Positions 1-64,000 of a stretch of 64,000 nucleotides of DNA are shown piece after piece (the stretch's first letter is position 1; each line of letters opens with the position of its first letter). The stretch is taken from positions 992,001-1,056,000 of the forward strand of contig CAVUDW010000002.1 in assembly GCA_963740355.1 (NCBI GenBank). Reading direction: 5' to 3'. The notes under the pieces were generated by a model. That model searched no databases. It was not told the DNA's origin and saw nothing but the letters and a program-made list of their open reading frames with translations. The position numbers and the translations under genes are program-made. Source of the stretch: an uncultured Gemmatimonadaceae bacterium. Lineage in GTDB: Bacteria > Gemmatimonadota > Gemmatimonadetes > Gemmatimonadales > Gemmatimonadaceae.

Positions 1-16
1 TTCTCAGGAGTCTTAG

Positions 17-634
17 ATGGGTTCGCTCGTGCAGTTCGTCTGCTTCACCACCGTGCTGCCGCAGGAAGAGTTTCTGCAGGCCTGGGAGCCGTTCGCCTCC
101 GGTTTTCTCTCCCGGGGCATCGAGCGGATCGTGCTCTCCGAGAACACCGAGCGGGACAGTGAGTCGGCGTTCGACTATGTCTCCCGGAACCTGTGGGACG
201 AAAGCCGGTTCGAGCGGGCGTTCCCGCATGGTGTGCGCGGGAGTGGCGGGCTGGGGCCGATCGGCGTGCTCCAGGCGGGTGGTTTTCGCCTGGCGGAAGC
301 CGCCGGCATCGAGCCGACCACGGGCCCGCGCGAGGAGGCCAAGGTGATGGTGTTCCTCATGACGCGGATCGGCCATCGCGAACCGGCCCGGGTCGCCGTT
401 CGCCACGCGCTCCAGCAACAGTCAGTCGCCGCCCACGCCATCTTCCTCAAGGATGGCGATGCCCGGACCGATCGGTTCGACATGGTGGTCGAGGCGTACG
501 TCCGCGACGGCGCCACCGACGAGATCATTTCACTGCTCCGAGCCGCCACGGCAACACACGTCACGGCAGCGCCGGTGATCGTCGGCGCCTACCACGAAGT
601 GGCAGAGATGGGTGTCGAGGCGAAACGCGGATAG
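17..634 (+). CDS. Hypothetical protein, possibly a duplicated dimeric alpha+beta barrel (EthD/ABM-like)
   Basis: AGGAG RBS upstream of ATG; two half-domains with similar FDYVS/FDMVVE strands; fold is a guess. Confidence 0.6.
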   Translation: MGSLVQFVCFTTVLPQEEFLQAWEPFASGFLSRGIERIVLSENTERDSESAFDYVSRNLWDESRFERAFPHGVRGSGGLGPIGVLQAGGFRLAEAAGIEPTTGPREEAKVMVFLMTRIGHREPARVAVRHALQQQSVAAHAIFLKDGDARTDRFDMVVEAYVRDGATDEIISLLRAATATHVTAAPVIVGAYHEVAEMGVEAKRG

Positions 635-709
635 CGTCACCGTTGGGCGTTGCGCTCCGCGCATCGGGGCGCAAAGGCTCGCGTTGGTCGTGCCACGCAT
701 CCACATTCG

Positions 710-750
710 ACGGGTTCCAGCGCCACTGCGCCGGAACCCGTTCGTTGTTT
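710..750 (+). terminator. Hairpin, probable intrinsic terminator
   Basis: ACGGGTTCC...GGAACCCGT stem followed by T-rich TCGTTGTTT. Confidence 0.45.
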
Positions 751-802
751 CTCCGGTGCCGATCTGCGGCGCGTGGCTTCTGACCGTGACAGGAACTCTT
801 CC

Positions 803-2443
803 ATGATGCGTCGTCCTCGCTGGGTTGTGGTGGTTGGTGCCGTCAGTGCCCTGAGCGCAGCCATGCTGCCCACTCCAGTACAGGCGACGATCGCATTCGC
901 CTCGGCCTCGACGCCGCGCGCCGCGAGCTACGACGCCCTGGTGACCTTCTTCCGCGACTGGCGCGCCTTTCAGCGGGCGCCGATCACGAATAGTGCGCCG
1001 GACTACTCGGTCCGCGCGATGGCGGCGCAGCAACGTGCGTTGCCGACGTGGCAGCGTCGGTTGGCGGCGATCGACACGACGGGATGGACCGTTGCCCAGC
1101 GTGTGGATTGGCACATCGTGCGCGCTGAGATGGCGGGACTGGAATTCGATCATCGCGTGCGCCGGCCGTGGGCGACCAATCCTGCGTTTTATGTGACGGT
1201 GTTCGGCGACCAGAGCGATCAGCCGGGTCGTGAAGGGCCGTTCGCCGATGGCGCGATCGAAGTCTGGGCCGAGTCTTTTCCGTTGAGCACCGCACGCGCT
1301 GATGCAATGCGCAGTGCACTGCGTGCGATTCCGGTGTTGCTCACGCAGGCACGCCTCAACCTCACCGGCAACGGCGCTGATCTCTGGAAGTACGCCGGCG
1401 GCAGCGTGCGCGGTCAGAGCGATGAGCTGAAGGTGCTGGCCACGAAGGTGCCCGCCGATCTCGCGGCTGACGTGCAGCGAGCCAGAGAGGCCACCGATGC
1501 GTTCGCCACCTGGATCGATGCGCAGGCGCCACTGAAGCGGGGACAGTCAGGAGTCGGCATCGCGAACTACAACTGGTACCTGAAGAACGTGATGCTGGTG
1601 CCGTACACCTGGGCCGAGGAGGTGGCGATCATGGATCGCGAGCTGGCCCGGTCACAGGCGCTGATGACCCTCGAGGAAGTGAAGAATGCTGCGCTTCCGC
1701 CGCAGGTGCCGTTGAGCAGCCAGGCCGAACACACGCGCCTCTACACGCAGGGCGTGACCGACTACATGGCCTTCCTCAAGGCGCATGACATCATGACGAT
1801 CCGTCCCGACATGGATCCGGCGTTGCGCGCGCAGACGGGATCGTTCATTGCCGGGCCACGCGAGTTCTTCTACGAAGTGGACTACCGTGATCCGGAAGTG
1901 ATGCGGACCCACGGCTTCCACTGGTTCGATCTCGCGTACGCCAAGAACACCCCGCATGCCAGCCCGATCCGCCGCGGCCCGCTGCTCTACAACATTTTCG
2001 TCACGCGCACCGAGGGGAACGCGACGGGGTGGGAGGAGATGATGCTCGCGGCCGGCATGTTCGACAGCAAGCCGCGCTCACGTGAGCTGATCTACATCCT
2101 GCTGGCGGAACGTGCCGCGCGCGCACTTGGTGACCTGCGCATGCATGCCAACCAGATGACCCTCGAGGAAGCTTCGGCCTACGCCTCGAAATACACGCCG
2201 AGAAACTGGTTGCGTATGGACGGGAAGCTCGTGCGCGGAGAGCAGCACCTCTACCTGCAGCAGCCCGGATACGGCACCAGCTACGTGATCGGGAAGATCC
2301 AGGTCGAGGAGCTGATGATGGAGCGCAAGCGCACACTCGGCGAGAACTTCTCGATGCGACAGTTCATGGACACGTTCACCGCGGCCGGCCTGATTCCGAT
2401 GTCGCTGCTGACCTGGGAGATGACGGGAATTCCGCCGCGGTGA
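803..2443 (+). CDS. DUF885 family secreted protein (metallopeptidase-like)
   Basis: Signal peptide from ATG 803; EGNATGWEE, D-LRMH and PGYGTSYVIGK motifs typical of DUF885. Confidence 0.75.
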   Translation: MMRRPRWVVVVGAVSALSAAMLPTPVQATIAFASASTPRAASYDALVTFFRDWRAFQRAPITNSAPDYSVRAMAAQQRALPTWQRRLAAIDTTGWTVAQRVDWHIVRAEMAGLEFDHRVRRPWATNPAFYVTVFGDQSDQPGREGPFADGAIEVWAESFPLSTARADAMRSALRAIPVLLTQARLNLTGNGADLWKYAGGSVRGQSDELKVLATKVPADLAADVQRAREATDAFATWIDAQAPLKRGQSGVGIANYNWYLKNVMLVPYTWAEEVAIMDRELARSQALMTLEEVKNAALPPQVPLSSQAEHTRLYTQGVTDYMAFLKAHDIMTIRPDMDPALRAQTGSFIAGPREFFYEVDYRDPEVMRTHGFHWFDLAYAKNTPHASPIRRGPLLYNIFVTRTEGNATGWEEMMLAAGMFDSKPRSRELIYILLAERAARALGDLRMHANQMTLEEASAYASKYTPRNWLRMDGKLVRGEQHLYLQQPGYGTSYVIGKIQVEELMMERKRTLGENFSMRQFMDTFTAAGLIPMSLLTWEMTGIPPR

Positions 2444-2455
2444 TCTGCCCCCGTT

Positions 2456-2504
2456 GGTGCATGGTGGGTGCATGGTGGGTGCATGGTGAGTGCACGGTCG
2501 GTGC
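2456..2504. repeat. 11-bp tandem repeat GGTGCATGGTG x3 plus degenerate copies
   Basis: Perfect units at 2456, 2467, 2478; degenerate unit at 2489. Confidence 0.85.
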
Positions 2505-2556
2505 GGCGAACCGTCAGGCGCCGCACCGCGCCATGTCTGCGATGGCTGGCTGGTGA

Positions 2557-3339
2557 TCAGACGCGCTTGTAGACACGCTGGGTCAGCAGCCGCTTGATCC
2601 AGCTCGGGATGTAGCGCAACAGCAGCACGATCACCTTGTACTGCGCGCCTGGGATGCAAATGACGGCGCCATTGGACTCGAACTGTCGGAGCGACGTTTC
2701 CACGACGTTTTCCGCCGCGAGCCACAGCCACTCCGGCGCCTTGCCGCGCTGGTCAAACTGCATGCGGGCATGGAACTCCGTGTGTGTGAAGCCGGGGCAG
2801 AGCGCCTGCACCCGAATGCCGAACGGCGCACATTCCAGCGCCAGCCCTTCGCTCAGGCTGCGCTGATAGGCCTTGGTGGCGCAGTAGTTCACATTGCCGG
2901 TGCTGTTGGCGAAGCTGGCGACGCTGGAGACGGTGATGATGCCGCCGCGCCTGGCCGGCTTCATGACGCGCAGTGCCGCCTGCGTCAGTCGGTTCACGGC
3001 CAGCACATGGAGCCGGAGCATCTGGTCCTGCGCTTCGAGCGGGGCGTCGGCCAGCTCACCCTTGGTGGCGAATCCTGCGTTGTTCACCAGCAGGTCGAGG
3101 TGGCCCGCGGCAGCGATCGCCGCGGCCGCCGCCTCGGCGCCGGCATCGGTGCTCAGGTCCGCCACCACTGCCGTGGCACTGGCGCCGAGCAGCCGGAGTT
3201 CAGCTGCCAGCGCCGTCAGGCGTTCAAAATCCCTGGCTACGAGGCACAAGTCGTAGCCGCGGGCGGCCAGTTTGGTGGCGTACACCTTGCCGATGCCAGA
3301 GGAGGCACCGGTGACGAGGGCAAGCGGACGAGGAGGCAT
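2557..3339 (-). CDS. Short-chain dehydrogenase/reductase (SDR)
   Basis: TGASSGIG, NNAG, YCATK motifs. Confidence 0.92.
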   Translation of the reverse strand: MPPRPLALVTGASSGIGKVYATKLAARGYDLCLVARDFERLTALAAELRLLGASATAVVADLSTDAGAEAAAAAIAAAGHLDLLVNNAGFATKGELADAPLEAQDQMLRLHVLAVNRLTQAALRVMKPARRGGIITVSSVASFANSTGNVNYCATKAYQRSLSEGLALECAPFGIRVQALCPGFTHTEFHARMQFDQRGKAPEWLWLAAENVVETSLRQFESNGAVICIPGAQYKVIVLLLRYIPSWIKRLLTQRVYKRV

Positions 3340-3455
3340 GCTGGAATAATGGCATTCTGCACTGTCCGGTGTCCTGCGGGACCGGGGTCACCCGGGCTAA
3401 ATTTCCCTGTTCGAGCAGGGCTCCGTTTTCTCTACAGCCATTGGGAGTGCCAGCG

Positions 3456-4211
3456 GTGAAGATCGCCGTGTGCATCAAGCGCGTCGCCGACATGGGTGCG
3501 CGTTTTCAGATTGGCGCCGACGGCGCCTCGGTGTCAGACACCGGTATCAAGTACGACATCAGCGACTTCGACGAGTGGGCGGTCGAGGCGGCGCTGCAAC
3601 AGAATGAGAAACATGGCGGTGGCGAAGTCACCGTCATTTCGCTGGGACCGGATGCGGCGCAGGAAACGATCCGCAAGGCACTCGCGATGGGTGCCGACAA
3701 GGGTGTGCACCTGAAGACCGACAAGATTCCGTTCGATGGCTTTGCGATCGCCGAAGCGTTGGCGGCGGAGTTGAAGGATGGTGGCTACGACCTGATCCTG
3801 TTTGGCCGCATCGCGGTTGACAGCGCCGCCGGTGTGACCGGCGCGATGGTGGCCGAGCTGCTCGGCTTGCCGTGTGTGACGGCCGTCTCGAAGCTCGACA
3901 TCAGCGGTACCAGCGGGACTGCCGAGCGCCAGGTCGAAGGGGGCGTCGAGACATTGTCATTCCCGTTGCCGGCACTCTGCACGATCGACCAGGGCCTCGT
4001 GACCCAGGCGCGGTACCCGAGCCTGAAGGGCATCATGGCCGCAAAGAAGAAGCCGCTCGAGAGCAAGCCGGCACAGCTTGGCGCGATCTCCGTCAGCGTC
4101 CGCAAGATGGAACTACCACCGGAGCGTTCCGCCGGTCGCATCGTGGGTGAAGGTGCGGCTGCAGTTCCGGAACTGATCCGACTCCTCCAGACCGAAGCGA
4201 AGGTGCTCTGA
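3456..4211 (+). CDS. etfB: Electron transfer flavoprotein beta subunit
   Basis: GTG start; KIAVCIKRV, ALAMGAD, RYPSLKGIMAAKKKP. Confidence 0.95.
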   Translation: MKIAVCIKRVADMGARFQIGADGASVSDTGIKYDISDFDEWAVEAALQQNEKHGGGEVTVISLGPDAAQETIRKALAMGADKGVHLKTDKIPFDGFAIAEALAAELKDGGYDLILFGRIAVDSAAGVTGAMVAELLGLPCVTAVSKLDISGTSGTAERQVEGGVETLSFPLPALCTIDQGLVTQARYPSLKGIMAAKKKPLESKPAQLGAISVSVRKMELPPERSAGRIVGEGAAAVPELIRLLQTEAKVL

Positions 4212-4212
4212 G

Positions 4213-5202
4213 ATGGCAAACAACATTCTGGTGGTGGCAGAAGCGCGCGCCGGTGATGTGCGCAAGGTCGCACTCGAAGTGGTGACGGCCGCGCGCACAG
4301 TGGCTGATGGACTGGGTGGCGAGGTGCACGCGATGGTGTTCGGTGCCGCGGGCATCGGCAGTGTCGCTGCCAAGCTTGCGGCTGCAGGGGCTGACGTCGT
4401 GTTGGTCGTGGAGCATGAGGGCTTCGCGACATACAACGCAGAAGCGTCAGCAGCGACGGTGGCAGCGCACATCACGAGCGGCGGCTATCGGGCCGCGCTC
4501 TTCGGGGCGAGCGCGATGGGGCAGGATCTCGCACCGCGTATCGGTGCCAAGCTGCGAGTGGGTGTTGCAGCTGACGTGGTGGCCGTTGGTGTGGAGGGCA
4601 GCGACATCGTCGTTCGCCATCCGATGAACACGAACAAGATCATCGCCACCATGGTGCTGTCGTCCACGCCGGCCTTGGTGAGTGTGCGACCGGGCGCCGT
4701 GAGCGTGGGTACGACCGCGAAGGCCGGCACCGTGCAGTCGGTGGCGCCAGCGATGGATCCATCGGCCGGCCGCGTGAAGGTGACCGGAGTGACGATGGGT
4801 GGCGGCGCGAAGCTCGACCTCGCCGAGGCACCGGTGATCGTGAGCGGTGGTCGCGGCCTCAAGGCTGCCGAGCACTTCTCGCTGGTCGAAGACCTCGCGG
4901 CCGCATTCGGCAATGCTGCCGTCGGTGCGACCCGCGCCGTGACCGATGACGGCTGGCGTCCGCACAGCGACCAGATCGGCCAGACTGGCCGACAGGTTTC
5001 ACCCGATCTCTACGTGGCGGTCGGCATCAGTGGCGCCATCCAGCACATCGCTGGCATGCGCAACTCGAAGACGATCGTGGCCATCAACAAGGACAAGGAT
5101 GCGCCGATCTTCAAGGTCGCCGACTACGGGATCGTCGGTGATGCATTCGAGATCATGCCGGCGTTGACGGCGGCGGTGAAGGCCGCGCGCGCACAGCACT
5201 AG
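4213..5202 (+). CDS. etfA: Electron transfer flavoprotein alpha subunit
   Basis: [25 protein letters not shown]. Confidence 0.96.
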
Positions 5203-5231
5203 GCTGCTGGTTCTGATATGTGAAGGGCTCT

Positions 5232-5269
5232 GCGGGCGCGGTCGCGATGACTGCGCCCGCCGTTAGTTT
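5232..5269 (+). terminator. Intergenic hairpin followed by TTAGTTT
   Basis: GCGGGCGCGGTC-gcgat-GACTGCGCCCGC. Confidence 0.45.
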
Positions 5270-5333
5270 CCGGGAATCAGGATCGTGCCAACTGGCGCGG
5301 TCCCTTCGCACGCTCCACCGAACTGGGATCGCC

Positions 5334-7415
5334 ATGTCCGGGCAGAACTTCGCATTTCTGATCGTCCTCATCGTCGCGCTGGGCTTCTTCAGCTACAACA
5401 TCCAGCGGCTGGTCAGCTACCTCCGACTCGGCAAGGCGGAGAACCGGCTCGATCATCCAGGGCGTCGCACGTGGAACCTGATCACGATTGGATTTGCGCA
5501 GTCGAAGATCTTGCGTGAGCGCGGGGCGGGACTCTCGCACGCCTCGGTGTTCTGGGGTTTTCTCGTTCTGACCGCGGGCACGGCCGAGATCCTGCTGCAC
5601 GGCGTCTGGCCCGCGTTCAGCTACGAATCGATTCTGCCGCGGCTGCTCTGGCAGCTGTTCATGCTGAGCCAGGAGTTGTTCGCCGTGGTGGTGCTGGTTG
5701 CGGTGAGCTGGCTTCTCTGGCGCCGATTGGTGGCACCACCCCGGCGATTGCAGGGCAAGGAGATTCACGGTACGGAGGCGGTTATCATCCTCTGCGTGAT
5801 CGCCGCGCTGATGCTGACGATCTACACCACCGGCGCCCTCGAATACGCGTCAGATCCTGCAGTACGGAATACGCAGTTCGGGTGGTTTCGCCCGATCTCC
5901 ACCGGGCTTGGCGCGTTCCTTACAAGTGTGCCGGGCACGCACGCCGCGCATGACGTGAGCTTCTGGGCACACGCACTGCTGGTGCTGGGCTTCCTCAACT
6001 TCCTGCCGTACTCGAAGCATCTTCATGTCGTGAGTTCGCTGATCAACGTCTGGTTCAGTGATACCAGCGGGCCGGCGAAGATCGGCGTGATGCGCCCGAT
6101 GGACCTCGAGGCCGAGGTGGAGCAGTTCGGCGCCAGCGACGTCGATCACCTCTCGTGGAAGAACCTGCTCGATGGCTACAGCTGCACCGAGTGTGGTCGA
6201 TGCACTGCTGCCTGCCCTGCGAACATCACCGGCAAGCCACTCAGTCCGCGCAAGATCGTCGTCGACACCCGCAAGCGCTTGATGGAGAAGGCGCCTTTGC
6301 TGGCCGGTGAGCTGGACGTGCCGGGGAGTGCGGCGCTGCTGCTGGGTGCAGAAGGTGGCAAGGCGGCCTTCGACAACGTGCTGCTCGACAACTACATCAC
6401 CGAGGACGAACTCTGGGCCTGCACCAGCTGTCGCGCCTGCGTGACTGAATGTCCGGTGAGTATCGACCAGCTGGACATCATCAACGAGCTCCGTCGCGGC
6501 CTGGTGTTGAACGAAGGCCGCTTCCCGGAGGAAGTGCAGCCGACCTTCGAGTCACTGGAGACGAACGCCTCGCCGTGGGCCTTCAGCCCGGCCGATCGCG
6601 CGCAGTGGAGCGAAGGGATGAACATCCCGACGTATGCCGAGGCGTTCGCGGAAGGGAAGCGTCCGGACATCCTCTTCTGGGTGGGATGCATGGGCAGCTT
6701 CGACGATCGCGCGAAGAAGATCACGGTCGCATTCGCGCGCATCCTGCAGGCGGCCAACATCGACTTCGCGATCCTCGGACAGGAAGAGACCTGCCACGGC
6801 GACCCGGCCCGTCGCCTTGGCAACGAATATCTCTACCAGACGCTGGCCAAGGGGACGATCGAGACCCTCGATCGGTATGAAGTGAAGACAGTCGTCACCT
6901 TCTGCCCGCATTGCTTCCACCAGATGGGCAACGAGTTCCCGCAGCTCGGTGGCAACTATGAAGTCATCCACCACAGCACGTATATCGAGCGGCTGCTGAA
7001 CGAAGGCCTGATTCCGCTCAACACGGAGCATGGCAAGCGCCTCACGATGACGTATCACGACTCGTGTTACCTGGGCCGCTACAACGACGTCTACAGCGCT
7101 CCGCGTGAGACGCTGAAGCGTGCGCTGCCGATCATGACGCTGGTCGAACCGGTGCGCACCGAAAGTCGCGGCCTCTGCTGCGGCGCCGGCGGCGGTCGCA
7201 TGTTCGTCGACGAAATGGTGGGCAAGCGCATCAACGTCGAACGCACCGAGGAACTCGTCGCCACCGGTGCCGACGTGATCGCCGTCGCCTGTCCGTTCTG
7301 CATGACGATGATGACCGATGGCGTGGCCAAGCTCGAGAAGGACGTCTCAGTCCTCGACATCAGCGAAGTCGTCGCCCAGCAACTGCTTCCGTCGCGTCAG
7401 AGCCTCAGCGCGTGA
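5334..7415 (+). CDS. Membrane Fe-S oxidoreductase (FadF/EtfD-like; probable ETF:menaquinone oxidoreductase)
   Basis: N-terminal multi-TM region with His residues; [12 protein letters not shown] and [12 protein letters not shown]; two CCG domains; follows etfBA. Confidence 0.88.
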
Positions 7416-8073
7416 TGCGCGAGAGGGTGATGGTGTGGGTGCGGCCGCCGGCTTCGATATCGACTTTCGCCACTGTCTCGCAGGAGAGCGCGTGGCTGAT
7501 GCACCAGTCGGGGAAGCCGGCGGAGCCGACGCGGCCGGGGTCGGCGATCCAGCCTTCACCGTGCTGGCCGAGTGACTGGGCCATCACGCGGGCGATGAGC
7601 GGCGCGTTGCGCTGTTCGTAGAGCACGTCCGAGGCGACGATCATGTCGAAGCCGCGCAAGTCGTTCGGCCAGCTGTTCCAGTCGGCACAGCGGGCCGTGA
7701 TGTCGACCTGTGCGTTGCGCCAGGCGTTGATGCGGGCGAAGTGTGGTGAGTCCTCGTAGTAGTCAGTCGCCGTGACGTCGAAGCCGGCTCGTGCCGCGGC
7801 CGTCGCGACCACGCCGCTCCCACACCCCAGTTCGAGCATCGTGCGCCCTTCTCCGCGCAGGCCGCGAAGGAAACGGGACAGCACCACCGATGCTGGCCAG
7901 AGGTCGGCCCAGTATGGCAATCGATCATCGACCGCAAAATCCTGCTCCGAGATCAGCTCATCGGAGTTCGCCGGATGCAGGATCTGGATCACTTCGTCGG
8001 CCGCAATCGTGACCGGCGATTCGATCGTGCGGAACCGACTGCGCAAGTCGAGTTCGAGCGCGTCGGGAGTCAA
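7405..8073 (-). CDS. Class I SAM methyltransferase, lysine-MTase family (Methyltransf_16 / METTL20-21-like)
   Basis: [28 protein letters not shown] start overlapping the moeA stop. Confidence 0.8.
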
Positions 8074-9323
8074 AACGTCCAAGCAACCGCCATCTGTGAG
8101 TTGTCGTGCAGCAGTACCGCGTGCGCTGATGCGCCCTCGGGAAGATACGTCACATCGTGCGGAACGATCAGCAGTGCATTGGCCGCGGCCATCGACGTCA
8201 GCATCCCCGATCCTTGCGGGCCCGTCAGTGCAGCCCGCCGGTCCGGTGTCACGACCGCGCGAAGAAAATGCGTCAGGCCACCCTGCGTTCGCACCGGTTC
8301 CGCGACCGTCACTGGCACCGGTGTGCGCACCACGTTCGTGTGCCCCCTCAATCGCAACAGCGCCGGGCGGACAAACAGCTCGAACGTCACCATCGACGAG
8401 ACCGGATTGCCAGGCAGGCCGAACCACGGCCTTCCACCAAGATTACCGAAACCGAATGGACCACCCGGTCGCATTCGCACACGCCAGAAGTCGAGTGATG
8501 CACCCAGCCGTTGCACCACGTCACGTGTGTAGTCGAACGCACCGACACTGATGCCACCGCAGGTGACGAGTACATCGAATGGCGGGGCCGACGTGATGCA
8601 CTCGGCGATCGCCTCGGGGTTGTCGACAGCGATCCCAAGCTCGATGGGGATGCCACCCGCGTCGCGCACTGCCGCCGCCAGGGCATAGCCATTCGTGTTC
8701 ACGATCCGACGTCCGGCCAGCACCTCGGCGAATCCATCGACATCGACCAGCTCGTTGCCCGAGCTGAGGATGGCCACACGCGGACGACGCACGACGTCGA
8801 GAGTGCGTCGACCGCTGCCAGCGGCGAGTCCGATGTGCGGCGGCCGCAACACCGTGCCGGCGCGCAACAGGGTGTCGCCCGCCGAAAAATCCTCGCCACG
8901 CGGCCGCACATTGCGTTCGACATCCCGATCGTTGGTGATGTGAACCACGACTTCGCCCGCATCCGTGTCCTCGACACGAATCACGGTATCGATACCATCG
9001 GGTACTGGAGCGCCGGTCATGATCCGCCATGCGGTACCACGATCCACCGATGTCGGCGCAGCGTCGCCCGCCGCAATGGTCCCTCGGACGGGTAGCAGCA
9101 CCGGCGCAGACGGACTCACGCCGCGTACATCGAGCGAGTGCACGGCATAGCCGTCCATCGCACTGTTGCGCCACGCCGGATGAGTGTGCGGCGCGACGAT
9201 CGTCTCGTCCAGCACACGATCGAGCACGTCAGCAAGCACGACCGGCTCGCTCTCCAGTGGTGCAACGGCGGTCAGGATGCGTGCGATCGCATCCTCGACC
9301 GGAAGGCGTGCCGGTGCTGTCAT
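8070..9323 (-). CDS. moeA: Molybdopterin molybdotransferase
   Basis: SAMDGYAV, IMTGAP, GLPGNPVS. Confidence 0.96.
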   Translation of the reverse strand: MTAPARLPVEDAIARILTAVAPLESEPVVLADVLDRVLDETIVAPHTHPAWRNSAMDGYAVHSLDVRGVSPSAPVLLPVRGTIAAGDAAPTSVDRGTAWRIMTGAPVPDGIDTVIRVEDTDAGEVVVHITNDRDVERNVRPRGEDFSAGDTLLRAGTVLRPPHIGLAAGSGRRTLDVVRRPRVAILSSGNELVDVDGFAEVLAGRRIVNTNGYALAAAVRDAGGIPIELGIAVDNPEAIAECITSAPPFDVLVTCGGISVGAFDYTRDVVQRLGASLDFWRVRMRPGGPFGFGNLGGRPWFGLPGNPVSSMVTFELFVRPALLRLRGHTNVVRTPVPVTVAEPVRTQGGLTHFLRAVVTPDRRAALTGPQGSGMLTSMAAANALLIVPHDVTYLPEGASAHAVLLHDNSQMAVAWTF

Positions 9324-10846
9324 GGAGCCGCCCTGCCCATCGAGACCAATCGCTCGACGATCAGCTCGGCGATCCGGTCAACTTCGCGATTCGGCACCGT
9401 GAAATTGTTGGCGATGATGGAGAAGATGACTTCTTCGCCACCGGCGGTGGTGACGTATCCAGAGAGTGCGCGCGCCTTGTCGATGGTGCCCGTCTTGGCG
9501 AAGACGCGTCCGGCGGCGAAGGAGCGCATCCGATTCTCCAGTGTGCCGTCGACACCCGCCACCGGCAACGCATCGTGGTAGACGCGGTAGTGTGGGCCGC
9601 GCCGCATCGTGTCGAGCACCTGTACCACCAGCCGTGGCGTGAGATAGTCGTGTCGCGACAACCCACTGCCGTCGCGAATGGCATGGGCGTCGGTGCGCAC
9701 GCCCCACGCCGCGAGCTGTCGCTCGACCACCGCTCGGGCACTGTCGGGCCGACCCACACCCGTCGCCTCGAGCGCGATGGTCCGGAACAGTGCTTCGGCA
9801 ATCTGGTTCTGCGATGGCTTCTGCATCGCACCAAGCACCTCACGCAACGGGAGCGAGCGGAGCACGAAGACCGTGTCACGTCCTGCCGGACGCTCGGCGC
9901 CATCGGTGGCCGCGATCCCGGCGCGTGTCAGCGCCTCGACGACTGCGGCGGCGTAGGTCGCACGCTCATCGGGCTGCGACGCGCTGAACTGCACCGAATC
10001 ACCGGCGGCAATTGCGCCACGCACCGTGATGCCAGGAATCTCGAGCGAATCCCGCCACCATTCGAGCACCGGTGCACCCGTGCCACGACCGAGCGTGATC
10101 ACGTCTGCGTGGATCGGAGGCGAATGCTTGAGTGGTGCGGATGTCACACACGCCCTCTTCGCCACTGCGCCGCACCCGGCGACCGTGATGTCGGCGAAGC
10201 CCTCATTGAACAGGAGCTCCGTGACGCCGGCGCCATACGCCGCATCGAGGTCGTCCCAATCCCAGCCGTAGCCGAGCGGGCTCCCGGGAAAGTTGTGGCG
10301 CACGTCAGGGGCCACGCGACCCGCGATCCGTTTCACGCCGGCGGCGCGGAGTGCGCTGACGAGTGAATCGAACGCCGTCAGCGGATCGGTGCGCATCGAC
10401 ACCGACACACTGGGATCACCACGCCCAGTGATCACGAGATCGCCGCGCAGCACACCATTCACGATCGGACCGGTGCGAGTGAACGTCGTACGCCACTGAA
10501 AGTCGGGACCCAGCGATGTGAGGCCAACGGCCGCCGTGATCAACTTCTGGTTCGACGCCGGCATCACCAGTCGGTCGGCCTGCACTGCAGCCAGCGTGTC
10601 CCGACGGTCTGGTGCCACGATCAGGATGCCCCAGTGGGCGCTGCTGAACTGCGGCAGGTTGACCAGCGAATCGACGAACGCCTGCAGCGGCGGGGCGAGA
10701 CTCGGTGTGCTTGCTGGCGGCGCTGGCACCACTGCCGCGGGCGTTGGCGCGGAGGTCGGCATCGGCGTCACGACCGGCGCCGTACGTGCGCAGCCAACTG
10801 ACATGGCACACAGCACAGGCATCAGCATGAAGCGCATGCGCGTCAC
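9320..10846 (-). CDS. dacB: D-Ala-D-Ala carboxypeptidase/endopeptidase PBP4 (S13), lipoprotein
   Basis: PASNQK, SQN, DGSGLS, AKTGT; lipobox SVGC; GTG start overlapping the mobA stop (start uncertain). Confidence 0.92.
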   Translation of the reverse strand: MTRMRFMLMPVLCAMSVGCARTAPVVTPMPTSAPTPAAVVPAPPASTPSLAPPLQAFVDSLVNLPQFSSAHWGILIVAPDRRDTLAAVQADRLVMPASNQKLITAAVGLTSLGPDFQWRTTFTRTGPIVNGVLRGDLVITGRGDPSVSVSMRTDPLTAFDSLVSALRAAGVKRIAGRVAPDVRHNFPGSPLGYGWDWDDLDAAYGAGVTELLFNEGFADITVAGCGAVAKRACVTSAPLKHSPPIHADVITLGRGTGAPVLEWWRDSLEIPGITVRGAIAAGDSVQFSASQPDERATYAAAVVEALTRAGIAATDGAERPAGRDTVFVLRSLPLREVLGAMQKPSQNQIAEALFRTIALEATGVGRPDSARAVVERQLAAWGVRTDAHAIRDGSGLSRHDYLTPRLVVQVLDTMRRGPHYRVYHDALPVAGVDGTLENRMRSFAAGRVFAKTGTIDKARALSGYVTTAGGEEVIFSIIANNFTVPNREVDRIAELIVERLVSMGRAAP

Positions 10847-11472
10847 GACTGCTCCGGAAGAAATTCGATCCACTCCGCAGCGCGTGCGAGGTCGGCGGGC
10901 GTGTTGACGTTGAAGAACGTGCGCTGGCCGTCGTGATCACTGCCCTTACTTGCAATCGGCCAGCGTGCTCCGCCAACCGCGTCGGCCAGTGCATGCGCTG
11001 CGCGTTCGCCTGCGTCGAGCAGCCATGTCGCCGTGTCGGCGCACCCTGCCGCGTACGCGGCGCAGAGCGGCTCCAGGCGTCCATCAGGATGGACGGGCAC
11101 GCAGCACTCCGCACCCGATTCAACTTCGATCACGAGTGCCTCGAGCACCTCGGCCGTCACGAACGGCATGTCCCAGGCGCAGACGACCACGGTGCGTCCG
11201 CCACCGGCCACCATCGCAGTCTGGAGCGCGCTCAGCGCGCCCACGCCAGGCACGATGTCCCGTACCACGCGATGCGCGGGAAACCAGTCCGCGGCGTCAG
11301 CGGCGTTCGCTGCGATCACCACGTCATCGCAGACGGTGTGCAGCGCGCGAAGGGGATAGTCCGCCACACGCGCTCCGCCAAGCGGTTGCAGCCCCTTTGG
11401 ACGGCGGTCGAATCGTGTGCTGGCACCACCGGCGAGCAGCACTCCACACCGTGGCTGCCTCGCCATGGTCAC
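10843..11472 (-). CDS. mobA: Molybdenum cofactor guanylyltransferase
   Basis: LLAGGASTRF..K, DMPF, EPLCA, FFNVNTPADL. Confidence 0.92.
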   Translation of the reverse strand: MTMARQPRCGVLLAGGASTRFDRRPKGLQPLGGARVADYPLRALHTVCDDVVIAANAADAADWFPAHRVVRDIVPGVGALSALQTAMVAGGGRTVVVCAWDMPFVTAEVLEALVIEVESGAECCVPVHPDGRLEPLCAAYAAGCADTATWLLDAGERAAHALADAVGGARWPIASKGSDHDGQRTFFNVNTPADLARAAEWIEFLPEQS

Positions 11473-11897
11473 GCCGGTTCGTAGGTCGCACTGAGTGTCG
11501 CGTCTTCGGCCACCACGACGCGCGTGACGCGCACACTGGCGGGAAGGCGCGCCTGCACTCGCTCGGCGATGAAGCGCGCCAGTTCCTCACCAGTTGGCAC
11601 GAGTCCGGTCACCTCGTCGAACTCCGCCACATCGAGGTTGATGTTGCGGTGATCGAAGCGCGACCTGACTTCTTCCTGCAACACCTGGTCGAGCAGGCCA
11701 AGATCCACCAGCATGCCCGTCTCGCGCGCCACCGGACCACTCACACTCACATCGCACACGTAGCTGTGGCCGTGGAAGTTCGGACGGGCGCACAGACCAA
11801 ACGTGGCCTCGTTGCGTGCGTCGTCCCAGTCCGGACGTCGATAGCGATGTGCCGCCGCAAAAGACACGCGGCGGGTGAGCGTGGTGCGACCGCTCAT
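11469..11897 (-). CDS. 6-pyruvoyl-tetrahydropterin synthase / QueD family (C-X5-HGH, PTPS-II-like)
   Basis: FAAAH, CARPNFHGHSY, FDH, PTGEELA. Confidence 0.88.
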   Translation of the reverse strand: MSGRTTLTRRVSFAAAHRYRRPDWDDARNEATFGLCARPNFHGHSYVCDVSVSGPVARETGMLVDLGLLDQVLQEEVRSRFDHRNINLDVAEFDEVTGLVPTGEELARFIAERVQARLPASVRVTRVVVAEDATLSATYEPA

Positions 11898-12607
11898 CGC
11901 CGTCCGATCTCGCGGACGAGGCCGAGCGTGAGCATCGTGTTGCGTGTCCAGCTGTTCTTCGTGTTCGGGCCGACGAGACGCGGGATGTTCGGCGTCGAAT
12001 CGCGAAAGGTGGCCGGATACGGGACGCTGTAGAAACGATTCGTCATGTCGGCGCGCAGCGTCCAGCGCGACTTGAGCGGTGCGTACTTGAGTCCAAGACC
12101 CACGCTCGGTGCGAACCGGCTGCCGAACTTGAAGAGCGACGAGTCGGTGATCGCCTTCGAGTCGTTGGCGATGCCAGCGCCGAACGAGACGCTCGGCATC
12201 AGTGAGTGCCAGCTCTTGTGACCCGTGAGCATCAGCGTCAATGCGGCGTCGAGAAACCAGAGCGGCTCCGAGACCGTGGCGCCGACACGATTGGCCAGCG
12301 GCAAGCCGGGCTGCAACACATCGCGGCTCGAGGACTGTCTGACGAGACTCGAGGTGAACGACAACGGACTGGCGCCCAGCGGCACGTCGTAGCGCACACC
12401 GATCCCGATGCCACCGCGCGGCGCAGCGCCAACCTTGTCCTTGCCGCCGAAGCTCGGACCGACGATGAGACTGATCCCCTGCCGCTTCTCGACGTCGCGG
12501 AACGGGCTGTTTTCTGGCGTGCTGCCGACTTGCGCCTGCAATGCGGTGCTGCCGCTCACCGAGAGTCCTGCGACGATGCCCGCCACCATCAGCTGTCGAG
12601 CGTTCAT
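11894..12607 (-). CDS. Secreted protein, probable outer-membrane beta-barrel
   Basis: Signal peptide ending LQA; alternating amphipathic strands. Confidence 0.6.
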   Translation of the reverse strand: MNARQLMVAGIVAGLSVSGSTALQAQVGSTPENSPFRDVEKRQGISLIVGPSFGGKDKVGAAPRGGIGIGVRYDVPLGASPLSFTSSLVRQSSSRDVLQPGLPLANRVGATVSEPLWFLDAALTLMLTGHKSWHSLMPSVSFGAGIANDSKAITDSSLFKFGSRFAPSVGLGLKYAPLKSRWTLRADMTNRFYSVPYPATFRDSTPNIPRLVGPNTKNSWTRNTMLTLGLVREIGRR

Positions 12608-14172
12608 GCCGGCACCGAAGCTTGGCGCAGCGAACGCCCCGACATCTCGGGCGGGATCACGAGACCGAGCATGTCGATCACGGTCGGGCCAACATCACAC
12701 AGGGCACCGCCGGCACGCAGCGGAACGACGCCATCAGGATCGATGATCAACAAGGGAACTGGATTGGTAGTGTGTGCCGTGTGCGGTGCCCCGGTGACCG
12801 GGTCCACCATCACATCGGCGTTGCCATGATCGGCGGTGAAGATGACGCGTGCGCCGCCAACTTCGGCTGCCGTCACGATGCGTCCGATGCAGGCGTCGAC
12901 GGCTTGCACGGCGGCGATGGCGGCCGGGAGCGACCCAGTGTGCCCGACCATGTCGCAGTTGGCGAAGTTGCAGAGCATGAAGTCGTACTTCCGCGTTTCG
13001 AGCGCCTCCACCAGGCCGTCGCAAATGCCCGAGGCACTCATCTCCGGCTGCAGGTCGTAGGTGGCGACCTTGGGGCTCGGCACCATGCGACGCTCTTCGC
13101 CGGCGAAGGGTGTTTCGCGCCCGCCGTTGAAGAAGAAGGTCACGTGCGGATACTTCTCGGTCTCGGCGGTGCGCAGCTGCGTCATGCCAGCGTTCGCGAT
13201 CACTTCGCCGACCATGTTGGTGAGCTGCGTGGCCGGAAACGCGACCGGATAGGTAAATGTGGGGTCGTATTCCATCATCGTCGTGACGGATAGACGCGGC
13301 CGACCGTCAATGTTGAAGCCGGCGAACGTCGGCGATGTCAGTGCATCGCAGAGTTGCCGCATGCGATCGCTACGGAAGTTGAAGCAGATCACCACGTCGC
13401 CGTCGGCCAGCCGCGGCGTCAGCGCACCGGACGCATCATGCAACACGAACGGTTCGATGAATTCGTCGGTGGTGCCAGCGGCGTAGGCGGCGCTGAGAGA
13501 GGCGGCGACGGTGTCTGCGGTCGTCTCGGTCCCGACGCCATCGACCATCGCGCGGTACCACTTTTCGGTGCGCGGCCAGCGATGATCCCGATCCATGCCG
13601 AAGTAGCGCCCGCCGAGAGTGGACAACACCGCGCGGCCTGGGTATTTGGCGATCTCGTGCTGCAGCTCCGCCAGAAATCCGCGGCCCGAGTTGGGCGGCG
13701 TGTCACGACCGTCGAGCATGCCGTGCACGGCCACCGACTTCACACCTTCGCGGTTGGCCAGGTCGAGCAAGGCGAACAGGTGCTTGTCGAGCGCGTGCAC
13801 ACCACCGTGTCCGAGCAGGCCGATCAGGTGCAGGGTCACACCACGCGCGGCGGCGTCGCGACAGGCCGCCACCAGCGCTGGATTGGCGAAGAACGCGCCG
13901 GTCTCGATCGCAGCGCCGATGCGTACCAGATCCTGCTCCACGACGCGGCCAGCACCGAGGTTCATGTGGCCGACTTCGCTGTTGCCCATCTGACCTTCCG
14001 GCAGCCCGACCCGACGCCCGCTCGCCTCCAGCAGCGTATGCGGGACCGAGCCCATCAGTCGATCCCAGTTCGGCGTCTCGGCGAGGGCAATGGCGTTCGC
14101 CGTGGCGTCATCGCGGTATCCCCAGCCATCGAGAACGACGAGGCAGACAGGTCGGACGGAATGCGAAGGCAT
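12604..14172 (-). CDS. gpmI: 2,3-bisphosphoglycerate-independent phosphoglycerate mutase
   Basis: LDGWG, GQMGNSEVGH, AETEKYPHVTFF, DMVGH, TADHGN. Confidence 0.97.
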   Translation of the reverse strand: MPSHSVRPVCLVVLDGWGYRDDATANAIALAETPNWDRLMGSVPHTLLEASGRRVGLPEGQMGNSEVGHMNLGAGRVVEQDLVRIGAAIETGAFFANPALVAACRDAAARGVTLHLIGLLGHGGVHALDKHLFALLDLANREGVKSVAVHGMLDGRDTPPNSGRGFLAELQHEIAKYPGRAVLSTLGGRYFGMDRDHRWPRTEKWYRAMVDGVGTETTADTVAASLSAAYAAGTTDEFIEPFVLHDASGALTPRLADGDVVICFNFRSDRMRQLCDALTSPTFAGFNIDGRPRLSVTTMMEYDPTFTYPVAFPATQLTNMVGEVIANAGMTQLRTAETEKYPHVTFFFNGGRETPFAGEERRMVPSPKVATYDLQPEMSASGICDGLVEALETRKYDFMLCNFANCDMVGHTGSLPAAIAAVQAVDACIGRIVTAAEVGGARVIFTADHGNADVMVDPVTGAPHTAHTTNPVPLLIIDPDGVVPLRAGGALCDVGPTVIDMLGLVIPPEMSGRSLRQASVPA

Positions 14173-14208
14173 GGATGCAGGGTGGGGCAGGGTAGTAATG
14201 TCGTGAGT

Positions 14209-14877
14209 ATGACGTCTGCTGAATGTACCCCCCGCCGGTGGGCACTACCATCGAAAGCGCAACGCTCCGTCGCTGCCTACACGCTTGCCAGCCTCGTGTT
14301 TCTTCTGGGGGCCGCCAATCTGGCGGCTCAGAAGCCAGCAGACTCGACCGTGGCTCGCGCGGTCAGTCCCGCCACCATCCCGCTCCGGCCGGCCGCGAAG
14401 GCTGAGTTCCGGACGGCACCAGATGGCGCGGTGATGGGTACTGTCGTGACGCCCGGCACCGTCATTCCCCTGGCGAGGGAACGGGGGTGGGTGCGGGTGC
14501 GGATGGAAGGGTGGATCAAGGAGTCTGACCTTCTGCCCGTGGATTCCTCCCTCCGGACACAGCTCAGCGCGGCAGACCTGCGCGCCGATCCGGAAGGCTC
14601 CAAGGGGAAGCTGATTCGCTGGAAGGTCGAGGTGCTCGCGTTCCAGAAGGCGGATGCATTGCGTCGCGACCTTCAGACGGGCGAGCCGTACCTGCTGGCG
14701 CGTGGGCCGGCCGGCGAGAATGCGATGTTGTACCTGGCGTTGCCTCAGTCACTGGTCAATGACGCCAAGGCCATCGTTCCCCTGACCGTGATTCAGATCA
14801 TCGCGCGCGTCCGCACCGGACGCTCCGCACCTACGAACGTGCCTATCCTCGACGTCGAGGCGATTACACCACCATGA
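14209..14877 (+). CDS. Secreted protein with SH3b-like domain and probable OB-fold C-terminal domain
   Basis: Signal/TM segment; GWVRVRMEGWIKESDL (SH3b-like); LSAADLRADPEGSKGKLIRW. Confidence 0.65.
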   Translation: MTSAECTPRRWALPSKAQRSVAAYTLASLVFLLGAANLAAQKPADSTVARAVSPATIPLRPAAKAEFRTAPDGAVMGTVVTPGTVIPLARERGWVRVRMEGWIKESDLLPVDSSLRTQLSAADLRADPEGSKGKLIRWKVEVLAFQKADALRRDLQTGEPYLLARGPAGENAMLYLALPQSLVNDAKAIVPLTVIQIIARVRTGRSAPTNVPILDVEAITPP

Positions 14878-15515
14878 GCGGCGACAGTCCTGACAGCCGA
14901 TTGCGACCCACGGTCGGCTTCATCATCACCGGGCTTCTGATCGCTGCCGCCGTGGCTGCGGTGCCGATGCTGCGCGCCGAGCGCGAAAGCCTCCGGCAAG
15001 AGGCGGCGCTGCTCCGGTCGCAGAGGTCGACGGCCACGGTCACGCTCGATTCGCTGCGCAAGGCCGCGGACGTCGAGTCGGCGACCCTCGCGCTCGAGCT
15101 AGCGCGCGCCAACGCGCGTGCGGAACCGAAGCTGCACCTCGTGATCGCCGTCGACAGCGGCACCGTAGCCTTGATGCGCGATGGAATCACGCTGCGCACG
15201 ATGCCGGCCCGTTTTCGCGGGGCCCTTCCGGCACGCGGCACGCAGACGATCTCCAAGATCGCCGAGTCGCCGGTCGCCGCCGATGCGCCGACCGTGGACT
15301 CGCTCGGCAACGCGATCGCCGTGGGTGCGAAGGAGATGAAGGTGGAGCGGGTCACTCTCAGCGATGGCACAGTGATCGAGGGTGGCGATGCGGCGGCAGC
15401 CCTGCTCGGCGGTGTGGAAACCGGTCCTGGTCCTCGCATGATCGTCGTGTCACGTCGCGACTTCGATGCCGTGCGCCCCAACCTGGTGCGTGGCATGAAG
15501 GCGGTGTTGTTCTGA
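14874..15515 (+). CDS. Membrane-anchored YkuD-fold protein lacking the catalytic His/Cys (pseudo-L,D-transpeptidase)
   Basis: TM plus coiled coil; aligns by eye with the downstream LDT; ATGA/TGATG coupling. Confidence 0.65.
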   Translation: MSGDSPDSRLRPTVGFIITGLLIAAAVAAVPMLRAERESLRQEAALLRSQRSTATVTLDSLRKAADVESATLALELARANARAEPKLHLVIAVDSGTVALMRDGITLRTMPARFRGALPARGTQTISKIAESPVAADAPTVDSLGNAIAVGAKEMKVERVTLSDGTVIEGGDAAAALLGGVETGPGPRMIVVSRRDFDAVRPNLVRGMKAVLF

Positions 15516-16369
15516 TGGGCCCCGTGAAGCGATTCCTCACCGCCGGCGGCTGGCTGGCGTGGTGTGCCTCGACGCTGGCGCTGGCTGGCGTTGGCGTGGC
15601 CGCGTTCGAAGGGTTTCAGACGGTGACGGCGATGCAGGCGCGTGATGCGGCGCGTGATGCCGGGGCCCGCGAGCTGAACGAGTTGCAAGCGGCGCGCGTG
15701 CGAGTCACGGCCCTCCTTGATTCGACGCGTCGTGCCCGAACCAGTGGCCTGCCAACCGGGGTGGAGCCATACGTGATCGTCAGCCTCGCTGACAACCGCC
15801 TCTGGGTGCGCGATGGTGAGACGGAATTGTTCACGACGCGCGTTGCCAGTGGCAGCGGGCGCACTCTGATCGGCGCTGGTCGAGACCAGAAGTACAAGTT
15901 CGACACACCGCGCGGGAAGCTGACGGTGAAGAGCAAGGAGACCTCGCCGGCGTGGGTGCCACCGGATTGGCATTTCGTCGAGCAGGCTGGCAAGAAAAAA
16001 CTCGGCATCCTGCGCATGAAGCGTGGGCAGATCATCCAGGTATCCGACGGTGTCATCACGACGCGCGGCAGCGATGTGATCAAGCGATATCGGGATGGCT
16101 CGGTGCAGGCACTCACGGCCACCGACGGCAAGGAGCTGGTCGCTGGCGGGCGGATCATCATCCCGCCCGGCGGCACCAACGCTCGACGCTACAAGGAGAT
16201 TCTCGGCACGCATCGCCTGAACCTCGGCGATGGATACGCCTTGCATGGCACGAATGCGCCGACGTCGATTGGGCGGAGTGTGAGCCATGGGTGCGTTCGG
16301 TTGCGCAATGAGGACATCGAAACGTTGTATCGCATGATTCCTGTTGGCGCCGCGGTGTACATCTACTGA
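15515..16369 (+). CDS. L,D-transpeptidase (YkuD family)
   Basis: TPRG, P.W.PP, YALHGT...SHGCVRLRNEDI. Confidence 0.93.
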   Translation: MGPVKRFLTAGGWLAWCASTLALAGVGVAAFEGFQTVTAMQARDAARDAGARELNELQAARVRVTALLDSTRRARTSGLPTGVEPYVIVSLADNRLWVRDGETELFTTRVASGSGRTLIGAGRDQKYKFDTPRGKLTVKSKETSPAWVPPDWHFVEQAGKKKLGILRMKRGQIIQVSDGVITTRGSDVIKRYRDGSVQALTATDGKELVAGGRIIIPPGGTNARRYKEILGTHRLNLGDGYALHGTNAPTSIGRSVSHGCVRLRNEDIETLYRMIPVGAAVYIY

Positions 16370-16980
16370 TGCGCTCCGTGATGTGGCGCCGCGCGGCGGT
16401 GATGGCGGTGCTGCTGGCGGCCACCACCGCTTGCTCGTCGGCGCGTGGAAGGCTCTGCCGCGACGTACCGGATCCGGACGAACTGGGCCGACTCGCGACG
16501 GTCACTGATTCGACGGTGGTGGCGATGCGTACCGCCACCGATACGCAACTGACGTCGCTGCGCATCTACCTGCAGTCGGTGCTCAGCCGTGCCGACATGC
16601 TCGATCAGTGTGGACGGGTGTCGACGCCAGCCGACTTGCGAACCGCGGGGTCGATGGCGCTGACGGCCAACTCCCTCGGTCAGGAAGCGGTCGAGCGCGC
16701 GTACCGCTGGTCGCGCCGCGCTGTGGAGGCGGATTCGTCCGACCGTCGCTCATGGCGCGTGATGGCGCATGCGTGGGACCAATTGCAGCTGCTGCAGAAA
16801 CAGCGCCAGTGGTTTGCAACGGTCGTCACCTGTCCCAACACCCTCGAAGGACGCTGCGCAATCGCGCCCATCGACACCACACACGTCACCGACCCGCAGC
16901 GGGCAGAACTCGGACTACGAACCATCGCACAGCAGCGAGAGCGGGTCGACTCGTTGAATCGCGCGCGCGGCCGCCCCTGA
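16369..16980 (+). CDS. Lipoprotein, DUF6624-like C-terminus
   Basis: Lipobox ATTAC; AWDQL...QWFAT...PID...VTDPQRAELGL. Confidence 0.6.
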   Translation: MRSVMWRRAAVMAVLLAATTACSSARGRLCRDVPDPDELGRLATVTDSTVVAMRTATDTQLTSLRIYLQSVLSRADMLDQCGRVSTPADLRTAGSMALTANSLGQEAVERAYRWSRRAVEADSSDRRSWRVMAHAWDQLQLLQKQRQWFATVVTCPNTLEGRCAIAPIDTTHVTDPQRAELGLRTIAQQRERVDSLNRARGRP

Positions 16981-17156
16981 TTCGGTCAGCGCGTCCAGGG
17001 GAAGCGCCCAGCGGATGCGCATGAAACTTCGCTAACCAATGGCTGAGCCTGAACGGCTGGTCAGCGTCGGGCCGGAATTAGTAGATTTTGCCCCGGAACG
17101 CGTGACCCCGTGCAGTCGAGACTCGTGTAGCAGGTGAGACACAAGGAGCCTCCGAA

Positions 17157-18065
17157 ATGACTGGTCGATCAATACTTGCTGGAATGCTGCTCTCGGGCAT
17201 CGCGTCGTGGTTCGCGGCGCCGCCGAGCGAAGCGTATGCGTCGACGTCAGCCGTTCGCGAGCTGTACTCGAGTGCGGACATGGTGGCACTCGACGACTCG
17301 CTGCTCGGGCGCAGCGGAAAGCTGCGAGCCCGGTTCCTGCCGGCACCACAGGCGCGGGAGATGGAACGCGCCATCGGTGCGATGCGGGCGTCCCCTGCTG
17401 AAGCCGGTTTGCGGTCACGTGTCGCCTCGCTGCAGATCGTGCCCATGGTGCCGTTCACGATGAAGGTGCGTGGGTGGATGGGCATGTATCGCATGGGCTA
17501 CTGGCCCGGTGAAAAGCGCGCCGTCAGCAGCGCGTCGTACGACAACCCGCTGGGCTTCATCGAGGTCACGCCGCAGAACGAAGGGCTGCAGATCTCCGAG
17601 CATTTCCGGTTGCGCGACTTCGTGACCAAGGATCAGTCCACCGTCTGGCCCAAGTACGTCGTGCTGCGCGAGGCGCTGATCGACAAGCTCGAGCTGGTGA
17701 TCGAGGAGCTGCAGTTGATGGGATATCCCGTCGAGCACGTGCAGGTGATGAGTGGCTTCCGGCATCCGTTCTACAACGCCCAGGGTGTTGGCAAGGGCGG
17801 ACGGGCACGTGAGAGCAGGCATCAGTACGGCGATGCCTCGGATGTGTTCGTCGACAACAATTACGACGGCATGATGGATGATCTCGACGGCGACGGTCGT
17901 GTCACGATGCTCGACAGCGACCTGATCATTCTGGCCGTCGAGAAAGTCGAGATGGCACATCCGGAGTTGATCGGCGGTATGGGTCGTTATCATGCAACCC
18001 ATGCACACGGACCCTTTGTCCACGTCGACGTCCGCGGAACGCCGGCCCGATGGGGCGGCGCATAA
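17157..18065 (+). CDS. Peptidase M15A family Zn D-Ala-D-Ala/endo-peptidase
   Basis: AGGAG RBS; signal peptide; SEHFRL, SGFR, SRHQYGDASD, FVHVD. Confidence 0.88.
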   Translation: MTGRSILAGMLLSGIASWFAAPPSEAYASTSAVRELYSSADMVALDDSLLGRSGKLRARFLPAPQAREMERAIGAMRASPAEAGLRSRVASLQIVPMVPFTMKVRGWMGMYRMGYWPGEKRAVSSASYDNPLGFIEVTPQNEGLQISEHFRLRDFVTKDQSTVWPKYVVLREALIDKLELVIEELQLMGYPVEHVQVMSGFRHPFYNAQGVGKGGRARESRHQYGDASDVFVDNNYDGMMDDLDGDGRVTMLDSDLIILAVEKVEMAHPELIGGMGRYHATHAHGPFVHVDVRGTPARWGGA

Positions 18066-19734
18066 GCCGACACCGATCGGGCTGATCGGACTCACACTCG
18101 CCGATCCGCTCTACCCCGACGATCGCCAACTCGCCACGCCTCCGCGCACCTGGCGCTACGCCAAGTACGCGATGGCGATTGCGCTGCCGCTTGGCGTGGC
18201 GTTCGCTGCACATCGCATCAGTGAGCCGGAAGGGCTGGACGCAGCGGAAGCACCTTCGGCGAACGCACTCGAATTCGTCACCACGAATGACGGCGCCACG
18301 GCGGCAGGCAGCGCCACGTCGCGACCACCGGCTCGGTCATTCAATGCGTCGTCGTTCGGGCACAGCAACGCGGTGCGGGTGCGCGTCGTGCTTCCGAAGG
18401 ATCCCGTCGTGCTGCCCATCGATTTCGACGGATCGACGGTTGGCGTGCAGGCGCAGTGGATTGGCTTTGATGGCAAGGGCAATGAGCCGCCGATGCCATG
18501 GCCGGAAGCCGGCAAGGTGGTCCGCGCACCGTCTCGTCCAGGCGCCTTCTGGCTGGTCCTCTCGCGCGGTGGATTCGCCGACACCGTCGCCGATCTGGCG
18601 CTGCTGGTTGAACATCCGATGCCGAACTCGATGGCGACGGGCATCAACGGCTATCACATGGGTCGCTGGCCGAAGGCGGCAGATGGCGTGGTGCCGCGTG
18701 GCTTCATCGAAGTCACCGACCGGCTGAGCGACTTTCCACTCTCGCCGCACCTTCGGTTGAGCGACTTCGTCGTGCACGATGCGCAGGACGGCTTCCCGAA
18801 GTATCTGCACGTGCGCGAGTCATTGCTCGACAAGATCGAGCTGGTCGTGGCGGAGATTGCGCAGATGCGTGGCCGGTCGCCGTCCACGGTGAAGCTCAAT
18901 GTGGCGAGTGGTTTCCGCAGCCCGGCGCACAACAATGAAGTGTCGGGCACGGCACAGGACAGTCGCCACATGTACGGTGACGCGGCCGACATTGCGATCG
19001 ACGCCAACAGCGACGGGCGGCTGACCGAGATCGATGCTCGACTGGTCGCCGCGGCGGCCGAGATCGTGGAGCGGAAGTATCCCGACATGGTGGGTGGCAT
19101 CGGCCTCTACATCACGACCGATGGTGCCGGGTGGCCGTACGTGCACATCGACACGCGCGGTCGGCGCGCACGCTGGCGTGGTGGTGTGAAGCGGGGCGGG
19201 GCGGTGGCGATCGATTCGCTGCCGGCTGACGCCTCGTTCGATTCGTCCGTCGCGAAGCCTGCCGCGATCACGCCGGCCTCGATGCCGACGCCGATGTCTG
19301 CTCCGGCCCTGGCGCCGACCGTCGGGCCCGCGGTGGCGCCGACCTCGTCGGCCACGCCCGCGCCGATCGTGGCAGGCCCCACCATCGCCGCACCGAAGGT
19401 GGTGTTGCCAGCGCCGACCTCGGCGTCACCGGTGCCGGCGAAGTCTGTCGCACCGACCACTGTCGCACCGCGACCTGGCACGGCACGTCCCGCCGCGCGC
19501 ACGACGAGCACACGCACGGCGGTCAAGCGTGCGCCAACAGCGAGGCGCGCGGCAGCCGCGGCGCGCAAGCCGGCTCCCCGCACGTCCAAGCCGCGGACGA
19601 CGGGGCTGATCATGCAGTCGGCGGCCGCGCACTCGCGCTCGACCGTGCGCCCGTCACCAACGACCCCGGCCGCGCGTACTGCAGAAGACCCGTTCGCGAG
19701 TGCCGCGAAGAAGTTCCGGACATCTCGCCCCTGA
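17992..19734 (+). CDS. Second peptidase M15A with Pro/Ala-rich and basic C-terminal tail (start uncertain)
   Basis: TM segment; SPHLRLSDF, SGFR, SRHMYGDAAD, YVHID. Confidence 0.85.
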   Translation: MQPMHTDPLSTSTSAERRPDGAAHKPTPIGLIGLTLADPLYPDDRQLATPPRTWRYAKYAMAIALPLGVAFAAHRISEPEGLDAAEAPSANALEFVTTNDGATAAGSATSRPPARSFNASSFGHSNAVRVRVVLPKDPVVLPIDFDGSTVGVQAQWIGFDGKGNEPPMPWPEAGKVVRAPSRPGAFWLVLSRGGFADTVADLALLVEHPMPNSMATGINGYHMGRWPKAADGVVPRGFIEVTDRLSDFPLSPHLRLSDFVVHDAQDGFPKYLHVRESLLDKIELVVAEIAQMRGRSPSTVKLNVASGFRSPAHNNEVSGTAQDSRHMYGDAADIAIDANSDGRLTEIDARLVAAAAEIVERKYPDMVGGIGLYITTDGAGWPYVHIDTRGRRARWRGGVKRGGAVAIDSLPADASFDSSVAKPAAITPASMPTPMSAPALAPTVGPAVAPTSSATPAPIVAGPTIAAPKVVLPAPTSASPVPAKSVAPTTVAPRPGTARPAARTTSTRTAVKRAPTARRAAAAARKPAPRTSKPRTTGLIMQSAAAHSRSTVRPSPTTPAARTAEDPFASAAKKFRTSRP

Positions 19735-19796
19735 ACGCGTGCCGCCAGACGGGGTAGCATTCCGGTCTGGAATCAACATTTCGCACTTCGCCCTAC

Positions 19797-20188
19797 ATGC
19801 CGCTCAGCCCATATCTTCGCGACCGTCTGATCGCCAAGTTCGACACCCTGTCGGATGATCGCGCGTTTCAGGTGCTGGATTACGTGGAATTTCTCGAGTC
19901 CAAGTACAGCCGACTGGAGCCGCCGACCGGGGCTGCCGGCTTGCTGATGAAGCTGCAGGAGACCGTCGAGGACGGTCTGCGCGCGGGCAAGGTGTCCGCG
20001 ACCAGCGTCGCCGATACGCTGGGCTTCATGCAGAAGGCCGTCGGTGTCTTGAGCGGGGTAGCGGCGGCGGGGCAGAGTGTCGCCACCGACCTCGCCGGTG
20101 CCGCGACTCGCGCCGCGCGGGCGGCCACCGGTGAGACGCCCGCACCGCCGACTCAGCCCGGCTCGAGTGCCGGCGAAGGGCCGGCCCG

Positions 20189-20192
<4 letters not shown>
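19797..20192 (+). CDS. Hypothetical protein (DUF2281-like N-terminus)
   Basis: LSDD..QVLDYVEFLESKY; GC3-biased codons. Confidence 0.6.
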
Positions 20193-22314
<2,122 letters not shown>

Positions 22315-22493
22315 ACCGGCGGGCGCCCCCGCGCCCGCCAAAGTGAAGGGAGGATGAGTTCTCCCCAACGCGATTGACTTTCCGGTCTCGGCCGTGTGAC
22401 CTTGCGCGGGTTCCGCCCTGACCGGGAAAGAAGCTGTTTCCCGGGTAGGGCAACCCTCATTCCCGTTGTCCGACCCTGATACGGAGCTCCCGC

Positions 22494-24059
22494 ATGGGAC
22501 TTTGGTCACGTAAGAGCGTCACGGACCTGCAGGCGGAAGCCTCGGTCGAGAACGAACACACGCTCAAGCGGTCGCTTGGCGCGCTGAATCTCACGCTGCT
22601 CGGTATCGGTGCCATCATCGGCGCCGGCATCTTCGTGCTCACGGGCAGTGCGGCGGCGCAATACGCCGGGCCGGGCGTCGTCTTCTCGTTCATCATCGCC
22701 GGCTTCGGCTGCTTGTTCGCCGGCCTCTGTTATGCCGAGTTCGCGGCCATGATTCCGGTGGCCGGCAGCGCGTACACGTACGCCTACGCGACCATGGGCG
22801 AGCTGATGGCCTGGATCATCGGCTGGGACCTGATTCTCGAGTATCTGTTCGGTGCGGCAACGGTGGCGGTCGGCTGGTCAGGCTACTTCGTGGCCTTCCT
22901 CACCAAGATGGGCATTCACATCCCGGCGCAGTTCGCCGAAGCGCCATTCGCAGTGGTCGGCACGCACACGCTGGTACCGGCGAAGTTCTGCGTCGACCCG
23001 GCGACTGGCGCCAAGGTCCATGACGCCGCCGGCAAGCTGCTCGACATCGCCAGCTGCGCGGCGCCGTACAACGTGGTGCAGGGTGTCATGAACCTGCCCG
23101 CCGTCATCCTGCTGGTCCTCGTCTCGACGCTGCTGGTGATCGGCATCAAGGAATCGACCCGCTTCAACAACATCATCGTCGTCGTGAAGATGGCGATCGT
23201 GCTGCTGGTGATCGGCTTCGGCTTCAAGTATGTGAACACCGCCAACTGGCACCCGTTCATCCCCGAGAACACGGGTGTGTTCGGTGAGTACGGCTGGAGC
23301 GGTATCCTGCGCGCCTCGGGCGTGGTGTTCTTTGCCTACATCGGGTTCGATGCCGTCTCGACGGCGGCCGGTGAAGCGAAGAACCCGCAGAAGGACATGC
23401 CGATCGGCATGCTGGCGTCGCTGGCCATCTGTACGGTGCTCTACATCGCTATGGCACTCACGATCACGGGTATGGTCAGCTACAAGGACCTGAACGTGCC
23501 GCATCCGATCGACATCGCCGTCTCGCGGTACCCGGCGCTCAACTGGCTCGGCTACTTCGTGGACGTGGGCGCCATTGCCGGCCTCGCCTCCGTGGTGCTG
23601 GTGATGCTCTTCGGGCAGACCCGTGTGTTCTACGCGATGGCACGCGACGGCCTGCTGCCGAACGTGTTCGGCAAGGTGCATCCGAAGTTCCGCACGCCGC
23701 ACATCACGACGATCATCTGCGGCCTGCTGTCGATCTCGGTGGCCGGCATCCTGCCAGTGGGCCTGCTCGGCGAACTGGTCTCGATCGGAACGTTGCTCGC
23801 CTTCGTGCTGGTCTCGATCGGCATCATCGTGCTTCGCAACAAGCAGCCGAACCTTCCCCGCCCGTTCAAGACGCCACTGGTGCCGTTGGTGCCGATCCTT
23901 GGCATCCTGATCTGTGGCGTCCAGATCCTTGGCCTGCCGATCGACACCAAGATGCGCCTGGTCATCTGGCTCGCACTCGGTTTCCTGGTGTATTTCGGAT
24001 ACAGCAAGTCGCATTCAAAGCTTGGGCGCATCGAAGCTGGCCTCAAGCCGCTGGACTGA
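22494..24059 (+). CDS. APC family amino acid permease (CAT/YfnA-like)
   Basis: GAIIGAGIF, GSAYTY, FAYIGFDAVST. Confidence 0.93.
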   Translation: MGLWSRKSVTDLQAEASVENEHTLKRSLGALNLTLLGIGAIIGAGIFVLTGSAAAQYAGPGVVFSFIIAGFGCLFAGLCYAEFAAMIPVAGSAYTYAYATMGELMAWIIGWDLILEYLFGAATVAVGWSGYFVAFLTKMGIHIPAQFAEAPFAVVGTHTLVPAKFCVDPATGAKVHDAAGKLLDIASCAAPYNVVQGVMNLPAVILLVLVSTLLVIGIKESTRFNNIIVVVKMAIVLLVIGFGFKYVNTANWHPFIPENTGVFGEYGWSGILRASGVVFFAYIGFDAVSTAAGEAKNPQKDMPIGMLASLAICTVLYIAMALTITGMVSYKDLNVPHPIDIAVSRYPALNWLGYFVDVGAIAGLASVVLVMLFGQTRVFYAMARDGLLPNVFGKVHPKFRTPHITTIICGLLSISVAGILPVGLLGELVSIGTLLAFVLVSIGIIVLRNKQPNLPRPFKTPLVPLVPILGILICGVQILGLPIDTKMRLVIWLALGFLVYFGYSKSHSKLGRIEAGLKPLD

Positions 24060-24087
24060 GATCGAAGGACGAGAGCTGGACCTGTGA

Positions 24088-24123
24088 AGCGGCGCCCGGA
24101 TCTCCGGGCGCCGCTCTATTTTC
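24088..24123 (+). terminator. Intrinsic terminator of the permease gene
   Basis: AGCGGCGCCCGGA-tc-TCCGGGCGCCGCT followed by CTATTTT. Confidence 0.7.
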
Positions 24124-24131
24124 ATCGAATC

Positions 24132-25214
24132 ATGTACCCCATGCACGACCTTCTTGAAGTACCCGCTGATCGCCGCGAAGCGATACGCACCCTCGCTGCC
24201 GGGCTCACGCCCGGTATGACGGTGGCCCTCTCGACGCACGTCAACAGCGATGGCGACGGCTGTGGCTCCGAAGCCGCGCTGTCTCGATTGCTGGCGCAGC
24301 GCGGCATCACCACGCGCATCGTCAACCCGACGCCGTGGCCGACGATGTTCCGTTTCCTGCTGGGCGGACCGGTGCAGGACTTCAGCGATCAGGGAGCAGC
24401 CGCACTGCGTGACCCGGCCGTGAGCGCGATGCTGGTGGTGGACATCAGCGACGTGAAGCGCCTTGGCACGCTGGCTGACAGCGTGCGCGAGGCGAAGGTC
24501 CCGAGGTTCTGCATCGATCATCACATCCCCAGCGACGAACCGCCGGCAGAAGTGATCGTCGCCGACACCCGTGCCTCGGCCACCGGAGAGTTGGTGTTCG
24601 ACCTCGCGCAGGTGCTCGACCTGCCGATCGACATGGAGACGGCGACCGCGCTCTACATCGCCATCCTCACCGATACCGGCGGTTTCCGCTTCAGCAACAC
24701 CACGCCGCGTGTGCATGCGATCGCCGCGCAGCTGCTGGCGCGTGGCGTCGATCCCGAGCTGATGTACCGTCGCGTGTATGCGTCGCAGAGCCCGGGGCGC
24801 GTACGGCTGCTGGCCGAGGCACTGCAGTCGCTTGGCGTGGAGGAGGCGATTGGCCTGAGCTGGTTGTCGCTCACTGCTGGCGCGAAGGAGCGCTACCACG
24901 TGACCAGCGAGGAGATGGACGGCATCGTCGAACATCCGCGCTCGATTGCCGGCACGCGCCTCGCCGTGTTCTTCCGCGACCTCGGGCACAATCGCGTCAA
25001 GATCAGCTTCCGCAGCTCCGGCAACATCGACGTCAACGCATTGGCGCGACAGTTCGAGGGTGGCGGCCATGCGAAGGCGAGCGGCGCGCTGGTCAACGGC
25101 AGCTTGAAGGATGTGGAAGTTCGGGTGCTGGCTGCAGCGCGTGCAGCGCTCGCGGCCACGCCGCCAGACCAGACACTGCCCGCGCCACGCGCCAGCGGCG
25201 CGGTCATGGAGTGA
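24132..25214 (+). CDS. nrnA: DHH/DHHA1 phosphoesterase (NrnA-like oligoribonuclease/PAP phosphatase)
   Basis: HVNSDGDG, IDHH, TDTGGF, SFRS, GGGHAKASG. Confidence 0.88.
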   Translation: MYPMHDLLEVPADRREAIRTLAAGLTPGMTVALSTHVNSDGDGCGSEAALSRLLAQRGITTRIVNPTPWPTMFRFLLGGPVQDFSDQGAAALRDPAVSAMLVVDISDVKRLGTLADSVREAKVPRFCIDHHIPSDEPPAEVIVADTRASATGELVFDLAQVLDLPIDMETATALYIAILTDTGGFRFSNTTPRVHAIAAQLLARGVDPELMYRRVYASQSPGRVRLLAEALQSLGVEEAIGLSWLSLTAGAKERYHVTSEEMDGIVEHPRSIAGTRLAVFFRDLGHNRVKISFRSSGNIDVNALARQFEGGGHAKASGALVNGSLKDVEVRVLAAARAALAATPPDQTLPAPRASGAVME

Positions 25215-25227
25215 GGCACATCGTCGC

Positions 25228-26973
25228 ATGACGGAGTTTGCCGCCGCACTGCTGCTGGCGCTGATCGCGCTCGGTGGTGCGGGGTATTGCTCATGGCTGT
25301 ATTCGCGATTCCGCAAGCCGTACTACGCCTGGTGGTCGGCGAGCTGGGGATTGTACGCCGTGCGCGTCGGCATCATCATCGGCTTCATCCGCACGCAGCA
25401 AAGCGGGTGGCTGTTCTGGCACCAGGTGCTCACGGGCTGGACGGCGCTGGGCTTTCTCGCGGCCAGCATCAGCTTCGCACGCGGATTGCGCTGGACACCG
25501 AAGCTGGCACTGATCGCACTCTTCCCGGTGGTGTGGAGTTACATCGCGATCTTTGCGATGCAGAACTTCCTGCTGGCGGTCGTGCCGGCGATTGCATTCC
25601 TCAGCGCCGCGACCCTGATCACCGGCATCAGCTTCGCGCGACATGCGCAGCGCACTGGTTCGCCGGGGGCGTGGACCCTCGCCGGTGCATTCACGCTGTG
25701 GGCCGTGCACCATCTCGATTATCCGATGTTGCGCGCGCGTGGTGCATGGGTGCCGTGGGGATACTACCTCGACATCCTCTTCATCCTTGCAGTGCTGAGT
25801 GGCATCGCACTGCTCGTGATCGACGACCTGCGGCGTGGCGTCGAAGCGTTGGCGCGCCTGTCTGCCGACGTGCAGGCGAGCGCCCGCGGTGATGATGTCG
25901 TCGCCGCACTCCTGCAGCGCCCACTCCGCCTGCGCGGTGTGAGTGGCACTGCCTTGTTCGATGTCACCGCATCGACCGTGATCGATGGCGCGGGCAAGGC
26001 GCAGTCATGGCGTGGCGCCGCACTCCCGCCGGCGATTGCGGCGGTGGTGGCGCAGGCCGTACGCGATGGGCGCAGTGCCAGTGCCGCCACACACGCTGGC
26101 GCCGGCGGAGAACGTTTCGTCGCTGCGCTGCCCATCTATCGCGACACGAGCATCACCCACGTGCTGGTCCTGACGGGCGATGTCCGCGATCCCTTCAGCG
26201 CGCTCGACGAAGAGTTCCTGCGAGCGCTGGGGCGCCAGGTGGGCAGCGCACTGCAACAGGCGGAACTCACCTCGCAACTCGAGGAACGGACCGGCGAACT
26301 GGCGCGTCTTTCTTCTCGGCTGGTGGAGCAACACGAGGACGAGCGAAAGCGGCTCGCACGCGAACTGCACGACGAGACGGGGCAGCTCTTCAGCGCGATG
26401 CGCATGGAAGTCGGCGCGCTGCAGGGCGTGCAGGGCGCCGGCGATGTGGCGGCGCGCATGGACGCGCTGGTCACTGCGGGCCTCACCAGCCTGCGACGGG
26501 TGACCGCGGCGCTGCGCCCCTCATTGCTCGACGACCTCGGGTTGCTCAGTGCCATCCGGTCGCTGGTGGCGCAGGTGTCGCGCGAGGGGCAGGTACGGGC
26601 TGTGTTGCACGCACCTGAGGCGATGTCACCGTTGCCGCGTGATCGGGAACTGGCGCTCTTCCGCGCGGTTCAGGAAGGCATCACGAATGTGTTGCGGCAT
26701 GCGCGCGCGACCGAGATGCAGGTGACGATCGACGTGCAAGGCGACAATGTGATGCTGACCGTGGACGATGATGGTATCGGCCCGCCAACGCGGGCCTTTC
26801 TGACGGAGCAGGAACGGGGAGGACATGTGGGACTGGTTGGCATGCGGGAACGACTGGTGGCGCTTGGGGGACGCGTGAGCCTCGAACCCTCACCGCTTGG
26901 TGGGTCGCGACTGGCCGTGACGCTCGGCACCACGATCATGCCGCCGGCGGCCACATCGACGGTGGCATCATGA
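25228..26973 (+). CDS. Sensor histidine kinase (multi-TM, GAF-like, HisKA_3, HATPase)
   Basis: ERKRLARELHDETGQ, EGITNVLRH, DDGIG, GLVGMRER. Confidence 0.92.
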   Translation: MTEFAAALLLALIALGGAGYCSWLYSRFRKPYYAWWSASWGLYAVRVGIIIGFIRTQQSGWLFWHQVLTGWTALGFLAASISFARGLRWTPKLALIALFPVVWSYIAIFAMQNFLLAVVPAIAFLSAATLITGISFARHAQRTGSPGAWTLAGAFTLWAVHHLDYPMLRARGAWVPWGYYLDILFILAVLSGIALLVIDDLRRGVEALARLSADVQASARGDDVVAALLQRPLRLRGVSGTALFDVTASTVIDGAGKAQSWRGAALPPAIAAVVAQAVRDGRSASAATHAGAGGERFVAALPIYRDTSITHVLVLTGDVRDPFSALDEEFLRALGRQVGSALQQAELTSQLEERTGELARLSSRLVEQHEDERKRLARELHDETGQLFSAMRMEVGALQGVQGAGDVAARMDALVTAGLTSLRRVTAALRPSLLDDLGLLSAIRSLVAQVSREGQVRAVLHAPEAMSPLPRDRELALFRAVQEGITNVLRHARATEMQVTIDVQGDNVMLTVDDDGIGPPTRAFLTEQERGGHVGLVGMRERLVALGGRVSLEPSPLGGSRLAVTLGTTIMPPAATSTVAS

Positions 26974-27623
26974 GCGGACTGGCGCCGTTGCGCGTGCTGG
27001 TGGTCGATGACCATCCGATCGTGCGCGAGGGGGTGCGTCGCATTCTCGAGGCAGCGCCCGACATGCAGGTGGTCGGGGAGGCGAGCGACGGGGCGAGCGC
27101 GCTGGCGTTGGCCGCACGACTGCTGCCCGATGCGGCCGTCGTCGATGTCGGACTGCCCGACATGTCCGGGCTGGCGCTGGTGCGCCTGCTGAAGGATCAG
27201 CGCGCCGAGCTGACGGTGGTGATGCTGAGCATGTACGACGACGCCGAGTACGCGCGTGAGAGCCGTCTGGCGGGGGCGAGCGCGTACGTGGTGAAGGACA
27301 GTGCGGCTACGATGCTGGCCACGCAGCTGCGCCTCGCCGTGAGCGGCACGCGCGGTGGTGTCGCACCGCTCCCGAACGACGAACCCGCCGGGCCAACGCC
27401 GTGGGAGCGCATCGCGCAGCTCACCCCGCGCGAGTGTGATGTGTTACGCGGCATCGCGTCGGGGCAGACGAACAAGGCCATCGCCGCGTCGCTTGGGATC
27501 AGTCCCCGCACGGTCGAGACGCATCGCGAACGGCTGATGCGCAAACTGGGCGTCGGCACGGTGGCTGGGCTGACGGCGCTGGCGCTGGAGACGGGAATGC
27601 TGACGGCGCCTGACCGGTCGTGA
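26970..27623 (+). CDS. NarL/LuxR family response regulator
   Basis: VVDDH receiver domain; LTPRE..GQTNKAIA..ISPRTVETH. Confidence 0.94.
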   Translation: MSGLAPLRVLVVDDHPIVREGVRRILEAAPDMQVVGEASDGASALALAARLLPDAAVVDVGLPDMSGLALVRLLKDQRAELTVVMLSMYDDAEYARESRLAGASAYVVKDSAATMLATQLRLAVSGTRGGVAPLPNDEPAGPTPWERIAQLTPRECDVLRGIASGQTNKAIAASLGISPRTVETHRERLMRKLGVGTVAGLTALALETGMLTAPDRS

Positions 27624-27660
27624 CCGGGCAGGCGCCGTAGAGAACGCGATCAGGTGGGCG

Positions 27661-27709
27661 TCAGGCTGAATGGCTCAGGCTGAGCGGCTCACGTTGAAGG
27701 GCTCAGGCG
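27661..27709. repeat. Degenerate 14-bp tandem repeat (TCAGGCTGAnnGGC) x3.5
   Basis: Units at 27661, 27675, 27689, 27703. Confidence 0.7.
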
Positions 27710-28314
27710 TCGACGGGAAATCCGCCGGTGCCTTCCTTCTTCGCTTCCTTCTTGGCGTCCAGGCCATCGATCGAGCGCAGGTTCGGGCGTGACGGCTCTC
27801 GTGTGCCGACCATCAGCATCTGCTCCTGCGGTGATTCCTTGCCGACCGTGCGCACGGTGCCCTGGCTCTTCAGCACCTTGCCCATCGTCAGCCCGAGCCA
27901 GACGAACAGCGTCGAGACCATCACGCCGACCAACCCGGCCCGCATGGACACCTTCATGAACTGGCCCTTCATGTTCTGGTTCAGCTGCGGCCGGATCTGC
28001 ACGGCGTCGAGCGCGAACAACCCCAGCAGCACAAGCGTGGCGACGCCGATGAGGAGCGAGAGCCAGCGGAGGAAGTGCAGCGTCTTGCGGTCGCCATTCA
28101 TGAAGGCGGCCAGGTGGATCATCGCCATCGGCACGATGGACGACAGCAGCACGTCCATGAACAGGCCGGTCGAACCCACGCGCCAGTTCAGCTCGGACGC
28201 GCGAAAGGGCCAGGTCGTGATCGTGAACTGTGCAAAGAAATTCAAAATCAGCACCGCAGCGGCGAAGTACAGCACGCTGCCAAGCATACGGAGCTGAGTG
28301 GTCGACAAGTTCAT
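27703..28314 (-). CDS. Hypothetical 4-TM membrane protein
   Basis: Four hydrophobic segments; GC3-biased codons. Confidence 0.7.
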   Translation of the reverse strand: MNLSTTQLRMLGSVLYFAAAVLILNFFAQFTITTWPFRASELNWRVGSTGLFMDVLLSSIVPMAMIHLAAFMNGDRKTLHFLRWLSLLIGVATLVLLGLFALDAVQIRPQLNQNMKGQFMKVSMRAGLVGVMVSTLFVWLGLTMGKVLKSQGTVRTVGKESPQEQMLMVGTREPSRPNLRSIDGLDAKKEAKKEGTGGFPVDA

Positions 28315-28653
28315 GCAAGCCTCGAGAAAGTGCCGGGGCACCCCACTCCAGCGGCGGAGTCGGGCGCGGGTCGGCGAGCTATGGTAGTCTCGCCCGCGTA
28401 CTGGGGTGGCGCAAGCGAGTTCCTACGTCATGTTACCGACGCAATTACGTAACCCTACGTCTCACAACGGGTTGGCGGATCGCTCCGGTTGCAATTTCCA
28501 TCCCGAAGACGACTCTGTCGCATACCTGCAACACTGGGGCCAGTGGCTATCTTGCCACAGTTCGTACCGCCGCCTGGATCGCCCGTCGTTCGCCGATCGT
28601 TCGCGAAACACCTGCGCCGGCTGCCCCAATTTTCGCCTTCGTCGCCCGTTTCC

Positions 28654-29766
28654 GTGTCGTTGACACCGCAAATCACTACCGCGCTCAGCCGCGTTCAGAA
28701 CGCCCGTCTCGGGACCGATGTGATGTCGGCCGAGATGGTCCAGGACATCGCCACCACCGTGGATGGCAAGGTGCAATTCACGCTCCTGCTCGACAGTCGT
28801 GACGACGCGGCACTGGTGCGTGATGTTCGCCAGGCCGTCGTCGAGATCACGGGGGTGACGGACGTGAAGGTCAACGTTCGTGATCCGCGGCAGCAGGCAC
28901 CGACGCCCGCACGCCAGGGCCGCGCCCTCCCGCTGGCGCCTGACGCCGCCCCGGCACCGACACCACGCGTGGCAGCACCAACTCCGGTGGCGTTGCCGAA
29001 CCTCGGGAAAATCCTCGCTGTCAGTTCGGGCAAGGGTGGCGTCGGCAAGAGCACCGTCAGCGTCAACCTCGCCATCGCCCTGGCCAAGCTGGGCTATCGC
29101 GTGGGATTGATGGACGCCGACATCTATGGGCCGAACATTCCGCTCATGATGGGGCTCGATCAGCAGCCCGAAGTGAACAAGCAGTCGAAGATCATTCCCC
29201 TTGAAGCCTACGGCGTGAAGTTGATCTCGCTCGGCTTCCTGATCGAGAAGGACCAGCCGGCGATCTGGCGCGGGCCGATCGTGATGAAGCTGATCGGACA
29301 GTTCCTCAAGGATGTCGACTGGGGGCAACTCGACTACTTCATCGTCGACATGCCGCCAGGCACTGGTGATGCGCAGCTGTCGCTGGTGCAGACGACGCTC
29401 GTCAGCGCTGCACTGATCGTGACCACACCGCAGCAGGTCTCCACCGGTGATGCATTGCGCGGCGTGAAGATGTTCGAGCGTGTCGCGGTGCCCGTGCTCG
29501 GAATTGTGGAGAACATGAGCTGGTTCGAAAATCCCGAGACGGGGAAGCCGATCGCGATGTTCGGCAGCGGCGGTGGCCAGCAGCTGGCCACACAGGTCGG
29601 TCTCGAGTTGCTGGCGCAAATCCCCATCGATCCGCGCATTGCGGAAGGCGGAGATAGCGGCCGACCGCTGGTGGCCGTTGAGCCCACGGCACCGGCATCG
29701 AAGGTGATCACGGCACTCGCATTGCGCGTTGTGGATGGCATGAACGCGATCGCCGCACGGGGTTGA
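28654..29766 (+). CDS. mrp: Mrp/NBP35 (ApbC) Fe-S cluster carrier ATPase
   Basis: SGKGGVGKST, DADIYGP, WRGP, DMPPGTGD, ENMS; start GTG 28654 or TTG 28660. Confidence 0.93.
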   Translation: MSLTPQITTALSRVQNARLGTDVMSAEMVQDIATTVDGKVQFTLLLDSRDDAALVRDVRQAVVEITGVTDVKVNVRDPRQQAPTPARQGRALPLAPDAAPAPTPRVAAPTPVALPNLGKILAVSSGKGGVGKSTVSVNLAIALAKLGYRVGLMDADIYGPNIPLMMGLDQQPEVNKQSKIIPLEAYGVKLISLGFLIEKDQPAIWRGPIVMKLIGQFLKDVDWGQLDYFIVDMPPGTGDAQLSLVQTTLVSAALIVTTPQQVSTGDALRGVKMFERVAVPVLGIVENMSWFENPETGKPIAMFGSGGGQQLATQVGLELLAQIPIDPRIAEGGDSGRPLVAVEPTAPASKVITALALRVVDGMNAIAARG

Positions 29767-31115
29767 GCATCACGGCGTCGCGTGCCGGTGGCGCGGATGT
29801 GAACCTTGCCGAGGATGCGCTGCTGCGCGTCGTCGTGCGTGTCGGCGTGCCGGCCGTCGCCAGCGCGCTGCTGCTGACGGCCTTCGTCTCGCTCGACTCG
29901 GCATGGGTCGGGCACTTCGTTGGTGCAGCTGGGCTGGCGGCGGTCAGCACATCGATCTTCTACATCTGGATCATCGTCTCACTGGCTGAAATGGTGAGCG
30001 TGGGGCTGACTGCCGTGGCGGCGCGTCGCCACGGTGAGCGGCGCGACGGCGAGGCAGCGCGTGCGGTCGGTGATGCACTGCTGTTCGCGTTCGCACTTGG
30101 TGTGGTCACGGCGATCGCTGGACACCTGTTGTTGCCGCACCTGTTCGAGCTGATGGAAACGCCTGCCGAAGTGACGGCACTCGGCATGCGCTATCTCGGG
30201 ACATACCTGGCTGGTGCGCCGCTGATCTTCGGCTACTTCGTGGTCGATGCTGCGTTTCGGGCGGCGGGCAACACGCGGTTGCCGTTCATCATGCTGTTGT
30301 GCGCCACGATCATTGCGGCGATCCTCGACCCGATCCTGATCACGGGCTGGGGACCATTTCCGGAGCTTGGGATTCGCGGCGCCGCGGTGGCGACGCTCTG
30401 TGTGCGCGGCTCACTCTGCGTGGTTGGCACAATGATGCTCCGGCGACGAGAGTTGGTGTCGTTCGGCAGCATCGACTGGTCACGCATCGGCACGATCGTG
30501 CGGGTCGGCCTGCCGACTGCCGCCACCGGTGTGATCTTCTCGCTGATCTACGTCGTGATGACGCGTACGACGCAGCAGTTCGGCACACCGGCGCTCGCCG
30601 CGCTCGGCCTCGGCCACCGGATCGAGAGCTGGATGTACATGATCGGCGTGGGGTTTGGCGCAGCGGCCGCCGCCATCGTGGGACAGAATCTCGGCGCCGG
30701 CCAGCCGGATCGCGCGGCCCGCGCAGGGTGGCTGACGCTGGCGATGACCGGCGTGCCGGGTGTGATCGCGTGCGTCGCGCTGCTCTCCATTCCAGATCGA
30801 CTGGCGGGCCTCTTCTCGACCGATCTGGCGGTGATCGCGGAAGCGTCGCGCTACCTGCACACCGCCGCCTACGCGCAGCTGATCGTGAGTGGCGAGACGG
30901 TGCTCGAAGGCGCGCTGGGCGGCGCGGGATGGACGTTGCCGCCGATGATCACGTCGACGGCCATCACGTTCGCCCGTGTCCCACTCGCGGCCTGGGCGGC
31001 ATCACAGTGGGGCACCACCGGGATCTGGTGGGTGATCTCACTCACTGCGATCGCGCGCGCGCTGGCGATGGTCGCACTGTGGGCGTCTGGCGGCTGGCGA
31101 CGCGCGACGGTCTAG
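29763..31115 (+). CDS. MATE family efflux transporter
   Basis: About 12 TM; ILDPILI, LGIRGAAVAT, VGQNLGAG. Confidence 0.9.
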   Translation: MSITASRAGGADVNLAEDALLRVVVRVGVPAVASALLLTAFVSLDSAWVGHFVGAAGLAAVSTSIFYIWIIVSLAEMVSVGLTAVAARRHGERRDGEAARAVGDALLFAFALGVVTAIAGHLLLPHLFELMETPAEVTALGMRYLGTYLAGAPLIFGYFVVDAAFRAAGNTRLPFIMLLCATIIAAILDPILITGWGPFPELGIRGAAVATLCVRGSLCVVGTMMLRRRELVSFGSIDWSRIGTIVRVGLPTAATGVIFSLIYVVMTRTTQQFGTPALAALGLGHRIESWMYMIGVGFGAAAAAIVGQNLGAGQPDRAARAGWLTLAMTGVPGVIACVALLSIPDRLAGLFSTDLAVIAEASRYLHTAAYAQLIVSGETVLEGALGGAGWTLPPMITSTAITFARVPLAAWAASQWGTTGIWWVISLTAIARALAMVALWASGGWRRATV

Positions 31116-31157
31116 GCGCGGGTTGCGACGCGCTCTCGCGTCGTCCGATGCGTACGC

Positions 31158-31186
31158 CAGCGAACAACTCAGCGAACAACTCAGCG
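31158..31186. repeat. 12-bp tandem duplication CAGCGAACAACT overlapping a stop codon
   Basis: Units at 31158 and 31170, plus a partial copy. Confidence 0.8.
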
Positions 31187-32032
31187 CTGCACCAGTTCGA
31201 CCTTGCCGAACATCGACTTCACCACGATGCGAACCTTGACTGCTGCCGTGGCGAAGTTGGCGCTGCGCCAGGCACCGTTCGACTTGGTGAACGCGCCGTC
31301 GAACGACTCACGTGCCAGAAGGCCGGGCGACTGCAGTTCGATGCCGATCGTTGGTGGTGCCGTGATGCGGACATCGCCGATGGAGCTGGTCACGACCACC
31401 TGCATGTCGCGGAGCCAGCGTCCACCGAGATCGAGCGACAGGTCACCGATGTCGCCGGCGATTCGTGCTTCGCTGGCGCCGGCGTTGCCGAGCCCGATGA
31501 GTTTCAGCCCGCCAGCACCGACGCTGGCGTCGAACACCGACATCGATTCGGGGTTCGGTGCATCGAAACGCACTGTCGCTGCCGCAGCACCCGTGTTGAG
31601 CGAGAAGCGGCGCAGCGGAAGACCGGTGAGGTCGAGGGTCGCGTCAGCCGCCGTGGCGTCGATGGTGAGTTCTAGCGGCGCGCGGCGCGTGAGTTGCACG
31701 CGCCAGTCCTGCACCGATTCATCGTCGGAACCGTCGCCGTTGCGCGTAGCCGGGCCGCCACCGCGCTGCCCCGCCGTCAGCGTGAGCGTGCGCTGCGCGC
31801 CGTTCCATGCGGAGGTCGGTGCGCTGAATGCATCGCCGAACCGCGAGATGCTGCGATAGAGATACGGCGCATCACTGGCTCCGACGCTGAGCGTGCCCGT
31901 GCCAAGCAGGAGGCGCACAGCCACTGGGCTCGAGTCGTTCAGCAACCGCGCGGATTCGAGTGTGCGGACGTGTTGCGCTGAAACAGGGACGGTGACGGCA
32001 ACTGCGGCCAACAGCATGGCAATCGCCTTCAT
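31181..32032 (-). CDS. Secreted beta-solenoid (toast-rack / DUF2154 / LiaF-like) envelope protein
   Basis: Signal peptide; repeated GIGDLSLDL / SIGDVRI / MFGKVEL units. Confidence 0.65.
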   Translation of the reverse strand: MKAIAMLLAAVAVTVPVSAQHVRTLESARLLNDSSPVAVRLLLGTGTLSVGASDAPYLYRSISRFGDAFSAPTSAWNGAQRTLTLTAGQRGGGPATRNGDGSDDESVQDWRVQLTRRAPLELTIDATAADATLDLTGLPLRRFSLNTGAAAATVRFDAPNPESMSVFDASVGAGGLKLIGLGNAGASEARIAGDIGDLSLDLGGRWLRDMQVVVTSSIGDVRITAPPTIGIELQSPGLLARESFDGAFTKSNGAWRSANFATAAVKVRIVVKSMFGKVELVQR

Positions 32033-33189
32033 CGCGAGCCACCGGTGGTGGCCGTGGGGCGCTTCACCGCCACCACGCCGGTGAGTGGTGTGGGCGTCAA
32101 CCATTCTGCCTGCGGCGTCGCGACCGGCAGTGGTGTGCCGCTCGGTGCGGGACGACGGATGCCCCACGGCTCATCGTGCGAGCGTGTGCCGCCGCGAGTG
32201 CGCAACGCGGCACCGAGTCCGGCCGTGACGGCCACCCAGGTGATCCCCAGTGCCAGTGTGCGAACCCAGGCCGCCGTGATCGGCCACGAGGCCACTGCTG
32301 CCGCGGCAAGCCATGGGATCGAGAGCAGCAGCATACCACTCACCAGCGCCTGCAGTCTGGCGCCGCGTTCGGAGAGGCCGGGGCGACGCGCGGCAGCACC
32401 ACGCCCCACCATCTGCACGGCACCGAGGCCACCGAGCACCAGCAACCCGAGCACTGCGATCACGTACGCCACGATCGCGAATGGAATCAGCAGGATACCG
32501 AGCAGTGTGAGCGCGAGCATGAGGCAGATCGTGAGCAGGATCGGCAGCATCGCGATCTGCGCGAGGAAGCCCACCAGCACGTTGCGGCTGAAGCCTGCGT
32601 TGAGCGCGGTCGTGACGCGCTGCATCGAGTCACCGGCGTTGATCAGCACGCCGATGGCGAGCAGGATCAGGATGCCGAACCAGGCCGCGGTCTGCTTCAA
32701 ACTGCTGACTGTGCTGCCGACGGCCGATACGGACACGTTGCTCGGCGTGGGCTGGATGGCGTCGAGCGTGCGCAATTCACCATCGATGCGCCCCGATGGC
32801 GCGATGGCCGCACCATGTTCGGCGGAGACCACGTCACCCGTCACGCGACCGGTCGAGTCGACCACAGCGGCGCCATTGATCGCGATCGCGCTGCCGAGCA
32901 CGGTGCCGGTTACGCGGAGCGTGCCGTCGAGCACCACGAGGTTGCCGCGGATCGTGTCGCGGGCGGCTACGGTGAAATCACCCGACCGATGGATGGCGTC
33001 GAGGGCGGCGCAGCCGACGATTGGATCGAGACTGGCGCGTCGGAGGAGCGCCAGGTTGTCGCTGCTGAGCCCGGTGGTATCGCGGGCGGTGCAGGGCGCA
33101 ACGCTGGCCTGCCCGCGGACGGCGACGGGCGTGTTGGCGAGTCCGGCCAACAGCAGGACGGCGACCGAGAAAGAGGGGAGGCGGCGCAC
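32029..33189 (-). CDS. Membrane protein with bactofilin-like beta-helix and multi-TM domain
   Basis: GNLVVLDGTLRVTGTVLGS / GRVTGDVV repeats followed by 5-6 TMs; GTG start. Confidence 0.7.
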   Translation of the reverse strand: MRRLPSFSVAVLLLAGLANTPVAVRGQASVAPCTARDTTGLSSDNLALLRRASLDPIVGCAALDAIHRSGDFTVAARDTIRGNLVVLDGTLRVTGTVLGSAIAINGAAVVDSTGRVTGDVVSAEHGAAIAPSGRIDGELRTLDAIQPTPSNVSVSAVGSTVSSLKQTAAWFGILILLAIGVLINAGDSMQRVTTALNAGFSRNVLVGFLAQIAMLPILLTICLMLALTLLGILLIPFAIVAYVIAVLGLLVLGGLGAVQMVGRGAAARRPGLSERGARLQALVSGMLLLSIPWLAAAAVASWPITAAWVRTLALGITWVAVTAGLGAALRTRGGTRSHDEPWGIRRPAPSGTPLPVATPQAEWLTPTPLTGVVAVKRPTATTGGSR

Positions 33190-33193
33190 GGCG

Positions 33194-33781
33194 CTAGGCC
33201 TCGAAACGGCGGGCCCGCGCAGCCACTGCGCGCAGACCCAGGAATCCAAGACCGGCACCGGCCATCAGCGTCGCTCCAGCCACCCCGAGGAGCGGCAGGC
33301 CGCTTCCGAAGGTGGTCCCGAGCGGGCCGACCAGTGCCTGGGCAGTCGCGGTCAGCGACTCGAAAAGCCCCTCGCGGGCCCTCTCGGTGACCAGGCCGCC
33401 CACGAAAACCGTGGCGTCCCGATGCGCCCAGCCCCACACTGCCGCGCCCGTGACCAGCGATGCTGCGCCGGTGAGGGCCGTTCCGGCTGCGATGCGCAGC
33501 ACGGGACTGGCGGGCATCCAGCCAGCGACGCTGGTCCGGATGGCCACGTGCCAGGGCTCGAAGACGTGCACCTCGAACATGACCCGATCGGCAAAGCCGA
33601 GATTCGGGGCAAGCTCAGGCAGCGTCTCGATGTCCAGAACGAACGCACGAAGGGCAGCCAGCTCATCGCGGCACTGTGCGCAGTCGCGCAGGTGTCCGGT
33701 AAGCTGCTGCACCCCGAATCCTGTCTCCCCATCGAGGAGCAGGTCGAGTTCGTCAGGCAGGAGGTGGCGTGTGAGTGTCAT
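33194..33781 (-). CDS. Zinc-binding anti-sigma factor (zf-HC2)
   Basis: HLLP..LDGE..HLRDCAQC; downstream TM segments; follows an ECF sigma gene. Confidence 0.88.
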   Translation of the reverse strand: MTLTRHLLPDELDLLLDGETGFGVQQLTGHLRDCAQCRDELAALRAFVLDIETLPELAPNLGFADRVMFEVHVFEPWHVAIRTSVAGWMPASPVLRIAAGTALTGAASLVTGAAVWGWAHRDATVFVGGLVTERAREGLFESLTATAQALVGPLGTTFGSGLPLLGVAGATLMAGAGLGFLGLRAVAARARRFEA

Positions 33782-33800
33782 ATGGATTCCCTGCAGCGTC

Positions 33801-33827
33801 TACGGGCGTGGTCTTCGGTTGGTTTCA
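33801..33827 (-). promoter_or_regulatory. ECF (SigW-like) promoter TGAAAC-N17-CGTA
   Basis: Close match to the B. subtilis SigW-type consensus (N17 rather than N16 spacer), 19 nt upstream of the anti-sigma ATG. Confidence 0.65.
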
Positions 33828-33878
33828 GCGAGGTTTGGGGCGGGGTCTGGCGGGGCGGGGACAGCCGACGTCTGGGCG

Positions 33879-34478
33879 TCATCTGGTGTCCTCCAGGGCC
33901 TCGCGCAGCTCGTGCCGGGCGCGGTGGATGTAGGTCTTGACGGTGCCCAGCGGCAGGTCGAGGAGCTGGGCGATCTCTTCGTAGGATCGACCGTCCACAT
34001 GGCGCAGGAGGATGCAGCTGCGGTAGAGAGGCCGAAGGCTGGCGATGGCCACCTCGATGGCCGCGCCCAGTTCCTTGTTCGCCAGCTCGTCGAGGGCGTT
34101 TTCACTCCGGTCGCCGATCTCGAAGCTGGTCGCCTCGATTTCGGCCTGCGTGGCGGCGCCCGAGGCCCCGTCGATGCTCACCGTGTTGAGCCGACGCCGA
34201 CGAAGCGAGTCGATCGCAAGGTTGTTGGCGATCTTGAACAGCCAACTCGAGAATTTGAACTCCGGGGAGTACTTCTCGATGTTGTTGAGGACCTTGATGA
34301 AGGTCTCCTGCGCGAGGTCTTCGGCGGCCTCGCGGTCGCGCACCATGCGGTAGACCAGCGAAAAAACCGGGCGCTCGTAGCGACGGATCAGCTCCCGGTA
34401 CGCCTCGTCGCGGCCTTCCTGCGCCAGGGCGACGAGATCTGCGTCAGGGAGGTTGGAAGCGTCGAGGAGCCGGGGCAT
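33879..34478 (-). CDS. ECF sigma-70 factor (SigW/RpoE-like)
   Basis: AEDLAQETFIK, FSSWLFKIANN, SYEEIA..LPLGTVKTYIHRAR. Confidence 0.95.
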   Translation of the reverse strand: MPRLLDASNLPDADLVALAQEGRDEAYRELIRRYERPVFSLVYRMVRDREAAEDLAQETFIKVLNNIEKYSPEFKFSSWLFKIANNLAIDSLRRRRLNTVSIDGASGAATQAEIEATSFEIGDRSENALDELANKELGAAIEVAIASLRPLYRSCILLRHVDGRSYEEIAQLLDLPLGTVKTYIHRARHELREALEDTR

Positions 34479-34626
34479 GCGTCAGGGAGGCACCCTCGGG
34501 CGGCAGCCGAAGTGCGGCGCCCGCGGTGCAGCCGGCGAAGATAGCGCCCTGTGATCGAAGATCGTATGGCATTTGCTGCCAACTGCCTTGTGGCACCGGC
34601 CGGTGGTCCGCGACCTTTGTCGTCTG

Positions 34627-35376
34627 ATGCCCAGCACCCTTGACGCCGACCTGCGGCGCGCCGATGCCGCCGCCGCCGGCGGCGAAGAAAAGCGCGCGTA
34701 CGTCCAGCAGATCTTTTCCGAGATCGCCCCACGCTACGACCTCCTCAACCACGTCCTGTCGATGAACATCGACAAGGGCTGGCGGCGGCGTGCCTTGGAG
34801 GCGCTGGGGTGGAGGAGTACGCCAATCGGGCGCTACCTCGATCTGTGTGCCGGGACACTCGATGTCGGGGCGCAGCTGGTGCGCGAAGCCGGCTTCGATG
34901 GCTACGTGATGGCCGCCGATTTTGCCGAGCCGATGCTGCGGATGGGTGAGGGCAAGGCGCCCCGCTCATCGCTGGGGCCGGTTGCCGCCGATGCGTTGCA
35001 GTTGCCGGTGGCGGACGCCGTCTTCGACGGAGCCATCGTCGCCTTCGGCATTCGCAACGTGGCCTCGCTCGATGCCGGACTCCGTGAAGTGCGTCGCACA
35101 CTGCGCCCAGGTGCACGGTTCGTGATCCTCGAGTTCTCCACGCCGCGCAACGCGCTGGTGCGGGCCGGCTACCAGTTCTATTTCCACTCCGTGCTGCCGA
35201 CCATCGGGCGTCTCGTGAGCGGGCACAAGACGGCCTACACTTATTTGCCGAAAAGCGTCGCACACTTCCCGGTCGAGGAAGAGCTGGCCGCTCGACTCAT
35301 TGCCGCTGGCTTTCGCGATGTGACCTGGACTCCGTTGTCGCTCGGGATCGCGGCGATCCACGTCGGCGTGGCCTGA
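34627..35376 (+). CDS. menG: Demethylmenaquinone methyltransferase (UbiE/MenG)
   Basis: IAPRYDLLNHVLS, LDLCAGT, AFGIRNV, ILEFS. Confidence 0.9.
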   Translation: MPSTLDADLRRADAAAAGGEEKRAYVQQIFSEIAPRYDLLNHVLSMNIDKGWRRRALEALGWRSTPIGRYLDLCAGTLDVGAQLVREAGFDGYVMAADFAEPMLRMGEGKAPRSSLGPVAADALQLPVADAVFDGAIVAFGIRNVASLDAGLREVRRTLRPGARFVILEFSTPRNALVRAGYQFYFHSVLPTIGRLVSGHKTAYTYLPKSVAHFPVEEELAARLIAAGFRDVTWTPLSLGIAAIHVGVA

Positions 35377-35472
35377 TGCCCGCATCGGACGCCTCGGTAC
35401 ACCCCTGCACTGTGCGCCGCGTCGATCGCGCGCCGTTGCATCACACGACCTCTGTATCCACTGATCCCTGAC

Positions 35473-36963
35473 GTGTCGCTCGATTCCCTGCAGGATTTCA
35501 TCACCGCCATCGATGCGATGGGCGAGCTGGTGCGCGTCTCGCACCCGGTGCGCGCCAAGCTCGAACTGTGCGAGATCACTGACCGGGCCAGCAAGTTGCC
35601 CGGCGGCGGTCCAGCGTTGCTGTTCGAACATGTGATCCTCGACAACGGCGAGCGGTCGGCATACCCGGTCGCGATCAACCTCTTCGGCTCGATGAAGCGC
35701 ATGGCGCTGGCGCTCGGCGTGACGGAGCTGGACGAACATGGCGCGCGCATCACGGAACTGATGAACCTGAAGGTGCCTGACGGATTCATCGCCAAGCTCG
35801 GACTGCTGCCACGACTGCTCGAGGTTTCGAAGTTTCCTCCGCGCGTGAAAAGTGGATCCCCCGCTTGCCAGGAAGTGGTGTGGCGTGGCGACGAGATCGA
35901 TCTCGACAAGATTCCCGTCATCACCTGCTGGCCGGAGGATGGCGGACCGTACATCACCCTCACGGCGGTGGTGAGCAAGGATCCGTCACGCGGCATTCGC
36001 AACGTCGGCATGTATCGGGTGCAAAAGCTCGACAAGCGCACGGTCGCGATGCACTGGCAGCGGCACAAGACCGGCGCCGAACACTTTCGCGAAATGGCGG
36101 AGCGTGGCGAGACGATGCCGGTCTGCATCGTGGTTGGTGCTGATCCTGCCAGTGTCTACAGCGCCAGTGCGCCGCTGCCACCGGCCGTCGACGAATTCAT
36201 CTTCGCCGGATTCCTGCGCCGCGATCCGGTGCACCTCACCAAGGCGGTGAGCTGCGACCTCGAAGTGCCGGCCGCCGCCGAGCTGGTGATTGAGGGCTAC
36301 ATCGATCCGCGTGAAGCGATGGTGGTGGAAGGGCCGTTCGGTGACCACACTGGCTTCTACTCCGAAGCCGACCTCTATCCGAAGGTGCACGTCACGGCGG
36401 TCACGATGCGGAAGCAGATGGTGTATGCGACGACGATCGTCGGGCGTCCGCCGATGGAAGACTTCTATCTCGGTCACGCCACCGAGCGGATCTTCCTGCC
36501 GCTGCTCAAGCTCACCACGCCAGAAATCGTCGACTACCACATGCCGGCCGAGGGCGGGTTTCACAACCTCGTGTTCGTGAGCATCGACAAGAAATATCCG
36601 GGGCACGCCTACAAGGTGATGAATGCCTTGTGGGGAGCGGGACTGATGTCGCTGGCGAAGGTGCTGGTGGTGGTGGACAAGGAGATCGACGTGCGGAACG
36701 TGTCGGAGACGTGGTGGGCCACGCTCAACAACATCGATCCCGAGCGCGACGTCCGGTTCACCATGGGACCGGTGGATGTGCTCGACCACTCCAGTCGCGC
36801 CTTCAGCTACGGCAGCAAGATGGGCATCGATGCCACGCGAAAGCTTCCGGAAGAGGGATTCACTCGGCAGTGGCCGCGGGTGATCGAGATGGACGCCTCG
36901 ACGCGAAGCCGTGTCGACGGTTTCTTCTCGTCGCTGGGCATCACCGAGGCGTGGAAGAAATGA
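35473..36963 (+). CDS. UbiD-family decarboxylase (menaquinone biosynthesis, MqnL-like)
   Basis: NVGMYR, EGPFGDHTGFY, GSKMGIDAT. Confidence 0.92.
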   Translation: MSLDSLQDFITAIDAMGELVRVSHPVRAKLELCEITDRASKLPGGGPALLFEHVILDNGERSAYPVAINLFGSMKRMALALGVTELDEHGARITELMNLKVPDGFIAKLGLLPRLLEVSKFPPRVKSGSPACQEVVWRGDEIDLDKIPVITCWPEDGGPYITLTAVVSKDPSRGIRNVGMYRVQKLDKRTVAMHWQRHKTGAEHFREMAERGETMPVCIVVGADPASVYSASAPLPPAVDEFIFAGFLRRDPVHLTKAVSCDLEVPAAAELVIEGYIDPREAMVVEGPFGDHTGFYSEADLYPKVHVTAVTMRKQMVYATTIVGRPPMEDFYLGHATERIFLPLLKLTTPEIVDYHMPAEGGFHNLVFVSIDKKYPGHAYKVMNALWGAGLMSLAKVLVVVDKEIDVRNVSETWWATLNNIDPERDVRFTMGPVDVLDHSSRAFSYGSKMGIDATRKLPEEGFTRQWPRVIEMDASTRSRVDGFFSSLGITEAWKK

Positions 36964-37898
36964 CCGTGCCAGGACGCGAGGGACAGACGTTCGCCGGCCC
37001 GTCGGCGATTGCGCGCTGGGCGAGTTTCGTCAAGCTGCCGCATACGGTGTTCGCGCTGCCGTTCGCACTGACCGGCGTGGTGTTGGCGAGCCGCGACGTG
37101 ATGCCGACGGTGGGACAGGTCGGGTGGGTGGTGTTGGCCTTCACGGCCGCACGCTTTGCGGCGATGGCCTTCAACCGCATCGTCGATCGCGATGTGGACG
37201 CGATCAATCCTCGCACCCGCATGCGCGAGATCCCGAGCGGGGCGCTGCAACTCGGTCAGGCCAAGGTGAGTGTGGCGTTGGCCGCGGTGCTGTTCGTGTT
37301 TGCGAGCTGGATGCTGAATCCGCTCTGCGGCATGTTGTCGCCGGTCGCACTTGGCTGGGTGCTGTTCTACAGCTACTGCAAGCGATTCACGCGCTGGAGC
37401 CACCTCGTGCTGGGACTCGGCCTCGGTATCGCACCCGTCGGCGGCTACCTCGCCGTCACTGGCGTGTGGAGCGACCCGGCGTGGATGCTGCCGGTGCTGG
37501 CGCTGGCGGTGATGACCTGGTCGGGCGGCTTCGACATTCTCTACGCATTGCAGGACGTGGCCTTCGATCGCGCCAACAAGCTGTTCTCGCTGCCAGCGGC
37601 GCTCGGTGCGCCACGCGCGCTGAACGTGGCGCGTGCGCTGCACGTCGGCACGGTGCTGCTGCTGGCGCTGGTTGGGTGGGCGACCGGTGGCGGACCGCTC
37701 TACGCATTGGGCGTCGCGGTGGTGGCGATCCTGCTGGCGTACGAACATTCGTTGGTGAAGCCCGACGATCTGTCGAAGTTGGATGCGGCCTTCTTCACGA
37801 TGAACGGCATCATCAGCATCTCGTTCTTCACCTGTGTCCTGCTGGAGCGGCTTCTGCACCTGCCATCGCTGGCCGTGCTGCTGGCGCGCACGACATGA
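36960..37898 (+). CDS. UbiA-like polyprenyltransferase (MqnP-like)
   Basis: HTVFALPF, NRIVDRDVDAINPRT, FDILYALQD. Confidence 0.92.
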   Translation: MTVPGREGQTFAGPSAIARWASFVKLPHTVFALPFALTGVVLASRDVMPTVGQVGWVVLAFTAARFAAMAFNRIVDRDVDAINPRTRMREIPSGALQLGQAKVSVALAAVLFVFASWMLNPLCGMLSPVALGWVLFYSYCKRFTRWSHLVLGLGLGIAPVGGYLAVTGVWSDPAWMLPVLALAVMTWSGGFDILYALQDVAFDRANKLFSLPAALGAPRALNVARALHVGTVLLLALVGWATGGGPLYALGVAVVAILLAYEHSLVKPDDLSKLDAAFFTMNGIISISFFTCVLLERLLHLPSLAVLLARTT

Positions 37899-38497
37899 CG
37901 CCGCCGCTGCCGATCGTGATGGCGATCACCGGTGCCTCGGGTGCACCGTACGCCGTGCGCCTCCTGCACGCGATGGCCAGCGCGCGCCAGCCGGTGTGGC
38001 TGATCGTATCGTCGCACGGATGGCGCCTGCTGCAGACGGAATCGGCCATCCACGACCTGCATGGATTGCGGGAGCATGTTGGCGAGGATGCCTGGGATGC
38101 CAGTGTGACGGTGTTCGACGACAACGATCGCGGCGCCACACCCGCCAGCGGATCGGCGAAGGTGCAGGGGATGGTGATCGTGCCCTGCAGCATGGGCACG
38201 ATTGCATCGATCGCTGCGGGCACGAGTCGATCGCTGGTGGAACGGGCGGCCGATGTCTCCCTCAAGGAGCGGCGTCGCCTGGTTGTCGTGCCGCGCGAGA
38301 CGCCGCTGTCGCGCATCCACCTCGAGAACATGCTGCGGCTGACGGACGCGGGTGCGGTCGTCCTTCCCGCAGCCCCCGGCTTCTACCATCAGCCGGAGCG
38401 TATCGACCAGTTGGTGGACTTCGTGGTGCAGCGCATTCTCGATCAGCTGCACCTCGACATCGACATCGCGCCGCGATGGGGCGACGACGCGGCGTGA
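37895..38497 (+). CDS. ubiX: Flavin prenyltransferase
   Basis: ITGASG, PCSMGT, LKERR, PRETP, PGFY. Confidence 0.95.
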   Translation: MTPPLPIVMAITGASGAPYAVRLLHAMASARQPVWLIVSSHGWRLLQTESAIHDLHGLREHVGEDAWDASVTVFDDNDRGATPASGSAKVQGMVIVPCSMGTIASIAAGTSRSLVERAADVSLKERRRLVVVPRETPLSRIHLENMLRLTDAGAVVLPAAPGFYHQPERIDQLVDFVVQRILDQLHLDIDIAPRWGDDAA

Positions 38498-38973
38498 GTG
38501 CCACGCGACAGGTCATCGGGCTGGTCTCCGACACACACGGTATGGTGCGCGCGAGCCTCTTCGATGCGCTGGCCGGTGTGGACGAAATCCTGCACGCGGG
38601 CGATGTCGGGCCGGATGATGTGCTGCACGAGCTGGAAGCGATCGCACCGGTGCGGGCCGTGTTCGGCAACACCGATCGGCCGGGCAATCCGCGACTGACC
38701 CAGGAGCTGATCGTGACGATCGGCGGCGTGAGCATTCATGTCAGCCACGGCCACGAACTCGGCAGCCCGACACCGGCCAAGCTGCTCGCTGCCTACCCGC
38801 AGCAGGTGCTCGTGTACGGGCATACGCATCGACAACTGATCACGGAAGTTGATGGCCGGCTGGTGATCAACCCCGGCGCCGCCGGCGCCCGTCGCTTCGA
38901 TCTCCTGCCCACCGTTGCACGGCTCGTGATCGAAAACGGCCACGCGTCGGTATCGCTCGTTTCGCTCGACTGA
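38494..38973 (+). CDS. YfcE/MJ0936 family metallophosphoesterase
   Basis: SDTH, HAGD, GNTD, HGH, GHTH, NPG. Confidence 0.92.
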   Translation: MSATRQVIGLVSDTHGMVRASLFDALAGVDEILHAGDVGPDDVLHELEAIAPVRAVFGNTDRPGNPRLTQELIVTIGGVSIHVSHGHELGSPTPAKLLAAYPQQVLVYGHTHRQLITEVDGRLVINPGAAGARRFDLLPTVARLVIENGHASVSLVSLD

Positions 38974-38980
38974 CTCGCTC

Positions 38981-39274
38981 AAACTGCGAACTGCCACAGC
39001 GAATCGCAGAGTCGCAGAGGGACGCAGAGAACAGCAACTGCTGAACGGCCTTAACGCAAAAGAGATGAACTGCGATACTGCAACAGCCGCCGAACTGAAC
39101 GGCCGCAGAACTGCGCGCGCTGGATCGGATGGTCGGTGAACGCGGCGGCCTGATTTTTCATGGGAACAACTCGCCCACCGTCCTTCCGCTTCCGAGGCAC
39201 TTTACCAAAGCACTTCAGTTGCTGTTCCTCCGCGTCTTGGCGTCTCCGCGATTCGCTGTGGCCGTTTTGCGGTC
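38981..39274. repeat. Non-coding element with ~48-bp imperfect inverted repeats and AACTGC/AACGGC/AACAGC micro-repeats (MITE/REP-like)
   Basis: 38993-39040 is the near reverse complement of 39216-39262. Confidence 0.8.
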
Positions 39275-39376
39275 GTATGTAGTTTTGCGGTTGTGCAGTA
39301 TCCCTGAGCAGTTTTGCGTCAAAGCTGTTGCTGTTGATCGTGCCCGTGCTCGTCCCGTTGCCGTCGTTCGGTCTAG

Positions 39377-40738
39377 TCAACCAGGACTGAGCCGACGCGT
39401 GAATTCACGGCGCAGGAGCCAGACGCTGAGGATCATCTGCAAGGTGACGGTGATCACGCCGAGCCACCAGACTTGCTGCATCGTGAAGTTCGGCTGGCGT
39501 GACAGCCAGAGCGCGGGGAGGGCGAACGTCGCGAGGCGGATGCCGCCGCTGACGAGTGATGGCATCGTGTTGCCGAGCGCCTGAAACATGCCTGAACAGG
39601 TGAAGATCAGGCCCTGCGAGATGAAGTTCCAGGCGACGATGTGCAGGAAGGCGGCGCCGACCGCGATCACCGCTGGCTCCTTGGTGAAGAGTGCCAGCAT
39701 TGCGTCGGACTGTGTTTGCGCGACGATGGTGGCGACGAGCATCACGGCACTGCCGATCAATGCGGCCATCTTGAACGTCTCGCGCACCCGATCACCCTTG
39801 CCTGCGCCGACGTTCTGCCCGGCCACTGGTGAGGCCGCGAATGCCACGGCCATCGCCGGCAGGAAGATCGACTGCATCACGCGGGCGCCGAGTCCGTACC
39901 CCGCTTGTGCCGCTGCACCAAATGGGCGGATCATGAAGTACATCAACCCCGTCAACACGAACAGCAGCAGGAATTCGGCACCAGATGGCAGGCCGATCTT
40001 GAGCAGGCGCATGATCGGCTCGCGTTTCGGCGCCATCAACGAGACGTCGAGGCGCGCGTAGCGATCGCCGGAGAGGAAATACACCCACCCGGCAATCACG
40101 CCGGCCGTGATGCTGATCGCGGAAGCGAGTCCCGCACCGAGTGTGCCAAGCGGATGTCCCGTGCCCCATCCGGCGATCAGCACCGGTGCGAGGATCGCGT
40201 TCAGCAATACTGTGCCGATCTGGATCAGCATGCCGGGTTTTGCGACACCAGTGCCACGCAGTGCCGATCCGAGTGTGATCAATGCGAACTGCATCGCCAG
40301 CGCGGGAATGAACGCGTACAGGTAGCCGCGACCTGCGTCCACGGTCGCTGTGTCGGCGGCCATCAGTCGCAGGTAGCTGTTCATCACCGCGAAGCCGATC
40401 ACCAGTGTGGCGACGAAGCCGATGCCCGACAGGAAGAGGCTCTGGTTCAGCACCAGCGTCGCATCCTCACGATCACGCCGTCCGCTGGCCTGTGCGATCA
40501 ATGCCACCGTACCGACTCCCAGCACCTGCGTCACCGCCATCACGACGTACTGCAGCGTCCCCGCAGCGCTGACACCCGCCAGCGCCGCGTCACCCAGCCC
40601 GGCCACGAAGTACAGGTCGATCAGCAGGTAGGCCGTCTGGAACAGCATGCCGAACGCCATCGGCAGTGCCATGCGAACGATGTGGCGCGCAATCGGGCCT
40701 TCGGTCAGGTCATTCATGGCGGGCAAGTTGGCAGTCAC
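39377..40738 (-). CDS. MATE family efflux transporter
   Basis: DLTEGPI, D.YFV, GAGLAS, GQNVGAG; about 12 TM. Confidence 0.92.
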   Translation of the reverse strand: MTANLPAMNDLTEGPIARHIVRMALPMAFGMLFQTAYLLIDLYFVAGLGDAALAGVSAAGTLQYVVMAVTQVLGVGTVALIAQASGRRDREDATLVLNQSLFLSGIGFVATLVIGFAVMNSYLRLMAADTATVDAGRGYLYAFIPALAMQFALITLGSALRGTGVAKPGMLIQIGTVLLNAILAPVLIAGWGTGHPLGTLGAGLASAISITAGVIAGWVYFLSGDRYARLDVSLMAPKREPIMRLLKIGLPSGAEFLLLFVLTGLMYFMIRPFGAAAQAGYGLGARVMQSIFLPAMAVAFAASPVAGQNVGAGKGDRVRETFKMAALIGSAVMLVATIVAQTQSDAMLALFTKEPAVIAVGAAFLHIVAWNFISQGLIFTCSGMFQALGNTMPSLVSGGIRLATFALPALWLSRQPNFTMQQVWWLGVITVTLQMILSVWLLRREFTRRLSPG

Positions 40739-40784
40739 GACTGCGCCGGCAAGGGGACCGGATGAATCGCCTATTGAGAAACGC

Positions 40785-42209
40785 TTATAGCATCGGCGAA
40801 AACAGCCGCGCCCCGCCTTCGAACAGCCGCTTCCAGATCGACCGATTCTCCAACGATGCCACCGTGATCTGCCGTGACTTCGTCAGGTCCTGCTCGAACA
40901 TGCGCGCTAGTTCATCGGCGAAATCGTTGCCGTAGCAGATGGCGAGCACTTCGAAGTTGAGGCGCAGGCTGCGGTTATCGACGTTCGCCGTGCCGACGAT
41001 GGCGGCATCGCGATCCACCACCATGGTCTTCGCATGCAACGCTGGCGGGCCATACCCGTGAATGAGCACACCTGCGGCGAGAAACTCGGGGAAGTAGCTG
41101 CGCGCGGCCGCGTCCACGACCGCATGGTCACTGGTGCCGGGTACCAGCACGCGTACGTCCACTCCGCGAAGCGCCGCCGCGATCAGGGCCGCCTGCAGCG
41201 ATTCATCCGGCACGAAATACGGTGTCGAGATCCAGACACGCTGCCGCGCCGTGGCGATGGCCGTGAAGTACACCGCGTGAATCGACTGCGGATGCGCATC
41301 AGGACCCGACGCGCACACCTGTACCAGTTTGTCGCCCTTGCCCGTCAGCGGTGGCAGATATGCCGCACCATCGAGCACGAGACCGGTGGCATACTGCCAA
41401 TCCTCGAGAAACGCGAGCGCCAGCGGCGCCACCGCATCGCCAACCAGTTTCACCTGCGTGTCACGCCAACCCTTCTCCACGCCCACCACCGACTCGTCGT
41501 GGCAGTCGTCGATGTTCATGCCGCCGGTGAATCCGGTCGTGCCGTCGCAGATCACGATCTTGCGATGGGTGCGGAAGTTCACGAATCCGGGCCGCATCTT
41601 CGGTCCGAACCGCGCAATCTCGACGCCGGCGTCGCGAAGCGGCTGCAAGTAGCCGCCCAGCCGCGACGTACCAAGTCCATCAAGCAGCAGGCGCACCTGT
41701 ACGCCGGCGTTTGCGCGCTCGATCAGTGCCGCACGAATGCGTTTCGCGACGACGCCGTCGTTCAGGATGTAGTACTCCAGATGAACATGATTCGTCGCGG
41801 CCGCTATCGACTCGATGATCGCGTCGTAGGCGTGACTGCCAAGATCGTAGAGCTGCACCTCGGTGGCGGGTAGCGGGGGCGATTGCTCCGTACCTGCAGC
41901 AACGGCCGCCAGTCGCGCGCCGGCGTGCCCGAGTGTGTCGGCAGCGGAATTCCGGTTCGGCGCAGCCCCTCCAGCCTTCGCGCGCTTTGCCGTGCGAGCC
42001 ATTACGCGACGGCGGCGCTTGCGATCAAGTCGGCGTGGTCCGAGAAAGTAGTACACCAGAAAGCCGAGCACCGGGAGATACGCAAGGCCGATGATCCACG
42101 CGAGTGTGGCCAGCGGCGGTCGGCGCTCGAGCATGATGTAGCCTGACATGGCGATCACCCACGCGACTTCGACCGCGATCACCCAAGCGGGGAGATGGAG
42201 TAAACTCAT
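40785..42209 (-). CDS. cls: Cardiolipin synthase
   Basis: N-terminal TMs; two HKD motifs (HRKIVICD, HAKTMVVD). Confidence 0.93.
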   Translation of the reverse strand: MSLLHLPAWVIAVEVAWVIAMSGYIMLERRPPLATLAWIIGLAYLPVLGFLVYYFLGPRRLDRKRRRRVMARTAKRAKAGGAAPNRNSAADTLGHAGARLAAVAAGTEQSPPLPATEVQLYDLGSHAYDAIIESIAAATNHVHLEYYILNDGVVAKRIRAALIERANAGVQVRLLLDGLGTSRLGGYLQPLRDAGVEIARFGPKMRPGFVNFRTHRKIVICDGTTGFTGGMNIDDCHDESVVGVEKGWRDTQVKLVGDAVAPLALAFLEDWQYATGLVLDGAAYLPPLTGKGDKLVQVCASGPDAHPQSIHAVYFTAIATARQRVWISTPYFVPDESLQAALIAAALRGVDVRVLVPGTSDHAVVDAAARSYFPEFLAAGVLIHGYGPPALHAKTMVVDRDAAIVGTANVDNRSLRLNFEVLAICYGNDFADELARMFEQDLTKSRQITVASLENRSIWKRLFEGGARLFSPML

Positions 42210-43540
42210 GCCCCGAACTCCTGCACGGCCAGGTCCGGACGCAGTGTCTTCGCAAACTCCTCGGGATTGCGCTGGAACCAGCTCGAGAGCAGCAGCAGCT
42301 CGTCAATCTCGTGTGTCGGTACCTGTCGCGTCGGACGGTCCTTGGCGTTGAAGACTCGGCGACTCCACTCCGCAAACTCGAGTCTTTCGCGATGCGTCGT
42401 CGGCAACTTGAGATCGGCGCGCACGGTGCCGCGCTTCACGAGATAGATCCGGGTCTCATTTCGGTGCCCGACGACGGGGTAGGCAAACGTCAACGTCTCG
42501 ACGGCGAACCGCAGCTTCTCGAGCTGGATCCGCAACAACTCGAGCCGCTGCAACTTGTCACGCATCTGCGCCGCCCGCTCGAACTCGAGCGCATCACTAT
42601 GCGCCTGCATGCGCGCCTGCAAGTCATCCAGTGGTCCATCGCTGGTGCCGTCGAGGAAGGCGCGGGCGAGTGCCAGCTGCGCGCTGTAGCCGCGCTCCGT
42701 CACCGCCGCCACGCAGGGGCCGAGACACTTGCCGATCTCATGGCGGATACAGCCGGGCGTGCGTGGCGTCGCAACCACGGGCAGTTCTTCCTGATCCCGA
42801 AAATGCATCGGCACATCGTTGCCACAGTCGCGCAGGCCCAGTACGTCACTCAGCTCGCGCAGCGCATCGTTCACGCGTCCCGCGCTCAGGTACGGGCCGA
42901 AGTAGATGCCGCGTTCATCACCCGATGCATCACGCGTCACCATCAGCTTCGGGGCGAGGCCTGGCGTCAGCTTCACGAAGCAGTAGTGCCGCGCGTCACG
43001 TTTCATCATCCAGTTGTAGCGCGGACGCAGCTGCTTGATCAGCCGCAGTTCTCGCACCAACGCGGCAAATTCACTGGGCTGATACTCCCACTCGATCCGC
43101 GCCGCGCGCCAGAGAATCCGCGCCCCCTTGTCATGCGGCCACTCGGCGCGGAAATAGCTCATCAGGCGCGTGCGCAGCTGCTTCGACTTCCCCACGTACA
43201 ACACTTCGCCCTCGTTGCCGAGGAAGCGGTAGGTGCCGGGGCGATCCGAGGTGCCGGCTTTCACCAACTCGCGCAAGGCTTCGAGATCGGTGACGGGTTT
43301 CCGCTTACCCTTTCGCTTGCGGGCCGTGGCCGGACCATCACTGGTGTCGTCGAGCGAGATGTCGACGCTGACGCTCATGTCCGCTGGCGGCAGTTCCGAA
43401 CTGGCCGCGGCTCTCGCTGCCTCCAGCTCCGCCAGGGTCACGGCACGCTCGACACTGAGGCGCTCATCACTTCGACCACGCGCCGGGGCGACGCCAAAGA
43501 GCGCGAACAGGTCGCGCTGCGGATGCACCTGCGCACTCAT
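42206..43540 (-). CDS. UvrC N-terminal-type excinuclease (GIY-YIG + Cys cluster + UVR; Cho-like)
   Basis: PGTYRF..LYVGKSK.LR.R..SYF, KCLGPC, LEFERAAQMRD; no RNaseH/HhH domain. Confidence 0.85.
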   Translation of the reverse strand: MSAQVHPQRDLFALFGVAPARGRSDERLSVERAVTLAELEAARAAASSELPPADMSVSVDISLDDTSDGPATARKRKGKRKPVTDLEALRELVKAGTSDRPGTYRFLGNEGEVLYVGKSKQLRTRLMSYFRAEWPHDKGARILWRAARIEWEYQPSEFAALVRELRLIKQLRPRYNWMMKRDARHYCFVKLTPGLAPKLMVTRDASGDERGIYFGPYLSAGRVNDALRELSDVLGLRDCGNDVPMHFRDQEELPVVATPRTPGCIRHEIGKCLGPCVAAVTERGYSAQLALARAFLDGTSDGPLDDLQARMQAHSDALEFERAAQMRDKLQRLELLRIQLEKLRFAVETLTFAYPVVGHRNETRIYLVKRGTVRADLKLPTTHRERLEFAEWSRRVFNAKDRPTRQVPTHEIDELLLLSSWFQRNPEEFAKTLRPDLAVQEFGA

Positions 43541-44370
43541 CCCTGGCACCGCCAGCAGAACACCGTGGTGCGACCATCGATCGCACTGCTGTCCACCAGA
43601 GTGGTGCCACAGCGTCGGCACGGCTCACCACCGCGACCGTAGGCCTGCAAGTGGGGCACGAAGCCGCCCCGGCCGCCGCTGGCGTCCACGTAGTCGCGGA
43701 AGCTGGTGCCGCGGACCGCTATCGATGCCTGCAGCACCTCGCGCAGCGATGACAGCAGCGTCGCCGACTCGGCGTCGGTCAGCGAGGCGGCGGGTCGCGA
43801 CGGATCGACGCAGGCCATCCAGCAGGCCTCGTTTGCGTAGATGTTGCCGACTCCCGCCAGCACCTGCTGATCCATGAGCACCTTCTTGATGGCCTGCCGA
43901 GAGTTCCGAAGAGAACCCGAAAATCGCTCGGCGGTGAGCTCAGGGTCAAGCGGCTCGGGACCGAGCGGTCCGATGTAGCGGGCGAGTTCGGCGTTCGTGA
44001 ACAGTGCGACGGTGCCCAGCCGACGGATGTCGCGGTAGTGCAGTTGCCGGCCGTCGGCGAGCGAGACACTGAGTGTGATGTAGGTGCGATCGCGCGGCGA
44101 GATGTCTGCGGGCGCTGATTCCACCAACAGGGCGCCGGTGAATCGCGGCTGCACGACGATGGCGTCGGTGGAGTCGAGATCGAGGATGATCAGCTTGGCG
44201 CGGCGCCATGCGCGCGTGATGGTGGCGCCATGCAGTCGAGCTACGAACTCGTCGGAGGTGACGCTGCGAAGGACGTCGGAGCGCAGCACGATGGCGCCCG
44301 TGACACGCGATCCCGCCAACATCGCGTCGAGGTCACGCGCGATGGTTTCCGTTTCGGGAAGTTCAGGCAC
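43537..44370 (-). CDS. mutM: Formamidopyrimidine-DNA glycosylase
   Basis: MPELPE, GVGNIYA, C-terminal CRRC..CWRCQ zinc finger. Confidence 0.95.
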   Translation of the reverse strand: MPELPETETIARDLDAMLAGSRVTGAIVLRSDVLRSVTSDEFVARLHGATITRAWRRAKLIILDLDSTDAIVVQPRFTGALLVESAPADISPRDRTYITLSVSLADGRQLHYRDIRRLGTVALFTNAELARYIGPLGPEPLDPELTAERFSGSLRNSRQAIKKVLMDQQVLAGVGNIYANEACWMACVDPSRPAASLTDAESATLLSSLREVLQASIAVRGTSFRDYVDASGGRGGFVPHLQAYGRGGEPCRRCGTTLVDSSAIDGRTTVFCWRCQG

Positions 44371-45669
44371 CGCGGGCGAGCGCGCGCCAGCCGATGTCGC
44401 GGCGGAAGAAGGCGCCAGCGAACCGCACCTGGGACGCGATGGCGGTGCTGCGCTGCTGCGCGTGGGCGAGTGTGGTGCCGGCGGCCGTTGCCGTCAGCAC
44501 GCGGCCGCCACTGGAGACGAGCGCGGCGTCCTGCTGTCTGGTGCCGGCGTGAAAGAGCCACTCACCACCATCGATGGGTGGCAGCGTGATGCTGTCGCCA
44601 GACTGCGGCGTGGCCGGGTATCCGGCGGCGGCGATGACCGTCGTGACGACCGCCTGTGCAGGCGTGAAGACCGGCACTGGCGCGATTGTTTCGCCGCGCG
44701 CGATCTGCAGCATGACACGCACCACTGGCGCGTCGGCGGCGAGTGATGGAAGCACCGCCTGCGTCTCCGGATCCCCGAAGCGGCAGTTGAATTCCACCAC
44801 TCGCGGCCCGGTCGGCGTGAGCATCACACCGCAATAGAGCAATCCCCTGAATGGCGTCCCGCGCTCCCGCATCACGCGCAGCGTTGGCGCGACGATGATG
44901 TCGAGCACCTGCTGAATGCCCGGCGGCAAGCTGCCATCGCGCCAGGTGTAGCTCGGATCGCCGGCATCGGCGGGGCAATACGCACCCATGCCGCCGGTGT
45001 TCGGCCCGATGTCACCTTCGCCGACCCGCTTGTGATCCTGCGCCGCCGGTAGCGGCACCGCCGTCTCGCCATCGGTGAGCACGAACAGCGACAGCTCCTC
45101 GCCGGTCATGAACTCCTCGACCAGCACCTCCGCGCCCGCCGCGCCGAAGACGTTGTCCTCGAGCATCGAGCTGATGGCGTCGTCGGCTTCGTCGAGTGTC
45201 ATCGCGACGACGACCCCTTTACCCGCCGCGAGCCCGACGCCTTGATCACGACCGGAGCGCCGAACTCGCGTGCCGCGGCCTTGGCCGACGCGACGTCGGT
45301 AACCATCGAGGCGCGTGCTGTGGGCACGTTGGCCTCGCGCATGACAGCCTTGGCAAAGGCCTTCGATGTCTCGAGTTGCGCGGCAGCGGCGGTTGGCCCG
45401 AAGACCGCGATGCCGCGTGCGATGCAGGCATCCGCCAGGCCAGCGGCCAGAGGTGCCTCCGGTCCGACGATGATCGCGTCCACCGACTCACGTTCGGCCA
45501 GTGCGACCAGCGCATCGACATCGGCGACGCCCACAGGCACACAGGTCGCCAGCTGCGCGATCCCCGGATTGCCTGGCGCCGCGATGATGGTTGCATCGGG
45601 ATGTTCAAACTTGATGCGCCACGCCAGCGCATGTTCGCGGCCACCGCCGCCGACGAGCAGAAGCTTCAT
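44363..45669 (-). pseudogene. purD: Phosphoribosylamine-glycine ligase, split by a 1-nt deletion (possible sequencing error)
   Basis: GGGGREHAL...IKASG in one frame; LAAGKGV, QDHKR, NTGGMG, EFNCRFGDPE in the next; break at 45233-45235. Confidence 0.9.
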
Positions 45670-45711
45670 GGTGCGGAATTTATCACCCCGCACCATTAGC
45701 CCGGCCTGCGA

Positions 45712-46680
45712 TCAGCTGCCGGCCTTGCGACGGAAGGCGTCAGCGGCGCGCGAGAAGGAATCGCCGACCTTGCCGAACGCCTCCTTCGCCTGCTGGCCGT
45801 AGTAGTCGGCGGCACCGCGCACATCGTCGGCGTACGTCTGCTGCGGGCCCGTACCATCCCGGCGCGGGTATTCGCCAGCGAGGATGCGGGCGTAGGCGCC
45901 AGACGCCACCCAGCGCTGCAGCTCGGCGGCGCGCACGGTATTGAACGGATGTTCGCGCAACGCGGTGTTGATCGCCTTCAGCAACGAGTCCCAGGCGCTC
46001 CCTTCACTCTCGTATTCCGCCGCCTGCTTGAGGAAGGCGTCGAGGTCGGCCTCGTTCGGATTGGTCGAACCGCCGGCGAGATGGAAGAAGGACATCATGG
46101 CGAGGTTCGTGTCCTGCACGGCCAGCAGCGCGGCCCGGTCGCAACTCAGCTCTGCCTTGCGGCTCCACTCCAGCAATGCCAGCTGAAACGGCATCAGCGC
46201 CAACCCGGCGAGGAACGGCAGTGCGCTGAACCCGACGTTGCTCACGATCACGGCAATCGTGCGATACGTCATGTGCCCGCTGGCGATATGCCCGACTTCG
46301 TGCGCGAGGATGAAGCGCACTTCGTCGTCGCTGAGCGCCGACACCGTACCGGTGTTGATGATGATGAACGGCCGTTCGAAGCCGATCGCGCCGGCATTCA
46401 CGAACGGCGTCTGCGTGACGTAGAGATCGGGGATCTCGTGGACGTCGAGCGCGGCGCAGACTTCGCGCAGCATCTGGTGGAGCTTGGGATGCTGCGTGAC
46501 CCCGGTGCGGACAGCGTTGGCGAGGAAGAGGTGCCGCAGTCCGCGCTCACCGAAAAAGCCGGCCACCTTGCGCATGATCTCGTCGAAGCCGGGAAGGGCC
46601 CGCAGCGTGTTGAGCGCCGCGCGGTCTGCAGGGTGCTCCCAGGCGGTGGAGGAGATCTGGGGCAGTGGGGTGACGGGCAT
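45712..46680 (-). CDS. M48 family zinc metallopeptidase
   Basis: HEVGH, SRKAELSCDR, EHP. Confidence 0.9.
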   Translation of the reverse strand: MPVTPLPQISSTAWEHPADRAALNTLRALPGFDEIMRKVAGFFGERGLRHLFLANAVRTGVTQHPKLHQMLREVCAALDVHEIPDLYVTQTPFVNAGAIGFERPFIIINTGTVSALSDDEVRFILAHEVGHIASGHMTYRTIAVIVSNVGFSALPFLAGLALMPFQLALLEWSRKAELSCDRAALLAVQDTNLAMMSFFHLAGGSTNPNEADLDAFLKQAAEYESEGSAWDSLLKAINTALREHPFNTVRAAELQRWVASGAYARILAGEYPRRDGTGPQQTYADDVRGAADYYGQQAKEAFGKVGDSFSRAADAFRRKAGS

Positions 46681-46865
46681 GCGAACCTCGTGGCTCGGGA
46701 AGGGCGGAAGATTGGCCGGGTGTAACACGCAAACAGGCAGTGAAGACCGCCGCTGCCCCCTCCGAGACTCAGCAAGGCAAGGAACAGCCGGGCGTTTCCA
46801 CGGGCGGGCGAAGAGCCCTACGCGTGGACGCGCCCGCCAGTGTCAGTCAGGTGCGACGTCGCGGC

Positions 46866-48035
46866 TCACAGCCCGTGGAGCGCCTGCTCCAGGTCCCCCA
46901 GCAAGTCGTCAGCGTCCTCGACGCCGACGGACAACCGGACAAGCCCTTCCGTGATTCCCAACGCTGCCCGCCGATCCGGCTCCACCGACGCATGCGTCAT
47001 GCTGGCCGGATGACTGATCAGACTTTCGACCCCACCCAGGGACTCGGCAAGGCTGAAGAGTCGCACGCGATCGAGCATCGTCTTGACCCGTTCGCGCGTC
47101 CCCAGCTCGATCGAGATCATGCCGCCGAAGCCCGACATCTGTCGCGCCGCGAGCGCATGCTGCGGATGCGATTCAAGTCCCGCGTAGAGCACCCGCTCAT
47201 GATCCAGCCGGTCGGCCAGCCAGGCGCCGATGCGGCGCCCGTTGCTGTCGTGCGCCTTCATGCGGATGGCGAGGGTCTTGGTGCCACGCAGGCAGAGCCA
47301 GGCGTCGAACGGTCCCGGCACGGCGCCGGCCGCGTTGAGGATGAACTGCAGGCGCGTCGCGATCTCCTCGTTCGAGGTGACCGCGATACCGCCGATCATG
47401 TCGCTATGTCCGTTCAGGTACTTGGTGCTGGAATGCCAGACGATGTCCGCGCCCGTCTCGAGCGGACGCTGAAAGATCGGGGTGGCGAAGGTGTTGTCGA
47501 CGATCGTGAGCGCGCCGGCACGCTTGGCGATCTCGGCCGCGGCCGCGAGATCGGTCAGCCGCATGAGCGGGTTGGTCGGCGTTTCCAGCATCAGCGCGCG
47601 GGTCGCGGGCGTGATGGCGTCGGCGATCCGCTGCGGATCGCGCGTGTCGACGTACGTGAACGTGAGGCCGAACTGCTGCAGCAGCTTGTCGAAGAGACGA
47701 TACGTCCCGCCATACACATTCTCGCCGACGATGATGTGGTCGCCGGACTTGAAGAGCATCATGATGCTGGTCAGGCAGCCCATGCCACTGCCGAACGCGA
47801 ATCCATGCGTCGCACCCTCGAGCGCGGCGACGTTCCGTTCAAGCGCTTCTCGGGTCGGATTCTTTCCCCGAGCGTACTCGTAGCCGCGATGCACGCCAAA
47901 CTCTTCATGGACGTACGTGCTCGTGAGGTACAGGGGCGTCATGATCGCGCCGCTGACGGGGTCAGGTCGCTGGCCGGCGTGAATCGCGCGCGTGGACGGT
48001 CCGTCGCGCAGGTCGGTTTCGAAGATGCGGGTCAT
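46866..48035 (-). CDS. Cystathionine gamma-synthase/lyase family PLP enzyme (MetB/MccB)
   Basis: YARGKNPT, ETPTNP, DNTF, SSTKYLNGHSD, SLGG, RLSVGVE. Confidence 0.93.
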   Translation of the reverse strand: MTRIFETDLRDGPSTRAIHAGQRPDPVSGAIMTPLYLTSTYVHEEFGVHRGYEYARGKNPTREALERNVAALEGATHGFAFGSGMGCLTSIMMLFKSGDHIIVGENVYGGTYRLFDKLLQQFGLTFTYVDTRDPQRIADAITPATRALMLETPTNPLMRLTDLAAAAEIAKRAGALTIVDNTFATPIFQRPLETGADIVWHSSTKYLNGHSDMIGGIAVTSNEEIATRLQFILNAAGAVPGPFDAWLCLRGTKTLAIRMKAHDSNGRRIGAWLADRLDHERVLYAGLESHPQHALAARQMSGFGGMISIELGTRERVKTMLDRVRLFSLAESLGGVESLISHPASMTHASVEPDRRAALGITEGLVRLSVGVEDADDLLGDLEQALHGL

Positions 48036-48109
48036 CGGAGTCGGGAAAGTGTTGACGGGAATCGTAACGGCCGGTCCGACTCGTCGCACGATGGCCCATG
48101 GGACGCCGC

Positions 48110-49213
48110 ATGAGCGCCATCCTGGCACAGGACTTCTCGGCGACTGCCGGCCTCGATCCCTTCTCCACGGCCAGCATCCCGCGCTGCCTGGTGGTCGACG
48201 ACGAGCCCCGACTGCGCCAGATCCTGGTGCGTGTGATGCGCGCCGACGGATTCATCGTGGACGAGGCGAGCAATGGCTATGAGGCGGTGGCGCAGATGGA
48301 GGCGCACCCGTCCACGCTGATCCTTACCGACATCGAGATGCCGAAGATGGATGGCTTTTCGCTGCTCCGCGAACTGCGGTCGCGCTGGCCCGACGCGGCG
48401 GTGATGATGATCAGCGGCAATGGCGACGTGCAAACGGCCGTCAGCTGCCTTTCGGTCGGCGCCCTCGACTACCTCACCAAGCCGTTCCACCTCGAAGAAG
48501 TCCGCGCCCGCATCACCTCGGTGCTCGAACGTCGTCGCCTCGTGCTCGAGAACCGCGAGTACCAGACGCGCCTCGAACAGAAAGTGCAGGCGCAGGCCCG
48601 TCGCATCGAACAGCAGTTCCTTGGCGGCGTGCAGGCGCTGGCCGAAGCACTGGAAGCGAAGGACCCCTACACACACGGCCACAGTGTGCGCGTCAGCCAG
48701 TACGCCACGGCCATCGCACGTCAGCTCGGCCTGCCGCAAAACGTGATTCGCGCCGTCACGCTCGGCGGACGACTGCACGACATCGGCAAGATCGGCGTGC
48801 GCGAGGAGATCCTCACCAAGCCGGCGCGCCTCTCACCGGAAGAGTACGCACACGTCATGACGCACCCCATCGTGGGGTGGCGTATCCTGTCCGCGATGGT
48901 GATCGATCAGCCGGAGCTCCTCAACATCGTGCGCTCGCACCACGAGCGGATCGACGGTGCCGGCCTGCCTGATGGGCTGATGGGTGACGACATCCCGCTC
49001 GAGGCCCGCATCGTATCGGTCGCCGACAGCTTCGACGCCATGACCAGCGGCCGGCGTTACCGTGATGACGGCGGGAAGATGCTGCCCGATGCGCTGAACG
49101 AATTGCGTCGCTGTGCCGGCACACAGTTTGACACAGACTGTGTCAATGCGTTTCTCCAGGCGATCGACAGCGGCGATGTGTCGGTCCTTCCGCGCACCGA
49201 CCTGCCGCCCTGA
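48110..49213 (+). CDS. Receiver + HD-GYP c-di-GMP phosphodiesterase (RpfG-like)
   Basis: VVDD receiver domain; HSVRV, LHDIGKIG, HHERIDGAGLP. Confidence 0.9.
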   Translation: MSAILAQDFSATAGLDPFSTASIPRCLVVDDEPRLRQILVRVMRADGFIVDEASNGYEAVAQMEAHPSTLILTDIEMPKMDGFSLLRELRSRWPDAAVMMISGNGDVQTAVSCLSVGALDYLTKPFHLEEVRARITSVLERRRLVLENREYQTRLEQKVQAQARRIEQQFLGGVQALAEALEAKDPYTHGHSVRVSQYATAIARQLGLPQNVIRAVTLGGRLHDIGKIGVREEILTKPARLSPEEYAHVMTHPIVGWRILSAMVIDQPELLNIVRSHHERIDGAGLPDGLMGDDIPLEARIVSVADSFDAMTSGRRYRDDGGKMLPDALNELRRCAGTQFDTDCVNAFLQAIDSGDVSVLPRTDLPP

Positions 49214-49234
49214 TCGCGCGGCAGGCCACGGTCG

Positions 49235-50665
49235 TCAGGCAACGATCTTGATGTGGTTCGGCTGCTTGTACGACGCGAGGTTCGCGTCGCACCACGCCTT
49301 CACGCCCGCCTCGTCGACCGTGCCGTGCACCGTCACCTCGATCTCGTTTTCCTTCGTCGGTTCGGGCAGTCCGCTGACCTCGACATGGGTCACCCCCGGC
49401 ATCGCGCCGATCACGCGAATCAGCTCGGCGGGATAGATGTTGAAGCCGTTGCGTGTGAACATCGGCTTGATCAGCCCCTCGAACGTGACATAGCCATCGC
49501 CGTCGATGCTGCCCTGGTCGCCGGTATGCAGCCAGCCGTCCACGCGCCGTAGCCCACGTTCATTGCCCGACACGTAGCCTGGTCCCACCAGTGCGCCACG
49601 CACACAGATCTCGCCGCTGGTCCCGACCGGCAGTTCCACACTGGTGTTCGGGTTGCGGATCGTCACCTCGGCGCCTGGATAGGCAGTGCCAAGCGTCCCG
49701 ACGCGATTCGGCGCGTCGACGCGGTTGAAGAGGCAGACCGGCGAGGCTTCGGTCAGGCCATAACCCTGCCGCAGGGCGCATCCAGTGGCCGTCTCCCACT
49801 TACGCTGTACCCATACCGGCAATGCTGCGCCGCCGCAGATGCAGACGCGCAACCCAGGCACATCGATCGTGCCGCCGCGTCGTTCGATGGCGGTCAGCAT
49901 GCCAATGAATACCGCCGGTACACCTACGAACACGGTGATGGCGCCATCGACGAGTGCGTCGACGGCCTTCATCGGATTGAAGCGCGACATCGTGGTCACA
50001 CGTGCGCCGGCCAACAGTGGAGCGGTGAGCGTGACGGTCATGCCGAAGAGGTGGCTATACGGCAGCACGGCCAACACGTGATCCGCAGCGGTCATGCCCG
50101 CCGCCTGAATCGTGGCGCGGCCGTTGTCGATCAGCCCGTGATGCGTGAGGATCGCGCCGAGCGCGCTGCCTTCCATCGCCGAGGTGTAGACCACTGCCGC
50201 TTCGTCATCGCTGCCATCGACGTCTTCATCACCTTCGAGCTCGAGCCCGATGTGTGATCCAAGGTCGATGGTACTGAGCGCGCCACCGATCAACACAGCC
50301 GCATGCGCCGGCGCGTCATCGAGCAGCACCTGCGGGATGGATGTCGGGAGTTTCTTCGCCAGCGCCGCGATCGTGAATACGGCACCGACGTTGGCGTCCT
50401 CGAGCTGATAGGCGAGCTCCGATGGGGCTGCCAGCGGATTCAGCAGCACGCCGCCGCGGCCGTCGCTCGCCGCCAGTGCCGTCAGGAACTGTGGCGATGT
50501 GGGAAGCAGGATCCCGGCACGTTTGCCGTAGAGTGCGCGCGCAATTGGCGCGCTCCGCTGCAAAAGCGTCAGCCCGGCCGCAACGAGTTGCGCCGCGGGC
50601 ATGTCGTCGAGCGAGCCACCGTGCGCGGCCATGGCGAGCGGTAGCACGCCCAGTGGATTGCTCAT
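49235..50665 (-). CDS. AMP-binding (acyl-CoA ligase-like) protein with degenerate P-loop
   Basis: LPYSHLFG, GYGLTE, GEICVRG, HTGD, YKQP; A3 motif reads YTSAMEGSALG. Confidence 0.85.
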   Translation of the reverse strand: MSNPLGVLPLAMAAHGGSLDDMPAAQLVAAGLTLLQRSAPIARALYGKRAGILLPTSPQFLTALAASDGRGGVLLNPLAAPSELAYQLEDANVGAVFTIAALAKKLPTSIPQVLLDDAPAHAAVLIGGALSTIDLGSHIGLELEGDEDVDGSDDEAAVVYTSAMEGSALGAILTHHGLIDNGRATIQAAGMTAADHVLAVLPYSHLFGMTVTLTAPLLAGARVTTMSRFNPMKAVDALVDGAITVFVGVPAVFIGMLTAIERRGGTIDVPGLRVCICGGAALPVWVQRKWETATGCALRQGYGLTEASPVCLFNRVDAPNRVGTLGTAYPGAEVTIRNPNTSVELPVGTSGEICVRGALVGPGYVSGNERGLRRVDGWLHTGDQGSIDGDGYVTFEGLIKPMFTRNGFNIYPAELIRVIGAMPGVTHVEVSGLPEPTKENEIEVTVHGTVDEAGVKAWCDANLASYKQPNHIKIVA

Positions 50666-50897
50666 GCGTCGATTCCCGGCGAAGTTTCAGGTCTTATAGC
50701 AAACGTCCTATCTCAATCGTCGGCGCGGAACGTAGTCCGGATCCGTGACGGGTCACAGCGCAGGGGCGTCTCCGAACGCGCCAACCTCCAACGAGCGGGC
50801 TCGCCCACGCGAGTCTCCTCGTTTCGACGCTGGCTTGCACCGCGACACCCGACGGACGCCTCACGAGCGTCCGGATACACCCACCCAATCGCACTCC

Positions 50898-52283
50898 ATG
50901 GCAGAATTTGAAGGCCTGATGGTTTCGGTCTCCGGCATCCGAGGCCGAGTCGGCGCCGGACTGACCCCCGAAGTCGTGGCTACGTACGCGGCAGGATTTG
51001 GGGCCTGGGCGACTGGGCTCAAGCCGGGCCGCCCCATCGTCGTCGGGCGTGACAGTCGCGTCTCGGGCACCATGTTCCATCGCGTCGTGCTCTCGGCGCT
51101 GGAGTCGGTGGGCTGCGATGTGATCGACATTGGCGTCGTGCCGACCCCGACCGTTCAGTTGTCCGTGGAGCATCACCACGCCGCCGGCGGCCTCGCTATC
51201 ACGGCCAGCCACAACCCGGTCGAATGGAATGCGCTCAAGTTCATCGGCTCGTCGGGGCTGTTCCTCGATCAGACCGACAGCCTGAGTTTCCGGGCAGCCA
51301 CAGATAAGGGCTTTAATCGCGCGACCTGGGACAAGCTCGGCTCGACAACACAGGACACCGAAGCCATTCAGCGGCATCTGGCCCTGATTCTCGCTTTAAA
51401 ATACGTCGATGTGCCGGCCCTGCGGGCGCGAAAGCTCAAGGTCGCGCTCGATTGCGTACGCGGCGCTGGCGCCCCGATCATGCTCGCGCTGCTGGACGCG
51501 CTGGGCTGCGAGGTGACCGCCATTCACACCGAAGCCGACGGTCGTTTCCCGCACGCCCCTGAGCCGATTGCCGAAAACCTTGGCGATCTGTCCGAGCTGG
51601 TGAAGCGGACTGGTGCAGACGTCGGGTTGGCCGTCGACCCCGACGTTGACCGGCTCGCCATCGTGGATGAGCACGGTACGCCGATAGGTGAGGACTACAC
51701 GCTGGCGTTCGCCACGGCACTCGTCCTGCGAAAGACGCCGGGTGTAGTTGTGACCAATCTGTCCACGAGCCGTGTAGTGGAAGACGCTGCGGTGGCCGCT
51801 GGCCAGCGCTGTGTCCGTGCGCCGGTTGGTGAGGCCAACGTGGCATCCGCCATGAAGGCCGAAAAGGCTGCGATTGGCGGGGAAGGGAATGGCGGAGTGA
51901 TCCTGCCGGACCTGCACCTGGGTCGCGACGCGCCTGCTGGCGCGGCGCTGGTGCTGCAATTGCTATGTGAAACGGGGAAGACGCCCTCGCAGCTCAAGGC
52001 GGAGGCGCCGCAGTACGAAATTGTGAAGGACAAGCTGGATCGGCCGGATGCCCCACTGGGGGATGTCTACGCCGCGCTGCGATCGGCTTTTCCGGATGCA
52101 GCGGTGGACACGCAGGACGGGTTGCGGTTGTCGTGGCCGGACCGGTGGGTGCATGTGCGCCCGTCGGGCACGGAGCCGATCGTGCGGGTGATCGCCGAAG
52201 CGCCGACGCGCGCCGAGGCGGAAGCCCTGGTGTCGCAGTCGCGTGAACCGCTGGATGAACTCGTGCGCGCCTCTGCGCGCTGA
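50898..52283 (+). CDS. glmM: Phosphoglucosamine mutase / phosphohexomutase
   Basis: SGIRG, TASHNP, DPDVDR, GEGNGG, RPSGTEP; directly upstream of glmS. Confidence 0.88.
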   Translation: MAEFEGLMVSVSGIRGRVGAGLTPEVVATYAAGFGAWATGLKPGRPIVVGRDSRVSGTMFHRVVLSALESVGCDVIDIGVVPTPTVQLSVEHHHAAGGLAITASHNPVEWNALKFIGSSGLFLDQTDSLSFRAATDKGFNRATWDKLGSTTQDTEAIQRHLALILALKYVDVPALRARKLKVALDCVRGAGAPIMLALLDALGCEVTAIHTEADGRFPHAPEPIAENLGDLSELVKRTGADVGLAVDPDVDRLAIVDEHGTPIGEDYTLAFATALVLRKTPGVVVTNLSTSRVVEDAAVAAGQRCVRAPVGEANVASAMKAEKAAIGGEGNGGVILPDLHLGRDAPAGAALVLQLLCETGKTPSQLKAEAPQYEIVKDKLDRPDAPLGDVYAALRSAFPDAAVDTQDGLRLSWPDRWVHVRPSGTEPIVRVIAEAPTRAEAEALVSQSREPLDELVRASAR

Positions 52284-52321
52284 GTGCTGGACTTCAAAGT
52301 TTTTCGGGAAGGATTGAACTC

Positions 52322-54148
52322 ATGTGCGGAATCGTCGGGTACGTTGGCAACAAGGAATCGACCCCACTGCTGTTGGAAGGTTTGCGTCGGCTCGAGTATC
52401 GCGGGTATGACTCGGCGGGTGTCGCGACGATGAATGGCGCGGGCGTGGAAATGCGCCGTGCAGCCGGCAAGATCGCAAAGCTCGAACAGGCCATCGCCGA
52501 GAACCCGACGCACGGATCGGTCGGCATCGCGCATACGCGGTGGGCCACCCACGGTCCACCGACGGAACGCAACGCCCATCCGCACATGGATGAAGCGAAG
52601 ACGATCGCCGTGGTGCACAACGGCATCATCGAGAATTCGCATTCACTGAAGAAGTCGCTCGAAGGTCGCGGACATGTCTTCGCGTCCGATACCGACACCG
52701 AAGTGTTGTCGCACCTGATCGAGGAGCTGTTCGACGGCAGCCTCGAAGACGCAGTGGTGCAGGCACTGAAGCGAGTCGAAGGCACCTACGGCATCGCCGT
52801 GATCTCGAGCCGTGACAAGGACAAGATCGTGGCCGCTCGCAAGGGCAGCCCGCTGTTGATCGGCGTTGGCAAGGATGAATGGTTCGTGGCCAGCGACGTC
52901 TCGGCAATCCTCGCGCACACGCGCGACGTGGTCTATCTCGAGGATGGTGATGTGGCTGTGTTGACGCGCACCGGTTTCCGCGTCATCGACCATTCACAGA
53001 GCACCGTCACGAAGGTGATCAGCAAGATCGACTGGGACATCGACCAGATCGAGCGCGGTGGGTACGCGCACTTCATGCTGAAGGAAATCTTCGAGCAGCC
53101 GGTGACGGTCGAGAACACCATGCGCGGTCGCATGTTGCAGGAAGAGGGCACAGCCAAGCTGGGTGGCCTGAACCTGACCGACGAGCAGCTGCTGAAGATC
53201 GACAACATCATCATCACCGCCTGCGGTACCTCGTGGCACTCGGCCTTGATCGGCGAGCAGTTGCTGGAAGAGTTCGCACGGATTCCGGTGGAAGTGGAAT
53301 ACGCCTCGGAATTCCGCTACAAGAATCCGATCGTCACCGAACGCACATTGTGCATCGTGATCTCGCAGTCGGGTGAGACGGCCGATACGTTGGCCGCCCT
53401 GCGCGAAGCGAAGTCACGTGGCGCGAAGACGCTTGGCCTCGTGAACGTGGTGGGTTCCACGATCGCGCGTGAAGCCGACGGTGGCATCTACCTGCACGCC
53501 GGTCCCGAGATCGGTGTCGCGAGCACCAAGGCCTTCACCAGCCAGGTGATTGCGCTGACGTTGCTGGCGCTCAAGATCGGTCGCCTGCGCACGATGAGCA
53601 TCCTGCAGGGTCGCCAGGTGATCGCTGCGTTGTCGGCCTTGCCGGCGCAGATCACGCAGATCCTCGAGCGCGCCGCGGATGTCGAGGCGGTGGCGGAAGA
53701 GTTCAAGCGCGCCCAGAACTTCTTGTACCTCGGTCGCGGCTACAACTTCCCCAGCGCACTCGAAGGGGCGTTGAAGCTGAAGGAAATCAGCTACATCCAC
53801 GCCGAAGGGTATCCGGCGGCCGAGATGAAGCACGGCCCGATCGCGCTCATCGACGAGATGATGCCGGTGGTGTTCATCGCGCCGCACGATGCCGTGTTCG
53901 ACAAGGTCGTGAGCAACGTGCAGGAAGTGAAGGCACGCAAGGGCACGGTGGTCGCCATCACCACGCGCGATGAGGCATCGCTCGAGGGCCTGGTGGACTA
54001 CGACTTCCGCATCCCTGAGACGCTCGACATGCTGACGCCGATCCTGGCCAGCGTGCCGTTGCAGTTGCTGGCGTACTACATCGCGGTGAAGCGAGGCTGC
54101 AACGTTGACCAGCCGCGCAACCTGGCGAAGAGCGTGACGGTGGAGTGA
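52322..54148 (+). CDS. glmS: Glutamine-fructose-6-phosphate aminotransferase
   Basis: MCGIVG, HTRWATHG, SQSGETAD, PRNLAKSVTVE. Confidence 0.98.
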   Translation: MCGIVGYVGNKESTPLLLEGLRRLEYRGYDSAGVATMNGAGVEMRRAAGKIAKLEQAIAENPTHGSVGIAHTRWATHGPPTERNAHPHMDEAKTIAVVHNGIIENSHSLKKSLEGRGHVFASDTDTEVLSHLIEELFDGSLEDAVVQALKRVEGTYGIAVISSRDKDKIVAARKGSPLLIGVGKDEWFVASDVSAILAHTRDVVYLEDGDVAVLTRTGFRVIDHSQSTVTKVISKIDWDIDQIERGGYAHFMLKEIFEQPVTVENTMRGRMLQEEGTAKLGGLNLTDEQLLKIDNIIITACGTSWHSALIGEQLLEEFARIPVEVEYASEFRYKNPIVTERTLCIVISQSGETADTLAALREAKSRGAKTLGLVNVVGSTIAREADGGIYLHAGPEIGVASTKAFTSQVIALTLLALKIGRLRTMSILQGRQVIAALSALPAQITQILERAADVEAVAEEFKRAQNFLYLGRGYNFPSALEGALKLKEISYIHAEGYPAAEMKHGPIALIDEMMPVVFIAPHDAVFDKVVSNVQEVKARKGTVVAITTRDEASLEGLVDYDFRIPETLDMLTPILASVPLQLLAYYIAVKRGCNVDQPRNLAKSVTVE

Positions 54149-54159
54149 TCCCCGGCGCT

Positions 54160-54213
54160 GGATGAAAGCGAAGCGGGGCGGATCTGGTTTCAGATTCGCC
54201 CCGCTTTTTATCC
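54160..54213 (+). terminator. glmS terminator / palindrome copy 1
   Basis: AAGCGGGGCGGATCTG-gttt-CAGATTCGCCCCGCTT followed by TTT. Confidence 0.8.
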
Positions 54214-54304
54214 ACGATGCTGCTCGCCCGCTTCCGACTCAAGACCGAATGGACCGATCGGCAGCGCGGCGCCGATGCGGGACGCTACGCGTTCACAAAC
54301 GACT

Positions 54305-54727
54305 TCACTGCTGCTGGTCTGAGCGAAACGGGTTCAGCACACGCACGCCGTCAAACACCTGACCGTGCTGCAGATCTTCTGAAAGCACCGTGTCGCACCC
54401 GACGGCGCGTGCAGCTTCGACTATCGCGGCATCCCAATAACTCAATTGCCAACGGGCTGATGCCTCGAGTGCTCGGTGGACGATCCCGATCGTCAGATCC
54501 TGCACTGGGTAGCGCTGCCACGTCGCAATCAATGCAACGGCCTCATCGTGTTGCAATCGTTGCGCGCGTGATGGGCGAGTGGCCTGCACGTAGAATTCCT
54601 GAAGCACTTGCGTCGAGAGCGCCAGATCGTGCGACCGAAGCAGCTCGCGCGCGATCAGCGCTTTCGCGGTCTCGGCGAGGGCGGTGCTGATCGAATACAG
54701 CAGGATGTTCGTGTCAACGAAGCGCAT
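54305..54727 (-). CDS. vapC: PIN domain toxin
   Basis: FVDTNILLY, STQVLQEF, SYWDAAI, SEDL. Confidence 0.93.
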   Translation of the reverse strand: MRFVDTNILLYSISTALAETAKALIARELLRSHDLALSTQVLQEFYVQATRPSRAQRLQHDEAVALIATWQRYPVQDLTIGIVHRALEASARWQLSYWDAAIVEAARAVGCDTVLSEDLQHGQVFDGVRVLNPFRSDQQQ

Positions 54728-54968
54728 CGCGATCGTGCACGTCGTCGCGGCTGAGCCGCGTGGCGGCGGAGTACCCAGCCCCGCGCTCCTGAATCCGCGT
54801 CAGGATGGCCTCCTGCTCCTGCAACAGACGATCGTAGACGCTGCCCTGTGCAGCGATCGTGATCAGATACTCGCGGACAAGTGCGGAGACTGACGTGCGC
54901 GATTCCGCTGCCCTGATCCGGGCAGCGTCGTACACATCGTCTGGCACGGAGACTGTGATATTTGCCAC
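54714..54968 (-). CDS. vapB: RHH-type antitoxin (VapB-like)
   Basis: NITVSVPDD..ARIRAA..TSVSALVREYL; overlaps the vapC start. Confidence 0.85.
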   Translation of the reverse strand: MANITVSVPDDVYDAARIRAAESRTSVSALVREYLITIAAQGSVYDRLLQEQEAILTRIQERGAGYSAATRLSRDDVHDRDALR

Positions 54969-55003
54969 AGTTTCACAGTATCCCTCTTTGGGATTTCTCG
55001 CAA
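54952..55003 (-). promoter_or_regulatory. Sigma70 promoter TTGCGA-N17-TACTGT with ACTGTG/CACAGT operator boxes
   Basis: -10 lies 6 nt before the GTG; boxes at 54952, 54966, 54974. Confidence 0.7.
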
Positions 55004-55027
55004 GGGCCCGACGATTCACTCGGAATC

Positions 55028-55066
55028 GGCAGCGGGGCGGATCTGAGTCAGATCCGCCCCGCTGCC
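55028..55066. repeat. Palindrome copy 2 (probable terminator for the DUF1996 gene)
   Basis: GGCAGCGGGGCGGATCTGA-g-TCAGATCCGCCCCGCTGCC. Confidence 0.85.
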
Positions 55067-55102
55067 ATTCGCCCCATCAGATCACCGCATCGACCGAGCG
55101 CG

Positions 55103-57997
55103 TCAGAACAACTCCGTCCCATCCCCCAGCATGCCCACGAAGCAATCACGCCCCGGGTTCAGGCACTTGGTGACGATCGAGCGGAAGAACGACGGCGTCC
55201 AGCCGTTCATCCAATCGGCATGGGCTGAGTAGCCGCCGCGCGTTGAGGTGCTGTACATGTCCGACGTCAAGCGCCAGTAGTTCGTGTCCATGCCACTGGC
55301 GACCTTCCAGTGGAAGATCTCGCTGATGATCGGCAGCATCACCGGGTGGGTGGACGGACAGGTGGACCGCTGCGGCGGATTGCGATACACCGGATAGGCC
55401 ATGTGGCTCTTGTGATCCGGCGAGTCGAGATTCACGCCGTCCCAGCACTGCGGGAAGCTGATGGTGAGCGTGGCGATGTCGCCGACCGGGCAACTGGCGA
55501 TGGCACCGTTGTTGGTGCGATTCGCGTTCTCACAGCCCCACACCGCCACTTCGAGCTCGTTGATCATCTGCACGCCGCCGACGTTGTTCTTGTTGCCGGC
55601 GATCATCATCAGCCCCGCGGGAATTTCCTTCACGATCGCCGGATCGACGTTGTAGCCGGTCTTGTAGTAGATCGTGGCGAAGTCGGGCGTGATGACCTGG
55701 CTGGTACGGCTGTCGAACAGCGCCGGCACCCAATATCCGGTGCGATTCACCGTGCCACCGATGCAGCTGCCGTTGCCGCTGCTCGCGAGGCTCGCCGCAG
55801 TGGAGTTGGGAGTGATGTCGGTGTTGCCGAAGAACATGTGCAGGTGTGAACTGTTGGCCACGCCTGGATACACGATCGGGTCGAAGAAGCCCATCTTCGA
55901 CATGTTACAGGTCATGCGGAAGCTGCCTTCACCCATCGGCGCGCTGGGGTTTGCACCACTGCGCACGTTGGTGTGATTGATGCCGCCATCGCCAAGCGGA
56001 ATCGAGAGCACGGATGCATTCAGCCCCGACATGCCAGGCGTGACATTCTCGACCTGCTCGAACTGCTGCTCGCCAATTTCACAGCGCACCCAATTGCCAC
56101 TCGGCGTGCCACTGAATCCAGGGCTGTAGCCGCTCGCTGCGCACGGTACGTCACCGTAGAAGGTCTGCGTATAGGTCGCACCGTTGCTGGCCACGAGTCG
56201 CACATCGCGTCGACCGGTGAAGCTGCAGATCGCGCCCGTGTTCGAGCAGAAGGTCCACGTCTGCGGCGGTGCCGCCGTGACGGTCACATTGCGGGTCGCA
56301 GTGACCTGTGTGCCGCTCACGGTCGCGGTGAGCGTCGTGGCAGTGCCGGCCGTCTGGCCTACGAACGACGTGCGATAGCTCGAGTCGGCCGAGTTGAACG
56401 AGACGGTCGAAATGCGACCGGCGCTGGTGCCGCCTGATGCCACGACGCTCACGGAAAGACCGGCGCCCTTCTTGTTGCCGGCGCCATCGCGTGGCGTGAT
56501 GATGATCGAGGCACCGCTGCCGATCGCGATCGAATCGGCGCTGGTGGTGAATGTCGTACTGCTCCCACTGACGGCGCCCGCCACGACGCGAAGGGTGCGT
56601 GTTGTCGAGAGCGTGACGCTGCCGGCGACTGCGCGCGCGGTGAGTGGGGAGCCGACGGTCGCGCCAGTGAAGGTGAGGCGATAGCTCGAGTCACTCGCCT
56701 GATAGGTGCTGCTGCTCATCGCCCCGGCCGCGGTGCCGCCGGTCGCGGTGACAGACACCGTCTGACCGTCGCCCAGCTTGTTGCCCTGCGCGTCTTTCGG
56801 CGTGACGACCAGCTGTACTGTGCCGCCGACGGAAATCGAGTCGGGCGAGACGGTGAACGTGCTGCTGGCCGCGTTGATGGCGCCGGCGGTGATGCGAATC
56901 GGGAAGCTTGCCGCCGACAGGCCCGGCGCGCTGAACTGGATGCGCGCGTTGCCCGCGGACCCTGTGACGGTCAGCGCGGGGAAGCTCACCGTGCCGTCGA
57001 TGCCGGTGCTGATCGGACCGCCGCCAATGAGCGTGACGCCCGTGAGCGCGCCGCCATTGGCTGACGTCAGGCTGGCCGTGACCGGAACGCCGGCCTGCAG
57101 CACGATGCCGCTGTTGGCGTCGCGCAGCGCCACCACTGCCGCCGCCAAGGGCGAGCCGCTGCGAACGGCGATGCCGCCCGTCGTATCGCCCGGGACCGTG
57201 GTGATTGCAACCTTGGTGGCCGGCACCGGCGGGGGGACGGGCGTGAAGACAGTCAGCTTCCGCGTCACGGCGAGCGGGACACCGTTCACCGATGCCACCA
57301 GCGTGAGCGGCGTCCCGCTGGTGGTGCCGGTGATGCTGGCGCGGTAGGTCGAGTCGGCGACGTTGAAGGCGACCGACGAGATCGCGGCAACCGATGTTCC
57401 GCCGCCCAGGACCGCAGTAACTGTTTCGCCGTCTCCAAGGCGGTTACCTGCGTCGTCGAGCAGAGAAAGGACCATCTGGGCCACGCCACCAACCGGGATC
57501 GAATCCGGGAGCAACGTCAAAGCGGAGGCGGTGCCGGATGCTTTCCCGACGCTGAGCTGGATCGGGATGCTGGCGGCAACGAGGGAGCCGCTGGTGAGCA
57601 CGAGGCGGCCGGTTGTCCCGGCCGTTCCCCTGATCACCAAACTGCCGAGCTTGGCTTGGCCGAGTGCGTCGGTCATCACCGAATCGCTGCCGACGATCGA
57701 CGCGCCCACCCACGGGCCGCCCGCGTTCGACTGAAGCGAGGCGCGCACGATGGAGTTCGCGGCCGGCACTGCAGCGCCCGAGGCGTTCACGACCTGGATG
57801 ATGACGGTGCCGAGCGTGTCGCCGCTGGCGACTCGGCGGGGGCCGGAGCTCGTGTCCGGCGGGGTCACGAAGGTCAGAGCCGCCGGAATGACGGCGGGGG
57901 CAGGGCCTTGGTTGACCAGTTTCACCGTCGGTGCGTCAGACTTGCAGCCCAGGACGGCGAGGAGGGCCGTCTGGAGGCAAGTTCGAGCGACACGCAT
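55103..57997 (-). CDS. Large lipoprotein: Ig-like (invasin/filamin-type) repeats, small Cys domain, C-terminal DUF1996
   Basis: Lipobox VLGC; DPIVYPG..SHLHMFFGN, YWVP, FPQCWDGVNLDSPDHKSHMAY, HADW. Confidence 0.85.
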   Translation of the reverse strand: MRVARTCLQTALLAVLGCKSDAPTVKLVNQGPAPAVIPAALTFVTPPDTSSGPRRVASGDTLGTVIIQVVNASGAAVPAANSIVRASLQSNAGGPWVGASIVGSDSVMTDALGQAKLGSLVIRGTAGTTGRLVLTSGSLVAASIPIQLSVGKASGTASALTLLPDSIPVGGVAQMVLSLLDDAGNRLGDGETVTAVLGGGTSVAAISSVAFNVADSTYRASITGTTSGTPLTLVASVNGVPLAVTRKLTVFTPVPPPVPATKVAITTVPGDTTGGIAVRSGSPLAAAVVALRDANSGIVLQAGVPVTASLTSANGGALTGVTLIGGGPISTGIDGTVSFPALTVTGSAGNARIQFSAPGLSAASFPIRITAGAINAASSTFTVSPDSISVGGTVQLVVTPKDAQGNKLGDGQTVSVTATGGTAAGAMSSSTYQASDSSYRLTFTGATVGSPLTARAVAGSVTLSTTRTLRVVAGAVSGSSTTFTTSADSIAIGSGASIIITPRDGAGNKKGAGLSVSVVASGGTSAGRISTVSFNSADSSYRTSFVGQTAGTATTLTATVSGTQVTATRNVTVTAAPPQTWTFCSNTGAICSFTGRRDVRLVASNGATYTQTFYGDVPCAASGYSPGFSGTPSGNWVRCEIGEQQFEQVENVTPGMSGLNASVLSIPLGDGGINHTNVRSGANPSAPMGEGSFRMTCNMSKMGFFDPIVYPGVANSSHLHMFFGNTDITPNSTAASLASSGNGSCIGGTVNRTGYWVPALFDSRTSQVITPDFATIYYKTGYNVDPAIVKEIPAGLMMIAGNKNNVGGVQMINELEVAVWGCENANRTNNGAIASCPVGDIATLTISFPQCWDGVNLDSPDHKSHMAYPVYRNPPQRSTCPSTHPVMLPIISEIFHWKVASGMDTNYWRLTSDMYSTSTRGGYSAHADWMNGWTPSFFRSIVTKCLNPGRDCFVGMLGDGTELF

Positions 57998-58296
57998 CCG
58001 GGAGGATGGCACCGCAACGGCGCGGGGCAAAAGGAGCACGATCGGAATGGCGAAGAGCGAGACGTCGACCTGTTCGATATCGGGACCCCGACGCGTCCGT
58101 CTTCCTCAGACGGCCAGCCCGGAATCTTCTCCCCGCGGGGCTGCAAGGAATGGGCCCGGCCACTCACAAATCGGCCGAGCCGGAATCTCGCACCATTACC
58201 AGCGCCGCAGTAGTCCGCTCCGCGACGACGTCGTGCTTTCCCTTACACGACGCCAGAAATTGCCACTGATAGGATCAGTCCGGCCAGAATTCCGGT

Positions 58297-59718
58297 TCAG
58301 GGAACCGCGGTCACCGGCCCGGCCAGCCGCTGCACCAGCTGCTCCCAGAACGACACCGAGACGTGAAACGCCTCGACTGCGATCCGCTCGTCGCGACCAT
58401 GTGCGCGGGACGGCTCGTTCTGCTCGAACGCGAGTGCGCTCAAGCCGTAGGTCGGGATACCAGCATTACGTGTGAACAGTCCGTCCGTCGCACCGGTGGA
58501 CATCTCCGGGACCACCGGTGCCCCGCCGAAGAATTGCCGCGACAGGGCGTTCATCGCGCCCATCACATCCGGTCGCAACGGCGACGGCGGACTCGGCACC
58601 ACTTCGCGCGTGCGGCTCACTTTCACCTTCGGACCCACGACGCGTTGCAGCACGGCCATCACTGAATCCGCCGGATCATCCGGCAGCATGCGGCAGTTCA
58701 CCAGTGCCGATGCCTTCTGCGGCAGCGCATTGTCGGCATGCCCACCCGCCAGTCGTGTGGCCACGCAGGTCGTGCGCAACACGGAGTTGAAGTACGCATT
58801 CACCGCTGACAACTTCGCGGCGGTGGCCGAGTCCGTCTGGCCGCTCGCGATTGCGCGCATCAGCGGCGCCACTTCCGGCGACTGCATTGCTGCACTTTCG
58901 CGGAAGAACGCCGTCGAGACTTCGTTCAGTCGCACCGGAAAGCTGAACGCACCGAGACGCGACAGCCCGGCCGACAGTTCATAGATCGCATTGTCGGCGC
59001 GCGGCAGCGAACTATGTCCGCCCGGGTTCGTTGTCACGAGGTCGAAATCAGCGTACACCTTTTCGCTCGCCTGCATCGACATGCCAAGCGCCTTGCCGTT
59101 CTCCATCGCCACACCGCCGGCATCGGTGTTGAGCGCGAATTCGGCGTCGAACAGTTCCTTGTGATTCTTGATCAGCCAGCGGATCGAGTTGCCGTCCGTC
59201 TCTTCGTCGGCCGTGAGCACCGCGATCAAGTCGCGCTCCGGCACCCAGCCGGCCCGCTTCCAGCGCACGAAGGTGGCAACGATCGCAGCCAGGCCGGCCT
59301 TGTTGTCTTCCACGCCGCGGCCGTAGTACCAGCCGTCGGCTTCGCCGAAGGTGAAGGGCGGGCGCGACCAATCGCTGGCCAGAGCCGTCACCACGTCCAT
59401 GTGCGCCATCAGCAGCAACGGCTTCCTGTCGGTCGCCTTGCCGCGATAACGCACGACCAGCGCGGTGAGCGTCGGTGATGGTCCCAGCAACTGTACGTCG
59501 CGCGCGGCGAAGCCGGCCGCACGCATCCGCCGCGCAATCGCAAGTCCGATGCGCTGCACACCGAGTGTTCCCGACGAGCTGTTGATGCTCACCAGTTCCG
59601 AAAGAATCGCGCGTTCCTCCGCGCGGTGCGCAGCAGGCTTGGGCTGAGCCTGCGCGAGCAGAACGGAACTGCACACACCCAGCAGTGCCGCCGCGCGGCG
59701 AACGGTCACACGAATCAT
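58297..59718 (-). CDS. Secreted M20/M25/M40 metallo-hydrolase
   Basis: AHMDVV, GRGVEDNK, ADEE, GHSS, GATD, HGRDER. Confidence 0.92.
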   Translation of the reverse strand: MIRVTVRRAAALLGVCSSVLLAQAQPKPAAHRAEERAILSELVSINSSSGTLGVQRIGLAIARRMRAAGFAARDVQLLGPSPTLTALVVRYRGKATDRKPLLLMAHMDVVTALASDWSRPPFTFGEADGWYYGRGVEDNKAGLAAIVATFVRWKRAGWVPERDLIAVLTADEETDGNSIRWLIKNHKELFDAEFALNTDAGGVAMENGKALGMSMQASEKVYADFDLVTTNPGGHSSLPRADNAIYELSAGLSRLGAFSFPVRLNEVSTAFFRESAAMQSPEVAPLMRAIASGQTDSATAAKLSAVNAYFNSVLRTTCVATRLAGGHADNALPQKASALVNCRMLPDDPADSVMAVLQRVVGPKVKVSRTREVVPSPPSPLRPDVMGAMNALSRQFFGGAPVVPEMSTGATDGLFTRNAGIPTYGLSALAFEQNEPSRAHGRDERIAVEAFHVSVSFWEQLVQRLAGPVTAVP

Positions 59719-60632
59719 GAGTTGCGCTTGGCCGCGGAACGAGTGGTGGACGCCTTCTTGGCGGAGTTCTTTGCGACGGCCTTCTTGGTTGCGGACTTCT
59801 TTGCAGCGACCTTCTTTGCAGCGACCTTCGGTGCTGCCTTGGCGTCAGCCGGCGTCGCGGTCTCGATGCTCATCAGTTGCACATCCGCCATGCGACGCAA
59901 CGCGATCGCGCGGTCTTCCTCCGGCACGATCGTTTCCGCGGCTGTCTTCGCGTCGACGAATTCCGGCGGCGTCGACTCGGCGACACGTTCCCAGAGCCTG
60001 ACACCACCCTGGATCGCGTTTTCGTTCGAACCACGGGTGGCGGCATCGGGGAGGTTCACCAGCTTTCGCGCGTTGCCGCCACCCAGCACGATGCCATCAC
60101 AGAGCAGTGCGGCACGGAACAGGTCGCAGACTTTGTGCACGTGCTTCTCCCAGCGCTCGTCGCCGAGCCGGTTCAGCCCAGCCTCGCCGAGATACTCCTC
60201 ATAGCTCTTGCCCTTGCGGTAGGGCAGGTGCGCGATCTCCAGCGGCTCGACACGCCAGTCATCCACGATCGCGGTCCCCAGGCCGGTCCCGAGGCCCAGA
60301 AAGAGCATCCGCCCGCCGGCAAAGCTGCCGAGGGCCTGCATTGCGGCGTCGTTGATGCACTTCACTGGCTTCCCGAACGCTTTCTGGAAGTCGAAGGTCG
60401 TCCAGCCGCCAGCGATGTTGATCGGCTCGCGGAAGGGACGATTGTCCTTCACCGGGCCGGGATACCCAAGCGAGATCGCCTCGTAGTCCCACGTCTTGGT
60501 GAGCGCGAGCACCGCACGCACCATGTCTGCCGCGGTCATCAGCGGACCGGACGGAATGCGATGGGTGACGCGGTCCCACGAGCCGGCAACCTTGATGTGG
60601 GTACCGCCGACATCGATGACCAGAACTCTCAC
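59715..60632 (-). CDS. ROK family, polyphosphate glucokinase-like, with Lys/Ala-rich tail
   Basis: IDVGGTHIK, NDAAMQALG, LGLGTGLG, EIAH, GGGN; no ROK zinc motif. Confidence 0.85.
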   Translation of the reverse strand: MRVLVIDVGGTHIKVAGSWDRVTHRIPSGPLMTAADMVRAVLALTKTWDYEAISLGYPGPVKDNRPFREPINIAGGWTTFDFQKAFGKPVKCINDAAMQALGSFAGGRMLFLGLGTGLGTAIVDDWRVEPLEIAHLPYRKGKSYEEYLGEAGLNRLGDERWEKHVHKVCDLFRAALLCDGIVLGGGNARKLVNLPDAATRGSNENAIQGGVRLWERVAESTPPEFVDAKTAAETIVPEEDRAIALRRMADVQLMSIETATPADAKAAPKVAAKKVAAKKSATKKAVAKNSAKKASTTRSAAKRNS

Positions 60633-60761
60633 GACAGTGCTCTCCGTGCGACAGCAGCGCCGTCGCAGCGTGACGGGAAGACGTCACAGGATGCGGCGAC
60701 TGAGGGGATAGGGTGAGCGGAGTCTGGTGTACGGGCCGCAGACAGTCAACTTTGACGCCAC

Positions 60762-61199
60762 ATGCGAGTCCTCCTCCAGCGCGTTTCCCGCGCAGCAGTC
60801 CGTGTCGATGGTGCGACGATCGGCCAGATCGAGCGCGGCTACCTGCTCCTCGTCGGCATCACGCACGACGATGACGAGGGGAAGGTGGCCTGGATGGCCG
60901 ACAAGGTCGTCGCGCTCCGTCTGTTTCCCGATGCCGACGACAAGATGAACCTGGCCCTCGGCGACGTGGGTGGCGCCGTACTGGTAGTGAGCCAGTTCAC
61001 GCTCTACGGTGACGCTCGGAAGGGGCGGCGACCGAGCTTCATTGCCGCGGCTCGGCCCGAGGTGGCCATACCATTGTACGAGCGATTCATCGCCCTGCTG
61101 CGGGAGCGCGGCCTGACGGTTGCGACCGGTGCCTTCGGTGCGATGATGCAGGTGGAACTGATCAACGATGGACCTGTCACTCTTTCGCTGGAAAACTGA
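60762..61199 (+). CDS. dtd: D-aminoacyl-tRNA deacylase
   Basis: QRV, SQFTL, GRRPSF, NDGPVT. Confidence 0.97.
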
Positions 61200-61204
61200 G
61201 CTCT

Positions 61205-61792
61205 ATGCGTGTGATACTCGCTTCGCAGTCGCCGCGTCGTCGTGAACTGCTTTCGCTGGTCGGGATCGATCACGAGGTGCAACCGGCAGATATCGACGAG
61301 ACGCCGTGGCCCGATGAGCTGCCCGTACCGCACACGGAGCGACTGGCGCGTGGCAAGGCCGCCGTGATCGCAGCGCGCGCCCCCGATGCGCTGGTGATCG
61401 CAGCCGACACGATCGTGGTGGTGGATGGCGCGATCCTTGGCAAACCAACCGACATTCCCGATGCCCGCGCCATGTTGCGCCGATTGAGTGGTAGGACCCA
61501 CGAGGTCTGCACCGCGATGGCGGTGGCGATCGGCGAGCAGGTGGAATCGGAGGTGATGCGTGTCTTCGTCCGCTTTCGGGCGCTGGATGACGAGACGATC
61601 GCCCGCTACGTGAATACCGGCGAACCGATGGACAAGGCCGGGGCGTACGGCATCCAGGGATTCGGCGCTACCATCGTCGAACACATCGACGGTGATTACT
61701 TCGCGGTGATGGGCCTGTCGCTCGTGACTGTGGTGAAGCTCGCCGAACGCTTGGGTGTACACTATCACTTCGGACCGCTGACCCGTGGCTAA
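61205..61792 (+). CDS. maf: Maf family nucleotide pyrophosphatase
   Basis: LASQSPRR, ADTIV, LGKP, DKAGAYGIQ. Confidence 0.95.
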   Translation: MRVILASQSPRRRELLSLVGIDHEVQPADIDETPWPDELPVPHTERLARGKAAVIAARAPDALVIAADTIVVVDGAILGKPTDIPDARAMLRRLSGRTHEVCTAMAVAIGEQVESEVMRVFVRFRALDDETIARYVNTGEPMDKAGAYGIQGFGATIVEHIDGDYFAVMGLSLVTVVKLAERLGVHYHFGPLTRG

Positions 61793-62597
61793 TACACTGA
61801 AGCCCCTTCGTCCCGGCACTACGCCGACGCTGAACGCCCAGGATGCGGACGCCCCGAAGTGGGTCCCGAATGAAGATGAACTCCCTGCCGCCACGCGCGC
61901 CCTGCTGGCACGCGCCTCCTCGCTGCAGGGTAAGCTGTACGCCGAACGGAAGCGCGCGCTGCTGTTCGTGCTGCAGGGTCGTGACGCAGCCGGCAAGGAT
62001 GGGTTGATCCGGAAGGTGTTCACCGCGCTGCATCCGCAGGGACTCAAGGCGAGCAGCTTCGGGGTGCCGACGCCAGAGGAAGCCGCGCATGATTTCCTGT
62101 GGCGCCTGCACCGAGAGTTGCCGGCATTCGGGCAGGTCGGCGTCTGGAATCGCTCTCACTACGAGGACATCCTGATCCCGCGCGTGCATCACACGCTGCC
62201 GTCGAAAGTCTGGAAGGCGCGTTATGACCGGATCAACGAGTTCGAGGCCGACGCGGTGGACTCAGGCGTCGAGATCGTGAAGCTCTTCATTCACATCGAT
62301 CGCAACGAACAGCTGGAACGATTCCGCGATCGTGCCGAAGATCCGGCGCGGCAGTGGAAGGTGCAGGCAAGTGATCTGCGCGATCGTGAAGTGTGGACGA
62401 GCTTCACGAAGGCGTACCATGACATCATGCGCCGCTGCAACTCGAAAGCCGCCCCGTGGTACGTGATCCCTGCGAACGACAAGCCGGCGCGTGACTATCT
62501 CGTGGCGTCACTGCTGGTGAAACACCTCGAACGCCTCGATCCGAAGCCGCCGACGGCAGATCCGGCACTGCTGAAGGCGGTCGCCGCGCTGAAGTGA
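61785..62597 (+). CDS. ppk2: Polyphosphate kinase 2 family (class III-like)
   Basis: QGRDAAGKDG, HDFLWR, NRSHYED, WK...D, PWYVIPANDK. Confidence 0.92.
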   Translation: MANTLKPLRPGTTPTLNAQDADAPKWVPNEDELPAATRALLARASSLQGKLYAERKRALLFVLQGRDAAGKDGLIRKVFTALHPQGLKASSFGVPTPEEAAHDFLWRLHRELPAFGQVGVWNRSHYEDILIPRVHHTLPSKVWKARYDRINEFEADAVDSGVEIVKLFIHIDRNEQLERFRDRAEDPARQWKVQASDLRDREVWTSFTKAYHDIMRRCNSKAAPWYVIPANDKPARDYLVASLLVKHLERLDPKPPTADPALLKAVAALK

Positions 62598-62682
62598 CCG
62601 CAACAGGTGGATCTGGTATCACGCATCACGCGCTTGCATCGCACAGTCGAGCCGTAGTGTCGTAGCGTCGAGTCGAACCCGA

Positions 62683-63789
62683 TCAGTCGCGCAGCGCCGC
62701 CGCGGCATTCGCACTGCGGTCTCCGTACTGCGCTGCGTATGCCGACTTCCAGCGCTGCACCCGGGACAACACCTCATCCACGGTGATGCGCGGCAGGCGG
62801 TCGAGGCGATTCTCCATGCTGATCGGATAGTCTTCGCCCGGCTCACCATAGGCGTCGATCATCAGGTCGTGGAATTTCCGGTACGGGCCAACCCGCTTCG
62901 GATTGGAGTAGCCGATCAGGCTCACTACCGGACGATCGAGCGCCACCGTGATATGCAACGGGCCCGTGTCCGGGCTCAGCACCAGCGCCGCACCGTCGAG
63001 CAGTTGCACCAGGCCGCGCAAGCCACTGCCCAGTGCACTCACCACCGGCACCTTGGCCTGCTGCATGATGATCCGTTCGGCGTGCAGCTCACGATCGGAG
63101 CGGCCACCAACCAGCACCGGTTGCAGCCCGAAGTCACCGTACAGTGAATCACAGACCGCAGCCCATCGCTCGGGCAGCCAGTCCTTCTGCGCCTTGCTGG
63201 TGGCAACCACGATCGGGGCGATGGGACGATCGAATCCTCGCAGTCGTTCGCGCTGCTGTCCCAGCTCATGCGGCCAGGGCCCAAGGTTCCAGACCGGTGG
63301 GCCGTGTGGCACACCAAGCGCATCGAGGAATTCGAAGTACTGGTCCTGCACATGCTGCATCGCGTGCGGCGGGACCTGCGCATTGGTGAACACCCAGTTC
63401 AGGTCGCGCGCGCGGGCCATGTCGAAGCCCAGCTTCACCGGCGCCTTCACCATGCGCGTGATCATACCCGCCTTCAGGTACACCTGCAGCGCCATCGCGA
63501 GGTCGAAACGGCGGCCCGACAGCTGCCGACGCAAGTCGTTGAACGCCCGCCAGCCATTGCTGCGCTCGAACAGAAGGATGTCCGCGATGTCGGGATGCCC
63601 GCGCACCAGCGTCGCGGGGCCGGGCTGCAGGATCCAGGTGACCTGCGCGTCCGGACGGTATCGCTTGAGCGCCGTGAGCACGGGCAGGACATGCACGGCG
63701 TCACCGACGGCGCTCATCATCACGATGCAGACGCGGTCCAGTGAGGCGCGCACGGTGGCGCTGCTGCGAAGGGCAGGGGTATCGCTCAT
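62683..63789 (-). CDS. GT9 family LPS heptosyltransferase
   Basis: SAVGDAV, KDW, DTGPLH. Confidence 0.9.
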   Translation of the reverse strand: MSDTPALRSSATVRASLDRVCIVMMSAVGDAVHVLPVLTALKRYRPDAQVTWILQPGPATLVRGHPDIADILLFERSNGWRAFNDLRRQLSGRRFDLAMALQVYLKAGMITRMVKAPVKLGFDMARARDLNWVFTNAQVPPHAMQHVQDQYFEFLDALGVPHGPPVWNLGPWPHELGQQRERLRGFDRPIAPIVVATSKAQKDWLPERWAAVCDSLYGDFGLQPVLVGGRSDRELHAERIIMQQAKVPVVSALGSGLRGLVQLLDGAALVLSPDTGPLHITVALDRPVVSLIGYSNPKRVGPYRKFHDLMIDAYGEPGEDYPISMENRLDRLPRITVDEVLSRVQRWKSAYAAQYGDRSANAAAALRD

Positions 63790-64000
63790 CCGCCGAGCCG
63801 CTCGATCAGTTTCGCAAAACCTGGATGGCCTTCCTTGTTGAGCCACTTGCGCGCCGATCGCAACAGCCGTGCGACGTTCATCCACTCCGCGTTCTTCTCG
63901 GCAAAACGCAACGTGTCCACGTCGATGACGTAGGCGATCAGCTCCCCCTCTTCGTCCGGGGCGATGAGAATGTTCTTCACATTCAAGTCGGGATGGTACG
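63786..64000 (-). CDS. Kdo/LPS kinase family (InaA/KdkA-like), 5'-truncated by the window edge
   Basis: YHPDLNVKNILI and IDVD kinase motifs; coupled to the GT9 gene. Confidence 0.8.
   Translation of the reverse strand, partial: YHPDLNVKNILIAPDEEGELIAYVIDVDTLRFAEKNAEWMNVARLLRSARKWLNKEGHPGFAKLIERLGG

Follow-up and report, generated by a model that had tools for sequence, protein, structure and literature searches.

Protein B, encoded in a 64,000-nucleotide stretch of DNA (hereafter the window, meaning the whole stretch) from an uncultured member of the Gemmatimonadaceae, a family of soil bacteria, is a pseudo-L,D-transpeptidase that keeps the predicted YkuD fold of a C-type enzyme, together with its anchor and a stalk of about 53 residues, and has lost the catalytic His, the catalytic Cys and an insert. 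The gene directly downstream codes for such an enzyme, protein C, and a live L,D-transpeptidase always preceded by a dead copy suggests a pair of enzyme and dead enzyme that has not been studied before. The whole is best explained, in a reading that we consider fairly probable, if B is a non-catalytic subunit that would act with C as one unit.

The genes concerned are presented in Table 1. The initial annotation had linked four genes of the forward strand (14209-16980) by ATGA/TGATG overlaps, and all of these junctions were reproduced: the stop codon TGA of A falls within an ATGA (14874-14877), B and C have one base in common in a TGATG, and C and D again share a single base in a TGATG. The gap between D and E is 176 nt in the window, which suggests a separate transcription unit for E. 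A scan of the locus for promoters and terminators found no terminator and one promoter-like site, on the wrong strand.

Table 1. Genes of the locus and features of proteins B and C, with their positions in the window.
Feature	Position	Strand	Description
Gene A	14209-14877	+	222 aa; ORF call and overlap with B; accessory gene
Gene B	14874-15515	+	213 aa; predicted membrane-anchored pseudo-L,D-transpeptidase, dead YkuD paralogue
B residues 10-83	14901-15122	+	one long helix: hydrophobic anchor (about residues 14-32) and stalk of about 50 residues
B residues 85-213	15126-15512	+	YkuD-fold domain without catalytic dyad
Gene C	15515-16369	+	284 aa; predicted membrane-anchored L,D-transpeptidase, active-site motif intact
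C His244	16244-16246	+	catalytic His
C Ser-His-Gly-Cys 257-260	16283-16294	+	SHGC motif
Gene D	16369-16980	+	203 aa; possible lipoprotein, outside the conserved module
Gene E	17157-18065	+	302 aa; predicted MepK-like/DUF882 M15 peptidase
Gene F	17992-19734	+	580 aa as listed; predicted second M15 peptidase, paralogue of E

C is by score and motif a regular member of the YkuD L,D-transpeptidase family, with predicted activity. Its residues 85-283 score 81.9 bits against the Pfam YkuD model (cut-off 23.4), a search with its profile finds L,D-transpeptidases of solved structure (E 6e-16 for 4lzh), and H244, S257, H258, G259, C260 and R262 are invariant across 13 C orthologues.

The relationship of B to C is far less apparent. 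BLASTP of one against the other gave no significant match (best E 0.52), so that their similarity is invisible at the level of the pair and rests on profiles and on the predicted fold. Comparison of the two families over their whole length with hhalign gave a probability of 93.4% (E 2.6e-7, 201 columns); for the domain of B alone the match was moderate (73.7%, E 2.9e-5) and covered the last 54 columns, with E values of 0.27 and 0.59 in mismatched-segment controls. Both hhalign and MAFFT, neither of which was given the alignment made earlier by eye, reproduced that alignment, pairing ARGTQTI of B with PRGKLTV of C, RVTLSDGTVIEG with RLNLGDGYALHG and the C-terminal IVVSRRDFDAVRPNLVRGMKAVLF with VRLRNEDIETLYRMIPVGAAVYIY. 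The similarity also appears in database searches from either side: tblastn with the window's C matched B orthologues in two loci (L017, E 1.15e-4; L039, E 6.2e-5), and the B profile matches nine C-type ORFs with E values from 1.7e-8 to 6.9e-6. Among the five YkuD ORFs of the genome, this profile gives C 13.1 bits and the other four at most 1.6 bits.

That the protein at 14874 adopts a YkuD fold, for which the initial annotation had proposed a check, is borne out by its predicted model (AlphaFold, pLDDT 86.8). Compared by VIA-align with the solved structures 4lpq, 4jmn and 1y7m (the last being B. subtilis YkuD), the model reaches Z scores of 14.0-14.6, the best being with 4lpq (model range 81-213, Z 14.6, with an rmsd of 1.8 A for 102 residues). 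At Z>=8 it matches 83 chains, and each of the 50 entries listed is an L,D-transpeptidase or a protein of YkuD fold; in Foldseek 54 matches have E<=0.001, and the 39 rows listed, from across ranks 1-50, consist entirely of L,D-transpeptidases or YkuD.

The window's B matches no family in Pfam or NCBIfam and has no YkuD match at E<=1; the Pfam YkuD model matches 1 of 27 B family members (E 0.011), B being below the gathering cut-off, and none of the 113 homologues of near-equal length has a precomputed Pfam domain. Longer homologues were not found at E<=0.001, which is weak evidence; a fusion described below was found by another route. Outside the phylum, an Atlas search points to a cluster from Acidobacteriota (score 0.90), with YkuD in 18% of its members. 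Against PDB sequences the B profile gave chance-level matches only (best E 0.055, a ParB nuclease), and a contig pattern scan with the single B protein gave 360 pattern matches, none of them confirmed. On the strength of the profiles and the modelled structure, B is a YkuD-fold paralogue of the adjoining C. The annotation of more than 100 'hypothetical proteins' without a Pfam domain is thereby corrected: they are, by predicted fold, YkuD-fold pseudo-enzymes.

Glu in place of the catalytic His, no SHGC and no Cys had already been read from the window's B, and the observation is confirmed in the whole family, as none of 157 unique members (114 close ones, from the window's clade, and 43 distant ones) carries either catalytic residue. 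The window's B lacks Cys altogether, and H88 is its one His; its Glu169 (15378-15380) occupies the column of C's His244, and Pro185-Gly186-Pro187 (15426-15434) stands opposite C's His258-Gly259-Cys260. His is found in the catalytic His column of 0/157 members, with Glu in 98/114 close and Tyr in 34/43 distant ones. Cys occurs in 0/157 at the catalytic Cys column and is absent from the whole YkuD-fold domain in 157/157. The Cys column is variable (P, A, S, G, T, N and others), with Pro in 97/114 close members and Ala (16), Ser (14) and Gly (3) among the residues of the 43 distant ones, and the B family therefore has no conserved substitute nucleophile. A lid-like insert of roughly 55-70 residues, present in C, is missing from B in both the hhalign and the MAFFT alignments. 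It is very unlikely that B is still an enzyme by way of other residues, for instance with a Ser nucleophile as reported for a Legionella YafK-family protein: serine-dependent beta-lactam hydrolysis on a YkuD scaffold is reported in one paper (PMC13400389) and Ser does stand at the Cys column in the 14 distant members, but this column is unconserved, the catalytic His is missing throughout and the insert is deleted.

The Arg two residues past the Cys (HGCxR) is conserved in transpeptidases according to passages of a 2025 review (PMC12729407). Its position is held by Val191 in the window's B; the Arg is found in 0/114 members of the window's clade and is kept in 33/43 distant members. Any stem-binding role of B in the window's clade would therefore do without it.

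That B is a functionless duplicate in the course of decay is barely credible. Of the four proteins only D has diverged further within the genus (identities of 80-86% for A, 75-77% for C, 63-65% for B and 53-56% for D), but the frame of B is intact, with no internal stop, among the matches listed, its length is constant and 13 columns are invariant among 27 diverse family members. The invariant residues include Asp94, Ser95, Arg102, Arg108, Asp196 and Asn203. B is moreover present in two families of the class and was kept in the fusion described below. The decay reading is already contradicted by this conservation.

The initial annotation had given both proteins a transmembrane anchor plus coiled coil. 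The anchor and the long helix stand in the model of B, where DSSP assigns a helix to residues 10-83 (block pLDDT 85-96 over residues 11-90) and where the most hydrophobic 19-residue segment has a mean Kyte-Doolittle value of 2.33; the coiled coil label was not confirmed. In a simple Fourier test for heptads the B stalk has a power of 0.41 at period 3.5 against a shuffle mean of 4.42, which lends a coiled coil in B no support, and its peak is at 2.3; the best period of the C stalk is 3.7. By a crude measure, the median stalk length over 61 loci is 53 residues for B and 55 for C, and the two lengths do not co-vary across loci (correlation 0.08). Transmembrane helices are found mostly in Gram-positive L,D-transpeptidases, according to parts of the 2025 review (PMC12729407); what sets the present proteins apart from other L,D-transpeptidases is that B and C each have an N-terminal membrane anchor and a stalk of about 53-55 residues.

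In the genomes and loci examined, B was never seen apart from C. An SHGC-bearing C-type enzyme lies directly downstream of B, or is fused to it, in 34/34 other genomes with a locus that runs past B, and such an enzyme also comes directly after B in 76/76 further loci with at least 1 kb of downstream sequence. The further loci come from a contig scan with one pattern typical of the Gemmatimonadaceae form, distant forms being outside its reach; both samples are from one family, and species are probably common to both. A second family (loci L038 and L039) has kept the B-C pair, and A, E and the phosphoglycerate mutase gene are all missing there. Among the five genomes without B, three are without a C-type enzyme and two (G029 and G039) have solo C-like enzymes, so a C-type enzyme can exist without B. 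The synteny survey of the proposed four-gene operon accordingly upholds the B-C pair and not its other members, as A is present in 44/80 related loci and D in 0/80.

In genus g17 (genomes G017 and G088) the two proteins are one: the anchor, stalk and dead domain of B are followed by 14 residues and then by the catalytic domain of C, the anchor and stalk of C itself being missing. When the fusion was aligned with MAFFT, the B rows fell on its second (live) domain, which demonstrates the homology of B and C. Natural gene fusions are a classical hint that two proteins work together, and adjacency together with the one fusion lineage shows a functional linkage of B and C, which is less than a stable complex. 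It seems rather unlikely that B acts alone, as a wall-binding or spacer protein (for example a tether between inner membrane and wall) that is co-expressed with C for the same process. Such a role would suit a long stalk, a fold retained with its chemistry gone and the Arg kept in distant members, and non-enzymatic scaffolding has been proposed for the LdtJ of Acinetobacter in a preprint (10.1101/2025.06.19.660527). Against it, B occurs apart from C in none of the 34 genomes and 76 loci, and separate action does not readily account for a fusion in which the anchor and stalk of C are swapped for B.

Another conserved neighbour, E, was left out of the four-gene module as first described, and this omission has to be amended, as E is found downstream of C in 75/75 Gemmatimonadaceae loci with at least 1802 nt past B. 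E scores 25.5 bits against Pfam Peptidase_M15_2, just under the cut-off of 27, and matches the NCBIfam MepK model with E 5e-4 (20 bits, the cut-off being 185); it has an H-x6-D motif and a later His, recognized by eye, and in a sequence search against solved structures it had no match at E<=1. Its paralogue F passes the cut-offs of two Pfam families (Peptidase_M15_3, 35.8 bits, cut-off 23.2; M15_2, 31.9 bits, cut-off 27) and is far under that of NCBIfam MepK. F also has a long Pro/Ala-rich tail, and its start is uncertain since the listed ORF overlaps E by 74 nt.

The constancy of E could mean that B regulates E or shields against it, either by occupying 3-3 cross-links as a decoy or by inhibiting or activating the endopeptidase itself, and is not a partner of C at all. 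The review cited above (PMC12729407) describes MepK as the endopeptidase of E. coli with L,D specificity, which would agree with such a role. We nevertheless regard it as improbable: the B-C pair of the second family (L038 and L039) has no E-like gene within the 8-10 kb examined around it, the protein to which B has been fused is C and not E, and the 176-nt gap upstream of E suggests a separate transcription unit.

The other two genes of the initial module are of more restricted occurrence. A had been described as an SH3/OB protein belonging to the module; both parts are recognizable in it, and its membership fails as no more than 44/80 loci have it. It consists of a signal-peptide-like N-terminus, an SH3-like beta domain (residues about 59-110) and an OB-like C-terminal domain (about 112-222), and its model has a pLDDT of 75.2, with residues 1-55 below 50. 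Against Pfam SH3_4 the window's A is under the cut-off (E 0.12, 12.6 bits; cut-off 24.1), and of 21 A orthologues SH3_4 recognizes 11 (best 4.2e-4) and SH3_3 recognizes 2 (best 4.7e-5); the hits of the fold search went to the OB-like domain. For residues 112-222 there are 49 matching chains at Z>=8. The best has Z 9.9, with an rmsd of 2.4 A for 85 residues, and the 50 entries listed for this range are without exception of OB type, the periplasmic YgiW (1nnx, Z 8.6) among them; the best Foldseek match of A has an E value of 1.4e-3. These residues of the model have the five-stranded OB fold, the Z scores being modest and the agreement at the level of the fold only.

D had been thought a lipoprotein serving as outer-membrane partner or substrate. 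The protein has the sequence AATTAC at residues 17-22, ahead of Cys22, and Thr at position -3 is atypical of the lipobox pattern. It matches no Pfam family apart from a weak PilW/TPR match (E 0.0054), and an Atlas search gave no score at 0.9 or above. It is confined to the window's genus, being present in 2/2 other genomes of that genus (L002 and L003) and in 0/80 loci, and it therefore cannot be a core partner or substrate.

If B is a subunit of C, the system could work as follows. B and C, translated from overlapping genes, would form a single functional unit at the outer side of the inner membrane. Two parallel stalks, equal in length, would keep the dead and the live YkuD domain next to each other at the height of the peptidoglycan. 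B may bind a peptide stem or glycan, or it may position, stabilise or gate C, and C would form the L,D bond, which could be a 3-3 cross-link or could attach a protein to peptidoglycan. The bonds made by C would in turn be cut by E, with its resemblance to the L,D-endopeptidase MepK. B, C and E would then be a make-and-break module, with A as an optional wall-binding accessory and D as a genus-specific addition. More tentatively, the L,D-transpeptidase of the Gemmatimonadaceae might be an obligate two-subunit machine with twin equal stalks, in which the dead subunit binds one stem or gates the active site and which is coupled to a dedicated L,D-endopeptidase.

Parts of this arrangement have counterparts in known systems. 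B shares its predicted fold with the YkuD L,D-transpeptidases (PF03734), such as YkuD of B. subtilis, LdtMt1 and LdtMt2 of M. tuberculosis and ErfK, YbiS, YcfS and YnhG of E. coli, and it descends from a C-type enzyme; it differs from that family in being without both catalytic residues and the lid-like insert and in falling below the Pfam model. In E. coli the degenerate LytM factors EnvC and NlpD, which are not paralogues of the amidases they activate, activate AmiA, AmiB and AmiC. By analogy, B may likewise be a catalytically dead relative of a wall enzyme that partners a wall enzyme; the fold and the target enzyme are different, and activation is only proposed for B. The juxtaposition of C and E recalls the adjacent ldtD (ycbB) and mepK (ycbK) of E. 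coli, an L,D-transpeptidase gene beside an M15/DUF882 gene. Unlike E. coli MepK, E matches the MepK model weakly (E 5e-4), and we know of no pseudo-enzyme at the E. coli locus. LdtJ of Acinetobacter baumannii has also been proposed to have a role that does not depend on catalysis (10.1101/2025.06.19.660527); LdtJ is an active enzyme and its inactive form an engineered mutant, whereas the dead form described here is a separate and naturally conserved gene. A literature search covering sources other than subscription journals found no described natural inactive YkuD partner, and the passages searched of the 2025 review (PMC12729407) name no protein partner or natural inactive paralogue of an L,D-transpeptidase.

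If the two-subunit machine is real, it would be the first case of an L,D-transpeptidase with a naturally occurring pseudo-enzyme as its partner, and the parallel would be with the dead LytM factors of amidases. L,D-transpeptidases bypass most beta-lactams, tether outer-membrane proteins to the wall and repair the wall under envelope stress, and to our knowledge their positioning and regulation are largely unknown. A conserved dead paralogue, fused to the live enzyme in one lineage, would make it possible to study in a natural setting how such an enzyme is held, fed or switched, and cultured Gemmatimonas species could be used for such work.

The window (G000:C2:992001-1056000) is part of a 5.4-Mb genome, with about 65% G+C around the A-D locus, and the named sources of homologues are Gemmatimonadaceae or Gemmatimonadota. 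The genes for protein A (SH3-like/OB-like), B (the dead YkuD paralogue), C (an L,D-transpeptidase predicted to be live) and D (a possible lipoprotein) overlap by ATGA at A/B and by TGATG at B/C and C/D, matching the initial annotation. The start codons of A and of the divergent phosphoglycerate mutase gene are only 36 nt apart (14173-14208); unless one start is misplaced, the two promoters would fall within adjoining coding sequence. Downstream, the listed ORFs of the paralogous M15 (MepK-like/DUF882) genes E and F overlap by 74 nt, which makes the start of F uncertain.

Features at and around the A-D locus (positions within the window)
Feature	Position	Strand	Length	Remarks
237-aa ORF just beyond mutase	11894-12607	-	237 aa	weak outer-membrane beta-barrel match (OMP_b-brl, E 0.012)
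Cofactor-independent phosphoglycerate mutase	12604-14172	-		Pfam iPGM_N, 6e-70
A	14209-14877	+	222 aa	
B	14874-15515	+	213 aa	
C	15515-16369	+	284 aa	
D	16369-16980	+	203 aa	
E, probable M15 peptidase	17157-18065	+		Pfam match just below cut-off; 176 nt past D
F, M15 peptidase	17992-19734	+		Pfam

Neither Pfam nor NCBIfam has a family for B, and BLASTP of B against C gave no match (best E 0.52, within the helical part), so the pair alone cannot justify the alignment of the two proteins drawn by eye in the initial annotation; that alignment is backed by family profiles and by the predicted fold. Among 1.84 billion library representatives, 26 B homologues were found at E<=0.001, and none of 113 near-length homologues carries a precomputed Pfam domain. 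One source calls a 213-aa homologue (P0007) a 'glucose/arabinose dehydrogenase', which looks like a misannotation. In profile-profile comparison, an alignment of 27 diverse B sequences (A2) matched an alignment of 13 C orthologues (A3) at E 2.6e-7 and 93.4% probability; the 201 columns aligned span anchor, stalk and domain. For the globular domains alone, the probability fell to 73.7%, with E 2.9e-5, across the last 54 columns, which contain the active-site segment; mismatched controls of domain against stalk gave E 0.27 and 0.59. MAFFT on the pooled sequences matched the B domain to the C domain over its full length, pairing (B with C) LHLxVAVDSG with PYIVVSIAD, PRG with PRG, WEVPxWVY with AWVPPDWHY, GGTxIY with GDGYxLHG, and PGxIR with HGCVR. 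The window's C also matches single B orthologues, at residues 230-284 (locus L017, E 1.15e-4) and at residues 86-157 (locus L039, E 6.2e-5, in frame within the B ORF), and the B profile matched nine C-type ORFs (E 1.7e-8 to 6.9e-6). An AlphaFold model of B built on the 27-row alignment (mean pLDDT 86.8) shows a single helix (residues 10-83) followed by a beta domain that begins at residue 85. All 39 rows listed from ranks 1-50 of a Foldseek search of this model against the PDB are L,D-transpeptidases or YkuD (best match 1y7m, E 1e-5), and VIA-align places model residues 81-213 on 83 chains at Z>=8, among them 4lpq (Z 14.6, rmsd 1.8 A, 102 residues). The YkuD fold, on which the initial annotation had made its proposal depend, is present in the predicted structure, and B is very probably a dead YkuD paralogue.

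Catalysis appears to have been lost throughout the family. B lacks Cys, and H88 is its only His; its Glu169 aligns with the catalytic His244 of C, its Pro-Gly-Pro 185-187 with His-Gly-Cys 258-260, and some 55-70 residues between PPDWH and the LGDGY strand of C are missing from it. Columns were counted on the family profile for 157 unique B sequences, 114 from the window's clade and 43 more distant. The catalytic His column holds Glu in 98/114 of the close clade and Tyr in 34/43 of the distant sequences, and His in 0/157; the catalytic Cys column holds Pro in 97/114, Ala in 16 and Ser in 14 of the 43, and Cys in 0/157. The Arg that follows the Cys position is found in 33/43 distant sequences and 0/114 close ones. 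Cys occurs nowhere in the B domain of any of the 157, and the variation at the Cys column leaves no conserved substitute nucleophile. That B is a decaying copy is contradicted by 13 invariant columns in A2 (including D94, S95, R102, R108, G186, D196 and N203), together with the lack of internal stops among the matches listed. Judged by its sequence, B is a conserved pseudo-enzyme.

A single-protein search found B in 67 of 100 further genomes from the family. With the B profile, a sample of 300 further genomes from the phylum gave matches in 52/69 of the same family (f1), in 3/4 of f8, which is another family within the class, and in 0/227 of those from the ten other families. Unpublished genomes contribute one row each to A2, A3 and a further alignment (A4) and one of 34 genomes in the first synteny set (G007), two members of the 100-genome search only (G033, G034) and one of the three f8 positives (G183); no claim rests solely on them. 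Outside the phylum, the Atlas (language-model features) gives a score of 0.90 between B and a cluster of 236-aa proteins from Acidobacteriota. YkuD is carried by 18% of its members, and the cluster may represent a comparable family of degenerate YkuD proteins.

The partner that stays with B is C. The first synteny set comprised loci from 35 other genomes, 34 after removal of G063, whose contig stops within B. A C-family ORF follows B on the same strand, 2-179 nt from the aligned ends or fused to it, in 34/34, with SHGC in 33/34 (the G088 contig ends short of the motif). A second set of 80 further loci from named public MAGs, found by one Gemmatimonadaceae-type peptide pattern and probably overlapping the first in species, has C after B in 77/80 (the other three end 228-726 nt past B), SHGC in 76/80 (one locus stops before the motif) and E after C in 75/80 (the other five extend at most 1094 nt past B). 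A is present in 44/80 and D in 0/80; the order mutase(-) A B C E occurs in 33/80 and mutase(-) B C E in 31/80. Beyond the window, D turned up only in the window's own genus, where the two other genomes carry it (L002, L003). Family f8 has the B-C pair without mutase, A or E (L038:4032-5704, L039), and its B proteins stand nearer to the live enzyme, with Tyr in the catalytic His column and KPGG aligned with SHGC. From these observations, B-C is the invariant core, E a family-wide neighbour, A optional and D local; of the four-gene module first proposed, the B-C linkage stands, and A and D do not hold as constant members. B without C was never seen in the loci examined. Three of five near-complete genomes lacking B (G002, G015, G051) have no C-type enzyme either; the other two, G029 with one copy (L043) and G039 with three (L042, L044, L046), have solo C-like enzymes with no adjacent B gene, so C-like enzymes can stand alone.

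In genus g17, B and C form a single 388-aa ORF (G017 L023:2248-3414; G088 L019:1486-2319; 82% identical), which opens with the anchor, stalk and dead domain of B, the last of these ending in VYFY; a 14-residue linker then leads into the catalytic domain of C, which retains its His and SHGC. Since C has lost its own anchor and stalk here, this is a true gene fusion rather than the product of a lost stop codon; the A gene there is reduced to its OB-like domain (158 aa). A crude measure of stalk length, the distance between the first domain strand and the end of the 19-residue stretch of highest hydrophobicity, could be taken at the 61 loci with both patterns located (of 116 with at least one). 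Its median is 53 residues in B, where it ranges from 50 to 58, and 55 in C, where most values are 51-58; such equal lengths fit two heads at the same height. The lengths are uncorrelated (0.08), and in a heptad test of the stalks the power of B at period 3.5 lay below the shuffle mean (0.41 against 4.42), while the best period for C was 3.7; given these results, a coiled-coil B-C heterodimer is something that we only infer.

Of the five YkuD-type ORFs in the window's genome, C appears closest to B: it reaches 13.1 bits with the B profile, and none of the other four, all large and bearing RRDxSHGC motifs, exceeds 1.6 bits. Together with the common WxVPxW motif and anchor-stalk-domain layout, this points to an origin of B by duplication of a C-type gene. 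C itself matches solved enterobacterial and Bacillus L,D-transpeptidases at its SHGCVRLRNxDI segment (4lzh, E 6e-16); its product may be either 3-3 cross-links or protein attachments.

The 'SH3/OB' label given to A was fair. Its model (pLDDT 75.2, residues 1-55 below 50; best Foldseek E 1.4e-3) matches OB-fold proteins over residues 112-222 (49 chains at Z>=8, best 9.9; periplasmic YgiW 8.6), and its N-terminal beta domain gives weak, repeated bacterial SH3 matches (SH3_4 in 11/21 orthologues, best 4.2e-4), several orthologues having extra SH3-like repeats by eye. No family was found for D in Pfam, NCBIfam or the Atlas, and its putative lipobox is atypical. E and F, the latter with a Pro/Ala/Thr-rich C-terminal tail of about 180 residues, fall on sequence within the M15/DUF882 group or at its border; one member of that group, MepK, is the L,D-specific endopeptidase according to passages of a 2025 review (PMC12729407).

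In the literature searched, no L,D-transpeptidase is described as being served by a naturally inactive YkuD paralogue, nor is one mentioned in the passages of the 2025 review (PMC12729407) reached by term searches. Dead LytM factors serve amidases, and are among the ideas nearest to the B-C pair. So are the non-enzymatic roles proposed for LdtJ in a recent preprint (10.1101/2025.06.19.660527). The linkage of B to its live paralogue is strict, and in one genus the two are fused. We lean, by a modest margin, towards B and C working jointly, with less confidence in any specific role for B. The two would form one unit at the periplasmic face of the inner membrane, in which B, as a non-catalytic subunit, would bind substrate, position C or regulate it, and E would act as the opposing hydrolase.
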